Source of the DNA: Zygnema circumcarinatum SAG 698-1b
Lineage: Eukaryota; Plantae; Zygnematophyceae
Length of the DNA stretch: 64,000 bases
Assembly (NCBI GenBank): GCA_037447605.1
Contig: CM074814.1
Location: 992,001 to 1,056,000 of the forward strand
Reading direction: 5' to 3'
Positions 1-64,000 of the stretch are shown here, piece after piece. A program made the position numbers and the translations under genes. Under the pieces are notes generated by a model. That model was not told the origin of the DNA. It ran no database searches and worked only from the letters and a program-made list of their open reading frames with translations. Position 1 is the first letter of the stretch. Every line of letters starts with the position of its first letter.

Positions 1-520
1 GGTATCCTGCAGACAACGAAAGTCGCAATAGATTTGAGCACCAGTCGACTGGCCACCAATCAGAACAGTTTCAATGTCAATGCTATGCCTAAATTGCTAA
101 ATATTCTAGCATTCAGTGTTAGCAACGTTTGAACCCCTTACAGAGAAAAAAAAAAACCTGAGTAATATGTAACCAAATGAAGTTAAGGCGGCAAGTGTTG
201 TGCTACCAAGTGGAGATTGGATGAGAAAGAAACCACAGGGTCCAAGGAGAGAACAAGCGGATTAAGAAGCTCACAGAAACGTAGCTGCAAGAAGGCACCA
301 CTCTCAGGCCCTTCTCCCGAGCGTGTTCCATTGCGGCCCTGCAAAGCTGCCCTGCTACTCCTCCTCCGCGCTTAGTAGGAGGCACATAGGTGTGCCAGAG
401 GTCAATAGAGGGCGCGCCCGCGGAGGTAAGGCGGTACTGCAAGTAGGCAACGCCGTCTGCCGTGGCGAAGCGCTCCTGCTGCGGCACGTGCAGGACGAGC
501 CCTGCAGCGGAGGCCGCCAT
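1..520 (-). CDS. GNAT-family (Acetyltransf_CG / At1g77540-like) N-acetyltransferase, 3' end beyond window
   Basis: Exon 520-275 encodes MAASAAG...ERFATADGVAYLQY...DLWHTYVPPTKRGGGVAGQL...RVVPSCSYVS. GT donor at 274; CTGCAG acceptor ends at 7; next exon starts DT (positions 6-1). HTYVP, G-x-A and PSCSYV motifs are typical of this family. Confidence 0.85.
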
Positions 521-1172
521 GGCTGCCAAGGCGAGCCGGAGGAAGGACCTGCCCAACCAAATGTGGGCCCCGATACGGCGCTCAAACCGAAAACATATCG
601 CATCCCGGTATACCATACCCAGATATATCGTACGAATATCGAAAAAAATTCATATCGTATCGTATTTGTTTTCGATACATATCAGATTCTATGTAGATGA
701 ATTTGGCTACCGTTATTAAATTAAAGTTAATCCATGAGGAAGCGCGATTCTATGCGAACAGTATTTGAAAGAATACCGAAAATTCGCGTCGAATTTGAGC
801 ATGGAGACGCGGCGAGTGATGCCAGACGGGGGCTGTTTCCACTGCAACGACGAACCGGCGCGGGTATTCACACTGCGCCGACACCGTCAGCGTCCCTGTT
901 CGCCGGAGCAGTGGGCCCGGCACGTGCCATGGCAGAGGGAGCTGCAGGCGGGGAGGTCTCCTCCATGGCGGCCGCCCTCCTGTAGGCGCTCCTCTCGCCA
1001 AACCTCTCCGGGCAGCTACGCGTCAGGCCGTAGTCCGCTCAAGCTCTTGAAGTTGCCAGTTCCAGACGGCCTCGTCTTTTTACAAGCCGTCTGTTTCGGG
1101 GAGCAGGTACTTGTGATATTTTTCGAAGTTGCTAGAGCTTAGGTATTTTTCTCTCCATTGTGGAGAATATCA

Positions 1173-4036
1173 ATGGCTTCCAAGTCTGATCAGGATCTCC
1201 CCTCGTGGGAGAGCATGTTCCGCGCTCTCAAGAATCCAAAGCTTTCAGCTGAAGGCGAAGGCTCGTTCGATCCTGCTGCTTCTTCTTCGGGTCGTAGCCG
1301 CGTCTCGGCGTCAGTAGCAAGTTCCAACTGGCAGCTGGCAATGTATATCGCTTTGGCGCATGCAGGTGAGAGAATGCAGCACTTTAAGTTTTTTTTTGTG
1401 TTTGGAGTGGAGTGGGTGGTTCGTTTTCTGGGCTCGTCGGAACCATGTTTCCTTCCATTTCATTGATTGGCTCACCTAAGGTAGAACGCATGCATACGGT
1501 TGAAGAGGAGAGGCTGTCTTCCAGTAGCTTCAAAATCTCGCACAAATTCTTATTTGAATGTTGCAATGTAGACTTACAGAAGGAAATCCTCTACATTATT
1601 TCAGTGTAGTGGTTTCATTGAGAGGCCTTGGCTTGCTCTATGATTGTGTGAAAAAAGTTTGCGTGGGTAGCCCCGTAGAGAAGTTTGAATTTGTGGGAAA
1701 TGCATGCATGTATGTTAAAGTCAAGGGTGTGTCCTAGACTTGTCCAAAATATACGTCTGAAAATGCAGAAGCATACCAAGTTGAATCCATGGCGCTCTCC
1801 TCTTCTGTGATCTGCAGACCCTCCTTACAAGTGAAACTTTCTGCCAACAGGTCTTCTCTGCACTGGCGCCATGCTTGTGGGCCTCTTTATCCTCCTCAAG
1901 GACTTCTGGGAGACAATCTTTTGGGCTATCCTCTGCTCCATCCCTCTGCGCAAAGTCCAGGACTCCCTGGTCACCTTCTGGGAGCCCCCTCTGAAGGCCG
2001 GCCTTGTGTCCACGCTGCTCTCTCCTCTCCGCGCAGTGCTCGATGCTGTCGCGGGCACCTTGTACGATATAAGGGTGCTGCTGCTGAGCTTGGTGGGGAT
2101 GAAGTTTGTGCGCCGGAGCCAGTCGGGCTTCGGCCGCTTGTCTCAATGGCTGATCACCTTTGCCGTCCTCAACGTGGCAAGAAGCACCCTAGGTCTTGCT
2201 GAGTCCCTCCTTGCTGCACCTCTCTTTACTGCGCTGTACCGGCAGCTGAGAGGTGAGCCGTCTGCGTCAGTGCCACCTTTGGACTCGGACATTCAGAAGC
2301 GTGCGGAGGGCGGTGGGAGGGAGACTCCCACCTTGGGAAAGAGCAAGAAGGAGGGCAAGGGAATCATTGGCCTTCTGTTTGCGCCATACCGAGCACTGGA
2401 GCATCGAATTTGCAGTTCTCTACTCGGCAGTCTGAGGACGGTGCTGGCACTCTCCATCATTCTAGGCCTTGTTTTTGGCTCTCTAGTGACCGTTCTATTT
2501 TTCATTTACCAGATGGCCATGGAGGGCAAGCATGCCGTGGTGGAACTGGATCATCACATGCGATCAAGGTATAACCCATCATTGCTTCCCTTCCTCATGG
2601 CCGAAACCAAACCAATATTCGACTTGCTTTGCATTCGTATCGACATGTGTTAGCTCTTGGATTTCAATTCACATTCTAAATGTCTGTGTATGTGGGTCAG
2701 CAACTACTTGGAGCGAATCGGGGTCAACGAATGGCTTCGGCAGAATAATGTTTCCGGGATGATCGACACCTATTCAGCGACAGCTTTGCAAACCATTTCC
2801 GAGCAGATTGATGTCTATGCAGCCAAGTATGAGATGGTAGACACTGGTGAAGCGGCGAAATCATACTTGAAGAGTCTAAGCCGTGTGGGAAAGCATGGCA
2901 ACTCCAGCGCGCATGGCCAGGAGTTCGCCTCCCTCATGCAAACGCCCCACTTCAGTCCCTTGTATGCGGTTGCAATGAAAGTAAAGGACAAAGCCTTAAA
3001 GTACGACTTCAATGGTGCGTTGTTAGAGCTTCAAGAAGGCGCTTTTGCAACTCTCGATACGTACAACATCAGCCGAGAAGGTGCAAAACTGCAGTTTTCA
3101 GCACTTTGCAATGCTACGGCAAAGTATGCGCAGGCTGCCTTCACTAGTGGTTCAAGCCTCATGTCGCAGACTGCTTCTTTCTCCGGATCAGTCCTCCTTA
3201 CAATATCAAATCGAGCGAAAGAGACGATCAAGTTCTTAACGTCGGCTGCCCTATTTGTATCTCTTCTCTACTATTTGATAACGTCAGAGGCTGGCGGGGT
3301 CATGCAACAGCTTCTAGACCTTCTTCCATTTTCAGAGAGAGTGAAGCATAGATGCGAGACAGTGATCAGCGGTGCAATAAGCGGTGTACTACTCGGCGTT
3401 GTGGAGATAGCCGTGTTTGAATCCTTCTTCACATTCTTATTGCTGTGGTTCTATGACATACATTTCCTGTACCTCTCAACGACTATCGCCTTTCTCAGTG
3501 CTACGTTCCCTGTTCTGCCGCCATGGCTGTCCCTAATTCCTGGTGCTGCTGAGCTGGCTATTGAGGGCAAGTATGTTCAAGCTTTGTCCATGGTACTGGT
3601 GCATCAAATCAGCCTGTCCTATTCAACGGAGGAGATAATGAAGGAGATTCCAGGACACAACCCGTACCTTATAGGCCTTGGTATTGCTGGAGGCACCGCC
3701 CTTTTTAACTCCGTCACAATGGTACGGATCCTCTGCCTTGAACAGATCGGATGATGAAATAGAAGCGATCTGCATCCCAGGGACATCTGATGGTTTAAGA
3801 AATTATTCTTTTTGACAACTTAGTCTGCCTGCCCCACCTCTTGTTCTGTTTCTTTCCCTACTTCGATTGATACTTGCTCATATGCGTGTCTGAATCTTGG
3901 AACCTTCATTAGCGGTGTTTGACTCCTGCTCACTTGTCTCTTTCAGGGCGCTATTTTTGGTCCATTGGTGGTAACAGTCCTAATTGCACTCCGAAATCTT
4001 TATGCGGAATTCCTGTCGTCTATTGTTGTGGATTAG
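1173..4036 (+). CDS. TMEM245 / AI-2E-like multi-pass membrane protein (At5g55960-like)
   Basis: Four exons (1173-1365, 1851-2568, 2701-3721, 3947-4036) join in frame at GT-AG sites. Motifs: PSWESMFR, QLAMYIALAHAG, WAILCSIPLR, SNYLERIG, GHNPYLIGL, GAIFGPL...LRNLYAEF; many hydrophobic segments. Confidence 0.85.
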
Positions 4037-4226
4037 CTACTTCACCAAATAACCCCTTAACCGACTCAGAGGGGGTATCCATGTATTTATTTTTTGCAAT
4101 TCATACGCCTAGCAACGTGACCGGAAGAAAGAGACCACTTCATCGATTAATTTTGAATTTATAATGCATAGTCGTAGCCACTGGCTACACCTACTTTAGG
4201 CCATACGTGTTACCTTCCCGTTTTTC

Positions 4227-6613
4227 TCAGGTGTCCTTCAGCTTAGCGGATAGATGCAGAATGTCCATATTGAAGTCTCGAAAGGATCGAGCAGCCTCAA
4301 CCATGAGAGCATGCTGGCAACTGAAGAGCATGTTGAACTCGTTCATTTGCTTAATGAATGGATCCTGCTTGTGGTCGTCGTTTGACCCATTTGTTGATGT
4401 TGGAATTCCATGGACTTCAAGCATTGGCTGGTCCTTCGCACTTCGATGAGTCACTTGTGATGTCGGCAGCAGTTGTTCCATGCTGAACTCGTTCGCTTGT
4501 TTCGTAAATTGATCCTTCTGGTTGTGATCAGCCCACACAGTTGACAGTGGAGGCTTCGATGTTGGATCTCTGTGGACTTCTGAAATTGGTTGTTTCGGTG
4601 TACTTAGAAGAGTTGAATGCGCAGTTGGCTGCAGTAGTTCGAAAGTTAACCTGGGCTCGTTTCTCCTGACATGAAGATGTTGACCACTATCAGCAAGATT
4701 GTATAACTTTGAATATAGAATACTGGAGCATAACAGCCCTGCGTTCCAAATTCAAGAGCGATAATAACTGAGGATTTGTAGCCTACCCTTGGGCTTGCCG
4801 ATGCTCCAAGTCAGTGTCGTACAAGTCATTTATTGAAATGAGGGGCTTCATTTGGTTGGCGTTGAGCTGTGCCACTGGAGAGGGTGCAAACCTCATGCGG
4901 AAGCGCTGGATCACAATGGCCGACTGCAAAGGTAGAAGTTCACTTCTTTTCGGCAGCGATTCGACAGATTGAAGGTAGACTGCCGAGACGAGACACGAGA
5001 CATGTATCATTTGATTGTTATTGCGCAAGCAATGGAGGGTGAGTGCCAGCACGTAATCATCGAAAGCTACTCCACTCACCATAGATTTGCCCGTCCCGAA
5101 CAATGTTTGAGGCTTCATGGGCAGCTTCATATTGCAGGTCCTTTAGTCCGATTGGAACTCGCAATCTCTGTGAGAACATTTTCTGATTAGAGCATTTGAG
5201 CTTATTCTCATGAACTACTAAGCCAGCAGGATCTGATCGCCACAAACACAAACCGTTGAAATGCCCCCTTCTGATACTCAACAAACAAGCCCCCCATACC
5301 CGTGTACGCATTTTCTCAAGAAAGGTTGCGAAGCGCGGATGTTGAATGCTTCTTTTACGGTGACATCCTAAGGACAATAAGGAGTGAATCGTTTTGAAAT
5401 CAAAGGGAAACCTCAACCTGTCAAGGAAGGTATGTAACATGCAACATGGTCCTGTGGAGATATGCGACTATACCTGCACTTCTAAAGCTTTCTCTCCAGA
5501 TTGAGACGTTGGCTTTGGCGGATGTGTAGATATGGATAGCTTGCTGGGTCCCCGGTGAAAGTCATTGCTTGTTTGCGTTGACTCGAGCAATTTTTGGCCT
5601 TCTATGACAGAGTTCATTACATCCCTACTTCCATTTTGTTGCAACTCTGTTGGATGTCGTGCATGCTCAAGAGTTGGCAACAGCGGAGCATCACTGAGAG
5701 ACAGCCACTTCGCCTTTATTAGCAGGGTCTGCTCGCACCAAATCGACTCAAATGGAAAGAATCAATGGAATGCCCCATCCGATGATAAGTGACAAGGACC
5801 AATGCGGAGCTCACCATGGCACGACTTTGTCTTCGGCTTCAGCAGATTCTTGATCTAGACTCAGTTTAAAAACTGCAGAGCCGTCGGCTGCCGTGGCCAG
5901 CGGAGGTGCAAATTTTCTGCTCTTGCTACCAATGCCATTGCGATGGCAACGAGGAACGTCCTGTGAATAAATTGCGGAGATCCAGCTCAAATATAAGGGA
6001 AGCCAGCCTGGTAGATCCCAGCAAGCTTACAGTGTTTTCCTCGTTTTAATACCATGCGTGTGCATATTCAAGAGCACTGCAATTGACATAACAGGAGAGA
6101 AAAATGACTCGCTCTCAGGTCAGATTTCACTGGACACTCTTCACATACCTGCACGGTCCGCTGCATGATTTGTTCAGCATCATGGAGAGACCTGCAAAAA
6201 CTATTTTCATAAAACGATAAAGCCTTCAAGAAGAAAACAGAATGAAGAGATGCAGAAAGAGCCGTGAAAAACACACTAGGATGGAAATTCTGCACGAAAT
6301 TCGATATTGATTGAACCACCGGTTGCATTTTCACGATGCGGAGAAATTTTATAAAGGAATCATTCTGACATACTTCCTGCGTTTCGACTTCTTCGAGGGG
6401 TCCTGACTTGAAGGTCCTGCTTCTTGTTGCATTGTCATGAATGAGAGGGGATGCAAGCCAGTTTTTCCTTGCACGAGCACCTGCCTCATCCAAGCATCGG
6501 CACCAGCAGCACCAATTCGACCAATTTATTTATGAAAATACGAATGAAGGCAAATTTATATAAGCACTGTCTTCCAAAAAAATCCAGTCCATTCCCCTCC
6601 CCGTGTCCGCCAT
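4227..6613 (-). CDS. Unidentified multi-exon hypothetical protein
   Basis: A chain of open segments flanked by GT/AG can be joined in phase (e.g. ...RTVQ|DVPR..., ...EVQ|DVTVK..., ...KSM|SAIVIQRF..., ...QAQG|GQHLH... to the stop at 4227). Candidate ATG at 6613 (MADTGRGMDW). No family recognised; exon boundaries tentative. Confidence 0.45.
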
Positions 6614-6726
6614 GGAGCCAGCTCTCCCTGCTGCAGGAGCCACCCTCCCTCCCTCCCTCCCTCCCTCCCTCTTGAGGCGAGCAGGCCTCCCGCCAAACTG
6701 CACATTCAAATTTTCTACCTTGCAAA

Positions 6727-7924
6727 CCGTACAGCGTATTCCGTACAGTACCCTCAACAACGTACGATTCGCACATGGGTAACTCTACTGCACCCCCGCG
6801 TTTTGTCTTTCGCACCCCCCTTTTGAAAATTTTGCCTGCCCGTTTTGGTTCCCCCCCAGTTTTGAATATTTCGGGAAAAATCTTTTTCCCGCCCCTCCCG
6901 TCCCCTCCGCTCCCGCCCCTCCCCTCCCCTCCCCTCCCCTCCCCGCCGCTCCCCTCCCTTGGATGGGAGGGCCGGGGTGGACAGGGCAAGGGAGGGGAGC
7001 GGAGGGGAGGGGAGGGGAGGGGAAGGGAGGGGAGGGGAAGGGAGCGGGCGGGAGGGGAGGGCCGGGGTGGACAGGGCAAGGGAGGGGAGGGGAGGGGGGG
7101 GAGCGAAGGGGATGGGAGGGGCGGGAAAAAGATTTTTTCCCGAAATATTCAAAACTGGGGGGGAACCAAAACGGGCAGGCAAAATTTTCAAAAGGGGGGT
7201 GCGAAAGACAAAACGCGGGGGTGCAGTAGAGTTACCCTTCGCACATTTCCTTCCGTAAGACTGTAACTACCGTACAAAATCTGTACGGTGGGTGGATGTC
7301 GCCACAGTACCCCCCTAATATTTTCGACCCTAGTACTTGCGTTACCCAAGGCATTCGCCCTGATTTTGAGGAAACCACTTTTCATACGGTAAGTCTGTGT
7401 TAATGAATTAGGGGTGTTAACCTAACCTGACCTATTTTTCAATACAAAACCTGTTAATCGAAACAAATTTCGAGCATGGGTCACGCTATTCAGTTGTACG
7501 GCAAACACGAATAACATCTCCAAATCGTACGGTATATGTACAGCACCAATAGGAGCTCGTGTAGATAAATGTACGGCACCAATAGAAGCTCGCGACAGTG
7601 CCCGCCGGGCGGCAACCGTACAGAGAAAAACATAACATAACTCTAACATAATACAGCCCGCCTATTGTTACCACGGACTTCCATATATTTTCAAATTCCA
7701 AGATTTTCTTCCAATATTTGCCGAAACCATGGCGAAAATATTAGGGCTGTACTGTATTACGCTACTGATGTAGCGCCGTCATATACCGTACACGTGCCGT
7801 ATAATTTTGGCACCGCATTGCCGTACATGTACAGTACGGACGGATAAATTTCTGGAAACGAGGGGTGATCCCGCGGGCCCGAAACTTGCGGCCCAGCGCG
7901 GTCCGGGCTGGGGGGCCGCTGTAC
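6727..7924. promoter_or_regulatory. GTAC/CCGTAC motif array in a divergent promoter, interrupted by the MITE
   Basis: 19 GTAC cores counted in about 740 bp of non-MITE sequence, many as CCGTAC or GTACGG. GTAC is the SBP-box/SPL core. Confidence 0.5.
6777..7237. mobile_element. Non-autonomous Mutator-type (MULE) MITE / foldback element, 461 bp
   Basis: About 123-bp terminal inverted repeats (6777-6899 vs about 7114-7237, starting GGGTAACTCTACTGCACCCCCG; only a 1-nt difference in an A-run). Flanked by an exact 9-bp direct repeat TTCGCACAT (6768-6776 and 7238-7246). CCCCT/GGGGA-rich core; no transposase. Confidence 0.9.
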
Positions 7925-8499
7925 GGACGCTTGGGAGGCAAAATATTTCGGGCTGCCCGGACGGGGCCGGGTGTGGTCCGAGGCCGACACGTGGCCCTGC
8001 GGGTAGCCGAAACAAACCGAGGGCTCAACGGGCAGAAGACGGAGGACTCGGGTTCATACTGCGCAAAATTTTCTGACCGACCGGAAAATGGAAATTTTGG
8101 AACGGTCAGCGAGGAGAGTGTCAGACTTAAAAACAAAATTGGACGATTTTTTTTCATTCAATAGGACTACAGGGTTTTCAGAAACGCACTCTTTTTGGAC
8201 CTCGATTCATTTGTGTGGAATACTCGTTTCGGAATCGCTCTATTTGCGGAAGCCTGCGTCGACGGGACTTGGCCAGGAGAGTAAAAACGATTCTGATCTT
8301 CCCGAAGCAGAAAAAAACGTTCTATATCCTCCCCATTGGGCAGATTTGAAGGAGAACATATTACAGCGGGGGTCGCCTCTTCCTGTTCAAACCAACTGCC
8401 GCCCTTTCCTCCCTCCCCTATCCCCCATCGCCCGCCTCCTGGAGCTCCGCCATGGCAATGCGGTGAAGGGGAAGCAGGAGGCTGCCGAAGGTGGAGGCC

Positions 8500-11400
8500 A
8501 TGGCCGACGCAGGACAGTGCTCTCTCTCTCTGGGGAAAACACTTGGCGCCTCTCATGGCGTTGCACACCAGCGGGCAGCGCGGGTGCGCTTTACTGCAGG
8601 ACGAGCACCAGCAGCGCACTGCACGGAGGCTGCTGCAGTGCCTCCCTCCTTCTGTCTGCACGCTGACAACACGTGTGCCAAGAGGCAAGAGCCGGGCCTC
8701 AGACTTGGAATAATGGCTCTGCATTGGCTCTCTTTATGGAGGTTCGAGAGAATAGGAGAAGAAACCGGAGTGAAGCTTGGCTTTCTGCTGCATGAATCCC
8801 TATTATGAAAATCTTGTGAATTCTTCTTCTCGCGTTTGCGTGGCCTTCCGTGTGGCGACGGTGCAGCTATAGTAGCCCTAGGTTAGTGTTTAGGTTCAAC
8901 AGGCATTGTTTTTGAACCTGATCCTCACGGTTTGCTCGCATTCTGATATTCATTTTTTGGTGACGCAGTGGTGGTGGAAGCACTACGTGCAGTGTTTCGC
9001 GCTACAGAGGTGTGATGAGACGACCGGTAGCGGCTAACGCAGGTGGCGAGGGCGTTGCTGCAAATAACTTAGCCGATGATTCTGTCAAAGGTCGCACGTT
9101 TCCTAAGTTTGTGGCAATTCGACAGCCGTTTTTGAATGGCCACGTGAGCTTTAGCGGTGGCCCTGGAAACACGGACTCAACTTATTCTATGAATGGTGCA
9201 GCTTCTGGAGTAGTTAATGGTGAAGACAGCGGAAGTGTCGACATAGCAGAGCAGGACAAAGACGTTAATGGGGTGGCAGTTTCGGAGACAGAGTCGCCTA
9301 GTTACCATCATTTGTTGCAAAGTTGGCCAAATGGCCGGGCTGTGTTGAAACCTGAATCTGGAGATGGAGGTGATGCCGACAGGTCTGAAGGCTCTGCAGG
9401 TCATGGGGACAGCACCTATTTGGAACCTGGCAGCTCAGATAGGCAACAAGGGGTGAACATTGCTTCCTCAAGTGGATTTGGAAGCGATTTTGGCGTGCGA
9501 CGAGGTCTGAGAGGAGCAAAATCTCAAAAAGATGCCCAGTTTGTTGCACGGCTTCTTGAGTTTTTGAGGGCTTCTGGTATTCCACCTGACCCAGTACCGA
9601 CAGCCAGAAAGCTTGAGAAGATTGGCAGGTGATGCATCTACCTGGGAAGTTACCTCAGTCACCGCAGTTTCCTTCATTGCTCGTTGTTTAGAAGTATGTT
9701 AGGTCAATCACTCTGGCAGGAGTCTTCCACACTCTCTTTCTTCGTCTGATTGAAGAGGTAGGAGCGGTTGGTCATTATCCACTGTTTAATCGACATAACC
9801 ACAGACCGCATTACTTTTTGTGAGCTGAGAAAGTCTATTTTTCAGTCATTTATGCGCGGAGAGAGAGATGGAGATCTCGATACTCATTTCACTATGGCTG
9901 CCTCGAAACACTGACTCATTACAGACTCACCTGTCGCTGCCTCCTTTCAAAGTAAAAAAATTCTGACTCCGTCACTGTGCAATTTGCTTGTTGATGGTGA
10001 GCAGGAAGGATCTAGCAGATGGAGTCCGTACACGAGGAATAAGAATGGTTCGCCAGCTGCTATTGAAAGCTACTAGAGCTGACACCCCAACTTCTAGTGA
10101 TGTCCGGGCACAGAGCTCCGATACACATAGCGATAGAGCTCCAGCTTCTAACAAACCTAGTTCCAACGGAGCCGTCTTTAAAAACGATCAGGATGGAATT
10201 GGCAGCACAGCTGCATTTCTTGAAGAACAAGAGAAGCGACGGCGGCAACTGGAATTGATTCAGCAGAAAGCAGCCCTATTCTTAGAATCAGGGAAGCTAC
10301 AGATAGGTGAGTTTTCACTTCAATCACATGCACTATCAATATTCACACGCCTAGTAAATTTTGCTGGCATTGGAGTCTGGAATCTAAAATTACAGACTTC
10401 ACATAGGTCAGTGCCAGCAACTTTGGAGACGTGATCTATGAGCTTGGGTAACAAGAGGGAGACCAGCTTGAGATACAAAGCCCATGCTGTAAAAAATGCT
10501 CTACAATGCCACACAGTTTAGCATTATACACTTTCAACTGGGTTTGAGTCTATTGAAGGAAATTGGATGCAGGGCCGCCTTTGTGACTCTCTGTAGTATC
10601 TTCCCTATTCAGACTCATTCTAGAAATGCACTTAGTTACTTGTTCAATGTCTCCGACTTGTACTCGTCAGGTTGTGGCAAACGACTGCAAAGCACGAAAC
10701 AAGCAAGTTGAAACTAGCGCGATAAGCCGAGAGTCTAGATAAGCCATGGAGAGGTATTTTCTAATCAAGAGTTAAGACCAGTTACTGTTAACATTACTTT
10801 TTGCAGTTTAAGCACTTCCTCCAGAGATTTCCATAACCATGTGTGACTGATATCCCGTTCACTAGATTTGTGGCACGCCCCTTTGGTGATTGGAACGTTC
10901 TTGAGTTTAGGCTGATGAAACCTAACATGGCTTGGTCTTGCAATGGCTGTGAGGTTAAATCCATTGCCTAGTGCAAATCCGTTCAACGTTCTTGCGATTA
11001 TTGTGAGGTTGAAACTGCCTGGTGCAAATCGACGTTTTATCTCCTTAAGGCTTATCTGACCAGCTTAAGAGTGGTTATTAGCGGTAGGAACCAGAGGGGG
11101 ATAGGGTGTCATCTACATTCACACTGACATGATAGAATGTCGCAGGATGTGCATGGGCCGGATGCTTCAATGACTGGCTCAAGCAAATTGTTGGACGGTG
11201 CTCGCAGATGAAAGCGAGTCAAAACTTATGGAGCTTGAGCCGGCCGACACAGAATCGGTGGAAAGCAAAAGCCCACTGCTCGGAAACTCCTCAAAGGCTT
11301 CCGACTTTTGGAGTGTTGGCATTGATGCGCTGGCGAGGCAAAAGGCCGCTCTTCTTAAGGCCAGCCTCTTGCGGAGGTGTGTGCAAAAGTTTGCCCCTAA

Positions 11401-14400
11401 AACGACCAAAGAACCCGTCGATGGGTTTCATGTTTTAGAACTGGTTCTACTTCCATACGATGCACTGCAGGAAGTGGGGTTTGCTGATCGGAGAAGTCTG
11501 CTGCATGTTAGAGACATCAATGAAGCGAAGTGGGGTTAACTTTGATCTGTTTTGCTCATTGTGGTTACAGAACTTCTGGCCTTGATTTGATGTCTCTTAG
11601 CGCATCGATCGCTAGCAAAAAGAAAAAAGCAGAGATGATCTCAGAACTTGCTCGTTCATCAGAGCTGGATCAGGATTCTGAATCAACTGCAACTGTACCA
11701 GAGAGAGCGAGCACCAGCCCGGAGGTAGATACATACACTTCAGAGTCTAAAGTAGAACCAGCTGGAAATTCAGAAACTTCAATCAAAGCAAGCAACATGG
11801 ATGCACCAGCTACCAACGGTGTCATGGACTTGGGAACAAAGGCCAATGAAGTCGGTACAGAAGCGAGTAACTCTATGCTAAGGACTGATAAGTCATCGCT
11901 TATAGACGGATCAGCAGTGAGGGAAACTGAAGGAGTATCGGCTCTGGCTACTCCACCTGTACAATCATCACTTGAACTCGAGCATCCTCCTGACGCTCTT
12001 GAATTTGAGTTCATTGACTACTCTAAGCCTGGACAACCGCGCTCCCTCTCAAGAACCAAGAGCGTTGTGGAGACTGAGAAGCCCAACGAGAGGCCTCGTG
12101 AAAGTCTTGTAGAAGCCGCCAAGCGGTTTCGACAATCTGCAGCATTTAGCACCTTCAAAGTGTTCACGCCAATCCCTATGCCGCCCCCCCAAGGCTTTGT
12201 GCCAGGGATGACGAGTCCGCTAGCTGCTGCGACAAACTTACATCTCGCGACAACATCAGTGGAGGCTGTGGAAGATAAAGAGGCGACAATTTTGCAGCTG
12301 CGCAAGGAAAATGAGGAGCTTTTCCATGACATTCGGTTAAAGCAACAAGAGCTGGAGGCTATATCCATGGTAAACAGTTGTATATTCATGTGAAAGTGGG
12401 CGGGAGCATCGTGTGAGCTGCTTGCGGGTTCGCTTCTCTTGGATTGAAAAAAGCAGTATTTCAAGTCATGGGTGATGATGCGCTCTGTGCATCAGGGTTC
12501 TGCAACTGTGCCACCTTTACTTTGGGATTTTGGTACTGTCTATGATAGGAAAGGAGTGGAGAGGTGCTAGAGGCGACTTCTACACTGATTTGCAGTGTTT
12601 GCTGCTGAACCTTTGACTTGCTTGGTTGCATTGTTGGTGAATTACTTGATCGGGTGTTGGCCCTGCAGAGGGAGAGTCGGCTTCAGGAGGAATTCAAGCG
12701 TGTGACCCAAACGGAGCTATTACGGATCAAGGGTGCACTCGTGAGTTATTAGACATGAAATTAAAATTGCAGTGTGGTCGTGGCAGTTGTTACCTAGTAG
12801 CAAGCCTTCGTTAGCATTTTGCGGGGAGTGACCCTCTGACTTATATCAATGCAGTTATGCTTGTAGACATACTCTCCAGTGACAAATACACACTTTCATG
12901 GAATGTCTTGGAGTCAAATCCTTTGTCGCTAAGTACATTATCCCCAGCATAAGCTTATGGTTCGGAGATTTGTGAGCTAGATGAGTCTTGAGAGTGGAAA
13001 TTAGAATGAGGACCGTGTGACAGTGTTATAGGGAACACATGGTGTAGATGCGGATGTTGATCACTCCAGAATGAAACGAATGTCAGTCTCTCATTGGTGA
13101 GGGGAGATTGGAGATGCAGGAAGCTCGAGAAGCAGAGCTAGCGAGCATGGTGAAGGAGTTGGAGGAAGCGAAGGTGAGACTTGATAGCCAGTTTACAGCC
13201 TCTGAGTTGTGTGTGATTGAATTTCTAATTGGGAGATTGGACACTGTGAAAAGAAGGATGTCGTGACTTTGTGGCAATGACGTTGGCATTGACGACGAGG
13301 CTGAGGATGAGTTGGCTAAAGTTGGACATGAGAACGAAAATATCATCCAACAAGGAATGCGTGTGTGAGGAGAATCAATGTGGATGATGAAGGAAACCTT
13401 TGTGTTGGGTGAATTTTGTGATACAGGGACAATTTGCAGACATGCGAGCGAAGGCTATGACGGAGTTAAATCAGATGCAGCAGGTGCTGGCGGAGAAGGA
13501 TGTTTGTCTGCAAAGGGCTGAGGGGGCCCTCGCTAAAATGATACTTGTAAGCATGAAACTGACGAATAGGGTTATTATTGTGATTGACACCCATTTCGCC
13601 ACTGCATCGTGGGTGTGTGGAGTTTCAAGTGCTGCTTCTCCTTTCCATTACCATTGTGCAGTATAATAGACAAGTACAAATCAACCGTGAAGGTGGTCAA
13701 CAGTTGCTCTGAAACTTCTCTGTCTTGACCGGGGGCCCCTTACGCGGTTGACATAAAAGTGCAGGAGCGCAGATTTTTATGGAGAATGCTGAGTTCAATT
13801 CTGTGCTGGACGAGGTGCAGGTAAAGATGGAGTACTGGGGAGGTGGAAACCAAATACAGTTAGCAGGCAGTTTTAACGGTTGGACACAATACATGGACAT
13901 GCAGCCAGACCTCACATCTGCTATTCCTCAAGAGGATGGTTCCAAGTATGACTGCCACTTTCACATTCCTCAGATTCCTTTGAAAGTCAGCTGCATATTG
14001 CTCATCGATAGCTCCTCTTGTCCAGCTTTCTTCTTCAATCATTTGTCATCACTTTCGCACATCGTGGAATAATTATAGACCGTCGCCTGCTGCTCATTTG
14101 GCGCACGGACAGGGAGGAGAGAGGCAGTCAGAGAGGGGGGAGAGAGGGAGAGTGTCTGAGTGGATATCAAAGTGTCAGGAATAACGAGAAAGCAAGTGAG
14201 ATAGTAGAAAACGGGGGGGGAGAGGGGCGGCGTCATTCCTTTTCATTTTTCATTTCTTTCTCTGAAGCATTTTTTTCTACTCCAAGAACTTTATAGTACT
14301 CTCTTTTACTACCCGCGTCATTAAGTTTTGTTCAAATTAGAGTGCGTCTAACACTGTTTTTCTCTTTGTATTTCTTTACCAGCGGACCGTTGATGTGGGA

Positions 14401-15016
14401 GGTGGAGCTCTACCTTTACCCTGGGATGTATCAGGCAAGCACTGATAAGCTGAGACCGGCATAAGTTTTTTTGCTATAAATTATGAAGCATGCCGCTCTA
14501 TGTGAAGTAGTCGGGTCTCACTCTATCCTTACTGTCACTGCTCTTTGTAAATTGCAATAACTCCAGATAACCATACAATCAAACTGATGCCCGAAAAACA
14601 ATGCAAACAGAAATGGTAGAGACCCATATGGTATAGTTAAGTAGACGGCTGCCGAAAATCTTTTCATTTGAAGTTTGACAGAACAGGAAATCGGACATAA
14701 ACAATTTCATCTGTCTTTCATTTCCTTTTTTTCAATTCCAAGCTAGGTAGAATTGGCTGCTAACGATCTTGTCCAATATTGTACAGACAATTGGTAAGGA
14801 GCAAGTTTTCTATGTCACCACAAAACAGAAACCAAAGCCATGTCCAGAGTTTTCTTGAAAGTCTACTATCTCCGTGGATCTGACCAAACCCCAATGTTTC
14901 ATGTAATGGCCCTGCAGGTGAAGTTTGTCATTGACGGTGTTTGGACTGTTGATCCGCGACGTGACGTTGTAGCCGGCGATGTCGGCCAAAACAATCTACT
15001 TGTAGTCGAACCTTAA
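8500..15016 (+). CDS. PTST2/3: PROTEIN TARGETING TO STARCH 2/3 (FLO6)-like coiled-coil plus CBM48 protein
   Basis: N-terminal FVARLLEFLRASGIPPDPVPTARKLEKIGR|KDLADGVRTRGIRMVRQLL resembles the PTST2/3 N-terminal motif. Central coiled-coil exons. C-terminal CBM48: LAGSFNGW...WEVELYLYPGMYQ|VKFVIDGVWTVDPRR...NNLLVVEP*. Start codon tentative (transit-peptide-like). Confidence 0.85.
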
Positions 15017-16146
15017 GGCACAAGGACCTGCTCACCTTCAGTCTCCCTCCTATTCCACCAAAGTCATGGAGACTCATATTATATCGTGGGTATCCAGACT
15101 TGCGTGCTACATCCTCGGTCTAATGACTATTTCGCCAAGCTATAGAAGTTCATATCGTATCGTGTGTATTCAGACTATATACGGTGCTGCCGGCTCCCCA
15201 TCCCCGTGACGACCAGTTAACCCCCTAATGTCTGGGAGCCGAACAGCGCTTGGTCATGTTTTGATCACGAAGAGCGACCGCCTCCAAATGACTTTTGTCC
15301 TCCCCTGCCTCCCTTGTAAGACGTGCAAAACCAGCTGCGCATTTAAATGAGCTGCTGAATGCATGTAGAGGCTCTTTGCAAATAGTTTTCTAGTAGAAAT
15401 TTGTTACTTTAGCAAACATGCGGCTTGTCGGGTAGATTAGCTATGTGTATTGGGTCTTCCTCTATACACGTGTGAGATATGATGGGGGACAGCCAACTTC
15501 CAGGCATGGAGAGGCGCTGAAACATGGCAGGACATGAAAATCGACAGTTTTTTCCTTGATATCACTCTTCCTAACAAAATATAGAGTCACCTTTAGATTT
15601 CGGGTCTGTTCCCCGTTGTTTTTTTTGTGTCTATTGCTTGTACTTCACATTCTCTCGATATGGAAGCTTGATATAGCACCATCCCCTCCTTGAAGCTATG
15701 AGAGTGAGATGTTGTGTTTGTAAGTGTTTGTGGCTGCTCCAACCTGTCGCCATTAGAAAGATCTTCATTCGACTACAACATTAATAATCTTGTGAGGTTG
15801 CAAATGGAGAGAGAGCAAGAAAGGGAGAAGCGCATGAGGACGAGAAAGAAACGGGAGAGGAAAGGCCAAACTCAAAATAACAATCCTCCACTCGCAAGGA
15901 TCTGGACAAGACAGCGTGCAAGCCCCTGCCTGCCCGCCCCCATAAAGACACCTTGTCCTCCTCCACCCCACCACAAGCCCAAGAGGCCTCCCCTGTACAC
16001 GGCCTGCGCTCCCCAAAGCCCCCATGGCTGCCAGACAACCTACCGCGCTATTCCCACTCTAAGAAGCTCAATCCACACATCAGAATTGTCCCCCTTCTGC
16101 AGCTGACACGCCTTTCTTCAGGATTAACAAAGGTGGGGGGAAAGAA

Positions 16147-17264
<1,118 letters not shown>

Positions 17265-18388
17265 CTACCAAGCTCCACCAACCCCTCCTTATAACTGAAG
17301 TCTTCCTGCAGACGGCGAAGACAGATACCTCCGTTAGGCTTTGCAGCAGCAGGGCCCTAAGCAGGAAACGAGGGCACTTCTCTTCTCCTCGCTATTCCCC
17401 TCTCTCCCTCTCTCTCCTCTCTCTCTTCCTCTCTCCCTCAGTCTCCCTTTCTCTCCTCTTTCTCTCCCTCTCTCCCTCTCTCCCACTCTCCCTCACTCTC
17501 CCTCACCAGGGCAGTACAGAGCGAGCAAACCCTAAAGGCCGTCCTGCTTTCGCCCCAGCTCCTGCGCCTGCAGTGCTGCCACTGCAGGCACTGTACGGAC
17601 ACCAGAAACGGTCGTACGAAACCTTCGTTCTGTACTAATCGGTACCGATAGTGTACGGTAACGACAGAAGTCGACCCAAACTGGTGGAGCAGCTCCAATT
17701 GCCTGCAGAGGGCAGCAAAAATAATGTTTCTACTGTCTTCCGGGCAGTAGAAACTCTTACATTTTTTATCCGACGGTAGGCTTTGTTTTCCTTTGCGGCT
17801 AAATTTGGAAACCGGGCAGAGGAGTAAAACGTTTTTACGAGAAGCTACTGTGACAAGAAGAGAAAATTTTCGCAGGTCACTGGCCGGCTCCTTGCTGCTT
17901 GCTGCCACCGGCCGACAACCGCAGTGACCGGCTGTCACCGCCGGTTACGTTCTGTACGGAATGTCAGTCGCCCGCGGCCCGAGGCTTCCGGAACCTTTCG
18001 ATGACAGCCACGTCCACAAAACGACAAGAGTATGGTGCTGTCATATATGACGTCATGTATCGAGCGTTGAGATCTGTTTTGGTAACTGATCTTTAACTGC
18101 GAGCATAGAGACGGATCTTAATTCCTGGAAGAGCCTGCCTCCCAATTTTCCCACTTCTCTTCTCTTTCTATTTCTCTCCCTCTTCTCTACTGTACACTGA
18201 CAGAGCCAGTAAGCGCCAGAAACCCCTTGTTCTATCACACCATCGCCCAGCCAGTTTGCAGAACAGGCCGCGCTCCTCGCTCTTCTGCAGCCATCCTGAG
18301 CAGGCAGCGGGGCAGGAGCACGGGGCAGTGTGGAGCACTCTGAGAGGAACAAGAATGCGTTGAAGCTGAGTTTAGGGTTTCAGGGGCC

Positions 18389-21300
18389 ATGCTGGGAGGG
18401 AGCGGGAAAAGGAAAGTTCTGACCACAGGGCCGCAGCCTCAGCAGCACTATGAGGGGCAGAGCAGCCACGAGTCTCTGCCGCGCCTGCAGACCCCTCCCA
18501 ACGCAGCGCACATCCCCGAAAACTATGCGGACATTGCAGGCTTGGAGTATCCGCCAGCGCTCTACGCCGCCATGGAGCAGTACCTGCCGGCCCACCTGTT
18601 GGGACTTTCTCGGGAGGAGAAGATCACATACATTGAAAGAGTTTTGACAAAGTACAGACCAGATGGAGAGCGGACCAGGGTAATTTTAGGGATGAAGCTT
18701 GTGGGGTTGCGGTCAATCAATAAATGACGATCTATCTGAAGGGAAAAAGAAAAAGCGCAAAAACGTACATATGTATGTAATGAACTGCTAGGGTTTCTTG
18801 ATGCTTCGGATGTGGGCTAGGGTTTACTTGGCGGTATTTCGGTCAATTGAAGGCAACCCTACTCTTGGCGCTCTGTTTGTCTTTCCTGCTCAAATTGACC
18901 CATTTTTTAAGGTGTGAAGTCGGTGTTTTGTGTTTTGGTGCTTTGAAGGCAATTCCATTCTCGCTCCTCACCAACATGTGAACTACATTCAATTTTTTCA
19001 AAGGGTTCTTTGTTGGGTTGTTTGGATGGCTCTTTCTGCAGAAGCATAGGGATTATAGGGAGCGGATACGACAAAGTTACCAGGTGAATACACCATGAAT
19101 TGCTTTTGGCTAGACCTTAGTACAAGTTTACTCAAATATAACGGAACGTCATCACTTGTAAAGTAGCCAAAGGAACGCATTTATTCTAGATGTTTCTGAG
19201 TTACGGTAGTTGCATGCCATTAAATAGTAGCGCCTGCATCACAAAAGTTATCGATGCAGACAATCTCAACTGACATAACAGAAGCCTCGCCTTTGTACAG
19301 TTAAGGAGGGACCTTTTAGATTGTTAAGGGTTTCTACCGTTACCAGGGCAACTATCCATTTTTAGGCGACGCATTTCATGGAATTACTGCGCCACATAAT
19401 CATCGTGATTAGGTAGGGCAGGAACCCACGTTGTTTTGGCCAGACTTAGACTGGTTGGCATTAGCAGCGAAATCACAAGCATCAGCCAACAAACGCGTTC
19501 CAGTTTTCTAGCCAAGTCGTTACATTGTTTTGTTATAGCACTGTCATCGTAGGGAAAGAGTGGGGCGGCTAACTATGCTTCCCACTAAACACAATAGGGA
19601 GGGAAAGGGCGAGGGGACCAGAGGCAGAGGAGGGAGGGGGGGGGGGGAAGGAGGGAGAAAGCCATCAAAAGAGAGGGAGAAAGGGAGAGACGGAGAGAGA
19701 TACATGAGCGGTTGATGTTAATCAACCCTTTCCTTGCATGAACTGACATTGTTCGGCTGGACTTTTTGCGTGACAGCCAATGCATGTTGAGCTCTACCAG
19801 CTCGATCCTGGAAGCTTTCTGGTCGATTCCTTTTATGAAGCGGTCGCTAAGGGCACCACCGATGCTTTGAAGAGCGTGCTCGTAGAGCATGCTCCGGGCC
19901 TGTACACGCTGGACATGCTCAATCCGGGCTTCTGCTCCATGGTGCTGGAAGAGGTGAGGGCCGTGAACCTGCTTTCGCAAGTCTCCTTAACTATGCAGTC
20001 GTCAAACAGGAACAAGGAGGAGCATGTTTTTGGGATTTTTGGAATGTGGGGTTTCGGGGAATGCTGTTGGGGGGATTCTCTTGATCATGAACACGCACAT
20101 GAGGGCAGGCTGAATTAAAGTGTGAGCAGGGCAGTATCTATAATAGCACCTTTTGGTGGTTTGGTTCTATGGAGGGATTTGTATTTATGTCTGGCCTAAT
20201 GATGTGAGCAGGTAGAACATTTTGAGAAGTGGGCTACAAAAGCGAAGGTAAAGATAATGAGACCAAATACAATGAACAACTATGGAGCTGTGCTGGATGA
20301 CTTGGGTATGGATGGCATGCTGAACGAGCTCATGAGAAAGTATATTTCACCCATGGCTGCAGGTATAGACCCTATCCTCAGTGCAAAAGTACAAGCTCAA
20401 CCTTTTCATAAGAACTTGCTTTTAGGATTGCATAAGAAATGTCGCAGGTGTTCTGATTCCATCATTAAGCTTCTCTTCCTTCTCTACTGAACAGCACTGC
20501 ACTGCATTTCTTCATGTCGCAGTGTTGTTTCCAAATGTGGGAGGCGCCACGCTCGACTCACATCATGGCTTCGTTGTGGAATACAGCTTAGATCGAGACC
20601 TCGAACTCGGTATAACTTTCTTCCTTCCCTTTTCCTCAGCTATGAATATTGCTGATGTATCCCAAGAATATGCAGGCAACCTCTATTCCAAATAGCATAT
20701 TTCTCTCTCCCCCCCGCCCCTACCCCTCTCTCTCTCTCCCTCCCTCACCCTCCCTCTCCCTCTCTCTCTCTTCCCTCTCTCTCTCCCTCTTTCTCGCTCT
20801 CCACCCTGTGCATCCATCCTCATTCTGTTACGCCCTTCTACTGCGCGATGTCCGGCAGGCTTTCACGTGGACGACTCCGAGGTGACCCTGAACGTGTGCC
20901 TCGGGGAGGAGTTCGCAGGCGGAGAGCTCTTCTTCCGCGGAGTGCGATGCGACAAGCACGTCAACGGGGAGGTCAGACCCGAGGTCCGCCTGCGCCCNNN
21001 NNNNNNNCTCCCCTCCCTCCCCTTTCAGCGCTTCAGAGGCGAGGAATGCATGCGGATTCCATATACCATTAACAGCGTCCTGTTTTTTTGGGGGGTTGTT
21101 TCTGCAGGAGTTTCTGGAGTACTCCCACGTTCCCGGTCGGGCGATTCTGCACGCGGGGAGGCATCGGCACGGGGCGAAAGCGATCCTTGCGGGACAGAGA
21201 GCCAATCTTATCATGTGGTGCCGAAGGTGACATGGAAACCTGTTTCTGTGCAGTTTAACTAGATACGTTATTTAGTTTTGGTACAGAAGGGTTAAATCTG

Positions 21301-21529
21301 ACTTGCAGAGTAACTCGCATGTTTCTCTTTCCTCTCTCTCTCGCTCCTCCCGCTTCCCTTTTCCTTTATCCTTTTTTGTTTTGTTATTGATGTGCGTGTG
21401 AACAGCTCGGCGTTTAGGGAGCTGAAAAAGTACCAGCGCGATTTTTCGGGATGGTGTACGGAGTGTTCCATGTACAAAGAGGAGAGAAGGAAGCGGCTGT
21501 CCAACGCAAAACGCCAACTGGCGGGGTAA
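18389..21529 (+). CDS. ICU11/CP2: 2-oxoglutarate/Fe(II) dioxygenase of the INCURVATA11 / CUPULIFORMIS2 family
   Basis: Spliced motifs: MEQYLPAHLL, KHRDYRERI, IMRPNTMNNYGAVLDDLG, TLDSHHGFVVEY, FHVDDSEVTLNVCLG...GGELFFRGVRCDKHVN, HVPGRAILHAGRHRHGA, WCR|SSAFRELKKYQRDFSGWC. HxD...H iron triad intact. Confidence 0.9.
20998..21007. other. Assembly gap (10 N) inside an intron
   Basis: Run of N in a C-rich intronic tract of the ICU11-like gene. Confidence 0.99.
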
Positions 21530-22429
21530 AGCGGCGCATGGAGACAGACGGCACACGGGCCGTTGTGTATTACAATCTTCTTTTTTGATCGCTGCCATGT
21601 GCTCTGACCTAATACTGCTCCTCCTTGTTTTGACTCGTCCCTTTGGGGATCTGTAATTACTCCGATTACTGTAACTCTTGTCAAGTTGGGGTTGTGCAAA
21701 TGGTTTGCCTTCGGAAGCAGAGAGAGAGGATGTATGATGAAAGGAGAGCGAATGGGGCGGAGGGGCACTCCATGTTCACTGCCATACCGTTGATGCTCTG
21801 AACTCTCGCTCTGTCACATGGAACAACCCCCCAGAACTGAAGCTGCATACATGTATGCATGTATGAATGTATGCATGCATGTATGCTTGCATGAAGTACT
21901 CTTTCTGGTCTCAAACTTACGAACAACTTTTTAAGTCCGCCTCCCCCCAGTGGACTCGTGCTCGTCGCTGTCAAAATTTTGGACGTCCAAAGAGAGAGTG
22001 GAAGGTGGCATTGATCTCACGATGGCGAGGCCATGAAAGTGACAAAATCGACAACATGGGGAACCACGAGGAACAACTGGTCGAAAAGGACCTATGGACA
22101 AACTAAAGAACCCTCAAAACTTTGTGGGAGCGGGCGGGCGGCGGCGCTCTAACGTCCACAAACGGCGCTACCCGAGAACCACGAGCAAAGAGAGGGCTAC
22201 GGTACCGCACGTGCGGGGAGGCGGAAGTAGCCGTTGAAATAACGACGAGCACCTCTGTACGGCGTGACAGCACACGTACTTCACTCCGTACGGATGGCAA
22301 CCGGCGGCAGTTCGGACCTCAACAGAATTCTGTTGGCGAGAGCGGGAAGGAACGCGACAAAAACGTTTTGACTCACTTGTCGGATAGGGGGCGTCTTCAC
22401 CAATGGGAGCTTACCAGGTGTGGGCTTGG

Positions 22430-23070
22430 GGACACGTGGCATATGTGCATGCACGTCCGGCGGCTCTGTGGCAGATTCGATGAATCCGTACGGAAAGTCA
22501 CGAGAAGTCGCCCTTATCCACTTGCCACGTTGCACAAGATGCCAGATACCAGATCTCGTATGTACGAATTTAAATGTACGAAAATCTGCCGCCCGATATC
22601 TCGCGAGCGGGCGAGATCTTTTGTGAAGCGTCGGTCCAAATCCAGCCTGTACCCTATTGGGCAGGCCCAAACATTTTCAACCGCTGGCCCTTCCGCATGA
22701 CGGCTCCCTATTGGCTGTCTTGACGCGGCGGCCATCCAGGGCAGGCCTAAAATCCGTCTCCTCCCCCCCTTCCCTCTGGCCGAGCCCCCCGCCCTGCCGC
22801 CCGGGCCCGGCTAGCCGCCAAACCCACCGACCCCCCCGCCCCCCGTTACCGCCATAACCTGCCGTTTAATTTTCCCCTTCGCATGCTGCCAGGACGTTCG
22901 TACAACCTTCTATTTGTCCGACGTGGCGCCACGTGTTGGCACGCGGCGCCGCGCAAGCCGGCCACGCCAATGGAAGGCCTCGGCGGGCGGGGGCAGGAGA
23001 AAGCAACAGAGCCGCCCGGGCCCGGGGGGCGCCGAGGCCTCCCATTGGGCCCCGCCCTTATCGCACGTGC
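22430..23070 (+). promoter_or_regulatory. G-box / I-box / CCAAT-rich promoter upstream of the secreted orphan gene
   Basis: GACACGTGGC (about 22431), CTTATCCA (about 22513), ACGTGGCGCCACGTG (22921-22935), GCCAAT (about 22966), CCTTATCGCACGTG (about 23055), followed by a CT-rich 5' leader. Confidence 0.45.
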
Positions 23071-23359
23071 CAAAACCGCCGCCTCTCGCTAGGCGCACCC
23101 CTCTCCCGCGCCGCGCCCTCCTCCCTCACGGCAGCTCTCTCCCCCCTCCCTCCCGCCGCGGCAGCCCCTCTGCTCTCTCCGAATATTAGGGTTGCGGGCT
23201 GGGGCCTCACTCTGTCCCTCTCTCTCTCTCTCCCACTTTCTCTCCCTCTATTCCCTTTCTGTACTACCTCCAGCGCGCAGTTTCACTGGTCCCGCTCCTC
23301 TCGCTCGTTCTCTCCCTCTATCCTCTTATCCTGGGCTCCCTTTCGCTATCTCTCACGCG

Positions 23360-24013
23360 ATGGGGGCACCAAGTATCGCTGTTGCTTCGCTCTCCTTTGC
23401 TGCAACAGCGATGCTCGTGCTTTCAACCATGGCGGTACGCTCAGCAGGTCCTGCAGTGTCATCATTCGGAACGTTTGAAAGCTTCCAGGAGCGTCTCAGC
23501 CCATTGATATTGAGAGCCTCAGCAATGAAACTCTTCTCTCAAAATGCGGAGCGCGAACGCGCCCCTCTGTCTGCAGGCGCCACCGCGAGCAGGATCAGAA
23601 AGCTTGCAAGGAAACTTGGAAGCTTCCAGAAGTTGGAGGAGGAGGCGCTGCAGAGTTTAGGGTTTGTGGAGGCGTCCTTGGGAGGGGCCAGCGGGGCTAC
23701 ACAGAGGCGCCGTCTCAGATCCGTAGAGACGCCGCTTCCTACGGAAACTGAAACTGTGTTGGCTGGGGAGGCAGGCTCCATTAATCCTTTTGGCCGTGGG
23801 GAGGAGGGGTTCCAAGAAGAGCATGTGACCTTTGGTGAGGAGGACGGGTTCATGGGGTATGAGAGCTTGGACTGGTCGCACCTGGTGAAGAAAATTACGG
23901 ACAGAATGGGGGGAGAGGGGGAGGCGTGGGAGAGCGTGAAGGAGGGAGAGGTAGCGCAGGCACGGCGGAAGGCGGTAGCGACAGGTTGGAGGTGGCTGAG
24001 GGGGGGCTCATAG
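23360..24013 (+). CDS. Intronless hypothetical protein with signal-peptide-like N-terminus, 217 aa
   Basis: Uninterrupted ORF after a CT-rich leader and before a GA-rich trailer. Hydrophobic N-terminus MGAPSIAVASLSFAATAMLVLSTMAVRSA. No recognised family. Confidence 0.6.
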   Translation: MGAPSIAVASLSFAATAMLVLSTMAVRSAGPAVSSFGTFESFQERLSPLILRASAMKLFSQNAERERAPLSAGATASRIRKLARKLGSFQKLEEEALQSLGFVEASLGGASGATQRRRLRSVETPLPTETETVLAGEAGSINPFGRGEEGFQEEHVTFGEEDGFMGYESLDWSHLVKKITDRMGGEGEAWESVKEGEVAQARRKAVATGWRWLRGGS

Positions 24014-25250
24014 TGGGAGAGAGGGGGGAAAGTGGGAAGAGAGAAGTCGAGGGAGACGGGGAGGAAGGAGAAAAAGAGGAGGAGAGGGGAAGGCAGTGCG
24101 AGAGAGAGGTTTGAGAAATGGAGAGGAAAGAGAATGTTCCCTATGGAAAACGGAGCTTGAGGGAGGACATGTGTTAGTAACTTCATGCCTTGTTTTCAGC
24201 AAGCAGAATAGAGAATACGATATGCTGCGGTTACGACGAGGTAACTAAGGTTTGAGTGCAGGTCCTTTGAGAAGTGTGCGATTGCCCTAAAGCAGGAGAC
24301 GCGCACATGTGATCATCAACGCCGGGATGATCATGACGGAGCAATTAGAGCAACTCTGGATTAAGGGTTAAGGTTGTCTTTTTTAATTTTTAATTGTAGG
24401 ATAGTCCGGTGCTATGCATGTACCATAGCGATGCTGCCATGCATGGCAGCCATGCGATAGATTTTGTAGGAGGCAGCTTGTAAAGAGAAGCTCGGATTGC
24501 TGTACACTTGGGTCGAAGCCCCGCAAATTGCGTTGCTTTGGTTCTCTAGACCAGAGCAGTGGGCGTAGGAAATAGAGTGGGAAAATTTCAGGGCCTTTTC
24601 AGCCCTGCACAATGTGCAGTATTGGGTGAATGCAGGCCACTCGAGAGCTAAGAGTATATCAGGAATTTAGTCAAAATGTCGGAGGTTTCCGGGCTGTTGA
24701 GGACGAAACCAGTATTTCATAGTGCTGAGAGTTCGGGGTTTCCGGTTTTTATGCATTGCGCGACTCTTGCACGGTGGGCATGGCCATCGTGGGGTCAATG
24801 CCAACTCCAATTCTCTTTCTCTCAATTTTCTTTCAATTCTTTTTCTTTCTCTTTCTTTGTTTTGTCATAATGATTCCAAGACTGTTTTTGGGGATCTGAG
24901 TTGGACTTGTGGTGGTGGGATTCCCTGAATTCCATGAACGGTGCTCGTGGTTTTCTGTTTCTGGGCTCTGCCGAGCTCCCTGTGAGTAGAGAGGGACCAT
25001 TCATTTGAATGACCTATTCGGGTGCTAAAGCGTTTGCCAAGAGGACCGCGCCCTCGCCAGGCCATGCCGATAGAGCCGTACTCCGTTTTTATTTGCGCTT
25101 TAAGTGGGTCAGCTCGCGCACCCCTCCCTCCCTGGTCGGAGGATGAGTCCGTCCATGCCTCGCGAGCGAGCGAGCGAGGCAGAGCAGCCCACGGGGGAAG
25201 GCTGGGCCGGCCTGCGAGCGAGCGGGGCATGGGGGGGCATGGCATGGACT

Positions 25251-25346
25251 CATGGGCATGGGCATGGGCATAGGCATGGGCATGGGCATGGGCATGGGCA
25301 TAGGCATGGGCATGGGCATGGGCATAGGCATGGGCATGGGCATGGG
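25251..25346. repeat. Hexamer microsatellite (CATGGG)13(CATAGG)3
   Basis: 16 contiguous units; CATAGG variants at units 4, 9 and 13. Confidence 0.95.
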
Positions 25347-26918
25347 CGATTGGGCATGCGTCCATCCATGGGAGCCGTTGGATGCATCCAGTTTGTCGTG
25401 GCCCCGTGTCACACGTGTCATGGACAGGCCTCTATATTTAAGGGAATATATCTACGGAACCCCTTACGTCCCGTAAATACATGTTGGCCGTCCCTTAAAC
25501 ACATATAAGGGAGAAATATGGCCTACCGTACAGTATCAGACTTGGCATAATCGTACAAAAATTGACGGCCAATGTTAGAGAAATTACAGTCACGGCCCTG
25601 GTTACAGTTGCGGTTACATTATTGACGTTGTAGCAGTTAGATCGTGTGAAGGCCCTCCGTGAGATCCCTCAAAGGTAGAGCGGGGAGCAGTGTGGGAAGG
25701 CAGGCGGCAAGTGGTAGTGTGTCATACTTAGATTTGTAGGACCCTAAAGTACTTGGTACTGAGTGATATTGGGGTGTGCCTTTATCTGAATAGAATAGTC
25801 TTATAATTATTGTGTCACAAGACATTGGTTTGGTAGAACTATAGTGTTCAAGCTTGCAGTGAGGTGCTACACTTCATTGTGCGTTGTTAAAGCTGGTGCT
25901 TGCAGTCCTTGCATGAGCATGTCCAAGTGTATCTAAGTTGTTCCCTTCCTATTAATATATAAAGAGTTTTCCTATATTTCTCCTTTCTACATTTGTATTG
26001 TGTTATTCTTTCACCTTTTGCTTCGGAGTACAATACGCATATGCATGAAAGCGAGTGAGTTGATTAGAGAATTGATTGAATTGAATTGATTGATTGAATT
26101 GATTGATTGCCCTGTGCGGGGAGCAAAAGAGGCAGGGGCAACAAGAGGGCCTCAGAGACCGTTGCTGCTCAAAATCCCTCAAAAACTCTTAGAAAATCTC
26201 AAGATTTCCTATAAAAACGAACATATATCCGTGGTTTAGATCCTTCGCGACCAGTATTTCCTCGTGGCTCCCCATGTTACAGACTTTGTCCATGTACGTG
26301 TGATGGCATCATCGCCCTCGTGAGATCAACGCCCCATCCTTCGCTTGTTCCAAGGGAGTTCCCTTAAGTCGCAGTGGCCGGCCCGGTCATATCCCCTTAC
26401 CGCTCGATCGACCGCGCGCAAAGAACGAACCCTTGCCGTTGGATCATAGCGCCGTGGGCATATATGTACCGTTAGATTCTCCACATGGCAGAAATCGCCC
26501 GCCGTCGGATGCTGTGCTGCAGTCAGCCGCAGTTCGGTGGGCAGTCGTTCTCCCCCGTCAGTCCGTCAGTCAGTGCTTTATAATAGCTGGTCAGACTGGC
26601 TACACTAGTCAATGAGTCAAAATCCGGGTAATAACCAGGCTGCCATGGTTTGATTAGTCGAATTAGCAGTTGGCCATTTAGTTACCTCAGACGCCTATTT
26701 TTCGTCAGTTGAAATTTTGGGATCCGCCCGCAGGCGCAGCAAAGCAGAGCAACAGCCATCCATGGCTGCCTGACCTTCCTCCCTCCTTGAACCGAGCTTC
26801 AGCAATCTGCAGGCGCGAGCAGGCGATTGCTCGCATTCTCCCTCAAGCGCTCACTCGCCAATCTTGAATCTCCCGCTGGCACATACCTTCCTGTGGATCT
26901 GCAGAGAGAGAGAGAGCC

Positions 26919-29900
26919 ATGGTGGAGGCGGAGAACGGCAACGGGGCTCCAGACGCCCTTGACAAGAAGCTTCTGGATGAAGCAGAAGAAGCCATGGACG
27001 CTATTGATCTCGGAGAAGAGGTGGGGAATGGAAGGGAGCATCCTGGGCATGTAGTTGAAAAGGCGCTGGATGCCAGGTTTGACCCTCCAGGGGGTGATGA
27101 CGCCCTTGAAGACATCATTGAGGAGGATGAAAATGCGCAAGGAAAGAATGCTGACGATGCAGATGAAGGGGAAGGCTCAGCTCCTCCGGATGGTGGTCAG
27201 AAGGAGGGGTAGGTGCAGAAAAAGAATCTCTCCAAGGCTCAGTCTGCATGCTTTTCAATGCCAGCTGTCCTTGTTCGCCTGGGAGTATTCATTTTTCATC
27301 CGCTTGATTGTTACTTATGCCAGGCACAAGGACGCACAACCGTCGCAATCGGTGATTGGAGGGAGTATCGTGGGAGATGTGCTCTACAGTATCGCTACTG
27401 GAGAAGAGGAAGGACGCTCTCGCCAGCGCATTTTAGCTTTTGCTGCTAAAAGGTAGGCCCCTGCTTCTCTTTTTCTCGACTCCTATTCTCCAACTATCTT
27501 ATAGAGTGGCAAGGAGTGGATACGTAGCTCACCCTCTCTTCAAGGAGACTTTTTTAAAAAGCCTTTAAATGCATTATGGGCAATTTATTGACTTGCACAT
27601 CCTACGCTCAGCATAAAGAAATTGTAGGGGATCTCCGTTCGTTCAGCGGTGAAAACTGTTGTCTGATCGCTTAACATTATCAGGCACAGGCGCAAACATC
27701 AATAAGGGCTGTTTTTGACAGCCTAGGAAATTTTTGTAAAGAGGGGTTCGCCTATTTGGGTATAGCTTAAAAGTTGAGTACTTCTTTTAGGAAAGGAGTA
27801 TGACGAGGACTCCAATGCCATTCTAAAGTAGACGTAGAATTCCCAAAAAAGCTGATTGCTACTTTTCGCCAAGGCCGACAATGTCTAGGCTAATAATGAC
27901 ATTGAACCGAAACGATGGCTTACTCGGAGAAGCCAGCATCTGCTAAAGCCACATTCTTGAAAAAGTTTCGTAGTTTGTTCCGTACTTCTGTTTTGGGAGG
28001 AATGGCGGGCCAAGTAAGGTGCTTGCTGTTGCGTTAGTTGGAATGCTTGGTCTTATGTGTCCGCACTTCACGGTTCTGTATTGCAGATATCAGAATGCAG
28101 TTGAACGAAATCCAGAGGACTATGACGCTCTTTACAACTGGGCCTTAGTTCTTCAGGTGAACCCTTGAAGCAGTTTTTAAGCGCATCATTTAGTAGTCGC
28201 CAATCAATTTCCTGGCTAAGGCATGAACAAACAAATATCCAGATCGGGCATTCTGACGAATAAAAATTCAAGAGACGAAAACAGCTGCAGTCTGAAGCTG
28301 ATACGATTCACTAAAAGTTAAATTCATTATTCCCCACAAATGTCCTGAAATGTAGGGGTGAATTTCGTCTTGTTCAGATTGATCGAGTCAAAGTGGTTTT
28401 TGTTGTCGGTGAATGGGTGTAAACTTTTCGAGGAGGAAATTCCCTTTTCATGTTCATTTTCATTCTGAAGGTTGTTTTGTAATGGATGCGAACACGTGGA
28501 AATGCTAATAGCAATGAGAATTTTGCTCATGTTTAGGAAAGTGCCGACAACTGCTCCCCAGATACTGCCATTCAAGCAAAGGACATGCTGCTGGACGACG
28601 CCTGCAAGAAGTATGCAGCTGCAACAGCTCTCTGCCCAACACTTCATGAGGTATGGGTGATGTAGGAGGGTGTAACTTCAGGCTTATTTTTTGTCAATAA
28701 GCAAGGAGTTGGGGAGCATGAAACAAGTCAAACATGTCATGCCAGCAGTGTGTTGCCGTTTTTTACCGTTTATGATGAGGATTTTTGTATTTATCGAGGT
28801 GGTGTATCACGAAAGTGTAATCAACTCGTAATGGCTATGTGATGTTTTTTCAGGCATTCTACAACTGGGCGATCGCAATTTCTGATCGTGCTAAGATCAG
28901 AGGCAGGACACTGCAAGCAGAGGAACTTTGGAAGCAGGTGGATATTCCTAAAGCTAACTCTGACTTGTTGAAATCTGCAGGGAGCGCTACCATTTACTTT
29001 TCACACTGGCTAACTGCCTTGCGATTGCCTCTTGCGACATTCTCGGAATACGATGTAATTCTCTCCTTGGACGACTACTCGACTTAGAAAGTTTGAGATG
29101 ATATGCAACATAGTATATGACCTGTTGCATTGACTGTTTCCAGGCCTGCGAGAAGTACGACAAAGCAGTGCAACTGAACTGGGACAGTCCGCAGGTTTGT
29201 TCTGCTATCTGGAGATAAGCTCGGAAATCAAGCAAGTTTTTGGGCTCTGTTAATTTAGCTCGTGGGCTTAAGAGTTACCCGATTAAACGTGTAAGGCTGT
29301 GATTGGTGAGGTTTGAAGTGATGTAAGACTTATCAAATATGATCGAGTGCGAATGGGAAGTTCCCAGTAAAACAGTTTTTCTTTTGATTCTTGTTTCCTT
29401 TGTGCTAACCAGATCAGTGATGGGATTGCAGGCTCTCAATAACTGGGGACTCGCCCTTCAGGTGGGCTTTCCCACTTGTTATCAGGATGAATCTCTGCAT
29501 TCTCTTCATTCATGGATAGAATCGACGGCATACACATATTGGTGCTTATCAGGGCAGAGCTTGACTTAATTACTCTCAGATTATTCCACTGCAAAGAAAC
29601 GAACAAAATAAGGCGGCTTCTTTCCAGGAGTTTCATGATTATCGGAATCGATTTGAGAGTCCCGTCAGATGGGCTCTGCCATTCCGGAGAAGTCCTTGAT
29701 GCTAACAAATGGTAAAGTCACTCGCTGTGCGGATTTCTAGAAAACAGGAACTTGGCGGCATTGTTCCAACAAAGGAGAAACGCGCCATTGTTCAAAAGGC
29801 CATCAGTAAGGTATTGTGCCTCTTCAGCGAAATCGGCGCATGTTGCATCTTCTCAATGAATCTCCGCTGTTTCAGCGGCGAGGAAGGAATCATACAATGG

Positions 29901-31595
29901 AGGATTTTGACAGTAGTTATAAGAACCAGTTCAACCAACAACTACGTTGTGTGGATGGGTGTGGATGCGCCCATAGTTCCGCGCAGCTATTCGGTTGCGG
30001 TTTGATTTCCACCGGGCAGTATACAACCTCGGAACAGTTTTGGTAAGCAGTCCTGCAGCCCTGCAGAACACGCGTCGTTACACCCTAAGGAGAAGATGGA
30101 TTTCAGTAGTGTCATCGTGGTTAGATGAGGCTTATTATTTCCGTTTTAATGCGAGAGCTCCATGTCCTTTTGTTGTTATGGGCAGTATGGTTTGGCAGAG
30201 GACACACTGAAGAGTGTCCGAAAGGTAGAGGGTGAGGAGCACCTTTCGGATGCGCTGTACAGCCAATCAGCTGTTTACATTGCCGCAGCACATTCTCTGA
30301 AGTCGGACTATCCGGTAGGATCTCTGCTTGTCCAAGTGAAGCTTAGCTGTGATTTCGCTTGCATCGCAGCTTCATAAGTTTCACACTAGTCCCCAAAGGA
30401 AAGCTTGAAGCAACAGAGTGCATTTATTAACATCACGAGTTGTTCACGTTTCACTTACTGATCTTCTTTCTGTTTTGCCGTCTATCTGGAAATCCTTGCA
30501 GGTCTACAGAAATGCTCTACGACTTGTGCGAACAATGGTAAGTAAACCCTTTCCGACACTCTGCTGCACTTGTTTGTACTGGGCGTGTATTTTTCTGATT
30601 TCTCATGTTTATTCTGCTGACATTGTGTATGCTCCTTCCTCATGAGGATATGGGTTATCGTTGACGACGACATAACATTGTTGCTATGTCTATGTATGCA
30701 GCTTCCTCTTCCTTATTTGAAAGCCGGATATCTCACGGTTGTGCCAAACGGGAATTCTCTGAGCCCTCATAATGAATGGCAGCGTGTGTGGGTTGTACTT
30801 GACCACGAAGCGATCTACCAGGTGAGTTTTTGGATGTCCTTAGACTTCTTTGATAGCCATTTCAATATTCTTAAAAAGAATATAAATAAGCGAGAAATTA
30901 TTGTATTTTCTATCACATCTTTGTGTTTGTAATCAAACCAAGACTAAATGGCCTAAAATGACCAGTCCTTTTCTACTATGAAGCACATAACGACTCCTCG
31001 TCTGTGAAATTCCTTATTCGTGCAGAAGGAGAAGCCCGAGGTAAGGCAAACTTTGAACAGTACCACGTCGAGGCGGGCAAGCATGGCGAACAGCAGCAAA
31101 GCTCCCCCTCTCAAAGATGAAGACTTGGAGGAACGCCGAGCTGCGGCTGCATCGCGGAGAGTGAGCAACCTCTCAGTCGACAGCGCCGTCTCAGTGTCGG
31201 CCTCCTTCCACTTCGACATGAGCGAAGTGCTGTCAGTTGCAGCCTGCGCAGATCTGAGCTTGCCAGCTGGAGGCGGCATGCTCCTTGAGACATCGAGCGG
31301 GCCGTTTTACATGGTGAGCATACATTCTGCACCATGGTCGTCTGCAGGTCATTATATGATTATATTCTGATGGTGATGTCTATCTGCTTCACGACAATAT
31401 GACACGCCTATTCTTTGGGGGTCGCATTCCCATGCCCATGCCCATGCCCATGCCCATGTATGTATGCGCCCACGCAATGCGCAGGTGGCGGACACATGGG
31501 AGGCCATGGATGGCTGGGTGGACGCCATCCGACTCGTATATACAATTTTTGTTCGAGGGAAGGTTGAGGCTTTGGCGGGGGTCCTCGCGGGGTAG
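26919..31595 (+). CDS. HLB1: HYPERSENSITIVE TO LATRUNCULIN B1-like TPR plus PH-domain protein
   Basis: Acidic N-terminus, then [108 protein letters not shown]...[29 protein letters not shown] at 31593-31595. Confidence 0.93.
31429..31458. repeat. (CCCATG)5 intronic microsatellite
   Basis: Five units in the last HLB1 intron; reverse complement of the unit at 25251. Confidence 0.9.
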
Positions 31596-32731
31596 GCGCC
31601 TGCTCTCAGGTGCTACAGTATGTTTCGGGTTTCAAACTGCTTGATTGGAAATTAGCTATTTAAAACAAGCTTCTTTTGTATTGCGGCTTTCGCTCTCCTC
31701 TCTTCCCTTCTCTTCACTTCATTTCCTTTCTCTCCTCTCCTCCCTCTCCCTCTCCCTTCTCATTTCCTATAAAGACTGGCTTGAAAACTCATCTACACTC
31801 ACACCCGCATTTCACAAAACAATCCACTGCGTATCGTGTCCCTCCCTCCACATTCTCCCACTCCTCCCCTGCCTCCCACACCTCTACCCCCATATCCCAT
31901 CGCGCCAGTTCCCCTCCATAGAGCGCGCACGACTCGCAACCGCAACCGCTCGTCCCTCCAAAATAGCGCACCGTTGTCCTCCCGCCGTATGGCTGTGTCG
32001 TATGTGCGCGGTCCGCGCCAGTCAGCGGGCGCCAGCTGTCCGAGCACGTACCGCCTTCGCTGACCGCCCGCGCCCTTGTGCTTACCGAACAGCTGAACTC
32101 CCCTCCCTCCTCTCATGTCTCCCTCTCTCTTTCTCGCGTCATCTCTTCCCTTCTCTCCATTTCCCTTTCCTACTCTCTCTCCCTCTCTCTTCCTCGTCTG
32201 TGGTTGTCACAGTCAGTGTCGTAATCTTCTGCTGCCGTGGGCTTGGATTTTGACAATGGAACTGTTGATACAATTTCGATTCAAGTGAGGTTCTTCTCAG
32301 CCGTCCATTCAGCCGTTCACCATGGAGAATCCCTTCCACTGGCCGAACTCTTCTTGAAACACGTCTCATGTTAATAGGTCTGTATGTGTTCATTTGTCAG
32401 GACAAACCCTTAACCGCAAGCCCCAGTCATTTTGCCAATCATGTTCTTCACCTGTTCGTACCGTCTTCTGGATGAGGTGTGGTCGACATTGGGAAGAAAA
32501 AACTCAATTAAGTAAACTCAAAGAAGCGGTTGGGAACAAACGAAAGGATCGTGAGGATACGCCAAACCACGGCATCCAGAAATCCATTCAACCTTACATG
32601 AACTTTGCACCACAAAAAAAAGTGAAAGCCATTATTCCTTCGCTTCCACACCCCCATGTTTAACTCCGTCACTCCGTCACTGATGAAAAAGGCAGACAGT
32701 CAGCTTCTTAATAAGATTCGTGGTCGAGTTG

Positions 32732-35700
32732 TTAGTCCTCGTCAGATGCTTCGTCGGGTTCAGACGAGTGCAGAAGGCGTGTCCAGACAGCGGCTGCAAT
32801 CCTCTTCCCCGCTCCAGCCTCGCCCAATCGCGCGCGTCCATTCTGCGCCACCTCATCAAGGAGAGCCCTATCGGAGAGCACACGTGGAACCGCTACAGCC
32901 AGTGCTGCCGGGTCGGGGCAAAGAACCACCTGCAGGAGAGGGAGAGGAGAGGAGAGGAGAGGGAGGGAGAGGAGAGGGAGAGGAGAGGGAGAGGAGAGGG
33001 CGAGGGATTCAGAGCCTTCAGACTTGGCAAAGGTTCACACATTTTACATTCGAGATCAGTACACAGTCTTCTCGCAGAATACCGTAAGTAGATAACGAAA
33101 TTAAAACGACAGCTTTCTTGAATGTGACATTGGTGACGTAAAACGTTTTCAATGACTACTCCATGCTTGGCATTTTGAAGTTAGGTTAAATTTCAATATG
33201 TCTATCGAGCTGAACGCCTGCTCACCGATTTGCCAAGAAGTCGCGACTGCGCCTCAGCAAAGGCCCACGTGAACTGGGGTCCGCTACCAGGAAGAGTGAA
33301 GGCAGGCTTCCCTAATCCAACCTGTAGTAACAAACATGTCAAACATGTCAAAGGTCTGCGTATGAGAGAGAGAGGGAGAGCAGGACTGAATAGGGAGAGA
33401 AAGGGAAACATATCAGAGCTCCAGTTTCCAGTTACTCATGCATGTTATCGTGGAGCATCCCTCTGTCGGACGCGAACCTGAAGCAGGAAATACTACTTTT
33501 AAAACATCCACAATGTCTCCGCTCAATGGTCAATATTTGGGTATTGATTTAGAAGGGGGGAAATGGCTTACCAACTGCTCCGTGCCCGTTCCAGCCATAG
33601 CAATCCCGCCTTCTGCTCTCTGAACGCAGTCGCTGAAATTCCCCTTCACCAGCACAAGCACTGAAGCAGCAGAAGAGGGCACTCTCTCTCCTTGGCAATC
33701 TACTAACTGATACGCCAACATAGAGATAGCATCTCTTGCTTCAGGCCAACAGTCCTGGTCCTGAGTATTGTTATCGGGCTTGGTTCGTGCATCTCCGAGA
33801 CCTTCTTTAGTGAGTCCAACAGGGCTATCTGAGAGAGGATCATGCACAGTTTTTGAATTATGCAGGGTATTGTCTGAAAGAAGATGCCAACCCTTGTCTG
33901 TTAAAGCCGTTCTGAAGGGCCCTAAAGGAAGGCTGGGTGCCAAGGGAACAAGAAATATGCAGCGCTTTGGAGCAAGGGCTTTCACGGTGTCCGTCACACA
34001 CTCCAAAAGACGTTTCCAGTTTGTGAAGGCCTGCCATGGAATGGCAACAGCCGAGGATGAGTATCAAAGTTTCGGTCATTTTTCTTCTAATAAGTCAGTA
34101 AGCACAATGTTACATGAGATCAGCTGCTCTCGAACCACACTACTAGCTTCTAAAAACAGTAAAATAGCTGTGATTGTTGCCCAAAATCGAATTTTTGAAT
34201 CGTCAATGACTTCCCAGTCTACCGTTTGAACCTAAGAAAGCAACGGCTTATGTACACACCTCGGGCTGCCTTGTTCCGGGCAGGACTGTTAGACAGTGGC
34301 CTCCTTCCATGTGGTGTTCCAAAAAAGCATCGAGCAGCCCATTGGGCTCAAGCCCATCCATCATGGGATTGCCCAAGTCGAGCACCTGTAATTGAGCCCG
34401 TTCATTATTCATCTGAGGGGCTCCTACCGACCATACACTACAGTCTAGACGTAATGTACCAACTTCCCCTTTTTGCAGTCCACTTCGTGCTACAGACATG
34501 CAATATTATGATTCGTGAATCGTGAATCGTGAATCTTAAGTTAAATGAATAGTTAACGTGTCCCCAATGGAAGGAATACGGGATAGCACACATTCTGAGA
34601 GCAGTACCTCTCTGCAAACAAACGTCAACGATTTTCATAACGATGCACTCCCCTTGGTGTAAAATTACTTCACATAAAACTACTCGTGATATGCTAAAAG
34701 ATGAGATGGAACAGATTCTCAATGAAGCATGCAATTATAGCACCGTGAAAGCTGTCACCTTGGAGCGAGCTTCGGTTGGAAGCTCATGCTGCAGCATCTG
34801 CACCGTGAGTTTGTCTCTCGGCACAACTAGCCTGAAATGCATGCATCAAAAGGCACGATAGCTGAAGGGGTAAGCTCATCAAGACACCAAATCAGCTAGA
34901 CACTTTATGAATGAAGGAAAGGGAGGATCCATCTCTTGGTCGATTTATTGAGGTTGCATATCTCTGGACCGTCTGCATAACCTGCATGCATGTGTAATGT
35001 TTTCACGCCGATGGTAAATATTAGACAGAATATGAACCAAAAGACAAACGACAAGAGGAGGAAACCAACTCACAGGAATCACCTGCAACTTTCGCTCGCC
35101 ATTAGTGCCCTCTCCCAGGGAAGGTACACACAGTTGGGTGATATCCAGTCCTCCACTGCCCGTGCGCCATCCACAATGCATCATCATGGAATTGGAGCCC
35201 ATCACGGAAAAAGGATAAAACATGATGTCTGCCGAGTCATATAACCTTCTTCAGTGTGTTTGGTTCTCATCATGAGACGAAGAAAGACGTGTACTCACCG
35301 ACACTTCTCGTTTTGGTGTTCAAAATCTTCCCCAACTCATCCCGCAAGTAATATTCACTTTTTGCGGTTCCAACAAAGCCGAATGCAGCCATTTTCTTCC
35401 CTTTTCCACCCCGCTGCTTTTCCGCTAACCACGCCATGGCCAGTGGAAAGACATCTCCAACAGCCAGAACTGCCCCTTGTGGAGATTGCTTCACCCAATG
35501 AGCGATGGCATTCCACTACAATAACAGAAAAAGGAGAGAAGGAAGAGACGTTAGTGAGATGCAAGGAAGTGCTTGCCCTAGTGCAAAACCAAACACTTGC
35601 AATCTTCGCACCTTAAGAAAGGAGTGAATAATGGAGCCAGCTTTTCTTCGATATATCAAATGTATGAGGGCTGACGGGAACTGTGCAATCCATACCCTTT

Positions 35701-36879
35701 AATCAATGCCACAATTCATGCCCTCATTTCATTACAACAAACAATCCAATCATTACCAGTTTTCAGGAAATCTAGGAATTGTGGCCATGCCAGTTTCAAA
35801 CGTCAAGTGCACGATCTTTTGGTTTTGTGAAGCAAAGGTTCTCAGAAGAAAGCTAAGAATATCTGGTAGCTTTCACCTGGTTAACAAGAAGGCCTAACAA
35901 GCCGGCTTTGACATCTTTGACGAGCTGCAATCTGTCCATATAGATGAACCTGCGCACCTAGCAAAATGAGCACTTCAAGTCAACACAAGCAAGCAAGCGA
36001 TTCCTAATTATTCTCGCAAGGTCAAAATAACTATAAAAACAGAGAAAATGCGAGTAGGAAAGGTCTGCATACCCTCCGCTCGGCATTTCCTTGACGTGTC
36101 CAAGTATTGGAATGCCAGCTCTCACATAGGCATTGCCCAGCCCTACCAACGGAAGTCCCTCAATGACAAGCGTTTCCCCTTCCTCTGCAGCCAATACCTG
36201 TCGGCTTATAAGCAACGGAAAAGCATTCAAAATCGGTGAGAAATGCTGAACTATTGAATACAGTAAAGCCAACAGCAGTTCAGTTCCTTGATACAAGCAA
36301 TTCCGCACTGAAATGCTAGACCTTTAAATATAAAAAAACTGACAGGGACACGCCAGGGAGTACCTGAAGCTCTTTCAATATGGCGATCGCTATGGCATCT
36401 TCCCCATGGCCATTGCTCAAACAAAGCAAGCGGTGTTCTCTACAACCAGATTTCCTTTCTGCTCTCTCACTGCCATTGTCACTAGCAGGCGCCCCCATCC
36501 AAGAGGATCCATTCACAGAAACCCTAGGACGTCCTGCAGCCTCCTTCAAACTGGCAAACCGGCTTCCACCTATGAGGGCTCCCGGTGTGAGCCCACACTC
36601 GAACAAAGTCCTACTTCGCTCTTTCCCTCTACCAGCTTCCATCCTTCCTCTTTCTCGGCCAAAAACCGAACCCTTGCAAAGAAATACTGCTCCAAGCTCC
36701 TGGCGGCTGCTCTCTAAGAGCTTCGCAGCAGCCTTCTTCTTACTCCTCGCTCCTACCTCCTTCCCCTTCCCTCCAACCCTTCTCTCTGTAACCATGACCA
36801 AGCTCCCTCCTTCCCTCCCCTTCCATCCAGCCTCCCATCCCCCTCCCCCCAGCCACCTCTCTCCCAGCGCAGTCTCCAT
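32732..36879 (-). CDS. Lipid-A-disaccharide-synthase-related glycosyltransferase (cyanobacterial TIGR03492 type), 10 exons, N-terminal extension
   Basis: In-phase exons encode LLCLSNGHGEDAIA, LPLVGLGNAY, MPSGG|FIYMD, VLAVGDVFPL, FGFVGTAKSEYYLRDE, VYLPWER, VPRDKLT, LGNPMMDGLEP, VLPGTRQPE|AFTNW, IAMAGTGTEQL|VGLGKPAFTLPGSGPQFTWAFAEAQSRLLG and NGRARLGEAGAGKRIA. The order matches the cyanobacterial family as I recall it. Start codon tentative. Confidence 0.88.
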
Positions 36880-37793
36880 CAGAGCATCCTTTTACCTCCC
36901 ACTCTGCCCCCTCCTCCCACTTTCCCCCCACAACACCCCCCCCCTCACTCTCCTCTCTCTCCCTCTCCTCCTCACCCCTCCCACCTTCCCCCCCTATCTT
37001 TCCTCTCTCTCTCTCCCCCCTATCCCCCCTCCCGGGCTCCCCTCCAGGCGGCACGTGGCACTTCACAGGATGCTGACACTGCACGCGACTCCACGCCACA
37101 TCAGAAAGCTTCCAAGTCTCCCCCGTCTCGTGGCATTCCCACCCAATAGAAACATGCCACGTGACACGACATCTGAACCCGAATTGACACGCAAGCATCC
37201 TCTCCTGACGTGGTACGTTTCCGTCCCTCCGATCCCTCTAATCCGACGGTCCTAAATCAGGATCACGAAATCTTCAAAATATATTTATTCGTACAGTGAT
37301 GTACGGACAGGGATCCCCTCCGCGCCACCCCTTCGGCTGCCCTTCCAGAAACAGATCCGCCCGGCGTTCCGTGCCGTACGGACTGTCCGTACGGTCGGCC
37401 CACGCGGTTGTCTCTCTGCGCGCCGAGCGGACCTCGAACCGCCGCCGCCGGCGGTCAGAGCGACCCAAGGGCCCCCCCCCGCTCTCTCTCCCTCTCTCTC
37501 TCGCTCCTCTCTCGCTCTCTCTCTCTGACCTCTCTCTCTCTCTGTACTATCCCTCTCTCGCTTTATCGATTCAAAAGGTTCGAGAACATTCTTCAAAGTA
37601 GAATTTTGAATAGAAGTTTATTTGGGGCATCATCACATCGTAGGGATCAAGCTAAAGCTCGGAGCTAGTGGGAGCTAGCGGGAGCAAGTGAGAGCATTTG
37701 CAGTCCATGAGGGCGAGGTAACGCAGTTTAAGCGTAAAGCTGGCAGCCAAGGTGGCTCCGATTGGGTTAGATGGCTCGGTGGGCTCTCATGGG

Positions 37794-40700
37794 ATGGAGG
37801 ATCGGCAGCTCGCACAGCTTGCGAGTATGCAGATGTGGGGGACTTCGTCTCAACCTTCCTTTGACAGATGCGCAACTCTAAGAGGGAGCCAAGAAATGGG
37901 TCGGGGAGGTTTGAATGGTATGCAAAGTTTTCGAATGCAGGATTTGGTAAACGCTGGGTCAGGCTTCCATTTGGAGCCGCATGAGAGGATACCGAGTTTG
38001 CAGGAAGCGGTCGAGGGGCTGAGGGAGGCTCTCGCTTTAGCGCCCGAGAGAAGGGAGGTGGACCCCGCGCAGGGAGTGGCGAAGGGGACATGGCTTCCAG
38101 AGGAGGACAAAATATTAGTGGCGTATGTGGCGCATCATGGGCCTAAGAATTGGAACAGTCTGCAGGCGAAGGGCCTCTTGAAGAGGAATGGGAAGAGCTG
38201 CAGGCTGAGATGGGTGAATCAGCTCAAGCCCGGTCTCATGGTGAGCTCCCCGTTTTTACAAGAGGCGCAAGGAATGTGAATTCGGCATCGTGCGAAATTT
38301 GGTCACTTGTTTGGACTTGCAGCATCGCTTATAACTAGTGGATTAGTGTCTGCAGCTTCATTGCCATGTTTTGTGAGCATGTGATGACCAATTTTCTCTG
38401 TTTTTCAGTTTGATAAGTTTCAGTGTCGCCATAATGAACAATGTAGTAGTCCCAGAAGTAGTCTCAATTGTTGTTTGGCACGTGGATTTCGCAGCGAAAC
38501 ATGCATGGGAAAGGATGCAAGCGATTCACCGAATCAGAGGAGCGGCTAGTGATCCAGTTGCAGGTAAGCTGCACGCATTGTTCAAATCTCACTTTCAATT
38601 AGAGTTGCTATTCATCGACAACTCTGTATGCCGTTTGTCACTGTCAAAGATTAAAAAACAGCAGCAAGATCTCGTGCCCAGCAAAGGGCAGTTCCCCTTC
38701 CCACATCATGCTCACAAGCTCTCTCTACGGTGTACAGAAAACGATGGGCAACCGATGGGCGCAAATTTCCAAGTTCCTCCCTGGTCGCACCGACAACGAC
38801 GTGAAGAACTTTTGGAACCTTCACATAAAGCGCTTGGAGCGGGTGAAGGGCAGCCATCAGTCCAAGGAGGCGGCCGCCTCCAGTAAGGAGAGGCGGCAAC
38901 CTCAGGAGACTATCCAGAGGGAAAGCTTCGACCAGAAGCCAAAAAACTTAGCACTCGACAGGGAGGGTCAGAGTCACAAGTCTGCTGACGCAGCATCAGC
39001 AGGTGCAGATGTGCTCCATGGTCTTGCTTTCTTCCTATGCTCGGGCGCGAATTGAGTGAAAACATTGCTTTGTTTAGAGTAGATTTGCGATCATCGCATT
39101 TGGCTGAAGATGCGATACGTGTATTGGCGTCTGCAGATGGAGGGGGTTCTAGCCAGCCTGGGAATGAGTCGTCTTCCCTGCAGCCCTCATCAAAGGAGAG
39201 CAGTGAAAGTCAGAAGATCGATGCAGACGGGAAGCAGCTGCCTTTGCAGGAGAGGAGAAGGGTGAGGAACTTAAAGCTGGGCCAAGACTCAGCGGGCATT
39301 GCTCAAGCGCTGGCCTGCAACGCAAGCTCGCTCACTGGTCTCTCAATAGGTGAGCAACAGAATGCCCCTCTCGTAGATAAGGCTACATGCATTCTCTATC
39401 ATCACAGACACGAATATGTGCTCTCCCGAGAGGTGAATCCGAGTGTGGAAACTGTGTTCCATGGGCGAATGTATAGACTGTTTAGTTTACAATTGAAATA
39501 TTCAAATCATCGGGTTATCAGCTCTCCTACATCTCGTCACACGGCATTATTGTTGGCAAGGAAGCCATGAGGCAGAAGTGAGCCGAAGTGGCTCTCCCTA
39601 AACTCATCTCATTATGAAGGCCTGCCGCTACTGAATAGTTACATGAGTTTATTGCCTTTTCCCGAACCGATGTGACACAAACTAACGTGTTCACCATGTT
39701 GCCTCGGCAGACTGTCCGACTTCTTCTGAGCCACCTGACGGCAAAGACGGCCATGAAATAGAAAAGTGGCTGAGGACGCCGCGGTCGCCATGGTTTGCAC
39801 GAGCTTCACCAACCGTCAAATCATCTCCAATGAACATCTCCCCTCACCCCCTCCGTAGTAGCCCCAAAGGCAACTCACTATGGGAATTCCTCAGCCCAAA
39901 GCGCTTATCTCCCCGAATTCTGTTCGGTAGTTTCAAACCTCCCTCTCAAACCAGCTCACCGGGTCGCCTTGCATCCGGCACTAGTCATTCTCCATCTGCC
40001 AGCAGTTCTAACCTTGATGCAGTCCAACCTAAGAATGCAAAGAACGAAGTCTCCGGCATGGAAGGCTATGGGTCCTCCTTCAGTGATATGGCATCAGGTT
40101 CATCGGGCTCTTCTCAGCTCTCTAAAGGGGGCGGAGTTTCCCGAGATACTGCAACTGTAGCTTTACCACCCACCTTCCAAATGTTTCCTGAGGGGCAATC
40201 TCAGAAGGGTTGTTTAAAGAGTGCTTCATGGAGCGGTGTTCGAGTGAAGAGAGAGCCGACAGTGGATAATGAGAGCAGCAATCCTCAGAATCTGACATTG
40301 AACAAAAGCTCAGTGCCACCAAAGAGCCCCCTGAAAGATTCGGGACAGGGTCAAGCAGTTCGGCCAATCACAATGCTAGGCAGCAAACTAAGAAACTCGA
40401 GTTCTTTCGGTCGGAGGGGGCCGGATGCAGGAATAACACCATTGCAGGTTCCATATCCGAGAGAGCTAAAGAGGAACAGCACATTTCCTAGAAGTGCTGT
40501 CCAGGTGCAGGAGGAGACGAAAGTGGAGGAGATGATGATTGCCAGTCCATGGCGGCAGATGGCAGAGGACGATGAGCTGCTGGCAGAGCTTCCCACTCCC
40601 AAGCCGGACTGGGATACCTTATCGTTGTTGGATCCCATAGTGAATCTTGAGCAGGAAAGTCGCCTGCTCTCTATTTATGAAGCAAATGCAGCTCCAAGCA

Positions 40701-41644
40701 CAAGCATTTCGGCAGACAGCAACGAAATCCGGCCGGGAGTTTCGCGATCGGAGATTAAAGGAGGTGACCTTGGAGGGGTCCCATCGGGTAGCCAGTTGAG
40801 TAGTGTAGAGCAAGGAAATGGATGCAGAACAGAGGAGGATAAGATCAGCCGGAAAGGTGGGGAACAAAACAACGTTGGGGGGGTAGCCGCAAGCAAAAAC
40901 TCGCTCGACCTGGTTTCCGCCAGCCTTCAGAGAATTGCTTCTTCATCATCACAGGGAAGCAATCTTGGTATAGATGGCGTGAGTATGCGTGCAGGAACAG
41001 GTTTTTCAGGATATAGCAAGGAAGGAAACGGCACTAGTATCCAAGATCTGGAAGAGGCCATGGGTAAGGAAGATCATTTGGCAGCCATGCAGACTAGCTG
41101 GCAAGTCAAAGAACTTCTACAGTGCCTCTTAAACTCGGGGAACAGAAGTCAGCTTTTGGCAACTGTGCAGTCGAACGACCACCCTCAGATGACAGCCTTC
41201 AATTCAGCAACCCTGCAACAGAATCTGCAAAACTCAAATTCCGTAACTGAACAACAGCCCTCCAATCAGCTGCAGTTACCGCAACCTTCACGAGTGACCC
41301 AGGGAGGGGCTCCTTCTCACCCCCAGAATGGCATGCAAAACCAAATGTCAGTTCCTCACATAGCTTTAGGAGGAAGCCTTCAAGCAAACAGTCACAGTCA
41401 GGAGTATAGAAGAGATGCCCTGCAGCAGCAGCAGCAGCAGCAGCAGCAGGCTGTACAAAGGCAGTGGAGAGAGCAGCAGGGTGAGAAGAAGCATGCTGCC
41501 CTTCAGCGGGTCCAACAAAGGCAGTTCCCTCCCGCCCCGAGTCTGTTTTCGGGCGTAGTGGGCTTCCCCACACTGCCTCTCCCCCGCCCGCGACCGCTGC
41601 CGCCGCTCGAGTATCACTGGGGGGGTGGGAGGAAGTCGTTTTAG
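37794..41644 (+). CDS. R2R3-MYB transcription factor, DUO1-like (subgroup 18), about 975 aa with a long low-complexity C-terminus
   Basis: Exons 37794-38240, 38495-38563, 38738-39002, 39137-39349 and 39711-41644 sum in frame. R2: [12 protein letters not shown]...[32 protein letters not shown]3: EEERLV-type helix ([12 protein letters not shown]), [24 protein letters not shown]. Poly-Q from (CAG)9 at 41423-41449. Confidence 0.85.
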
Positions 41645-42811
41645 CAGCAGCAAGTAAATAAAGGAGTCTCTCTGCAATACTGAGAGGAGGGATTCAGCAT
41701 AAGAAAGGCGCTGGGGTGGAAGGTATCTGGAACAGACAAGGAGAAGGGTAGCAAAGGCTGGTGTGGGGGAGGGTAAGAATGATCGCTACGTTTAGTGGCA
41801 GATGCCAGTAAACTGTCTGTCTTTAAGATAAAATAACGCATAGTTTGAATTCCACTAGGAAGGAGGGGTGTGAGAGGGAAAGGGGCGATTTGTTGAAAGT
41901 GCTCCGGTCCTTTTGTTATCTCTTTCTTTTGTCGCAGGTCAAGTCAGGCCAGTGCAGGTCAGGTTTCTTATTCGACTCTGATGTATCCTCACATCCCTCC
42001 GCCAAATTATACATAACGTAGACGTGGCAAGCTGGACGTGTTTGTACATCAGCAGCACCTGAAGAGAAATCCTACCATGTCTGTCACAGCCTCAGAATGT
42101 AAAAGAGAAACCAGGGTTGTTGCTGGAAACTACTGTGATGGTTAACCTAATCCTGCACGAGAAGCTCTTGGCATAAAATGATGAATGTTCATGAAAGCAG
42201 AAGGAAATGGCATTGATCTCGAAGCAGGTTTTGGTCGGCCACCACATTCTGTGGACAGACGAGCCTTCCTTCAGCATTGGAAACTCCGCTCATGGAGAAT
42301 TCACTATTCATGCAATTTCTCAGAGCTGAAACGTATCAAATGCACTCACTACTCGCCCTTCGCGCCTCTCTTGTTCGTCAGTTGCCCTAAAACTTCGATA
42401 GTTGCCGCATGCAAGGACTTCACACGTTTCGGGCATTCTTTCTCTTCTGCCTCCCAGATTTGCCTAAAACACTCACAATACGCACCTCCCTCTCATTTTT
42501 TTAAAAGCATTTGCTTTAATCCGGGAGCATCGAGCAGCGTAAACAGGGTATGTCTGTGGAAGTATAGCAGGCAGCATCGACTGGCAGTCATCAAGCAGCC
42601 AGCAGACCATATCCGAGGATCCGTTACAGCATCATACAAACGTCCTTTGGCGCTCCCTCACAATAGCCTCCCCTACCCTCTCCCTCGCGTTCCTTCCCTC
42701 GTCCTCTCGCGTCTCTCCCGTCACTCTCCACTCTCTTTTCCTCTCGCTTGTCCGCTCTCTCATGGCCTTGGCCCCCCCTCCCGTTGCGCCCTCTCTCCTC
42801 TCTCAGCCATC

Positions 42812-43963
42812 ATGAGTCGCTGGCGTCTCTTCAGAAGGGCCCCCGAGGTAGAGGAGTCCCTGCAGCTGAGTCGCGGCCTGTTTGAGAAGATAGAGAACTA
42901 CCTGCGCCCTCCCTCCATTCTCCGCCTTCTGCTCGTCAATGCTGCCGGTTTCTACTGTGGAATTACTGCCGCTGCTATTACGGAACAGGTTTACAAGGTG
43001 AGAGGAAGGAAGTGCGAAGTCAATTGGAACATGCGAAAATTAAATTGGCTTGCGGTGGCATTTAGCAAGAGGCATTGTTCTTTTCTTGTTTAAGTTCTGG
43101 AGTTTTCGGTCTTGGAGTCGGGAATCTTCAAGCTTCTTGCCAACTGTGAAAGAAACAAATGATGTTAAAGCAGGGAGCCTGAGGAAATTCTGCTGTCAAA
43201 ATCCCTTCGTCCTTTAGAGCGGTACAATGACAATGTGCAGACAACTGGAAAAACAAAATTCTTTCTGCAGTCTAGGTCTGTGTTTCTTCTACGAACGCGA
43301 TTATCCTGTTGAAAGGCTGACGTTTCGGGTTTAAAATGCTGCCGCTGTCTCGACACATTGCGGAAGCAGCAGAAAAGTGCTTATTCTGCCATTAAAATTG
43401 ATGAACAGTAAAGTGCCCGAATAAACATACGACACATTTGTTTGTCACATGTCACTAAAAACCCTGAAAACCCTGAAAACCCTAAAAGCCATTTATTGCG
43501 ATATCACCATATGTTAAGATCGTTTTTCTCGCCATTTCCTCTCTGAAAGAATCGAATGCTGCCTCAGCTGGAACCCTATTTACGATTTTGACAGTCGAGT
43601 TACAGCAGTATGGCTTGCTTTAGTCGAGCTGGTGTTGTTTGTTGAACTTGTTGAGCTTCAGCATTCTCTCGTTAGTTTTGAGAGAGTTCCGCCTTATTGT
43701 CAGTAGATGCTCGCAACTTGACCTTTTCTGTGGCCTGCTGATTGCTGATCTGTTGATTTTGCTTTGTGAAATGGGAGGGAGATCGATTCGATGATCTGGT
43801 TGGCTAATTGATGTTTGTTACCTTTATGATACATGCTGGAATGCAGGAGAACTATTGGGAGGAGCATCCAGGTGAGGCAGTCCCAACCATGCGATCATGG
43901 GTATATCGAGGAACGTACCGTGTTCGACGAGAAGACTTTGCAGAAGGGGAGAGTAGTTCTTAA
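42812..43963 (+). CDS. Small conserved plant membrane protein, EMB2735 (At5g06240)-like, 100 aa
   Basis: Exons 42812-42997 and 43847-43963: MSRWRLF...LLLVNAAGFYCGITAAAITEQVYK|ENYWEEHPGEAVPTMRSWVYRGTYRV. The YWEEHPG motif is recalled from this family. Confidence 0.7.
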
Positions 43964-44205
43964 TGTCTTTAGCATTTGAAGAAGGCACCGGGGCAATGGG
44001 GGGAAGCTCAAGAGCACACGAGCAGAGCACGCGGAGCTGATCAAACGGTAGCTTGTTTGGCATCATGTACCCACAGTGCTTCTGGAAGAGATGAAAATTG
44101 TAAACGAAAAACCTGTATCTCTTCAACAGGATTCACTTTGTATCTGTCGCTGGGGGGAACAACCGCATTCTTTGCTGCAAAACCTTTGAACCTTTGCAAG
44201 TAACT

Positions 44206-47200
44206 ATGGAGATTAGAGGTTCATACCTGTCGTTTGCCCTTCAGAAGGGCAAGACTACAGCTCCCCACTTTCTCTTGCCTCCATGGAGCGGAAGAAGACC
44301 TTGCCAAATGCCAGCCTCTTCAGCCTTTACCAATATCAATGGCCCTTCATGTGCAGTCCTTCATGCCCAGCAGCCCCATTGGCTGTTCGTCTCATCACTA
44401 AGAGATGTTGAACCACCTTCCCATTTGTCAAGTTTGGAGAAAGCCAAGTCTCTCTCACCTAGGCTTTTTTCTAGCAAGTCAGCCCATGGCACGTCTGTTC
44501 GTCAACAAGCAAGTCGTCTAGCGGCATGCGAACTTGTGCTGGCAGATGTAGTATCTACCGCTGCCCAAGAAGCAGCAGCAAGGCCTCTGAAGGGCTCAAA
44601 TTCAGCCAAGATTTTCGAAATCAGAGAAACCTTGGTTCATGTTAGGAATGGAATAAGCCAAGAGGATAAGCAAATTGTACTCCCACCGACCTTGCGACCT
44701 CAAGAACGACGGTACGCCCATGAGTTGGCGGAGCGCTTGGGACTCGCACATGTCAGGTGGGTATAGCTTTCTGTAACACAGATTTGGAGGTGGAATGATA
44801 AAATTTTGAATCGTTAAATCTGAAAGTCTGAGACTGTAGAGGGACCAAACTTCTCAAATCCTGCCTCCAAGATGGAGGTCTTGTTGAATGAGCTAAAACG
44901 CGTCCTAGAGTATGACTTGAAACAAATGCTCTGATCGAGTTTGTGGCACCGGTGCATTGATAACTTTCTCAATACGTTTGCAGTATAGGAGAAGGAACCA
45001 ATCGCCAGTTTACAGCACGCCGCCTGCCAATGGCTGAACGTCTGAAGCGGATGCGGGAGGTAAGGGTTTGTCAGGTGGTAGCTGCTCCTAAGCGTGACTG
45101 CCAACTGCGTACGTGTCTTTCGGTGTCTGAGAGTCATCACCTCTCTAAGAAAACTAGTTGAAAATGTGGTCAACCTCTTTCAACTATGTGCTATTCCTGT
45201 TGACTAGATGACATTACTGCAAAGTCACAGGCGACCGTAGGGAGCGCAGGTTTCTTTAGGTAGTGTACAATGGAACTGGGAAGAATCCTTCAGCTACGCT
45301 TAGTTGAATTTGCCGAGACTGAGAATGCAGAAACTCATTGACTGCAAGCAGTGTATGCGTCGAGTATATTTGAACTTGATTGGAGTAAAAGTTACTGATC
45401 ATCTATCAGTTAATGCATTGCTTGGTCAAATGAAGGTGAACTGAAAATTCAGATGTATTGTTGCTGGGCTGTAAACCAATGGGACCCATAGCTGCTGGAT
45501 GCTGAAGAGATGGCTTCCCGAGAGCAGCTCGCAGCGAGGAGTGAAGGCGAGCAGTCATGGCGGACCCTTGAAGAGCAGGGACTGCTCTTGTATCGGGCAG
45601 TGCGGGTGGAGGCAGAAGCAGCAGCATTCGGTCGTGAAAGGTAATGAATTTCCTTTCTTGTGGGATGCAATACTTACTTGGGTGCATTTCTACGTCTTCA
45701 CAATTCATCAAAGCCCAAGTTCGACCGCTAATTTCCATGTGGGTGCGTGCACCTTTAGTTGATTGTTCGTGCTTCTGCCGACTATGGCTGATCTCGAAGA
45801 AGCCGACTTTGGCTTCAAGTTCATGTTCAGATGGGTCCTTGGAGATGGAGTTGGAGAGGAACGGGCCGGCCACGTGGCACGTTTTGCGCAAAGGGCGAGG
45901 CCAGGTGCCGCAGTTCGATTGGCGCAGAGGGATGGTAGTGGCACGTGGGTGGTAGCAGATAAGGAGCCCCCAGGAAGAGTTGGATGGGCTCGTGGACGAA
46001 AGCTCTGCGTTATTTTCGATTATCCTCCTGGCGATGCAGAGGACAGCAATTACGGGAGAGGGGGAGGAGGTGAAGCAGCAGCAGTAGATCTCATGCTTGT
46101 GCCGGATTCGCTGACTTTTGATCGTATGAGATCGGCTATTAATGGTGAGGGGGAAACCTAACCTTTTTTTATCTCATTTTCATGTGAATTGAAAGCTCAA
46201 TTCTCCACTTGATCCGACTCTTTCAAAAGGTTATTTCGCTACCTTTGACTCTTTGGTGTTCCTTCTTCACGGCCTGCAAAGGATGCACCATGTGTCACAT
46301 ACATACTCAGAGGAGTCTTTCTGTGTGCTATTACAGCTTGCGAGAGGGCAACCGGAAGCGTAGCTGCAATTCTGCAGGCCCTTCTTGGAGACACCCTGGA
46401 GACTGCCACAATGCAGACACCTTCTGAAGGGCGCAAAGTCCCCACTTCTGACTCCGAAACCATCTTAAAGCAGACTGCAAGAATCTCTCCCACCATAGGG
46501 TCCACTCATCCGCACAAACATTTCAAGTCAGAAGACTCTCTTACATTCCTCGATACGAGATTAAATGCGGAACAGCAAGCCGCTGTACAGCTCTGCTTGT
46601 TGGGCCCCTCTGATGGGCGGGGCTCTGCGGTAGCCGTAGTTCAGGGGCCGTTTGGGACAGGGAAGACGAAAGTGTTGGTGGAGGTAGTGAGGCAGAGAGT
46701 GGCACGCGGAGAGAGAGTGCTTCTCTGCGCCGCCTCCAATATGGCGGTGGATAATTTGGCGGTTGCAGTGCTGGCCCACGAGCCGGATATAGCGCTGGCC
46801 AGAGCAGGACTGCCAGGTTTGTAGCATGCATTACAGGGCATGACTCTTGTCAAGTTATAGTTGAAAAAGGTGGAGAATTAACCGTGTTAGAAGTGAGAGA
46901 ATGGGGAATTTTTTTGTAAGAACATGGCAGAGAGAGATAGGACGCGTGTATAGAAGGTGAATGCGAGTTGAGAAGCCTTAGGCAAAGCGGGAGAGAGGAG
47001 GAAACTATGCCCTTTGAAACTGTCGATTTTTTCGCAACCGAAGGCTTTTTCACGACATTCTTTTTTTCAAGTAAAAACTAAAGAAAAGTTGTCTTGATGT
47101 TCTATGTGAAAGATGATCTCTAGATTTTTAAGGCGTGAGTTGTTCTTTATCTTTTTTGCATAAGGTACTCTACCCGCCCCTCACAGCTCTACCATGTGTT

Positions 47201-49589
47201 CACTGGCAGAGCGCGTGAATGCGGCCCTTGCATCCCACACTATGGAGGCTCTGCAGGAAGCTCAACCAGAGGCAGAACTGGCAGCATCCTTGCGGAAAGC
47301 TGCACACTCAGCCTTAGTAACTGCTGGAAAGTAAGTAGTAAAGAGTACTTTTATTGGACTCCTTAGAAAGTCTTTCCTAAATACCCCAAAAGCTCCTTTC
47401 CTTCTCCCTTCTCTAACTCTATTCCTTTCGTCATCTTTTTGGAGGGCAGGTGGACCCGGGCAGCGGATGGTGCTGAGAGAAGGCGGGCAGCACGGAAGGA
47501 AGCAGGAGCCCTCTTTAAGGACGCAAGAAGACTTGAAAGAGCGGCTGCAACGGCTGTTCTTCAGAATACAAAGGTCCTCTGCGGCACTCTCACTGGTTTT
47601 GCTTCAGCATTACAAGACTCAGCCGTCTCCGGTACACCTGCAATGGAAAACCTTCACCACTTCTTCCACTGTGCAGTGGTGGATGAAGCAAGTCAAGCTC
47701 CCACCCCGGCCCTACTCCTGCTTCTACCATACCTTCTCTCCGCTTCTTCTGAAGAAGGTGCTTCTGCAGTAGGAGAGTCCCCTGTGTTAGTCCTTGCAGG
47801 CGACCATAGGCAGTTGCCTCCCACAGTGCTCGCTGAGGATAGACGAGGGTTTGGGGGAGGTTTAGGGGCGACTCTACTAGAGGAGCTCTTAGAGAGGGAC
47901 GGGGGTGGGCTGGGCTTAGGAGGAGGGTTTATGGGGCTCGATGCAGCTGCGAGAGAGGAGATCAGTGGGGCCATCTTGACTAAGGCAGCTGCTGCTGCAG
48001 CATCATCGTTTCACGTAAGAGGGCCGCACTCAGATCGCAGTATAGAAGAAGGTACAGAAGATGTAGATTGTAGTGGAGAATACAGTGGAGAATACAAAGG
48101 ACCTAGCCTTGGGAGTGGTCGTTATTCCACAGCGTTACGTGTGCAATATCGCATGCCGCCTCCGTTAATGGCGTTTCCTTCCGCAGCGTTCTATGGAGGG
48201 GAGCTCTTTGCCGACCGGTCGACTTGGGAAAGGTTCAGTGACTCCAAAGCTTTTGGGAGTGGGGTCTCTGTCAGGGAGGGAGGGGCCCTCCTGCTGCGGG
48301 AGAGCTGCCTGTTGGAGGTGGTAGACACGGCGGGAGGGGGGCTGGAGGAGGAGACGGGCTTAGGGGGAGGGGGCCGCTCAAGCCGTGCTGCCCTTGCAGC
48401 GGAATCTTTCTCCACTTTCAACTTGGGGCAGGTGAGAGTGGGCCGAACTTCTCTCCTCATATGTGAAGCCTCTTTGTAAGATTTGTAAATCGTGGCCTCT
48501 CAAGCAAACTGAGCACTGACGCTGAGTCGACTTTTTGTCATTGATGGAGGTATTTCATCATTTTTTTGGTAGGGATTGTTACTTCTTGTCTCCGTTTTCT
48601 TTTTCTATCGGGGCATTCGGGCGAGCTCACTCAATAGAACCCTTTCAAGATGTGTTGCAGGCCCAACTATCAGTGAGACTGGTGAGAGAACTCTGCCGGA
48701 TGGATGTGGATGTTTCAGACATAGGAGTAGTGACTCCGTACTCAGCGCAGGTGACGCTCCTTAGGGAGCTTCTTTCAGTGGAAGTGGCTGCAGGCTTGGA
48801 GGTGAACTCCATTGATGGCTTCCAGGTATGACCCGTTAATGAGTACGTGGGTTATGGAGAGACATAGCTGCACATAGGAGGAGAGCTACGCTGCTGTTCG
48901 TGTGATATGTAAGATGAGAATCGTATGTGCAATAATACCTCACTAATTACTCAAATCATTCTGCAAGTACATTCATAGTACACTGTGCTGGGTTTAGAAA
49001 GGCACTACAGCACCTCATGCAGCGCAACATCCCTCGTTGTTATTGGGTTTTAACACACTAAAGCTGTGTCAAGCTCATCGAAAGCTAATCCTCACGTTGC
49101 TCATGTATCCTCTGCAGGGCCGTGAGAAGGCTGTTATTTTGTTGGACTGTGTTCGTAGCAACACCGATGGTTCCGTTGGGTTCCTTTCAGACTACAGAAG
49201 GCTGAATGTTGCTCTCACTCGTGCCCGGAATCGGCTCATTATCGTGGGAGACTCTTCCACCCTTGGGTCGTAAGCTCTCAGGTCCCCAAACTGAAGCAAG
49301 GGAAAGAACTTTCAGTGCTCCCTTTTCATGCAGTTGCAGAACCGTAGACATTTGAAGCAAGGCCCAGAATACGTCGAATGTGAAGAAAGTAAGCCTAGCG
49401 GTATTCGGTCATCAATTAGAGATGCCCAACTTACGAAGGCGTTTGTTGGCACTCGTTTGTAGGGACCCTCTGTGGGCGACATTCTTCGATTGGGCGATGT
49501 CGTACACTAATCCCCCTGAAGCAGAGGGCGGCGAGGGAGGGCCTGCATATCGATCTGTCTTTGAATTGCCTCCGGAAGGAGGATGGTGA
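44206..49589 (+). CDS. Upf1-like SF1 helicase (IGHMBP2/SMUBP-2/Hcs1 type) with N-terminal extension and R3H domain
   Basis: R3H-like [25 protein letters not shown]; Q motif LNAEQQAAV; Walker A GPFGTGKT; [10 protein letters not shown]; DEASQA; [10 protein letters not shown]; QYRM; [11 protein letters not shown]; IDGFQ|GREK; [11 protein letters not shown]. Confidence 0.9.
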
Positions 49590-50079
49590 AGGAGATAGAC
49601 CCTCCTCCATCGTCTGAACTTGCAGGCTGAGGCTTAAGGTTGCAGCAATAGGGCGAGAGGCCTAGGGGGTAGGGCTCTTCGCAGCAGTTCCAAAGGGGTT
49701 TTGACCGATTTTAGGGTTCATCTTTTCTAGACTGTTCCAAAGTATTTCATTGTCATGTACTTGAGGCGAGTCTGTCTCCGTTCGCTCATTATGCTTCGAC
49801 TGCTTCAGTACGATCATCCATCCCCAAATAGGCCCCTTTCTCTCTCTCTTTCTCTCTCTCTCTCAAGAACTTCCCAGGGAAAAAATTTGACAGGCTTAAG
49901 TCGTAGAGAAAATTTGAACCTCTCTCTCTCTCTGGGCAGGTTTCCTCGTGGTTTCTACCATCGCCTCGCAGTTTCGCATTTCATAGGGGTGGTTCGTGCA
50001 CGTGTGAACAGTTTCAAAAAAACTCGCAGTTTCCTTCACACGTGTGAACACGCGCATACTTTATCCGACAGCCATTATA

Positions 50080-50287
50080 GTACGGGCATTCGTACAAAAA
50101 ACCGTACTGTAGTATCCTGAAATTTCGTACAGTACATGTGTCCGTACGCCCCCCGCCAGCTTGCCGACCGTCTCGGGCCCTTTTTCTCCCTCTGGTCGAG
50201 CGTCCTCCAAAAAGGAACCGCCACGTAGACAAAATTGTACACGTGGTGGTTGGTGATTGGCGAATATCGACTATACGGGTACAGTAC
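50080..50287. promoter_or_regulatory. Dense GTAC cluster plus G-box upstream of the CA1P phosphatase gene
   Basis: 9 GTAC cores in 208 bp (6 within 50080-50147); CACGTG at 50240-50245. Confidence 0.5.
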
Positions 50288-50374
50288 AGTAGTTCGCTCG
50301 AGAGATAAGCTCTCCGGAGGCTCTCCTCCATCCTGCTTCTGCCTGCAAGTCTTGGAAGGAAAAGGGCAGTAGCC

Positions 50375-53300
50375 ATGGCGGGAGTGGCGACCATACCGTG
50401 CAGCATTGCGCGGCCCTCGCAGACGGCTCTCAATTCTACACCGAAACTGCTTGCTTCCACCTGCAGCCTCTGCGGCCATGGATTGGACTGGCGGACTTTT
50501 CGAAGCAGCGCACAGATATCTGCCTTTCGTGGAGTAAGACTTGGAGAGCGGAGACTTAGAAGAGATAGGTTCCTGAGAACAGGAATATCTCAAGCTGTTT
50601 TGGTGACTCAGAATGCAGAATCAGCGTTGGATTCTGAGGGAAGAAGCAATGAAATGTATACAGAACAGATGCAGGAGTTTCAACTGCCTTGCATAACTGG
50701 CACAAAGAGAGTTGTATTGGTCCGCCATGGCGAGAGTACATGGAACGCCACTGGAAGGATACAAGGAAGCTCGGACTTCGCAGTTCTCACAGGAAAGGGA
50801 GAGAATCAAGCAGAGACTAGCCGGCAAATGCTGAGCAATGACAACTTCGAAGTCTGCTTTCACAGGTGAAGATACTTATAGAATCATCGTCCCTACATTA
50901 CAGTATGGTCCGCCTTCTACGAATATGGATGAATATATATGTATATATATATGTGAATATGGATTAAGGTTTAATCTCTGTTGGGAACACGGCACAAACA
51001 AAAATTCAGGCGACTTGGTGCAAGTGACTCCCATTTGTTGTGATCATAAGGATAGCAATCCTCGTCCTTAAATTTGATGGGTCATCCATGACAACTGTCT
51101 ACATTCCTGCATTTTCCCTGTCACTGAATGCATTGGCGCATTGTTCTGTCCATGCTGGAGTTTGTGTGAGAATTATGCTTATTGGAGCGCTGTTGTGCGC
51201 TCAGCTTCTTCAATTGAAGCATTTACCATGCATTAACCATACAATAGAGGACATGCTAATTTCAGGAATTGAAAAGCCAAACTAAAATGGCCAAGCCATA
51301 CTTTCTCTGAGTATTCCCCCCATGTCTGTTGCTCATCATAGCGCCTTGCTCCCACAAGTCCAAACAGTTCTTCTCTAATTTCCCATAGACTTTCTGTACT
51401 GGATTTCACTCTTTTTGTTGAATTTGTTCGCCCCTCCAAGAACACCTTAACCCTTCTGCAGGCCAAATGCCACTAGGTTTAGTCAAGTGTCGTTTAACTA
51501 TTAAACTGCTTCGATCGTTTTCAGCGATACTGTTTGATCTCCTATACTGCTTTCTACCATTTGAATGTTCCAAGTGATAATAATGACCAGACGGCCTTGA
51601 CGTCCTACTGTGTTTCAAGAGCTATTGTCATGCAGACTTACATTCACAGTTTAGGCAAATGTGTTGCCGTGTTTCAAGGATTGCATGATTCTATGTCAAT
51701 CCTTTCCTTTTTAGGCTGCTCTGTTGTTGCTCCTGTATGGCAACGTGCAGGTTCTTTGCGAAATCTTCTCTCTTGCCAGGCTTTTGCTATCAAATCTATA
51801 GCATGGTCCTATCTTTCATTGCACGCGAACTCGATTTTCCCAATAGCTTGAATCACAGTTGGAGTCTCTTAATCATCCAAATCTCCTTATCATCCTTTCT
51901 GCACCTTAGCCATGCTGGTCGTTCCTTACTTGATACTATTCGTTGCAGCCCCCTGCAGAGATCTGCAAAAACAGCGAAGATTATATGGGCTTCCAGAACA
52001 TCTCCAATGATCCCAGTAGATGACTTGCGAGAGATCGACCTTTATTCTTTCCAGGTATGGAAACTCAGGAATGGCCACTTTTCATTCACGTTTAGGAAAT
52101 AAGCAGCCTTTCAGCAGACTGTTCTCCCTTTCAACAACCACCATCGTACTCTCTTCTCCTGCTCCCAGGGCTTACTGAAGGACGAGGGCAAGCAAAAATT
52201 CGGTGAGCAATACCGCATGTGGCAGAAAGATGCCGCAAATTTTGAGATTGATGGCCATTATCCAGTCCGAGAGCTTTGGGGGAGAGCCAGAGAATGCTGG
52301 AAGACTATACTCGCCCATCCAGCAAAGTCCATTCTAGTGGTTGCGCATAATGCTGTAAACCAAGCCCTTGTGGCCACAGCCACAGGTATGCGGCATAGCT
52401 CCAAACTCGGAGCGGAAAACACCTTAGAGTGAGTATTTTCATCGTTACAGGTCGTAGTCGAAGTAACTTGATTGACAGTGCTGTCGAAGTTTCAAAGTGG
52501 TTAGCACTTATTCGCTGCATACAGAGGGGAAATGACCAATTTGGCAAGCAAGTTCTGGAACATTTGATGCATCGTCCTCAGGTTATGGTGATTTCGTTAT
52601 CTAATGGCGGGGGCATCGCTGTCAAGCACCGCTTGATGAGAAAACATGGTTTACATTCGTAAATGGCCGGCTCAGACTTAAAGTTCTTTTCTTCGTTGAT
52701 TCGATAGCACAAAGGAGGGGAAATGTTCAACGTACAATGAGCTTTTTCTGTTTTGCATTGCATTGGTTTTGCGGGAGAAACTGCAGGATTGGGTCCCGAG
52801 TACTTTCGGCAGCTGCTGCAGAGCAACTGTGGTGTGAGTGTGTTAGACTTCACCTCCCGTCCATCTGGGGAAGGACCTCCCATCGTATCTCTCAACCGGT
52901 TGAATCAGGTAAGCAGCAATCCTTTCCTTATACCTCAGTAATGATAGCCTACTAGTCAACTATCGTATCCCTTTCCATTTGCCACCTCCGTGGCATAACA
53001 GCATGGAAATACCCTTTATTAGCAGCCTTACTCAGGTTTGTGCAGGGCTATTCTCATTCTCGTTGGTTTTTTTGCTGCAGACTCCGAGTCCACCCATTGC
53101 GACGGCGGGGGCCGGACGAAAGGCTAAAAGCCGCGTCTTGCTGGTTTGCCATGGGGCTACCAATAGCTCCGCTCAGGCACAGCCGTAGACCTCCACTTTT
53201 TCATTCAGTCATTTCTGATTGGCTAACCTATGGCTATTTGACTGGGTAGTGAGTGCGTTGCTCGGCTAATGTTGGTGAGTAGGCATTAGGGTGATCTATC

Positions 53301-55183
53301 AGTCTGCGCTGATGCAATTTTGAAGCGATTATATTTATTCTTTGTCAAATATTCTTAAGAGCAGAGAGAAGGAACACAGTTGACTGTAAGTTGACTCGAT
53401 TCCCTCTGGACTGGGTTGAAATCTCAGAAAAAGTTTGCGGAATCAGATGAGGAGGATCTTAACATGCTTGGAGTGATCCAGGTGAGTTCGCTGTTAACCT
53501 CATTGCTACAAGCTGATAGGACAATATGTAAGAACGATATAGCATTCTTGAGCATGATGTACTTTGGAGCTTCCAAACTGTGTGGATGGATGGAAGTGCC
53601 TGATCTTGCTGAATCTAGCCAGAACCGTTCAGATCTGAAAACCTTATAGCACTTTATCATCAACGGTGCTCACATTTTTCGACCTGTTTTTCCGGACCTC
53701 CTGTTTCTGTGTGGCAGTCTCGTAAAGCAGCAGAGCTTCTGCTGGATGTGACAGTGGATACATTGCTCTGCAGTCCATTGTCAAGGGCTCGAACGACCGC
53801 AGAGTCTATTCTTGAAGTGAGCTCCTAATCCAAATTGACATTCACCGAGCAAAACTTAGTTTGTGTCGCTTAAACTTATTCCACAAACTAAAATGGAAAA
53901 GGTAGTTTCATGGACATTTCACGGAATGATGAGCCAATTTTGGCGCAGCTCCAAAAGCCAAACGTGTGAGCCAGTTTCTGCTTTGCGCATCGTATAGCCG
54001 CAGCGCTGCCTCTCTCCTTTTCCCTCTCTTGTTTGCATAACTGGTCTATTGATATGCATACCAGTAGCATTCAAGGCGTCATTGGTATCCTTCCTCAATG
54101 GATAAGCGATTTCTTTGTTTTGGCCATGTTCGACCCATCCCGTTGACAGAGTTTTGGATCACAGAGCATGCTTCTTCTTTCTCATGCTTTTCATGCCATG
54201 GCATCTTGATACGTGGCATGAGATGAGCATGTCAGGTACAGGAGGCAGCCGATTGCCTAGGAGCGGACTGTGTTGCACGATACGTAAATTTGGTGGAGCT
54301 ACCGGAGTTGAGAGATCTCAATTGGGGCGCATTTAGGGTACGTAGAAATCCGTCTTTCTATTTTTTCATCGTGTGTGTTTTTCCTTTTTGGCATTATGGT
54401 GAAGTGAAATATCGTAACCCGAATGAGAATGAAGACTTCGAAAGAGCAGGAGGTTGGGGTTGTTCTATTGCTTCAGTAAAGGGATGTCGGGATGTTTCAT
54501 TCTTTAGAGACATAAGGATGAGAGCAGTTCGTAATATGACTGGTATGCAAAGCATGACCTAAATTGGGCCTGTTCAGTTTCAAGGTTCAGATCCTCCTAA
54601 AATAGCTGAACTCTGCAATAATGAACCACTGCTACTCTGCCTGCATTGAGTACTGGAACAAGGTAGCTATTCTCATCTGTAGCTATTGACAATTGAATGA
54701 AGATTGAGAGGGTAATGTTTCTTTGAGGCGCAAATAGAGGAATGTATTGTCCTGTCGCTGCAGGGGGTGGTGAAGGACACGCTTAGCCACGATGAAAGAT
54801 GGAAAGGCACATTTCTGCTGGAGGGCGCTGAGGATGGAGAGACTCTGCATTGTATGTGGGAGCGAGCTGGAAGAGCCTGGGAAGCGATCCTCCGGCATTT
54901 GGCAGAAGCAGAGTCAAGTGGCGAGTCAGCAGAAGAAGACAACAGCAAGACGGTGGTTGTAGTGGGGCATGACATCATCTACTCGGCGATGTTGGGGCAT
55001 TGCCTTCAACTCCAGCCGGAAAGTGTGGACTCTTTCCATCTCGATACAGGAAGCTTAAGTGTGATCGATTTTCCAGATGGGCCGACGGGCAAGGGAGTAG
55101 TCCGATGCCTTAACTATACGGCCCACTTGGGGCGTTGGGCTGTGCCTGTAACAAGCCCCTCCAGCAACGATGAAGATTTCTGA
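50375..55183 (+). CDS. 2-carboxy-D-arabinitol-1-phosphatase-like tandem histidine phosphatase (PGM family, At5g22620-like), plastid-type N-terminus
   Basis: VVLVRHGESTWNATGRIQGSSDF, SPLQRSAKTA, LREIDLYSFQ|GLLK, GHYPVRELW, LVVAHNAVNQAL, FRQLLQSNCGVSVLDF. Second domain: LLVCHG, VVVVGHD, LDTGSLSVIDFPDGP...CLNYTAHLGRW. Confidence 0.92.
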
Positions 55184-56074
55184 TTCTTCTATGGAACAGG
55201 CGGTCTTTCTGGATTACATGTATGGCCTACGACCATGGAAACCGTGGGGGTGGCCTTGTCCCGGTCGGACTCTGGTTGAATGCCTGCACTGGAAGGTCGA
55301 ACGAGGACTATGGCTGGCTTGAGACTATTTTTTTTTTAATATCTGTAACATCCAACTAGGATCTCTACATGTTTATGGTTGCGACAAATATGGTTAAAAT
55401 GGGAGCTCAATTTTTTTTTATCCTAAAAAACGTAGCAAGAATCCCAACAGTGTCTTCGTCAAGTCTGAGGATTCTTAGAACAGGATTATGGCCGCTAACT
55501 GAAATAGAAATTATATACAACAACATTAACATATTTGCTTGTATACGTGGCTTGACAAGTAATCTCATATTTTCCACATAACTTGATTCTGATTTGTCAT
55601 TCGTTTTTTTCGCGAAGGGCTTCATCTTCTTGTTGGAAAAGTTATCTTTCACTTTGAGGAGCTCTGATCCCCCCTTTCCGTTTTGTTTTGAAAAGTAACA
55701 CTCAGACCATTCGGGCTCCACATGACACTGACAGGAATCAAAAGATAGGCCCTCAGTTAAGTTAAGCAAAAGGCGCTCCATAAGCTACCTAGTACATGGT
55801 AGAGCACAAAATCTGGCAGCTGAAGATAAAAAAACAAGCGCAATAGTCGTTAATGTGAAAGAAGAAAAAAAAGGACGGATGTCTCTCTTTCAGTTAAAGA
55901 ACTTTCGTCCAACCAACCGATGCCCTGTCTGCTGCTTAGCACCAACCTTAACAGTAACTGAATACGGGAATGTGCCTGCCTTAATCTGCCTCTCCCTGTC
56001 ATTATTTATTCCACAGAGCAGCACATGTATGTACAGGTTCCAGCCTTTTCATCGCTGGCTGAATCTTATCACTT

Positions 56075-57298
56075 TCATTGAATAGCAGGCTTGCCTGAGT
56101 GCAAAGAAACAGAGATACCAAGCCACCATGAAGCTCCACCTTGTGGTTTTGCATCATTATTGTAAAGCGGAAGACTCGATTGCGAAGCCCGAACAAGTCT
56201 TGAATCCGCTTCCTCCTCCTCCGTATCTTGGTCTCGTCTATGCGACATTTTTCCTCCGCTCTTTCTTGAAAGCTCGGAGTAGCAGGCGGACGCCATTTCA
56301 CGGCACAGTAAGTCCACCACCGCCTTCAAATCCGCTTCTGTACTTTGTGCTGTAGTCGTCGCTCCTTCCATGCCAAATCCTTCCTTTTGATGCGCCTCTC
56401 CTTTACCTGCAGTTTGAACCTCCTTGTCGTCCAATATTTTCCCACTAGCCTGGACACCATTCTCTGCAGCATTTTTCCTCTCCTCCATCACGTTGTACAG
56501 GGCCTCACTCTGAAAAATCGACTCAAGATCCTTCTGCTTCTGCATATATGAATCCTGAACCATCTGACCTTCCAACTTACTCCTCTCTTCACGTATTGCC
56601 TCCTGTCTTCCATTCATCCCTTCCACCTTGTTTTTCCTTCCTTCTCTAATCTCCTGAATTTCTGATATTTGCTCAAACACTTCCGCCTCTACCTCTCCAA
56701 GCCGCCTAGCGAGCATCTCCTCCGCCTCTCTACTTTCCCCCAACTTCAACTGCAAATCCACCACTTCCACTTGCAGTTTTTCTGCCAACTCCTCCGATCT
56801 CCTCGTTCTCTTCTCCAGCATCTCCTCCCTCTCCGCCACTTCCTTCAACCGCACATGAAATCTCAGAAGCGCTTCATCCTTAGCTTCCAGCGCCCAAGCC
56901 ATGGCCTCTAACTGCCTCAACAATGTCTCCTTCTCTCTCATCCACTCATTTTTTCTCACGTCACTCACCTCTCCCTCCTCAAGACTGACGACCTCCCTCA
57001 CCTGCACTGAATCTGTATCAATTTCTCTGTCTTTAAATTCGTCCTTGGTAGCCTTCCCAAGAAAACTTGGAACCGAAACTGAGACTTTGACAACCTGACG
57101 GTCATAGTACGTCTTATCTCCACTCTCTATCCCTTTGTATCGAGAAGATTCAAGTAATCCACAGATTTCATCCTCCCTGCCAATGGTGGAGATCGTATTA
57201 TGCAAAGTGGAAGTCCCGCAGCTGTTCCCTTCCATCCTCTCCAGCGACCAATTGCACCCCTCCCACTCGCAAGCTGTTTGTGCGGAGTGCGGCGACAT
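56075..57298 (-). CDS. Hypothetical coiled-coil protein (about 407 aa as a single exon; 3' end uncertain)
   Basis: Long ORF with E/K/R/L heptad-rich centre (KETLLRQLEAM...LAEKLQVEVVDLQLKL...). ATG at 57298 lies just after a CT/GA microsatellite leader. Confidence 0.55.
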   Translation of the reverse strand: MSPHSAQTACEWEGCNWSLERMEGNSCGTSTLHNTISTIGREDEICGLLESSRYKGIESGDKTYYDRQVVKVSVSVPSFLGKATKDEFKDREIDTDSVQVREVVSLEEGEVSDVRKNEWMREKETLLRQLEAMAWALEAKDEALLRFHVRLKEVAEREEMLEKRTRRSEELAEKLQVEVVDLQLKLGESREAEEMLARRLGEVEAEVFEQISEIQEIREGRKNKVEGMNGRQEAIREERSKLEGQMVQDSYMQKQKDLESIFQSEALYNVMEERKNAAENGVQASGKILDDKEVQTAGKGEAHQKEGFGMEGATTTAQSTEADLKAVVDLLCREMASACYSELSRKSGGKMSHRRDQDTEEEEADSRLVRASQSSLPLYNNDAKPQGGASWWLGISVSLHSGKPAIQ

Positions 57299-57364
57299 GG
57301 CCGACAAACGAGGGGACGTCTGAAGGTGGGGCAGAGAGTGTGTGAGACAGAGCGAAGTTGTGGC

Positions 57365-57400
57365 AGAGAGAGAGAGAGAGAGAGAGAGAGNNNNNNNNNN

Positions 57401-57438
<38 letters not shown>
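57365..57438. repeat. (GA)n microsatellite containing a 10-N assembly gap (57391-57400)
   Basis: Pure AG dinucleotide run on both sides of the N block. Confidence 0.97.
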
Positions 57439-57441
<3 letters not shown>

Positions 57442-58079
57442 TAGAGAGAGAGAGAGGGGGGCGAGGGGGGGCGGTCGCTCGGCCGCTAGGAAGTGGCGCT
57501 TTACGGTTGCCAAAGGTCGCCGCCACGTGGGAGGCTCTGTTCAGAAATCGTCCAGATTCATTCACTGGACCGGAAACCCGTCCCGATGCAGAATGGCCAG
57601 ATTCAGTGCATGTTGCAGCCGCGCCGTTTTGTCGATTTCCCGCACCTGTGTCGCGTGGCCTCGAAAGAACCGCCGAGAGGTAAAATGATCCGACCCGACC
57701 AATGAGTGACTGCCACGTAGAACAGCCCAGAACACGTGGCACGTTCTCGGAAATTGCTCGCGCCTTTTCGCAGTTGGATTCCCCCCCCCTCCCCTCCTAG
57801 GGGCCCCCCCGGGTCCCGCCCGATCCTGGCTCACGATTCAACGGTGCAGATTAATTTGGGAAAATCCGACGGTGGGTGACGGCCGGGGACGGGCAGCTCC
57901 GGGAAGGACGGGTGAAAGTAGTCAGTCAGTCTCTCTCGAGTCAGACCACAAAATATTTAGTTAGGTATGACCTCCGACACTGACTCTTGACTATTAACTC
58001 GTGACTCGTCCTTCCCGTGACTCGGGAGTCAGAAGTCGAATGACTAACCGACTCTTGGGCCATTAGTCAGTCACACGAC

Positions 58080-58199
58080 TGACCGCAGGGGATGGATGAC
58101 CGCAGGGGATGGATGACCGCAGGGGATGGATGACCGCAGGGGATGGATGACCGCAGGGGATGGATGACCGCAGGGGATGGATGACCGCAGGGGATGGGT
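58080..58199. repeat. 17-bp minisatellite (GACCGCAGGGGATGGAT) x7
   Basis: Units start at 58081, 58098, 58115, 58132, 58149, 58166 and 58183; only the last has a mismatch; no spacers. Confidence 0.95.
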
Positions 58200-58416
58200 G
58201 GATGGATGGAAGGATGCCATGCCGCCTCCAAAAGTGCATGCCCCATCATCACGTCACCGTTTCTCCTATGCCACGTGGTATCCCCACTGGCTGCCACGTG
58301 GCGGCTAGTCCAACGCCGTACAGGAAGGCTTTCCTCTCCTGCTGGAGAAAACAATCCCGGGCGAGAGCTGCGCAGAGAAGGGGGGAGGGGGCGCGCTTGG
58401 TGGAGGGAGTGCAGCC

Positions 58417-64000
<5,584 letters not shown>

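Follow-up and report, generated by a model that had tools for sequence, protein, structure and literature searches.

An intron-rich nuclear gene of Zygnema circumcarinatum assigned by sequence to the cyanobacterial family TIGR03492/COG4370, a candidate for an overlooked plastid function

We find that a 64,000-nt window of the Zygnema circumcarinatum SAG 698-1b genome (contig CM074814.1, positions 992,001 to 1,056,000; all coordinates below are positions within this stretch) holds an intact, intron-rich gene on the minus strand, running from 36879 to 32732. By its sequence, the predicted product belongs to TIGR03492/COG4370, the 'lipid-A-disaccharide synthase-related' family, and not to canonical lipid-A-disaccharide synthase (LpxB). 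Our reading of the locus as a whole is that of a functional streptophyte nuclear gene of cyanobacterial TIGR03492/COG4370 descent, whose product would be targeted to the plastid and would transfer a sugar by means of a GT-B fold, and we give this reading, with all its parts, a slightly better than even chance of being correct.

Results

The gene model consists of ten exons and nine GT-AG introns of 123–373 nt, with a CDS of 1956 nt and a product of 651 aa. GT/AG pairs were enumerated and scored against an HMM built from 79 cyanobacterial proteins, on which the spliced 651-aa protein reaches 456 bits (E 1e-140), matching positions 2–290 and 303–421. As none of the remaining ORF pieces of the 64-kb window gives a significant match to this HMM, a match of that strength lies far beyond chance. 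The model starts at position 36879, with the A of the first ATG to follow an upstream stop in the same frame, and 32732 is the final base of the TAA stop codon (32734–32732). Exon 1 (36364..36879, 172 codons) encodes the N-terminal extension and the start of the domain (LLCLSNGHGED...ILKELQ) and ends at the donor CAG/GTACTC. It is followed, on the same strand, by exon 2 (36073..36197; VLAAEEGE...MPSG), exon 3 (35877..35949; GFIYMD...LLVNQ), which is placed by its junctions relative to the transcript P0001 and by the Marchantia introns, and exon 4 (35299..35515; WNAIAHW...AVGD...FVGTAKSEYY...KTRSV). Exon 5 (35083..35155; VEDWISPNCVYLPWERALMASESC) and exon 6 (34759..34831; RLVVPRDKLTVQMLQHELPTEARSK), both on the minus strand as well, are defined by the HMM splice model together with the Marchantia introns and the P0001 junctions. 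The remaining minus-strand exons are exon 7 (34260..34385; VLDLGNPMMD...LPGTRQPE), which holds the stretch resembling LpxB, exon 8 (33572..34030, 153 codons), in which a variable loop or insert with a WP motif (about residues 458–519) precedes AMAGTGTEQL, exon 9 (33226..33321; VGLGKP...GPQF...AFAEAQSRLLGKS) and exon 10 (32732..32929; VVLCPDP...ASDED and the stop codon). All eleven signature motifs are present on the minus strand in the expected order, with MPSGGFIYMD split over the exon 2/3 junction (MPSG/GFIYMD). The original prediction, made from the letters of the sequence, had placed these motifs correctly, and its proposal of ten exons joining in phase is borne out by the HMM-scored splice model.

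All nine exon junctions are gap-free relative to P0001, a transcript-derived orthologue (run SRR8128907) that is 66% identical to the Zygnema protein and is its closest relative among the matches listed. The nine introns agree in position and phase with all nine of Marchantia Mp6g13300, and the six introns of the Klebsormidium gene are all a subset of the nine Zygnema positions. The introns held in common with Marchantia and Klebsormidium and the gap-free transcript junctions argue that this is an old, functional nuclear gene, and because introns are shared, the gene has been nuclear since before Klebsormidium and land plants split. Here too the prediction of an intact, intron-rich nuclear gene agrees with the open frame, the canonical splice sites and the intron positions. 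A pseudogene, a chance chain of ORFs or a bacterial contaminant is in our judgment a negligible prospect: the frame is intact with canonical splice sites, all 50 of 50 invariant columns and 59 of 61 near-invariant ones are retained in a 30-sequence alignment of plants and cyanobacteria, introns coincide with those of Marchantia and Klebsormidium, and the neighbouring genes are eukaryotic ones (Myb-domain, TMEM245-like and helicase).

Alternative splice sites were considered and set aside. An acceptor for intron 1 at 36182 gave about the same HMM score but was rejected because the P0001 transcript retains VLAAEKGE, and several GC donors, again with about equal HMM scores, were dropped on comparison with P0001 and with the intron positions of Marchantia. 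A tblastn search of the P0001 N-terminus against 36300–40000 gave no match to an alternative 5′ exon; a divergent Myb-domain ORF begins at 37752, leaving less than 900 bp for any further 5′ exon. The ORF of the TMEM245-like neighbour is only 35–38% identical to angiosperm proteins and to transcripts in a word search, an exact look-up of a neighbouring 604-aa ORF matched no record, and Rfam has no matches within the 64-kb window.

Seven exon pieces match TIGR03492 alone, with 20.3, 34.9, 39.7, 23.5, 46.7, 57.0 and 27.0 bits. TIGR03492 was scored on exon pieces and not on the spliced protein, with full-length homologues as proxies, so that the sum of about 249 bits, which lies above the curated cutoff of 219.2 bits, is a rough one. 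In exon order the matches cover, collinearly, profile positions 1–21 (residues 152–172, exon 1), 26–59 (exon 2), 85–133 (exon 4), 184–218 (exon 7), 277–312, 312–344 (exon 9, 57 bits) and 347–393 (exon 10) of 396. The 456 bits of the spliced protein on the cyanobacterial HMM are at least equal to those of homologues that reach 380–410 bits on TIGR03492 itself. The likeness to TIGR03492/COG4370, a hypothetical equivalog of cyanobacteria, is one of a full-length collinear match with all family-invariant residues, and the motifs SNGHGED, PSGGF, AVGD, GTAKSE, PWER, PRD, GNPMMD, LPG[ST]R, AGTxTEQ, GLGKP, GPQF and AEAQxRLLG are kept. Compared with the cyanobacterial members, the Zygnema gene is nuclear, has nine spliceosomal introns and an N-terminal extension of 70–150 aa, and its variable loop, in which there is a WP motif, has roughly double the median length of the bacterial ones. 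With no transmembrane-like segment (maximum KD19 of 1.57), the product is a soluble protein.

LpxB has a GT-B fold itself, and its N-terminal GE.SGD-like and C-terminal SGTA.LE-like motifs look similar to those of the present family. The plant orthologues carry automatic UniRef names as canonical LpxB, to which there is also weak local similarity: in hhalign the alignment with LpxB has an E-value of 3e-4 with a probability of only 39%, over some 80 residues spanning GHxMxD...LLPGSRxxEV. The Zygnema protein nevertheless fails both models of LpxB (GT19; PF02684/TIGR00215; PDB 5W8S), since TIGR00215 matches no exon piece at E<=1 and no full-length homologue at E<=0.01, and PF02684 matches neither the Zygnema exon pieces nor any eukaryotic copy, while one cyanobacterial member reaches 21.9 bits on PF02684, under the cutoff of 22.6. 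A PDB profile search gave no significant match of the sequence to a solved structure, the best being LpxB 5W8S at E 0.15; the best 50 structural matches of the Marchantia model described below do not include LpxB. Canonical LpxB, for which we leave only a very slight chance, is thus effectively refuted at family level, and the preference for TIGR03492 over LpxB in the original prediction holds on HMM comparison. Lipid A synthesis is not known from plastids.

The fold was tested on the Marchantia orthologue, whose domain AlphaFold models (pLDDT 88.9, pTM 0.89) as a two-domain GT-B fold. Matches to this model at E<=0.001 number at least 500 in the PDB, and among the best 50 every identifiable entry is a GT-B transferase or epimerase. 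In Foldseek, nearly all of the first 19 matches are UDP-GlcNAc 2-epimerases (one title being uninformative), with E-values from 2e-11 to 1e-9 and TM scores of 0.45–0.65, and a UDP-GlcNAc 2-epimerase is also listed by the PDB profile search, at E ~2, over the C-terminal domain. The protein could therefore be no glycosyltransferase but a nucleotide-sugar epimerase or hydrolase of GT-B fold like WecB/MnaA. We think this rather unlikely, as the true transferases HepE, YojK, GtfD and PglA have Foldseek E-values within two orders of magnitude of those of the epimerases, no Pfam epimerase family is matched, and similarity at the sequence level is to LpxB only. The non-hydrolysing UDP-GlcNAc 2-epimerases (WecB/MnaA; PDB 3BEO, 9CM8 and 1F6D), although the best structural matches (E 2e-11, TM <=0.65) and of the same two-Rossmann GT-B-like architecture, differ in having about 11% identity, no match of the present protein to a Pfam epimerase family and an rmsd of 7–9 angstroms; the resemblance is at superfamily level only.

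Among the matches listed, eukaryotic homologues are confined to streptophyte algae, liverworts, mosses and two conifers. They include Marchantia polymorpha MPTK1_6g13300 (equated with Mp6g13300 by reading of the locus tag), Klebsormidium nitens KFL_001520180, Chara braunii GBG93428.1, Chlorokybus, Mesostigma, Riccia, Calypogeia, Ceratodon, Sphagnum, Cryptomeria japonica LOC131029577 and Taxus chinensis KAH9298235.1. No angiosperm, chlorophyte, red alga, glaucophyte or secondary alga rose above the cyanobacterial background in the best 120 matches of each of two word searches, EukProt included, and an exhaustive HMMER search with exon 8 likewise gave no non-streptophyte eukaryote among its best 120. 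Of the primary-plastid lineages (green, red and glaucophyte), the matches listed represent Streptophyta only, rather than more than one. The named streptophyte orthologues belong to the same family, have the same kind of N-terminal extension, form one clade with the Zygnema protein and have matching introns (nine of nine in Marchantia, and six of six, as a subset, in Klebsormidium), but they are only 41–50% identical to it. The Zygnema protein itself has no entry in the protein collection searched, and the orthologues of Marchantia, Klebsormidium, Chara, the mosses and Cryptomeria are named either 'hypothetical protein' or, automatically in UniRef, 'Lipid-A-disaccharide synthase'.

The family spans more than 3,000 protein clusters, and relatives were found in no fewer than 357 of the scanned bacterial genomes, the best 80 being all cyanobacterial except for one probably mis-binned MAG. 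In a tree that is unrooted and leaves out Gloeobacter, Gloeomargarita and non-cyanobacterial members, the eukaryotes form one clade, split from all sampled cyanobacteria at 100/100 on a long branch and nested in no modern cyanobacterial subgroup. The place of the Zygnema protein in this tree fits an algal, streptophyte source. P0017, the sole divergent candidate for a root, was tried and dropped for its long branch of 2.1–2.4 substitutions per site. These sequence comparisons support a cyanobacterial ancestor, within TIGR03492/COG4370, for the Zygnema gene.

The original prediction had taken the gene for a product of endosymbiotic gene transfer (EGT) that would nest among cyanobacteria. Its cyanobacterial origin stands, all nearest non-eukaryotic relatives being cyanobacterial. 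The eukaryotic clade forms a group apart from all sampled cyanobacteria, and with homologues in Streptophyta only, among the matches listed, and an unrooted tree, EGT is a possible route alongside a later transfer. In the latter case a cyanobacterium would have passed the gene horizontally to the streptophyte stem lineage, with the enzyme as we describe it, a scenario that we regard as possible though on the unlikely side. The occurrence of homologues in Streptophyta only, among the best 120 matches per search, speaks for it, as EGT would then need several independent losses. On the other hand, the eukaryotic clade falls within no modern cyanobacterial subgroup and sits on a long, fully supported branch, divergent algal copies below about 478 bits would fall outside the best 120 matches that each search shows, and the tree is unrooted and without Gloeobacter, Gloeomargarita and the non-cyanobacterial members.

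N-terminal extensions of 46–326 aa are found in all eukaryotic copies, compared with 2 aa in cyanobacteria. The Zygnema extension measures 150 aa from the first ATG, which agrees with the roughly 100 aa or more originally predicted, although the real extension may be only about 70 aa (Met80), Met29 being the other candidate start. The true start codon is uncertain because a purine-rich low-complexity tract (36700..37040, minus strand, 75–90% A+G), comprising the putative 5′ UTR, spans the first ~60 codons. The first 150 aa, partly derived from this low-complexity DNA, are rich in Gly, Arg, Lys and Glu (19% G, 11% D+E) and do not resemble a transit peptide. Most eukaryotic extensions, in contrast, are Ser/Thr-rich, nearly without acidic residues and transit-peptide-like, so that the Zygnema extension, with its uncertain start codon, is atypical; in Chlorokybus, P0001, Ceratodon, P0030 and Klebsormidium the N-termini are Ser/Thr/Ala-rich with acidic residues making up 0–4% of the first 50 aa. 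In Arabidopsis the canonical Lpx enzymes have been reported as mitochondrial, and the composition of the Zygnema N-terminus could suggest that the present protein, too, is mitochondrial or else cytosolic, and not a plastid protein. We consider this improbable in view of the N-termini of the five homologues, the cyanobacterial ancestry and the doubtful Zygnema start codon, and we favor a plastid location.

The 'long insert in exon 8' noticed originally is the loop between a conserved W and the AMAGT motif, which is 96 aa long, compared with a median of 46 aa (range 33–189) in bacteria. The length of this loop varies widely among other streptophytes, and in the Marchantia model the corresponding loop is predicted with low pLDDT.

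No conserved operon surrounds the cyanobacterial family members (80 loci), and the genes downstream differ between genomes. The most frequent neighbour is 2-phosphosulfolactate phosphatase, at 16 of the 80 loci (mostly Microcoleus), followed by a hybrid histidine kinase at 13 and an Omp85/BamA-like gene, as divergent neighbour, at eight. As there is no conserved operon, the cyanobacterial context suggests no pathway.

Discussion

We suggest that the N-terminal extension, present in all eukaryotic copies and absent in cyanobacteria, would direct the protein into the plastid, where it may keep the role that it had in cyanobacteria. If it works like LpxB and other GT-B enzymes, a nucleotide-sugar would be bound in the C-terminal domain (AMAGTxTEQ/GLGKP), and the sugar would go to an acceptor of lipid or glycan type in the N-terminal domain (SNGHGED, AVGD, GNPMMD, LPG[ST]R), the putative site of this transfer being the stromal face of the envelope. 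The proposed transferase activity is an argument from analogy, and the structures that match best are UDP-GlcNAc 2-epimerases and not transferases.

A role in making an envelope glycolipid or a peptidoglycan-associated glycan, as originally envisaged, is speculation. In its broadest form the idea would make TIGR03492 an unrecognised envelope enzyme of cyanobacteria and plastids, for example one that builds a peptidoglycan- or lipid-linked glycan, kept with the peptidoglycan-bearing plastid and lost along with the full Mur/PBP set in angiosperms; we hold it to be doubtful. The expected co-occurrence with Mur genes is seen in one direction: every named holder belongs to a lineage reported to have a full or near-full Mur set (Klebsormidium, Marchantia, Cryptomeria and Taxus; mosses and Chara by lineage). 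The Omp85/BamA-like divergent neighbour at eight of the 80 cyanobacterial loci is likewise compatible with an envelope role. The reverse fails, as the Mur-bearing Selaginella, Physcomitrium, Micromonas and glaucophytes gave no family match among the matches listed. Other cyanobacterial traits, such as DPOR and the flavodiiron proteins, show a similar loss in angiosperms. The biosynthesis and composition of the plastid peptidoglycan of plants are still incompletely known (PMC10784329, PMC12681378).

No paper in the literature searched came up under the identifiers tried (TIGR03492, COG4370, IPR019994, Mp6g13300 and KFL_001520180), in keeping with the earlier description of the family as functionally uncharacterised. 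As orthologues are already deposited and unstudied, the Zygnema gene is a further member of a known, uncharacterised family, and for this locus the outcome is a validated annotation of one more orthologue and not a new kind of system. The family, for its part, is a candidate for an overlooked plastid function: streptophyte algae, bryophytes and conifers have maintained a strongly constrained nuclear copy over hundreds of millions of years, with its invariant residues kept and its introns common to Klebsormidium and Marchantia, while flowering plants apparently lack the gene. Since there are clear orthologues in Marchantia (Mp6g13300) and in transformable cyanobacteria, one pair of knockouts could assign the function, and could also probe the proposed link to plastid peptidoglycan.

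Gene model

Translation of 32400-37200 in the three minus-strand frames recovered all the motifs of the original prediction, in the proposed order and at descending coordinates, the first being SNGHGED (36417-36397) and the last AFAEAQSRLLG (33264-33232). The predicted limits, 36879 and 32732, are exactly the ATG and the final base of the stop codon. Ten ORF pieces in the window are collinear with an HMM made from 79 full-length cyanobacterial ORFs retrieved using exon 4 as query (HMM positions 2 to 421), and the rest of the 64-kb window gave no further significant match to it. GT/GC-AG pairs were enumerated for each junction and the joined peptides scored. The resulting minus-strand exons 1 to 10 lie at 36879-36364, 36197-36073, 35949-35877, 35515-35299, 35155-35083, 34831-34759, 34385-34260, 34030-33572, 33321-33226 and 32929-32732. 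Each of the nine introns is of the GT-AG type and measures 123-373 nt, and the CDS of 1956 nt encodes 651 aa. A TGAATCG repeat (3.9 copies, 34509-34535) lies inside intron 6, and a (GGAGAG)n-type microsatellite (32934-33005) at the acceptor side of the last intron, immediately ahead of exon 10.

An exhaustive HMMER search with exon 8 as query returned a transcript-derived orthologue, P0001, a 645-aa protein on a 2.5-kb transcript-like contig (run SRR8128907) that is 66% identical to the gene model over residues 145-640. The alignment is gap-free over all nine exon junctions, with 7-16 of the 16 flanking residues identical, which places the previously ambiguous intron-1 acceptor at 36197. We mapped the deposited Marchantia (Mp6g13300) and Klebsormidium (KFL_001520180) proteins to their own genomic loci, and found that all nine window introns share alignment column and phase with the nine of Marchantia, while the six of Klebsormidium are a subset of the same nine. 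From these junctions and common intron positions it follows that the gene is nuclear, old and correctly modelled, an intact and intron-rich copy as had been proposed. The P0001 junctions and the introns common to Marchantia and Klebsormidium also rule out contamination, and a pseudogene is ruled out by the validated ten-exon model and by the retention of all 50 invariant columns (and 59 of 61 near-invariant ones) in an alignment of 30 plant and cyanobacterial sequences.

An ORF with a Myb DNA-binding domain (PF00249, E 1.5e-12) lies at 37752-38276 on the plus strand, divergent from the gene and less than 900 bp from its ATG. It is followed, to about 43093 (+), by large ORFs without a Pfam match, one of which (604 aa, 39830-41641) matched no database record. 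Elsewhere in the window, a plus-strand ORF at 2657-3751 has an AI-2E transporter/TMEM245-like domain, with best database matches (35-38% identity) to angiosperm TMEM245-like proteins and transcripts, and an exon-sized ORF at 47439-48476 (+) has AAA_11/AAA_12 domains of a UPF1/SEN1-type helicase. GC content has a local maximum of 0.60 in 22001-24000 (window average about 0.49), where the overlapping ORFs of the two strands lack Pfam matches.

Family and predicted fold

Seven exon pieces match TIGR03492 alone in NCBIfam, in profile order and with a summed score of about 249 bits (cutoff 219.2), and have no Pfam match at E<=1. With TIGR03492, streptophyte homologues of full length reach 380-410 bits, and they match neither TIGR00215 nor Pfam. 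A cyanobacterial member reached 21.9 bits with PF02684 (LpxB), slightly below threshold; with this and the missing TIGR00215 match, membership of LpxB was rejected. Profile comparison with E. coli LpxB gave 39% probability (E 3e-4) over 80 columns spanning GHxMxD/GNPMMD and LLPGSRxxEV/LLPGSRaPEv, and LpxB was also the first match, but at E 0.15, when all PDB sequences were searched by profile. The similarity is remote and local, and "LpxB-related" is therefore a fair label. The original observation and its assignment to TIGR03492 were correct: the gene adds a well-validated new orthologue to a known, uncharacterised family. Plant members of that family are already in databases but unstudied.

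An AlphaFold model of the orthologous Marchantia domain, built from the 30-sequence alignment, has two Rossmann-like halves (mean pLDDT 88.9, pTM 0.89), with low confidence in the loop equivalent to the window exon-8 insert. The top 50 Foldseek matches listed from the PDB were, wherever the entry could be identified, GT-B enzymes only, with UDP-GlcNAc 2-epimerases first (E 2e-11, TM 0.45-0.65), closely followed by transferases such as HepE, YojK, GtfD and PglA; LpxB was absent among them. No TM-like segment was found in the window protein.

The long insert predicted in exon 8 is a 96-aa loop (bacterial median, 46) that varies across all lineages. Within the variable eukaryotic insert, a short WP motif (WPE/WPAN) that precedes a hydrophobic strand occurs in 12 of 19 eukaryotic but 1 of 50 bacterial rows; it is present in window exon 8 (33572-34030), P0001 and the homologues P0010, P0025-P0028, P0030, P0032 and P0034, and missing, among the 19 eukaryotic rows, in Chlorokybus, Chara and the conifer group.

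In all eukaryotic copies 46-326 residues precede the domain, compared with 2 in cyanobacteria. In most, the first 50 residues are Ser/Thr/Ala-rich and 0-4% acidic, a transit-peptide-like composition, whereas the first 150 of the window protein have 19% Gly, 20% Arg+Lys and 11% Asp+Glu. A CT-rich tract at 36700-37040 (+ strand, hence purine-rich on the gene strand) takes in the putative promoter and 5′ UTR as well as the first ~60 codons. Over these codons the gene strand is 75-90% purine, and the tract continues upstream; TRF found degenerate repeats of 14-22 nt in it. An N-terminal extension is thus present as proposed, but the proposed length of about 100 aa or more would shrink to ~70 aa if, as may be the case, Met80 is the true start codon. 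The window protein may be targeted to the plastid, as originally inferred.

Distribution and origin

Relatives are encoded in more than 357 bacterial-genome stretches, the best 80 of which are all cyanobacterial except for one "Actinomycetota" MAG. In this contig (L033, JBLNEP010000128.1) the TIGR03492 gene is nested within Microcoleaceae (SH-aLRT 99); the contig is thus probably cyanobacterial and was mis-binned as actinobacterial.

Word searches of a collection including NCBI, UniRef and EukProt proteins, with P0001 or a 15-sequence eukaryotic profile as query, returned more than 3,000 proteins each. Among the best 120, outside which copies under ~478 bits fall, the eukaryotic proteins all headed the ranking. 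They came from streptophyte algae (Mesostigma, Chlorokybus, Klebsormidium, Chara), liverworts (Marchantia, two Riccia species, Calypogeia), mosses (Ceratodon, two Sphagnum species), the conifer Cryptomeria japonica and several additional transcripts. Angiosperms, lycophytes, ferns, chlorophytes, red algae and glaucophytes had none above the cyanobacterial background among these 120 matches, and the transcripts grouping with Cryptomeria may include ferns or lycophytes. The HMMER search added a fragment from Taxus chinensis. Exon-sized family ORF fragments reading through into introns (P0002/P0022, P0008, P0004, P0019, P0015) lie on metagenome or Logan contigs as long as 124 kb and are apparently further unannotated eukaryotic (algal) copies, some of them Chlorokybus-like, with MVSV ahead of GLGKP.

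In an IQ-TREE phylogeny without outgroup (LG+C20 PMSF, 46 rows, 507 columns), eukaryotes and cyanobacteria are split at 100/100. The land plants group together (100/99), and within them the liverworts (99/98), the mosses (100/98) and a group that includes Cryptomeria (100/100) are recovered. The window protein and P0001 pair at 100/100 outside land plants, grouping weakly with Chara and Mesostigma (87/75). A streptophyte alga is accordingly the most likely source of the window. The proposed cyanobacterial origin is borne out to the extent that the eukaryotic sequences show cyanobacterial affinity and a single origin; nesting within cyanobacteria is not displayed by a tree without outgroup. For the same reason EGT, as originally suggested, and early HGT into streptophytes are not separable, both being compatible with the unrooted tree.

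Possible function

No paper mentioning the family under the identifiers tried was found in the literature collection searched, and no conserved operon was found around the gene in the cyanobacterial neighbourhoods (best 80 of more than 357 loci). The sole suggestive neighbour, in 8 of these 80, is an Omp85/BamA-Toc75-like gene with POTRA domains that adjoins the TIGR03492 gene divergently (L002, L008, L025, L038, L046, L051, L058 and L080, at about 100-2570 on the minus strand; Nostocales, Coleofasciculaceae and Symplocastrum). This arrangement hints weakly at a link to the outer envelope.

The original prediction also envisaged a role in a plastid envelope glycolipid or peptidoglycan-associated glycan. 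Full Mur sets are reported for Klebsormidium, Marchantia and Cryptomeria, and Taxus has every Mur gene except one (PMC12681378). A complete set with class A PBP has not been reported for any angiosperm (PMC12681378), although this absence is disputed (PMC10784329). Co-occurrence holds in that these gene holders have full or near-full Mur sets, but fails for Selaginella, Physcomitrium, Micromonas and glaucophytes, which have Mur genes and no TIGR03492 homologue among the matches listed. Angiosperms have lost other cyanobacterial traits too. The proposed peptidoglycan link of the family has partial, correlative support, and the evolutionary and functional interpretation as a whole is plausible and only partly supported. 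We regard the finding as of moderate value, chiefly as a tractable lead.
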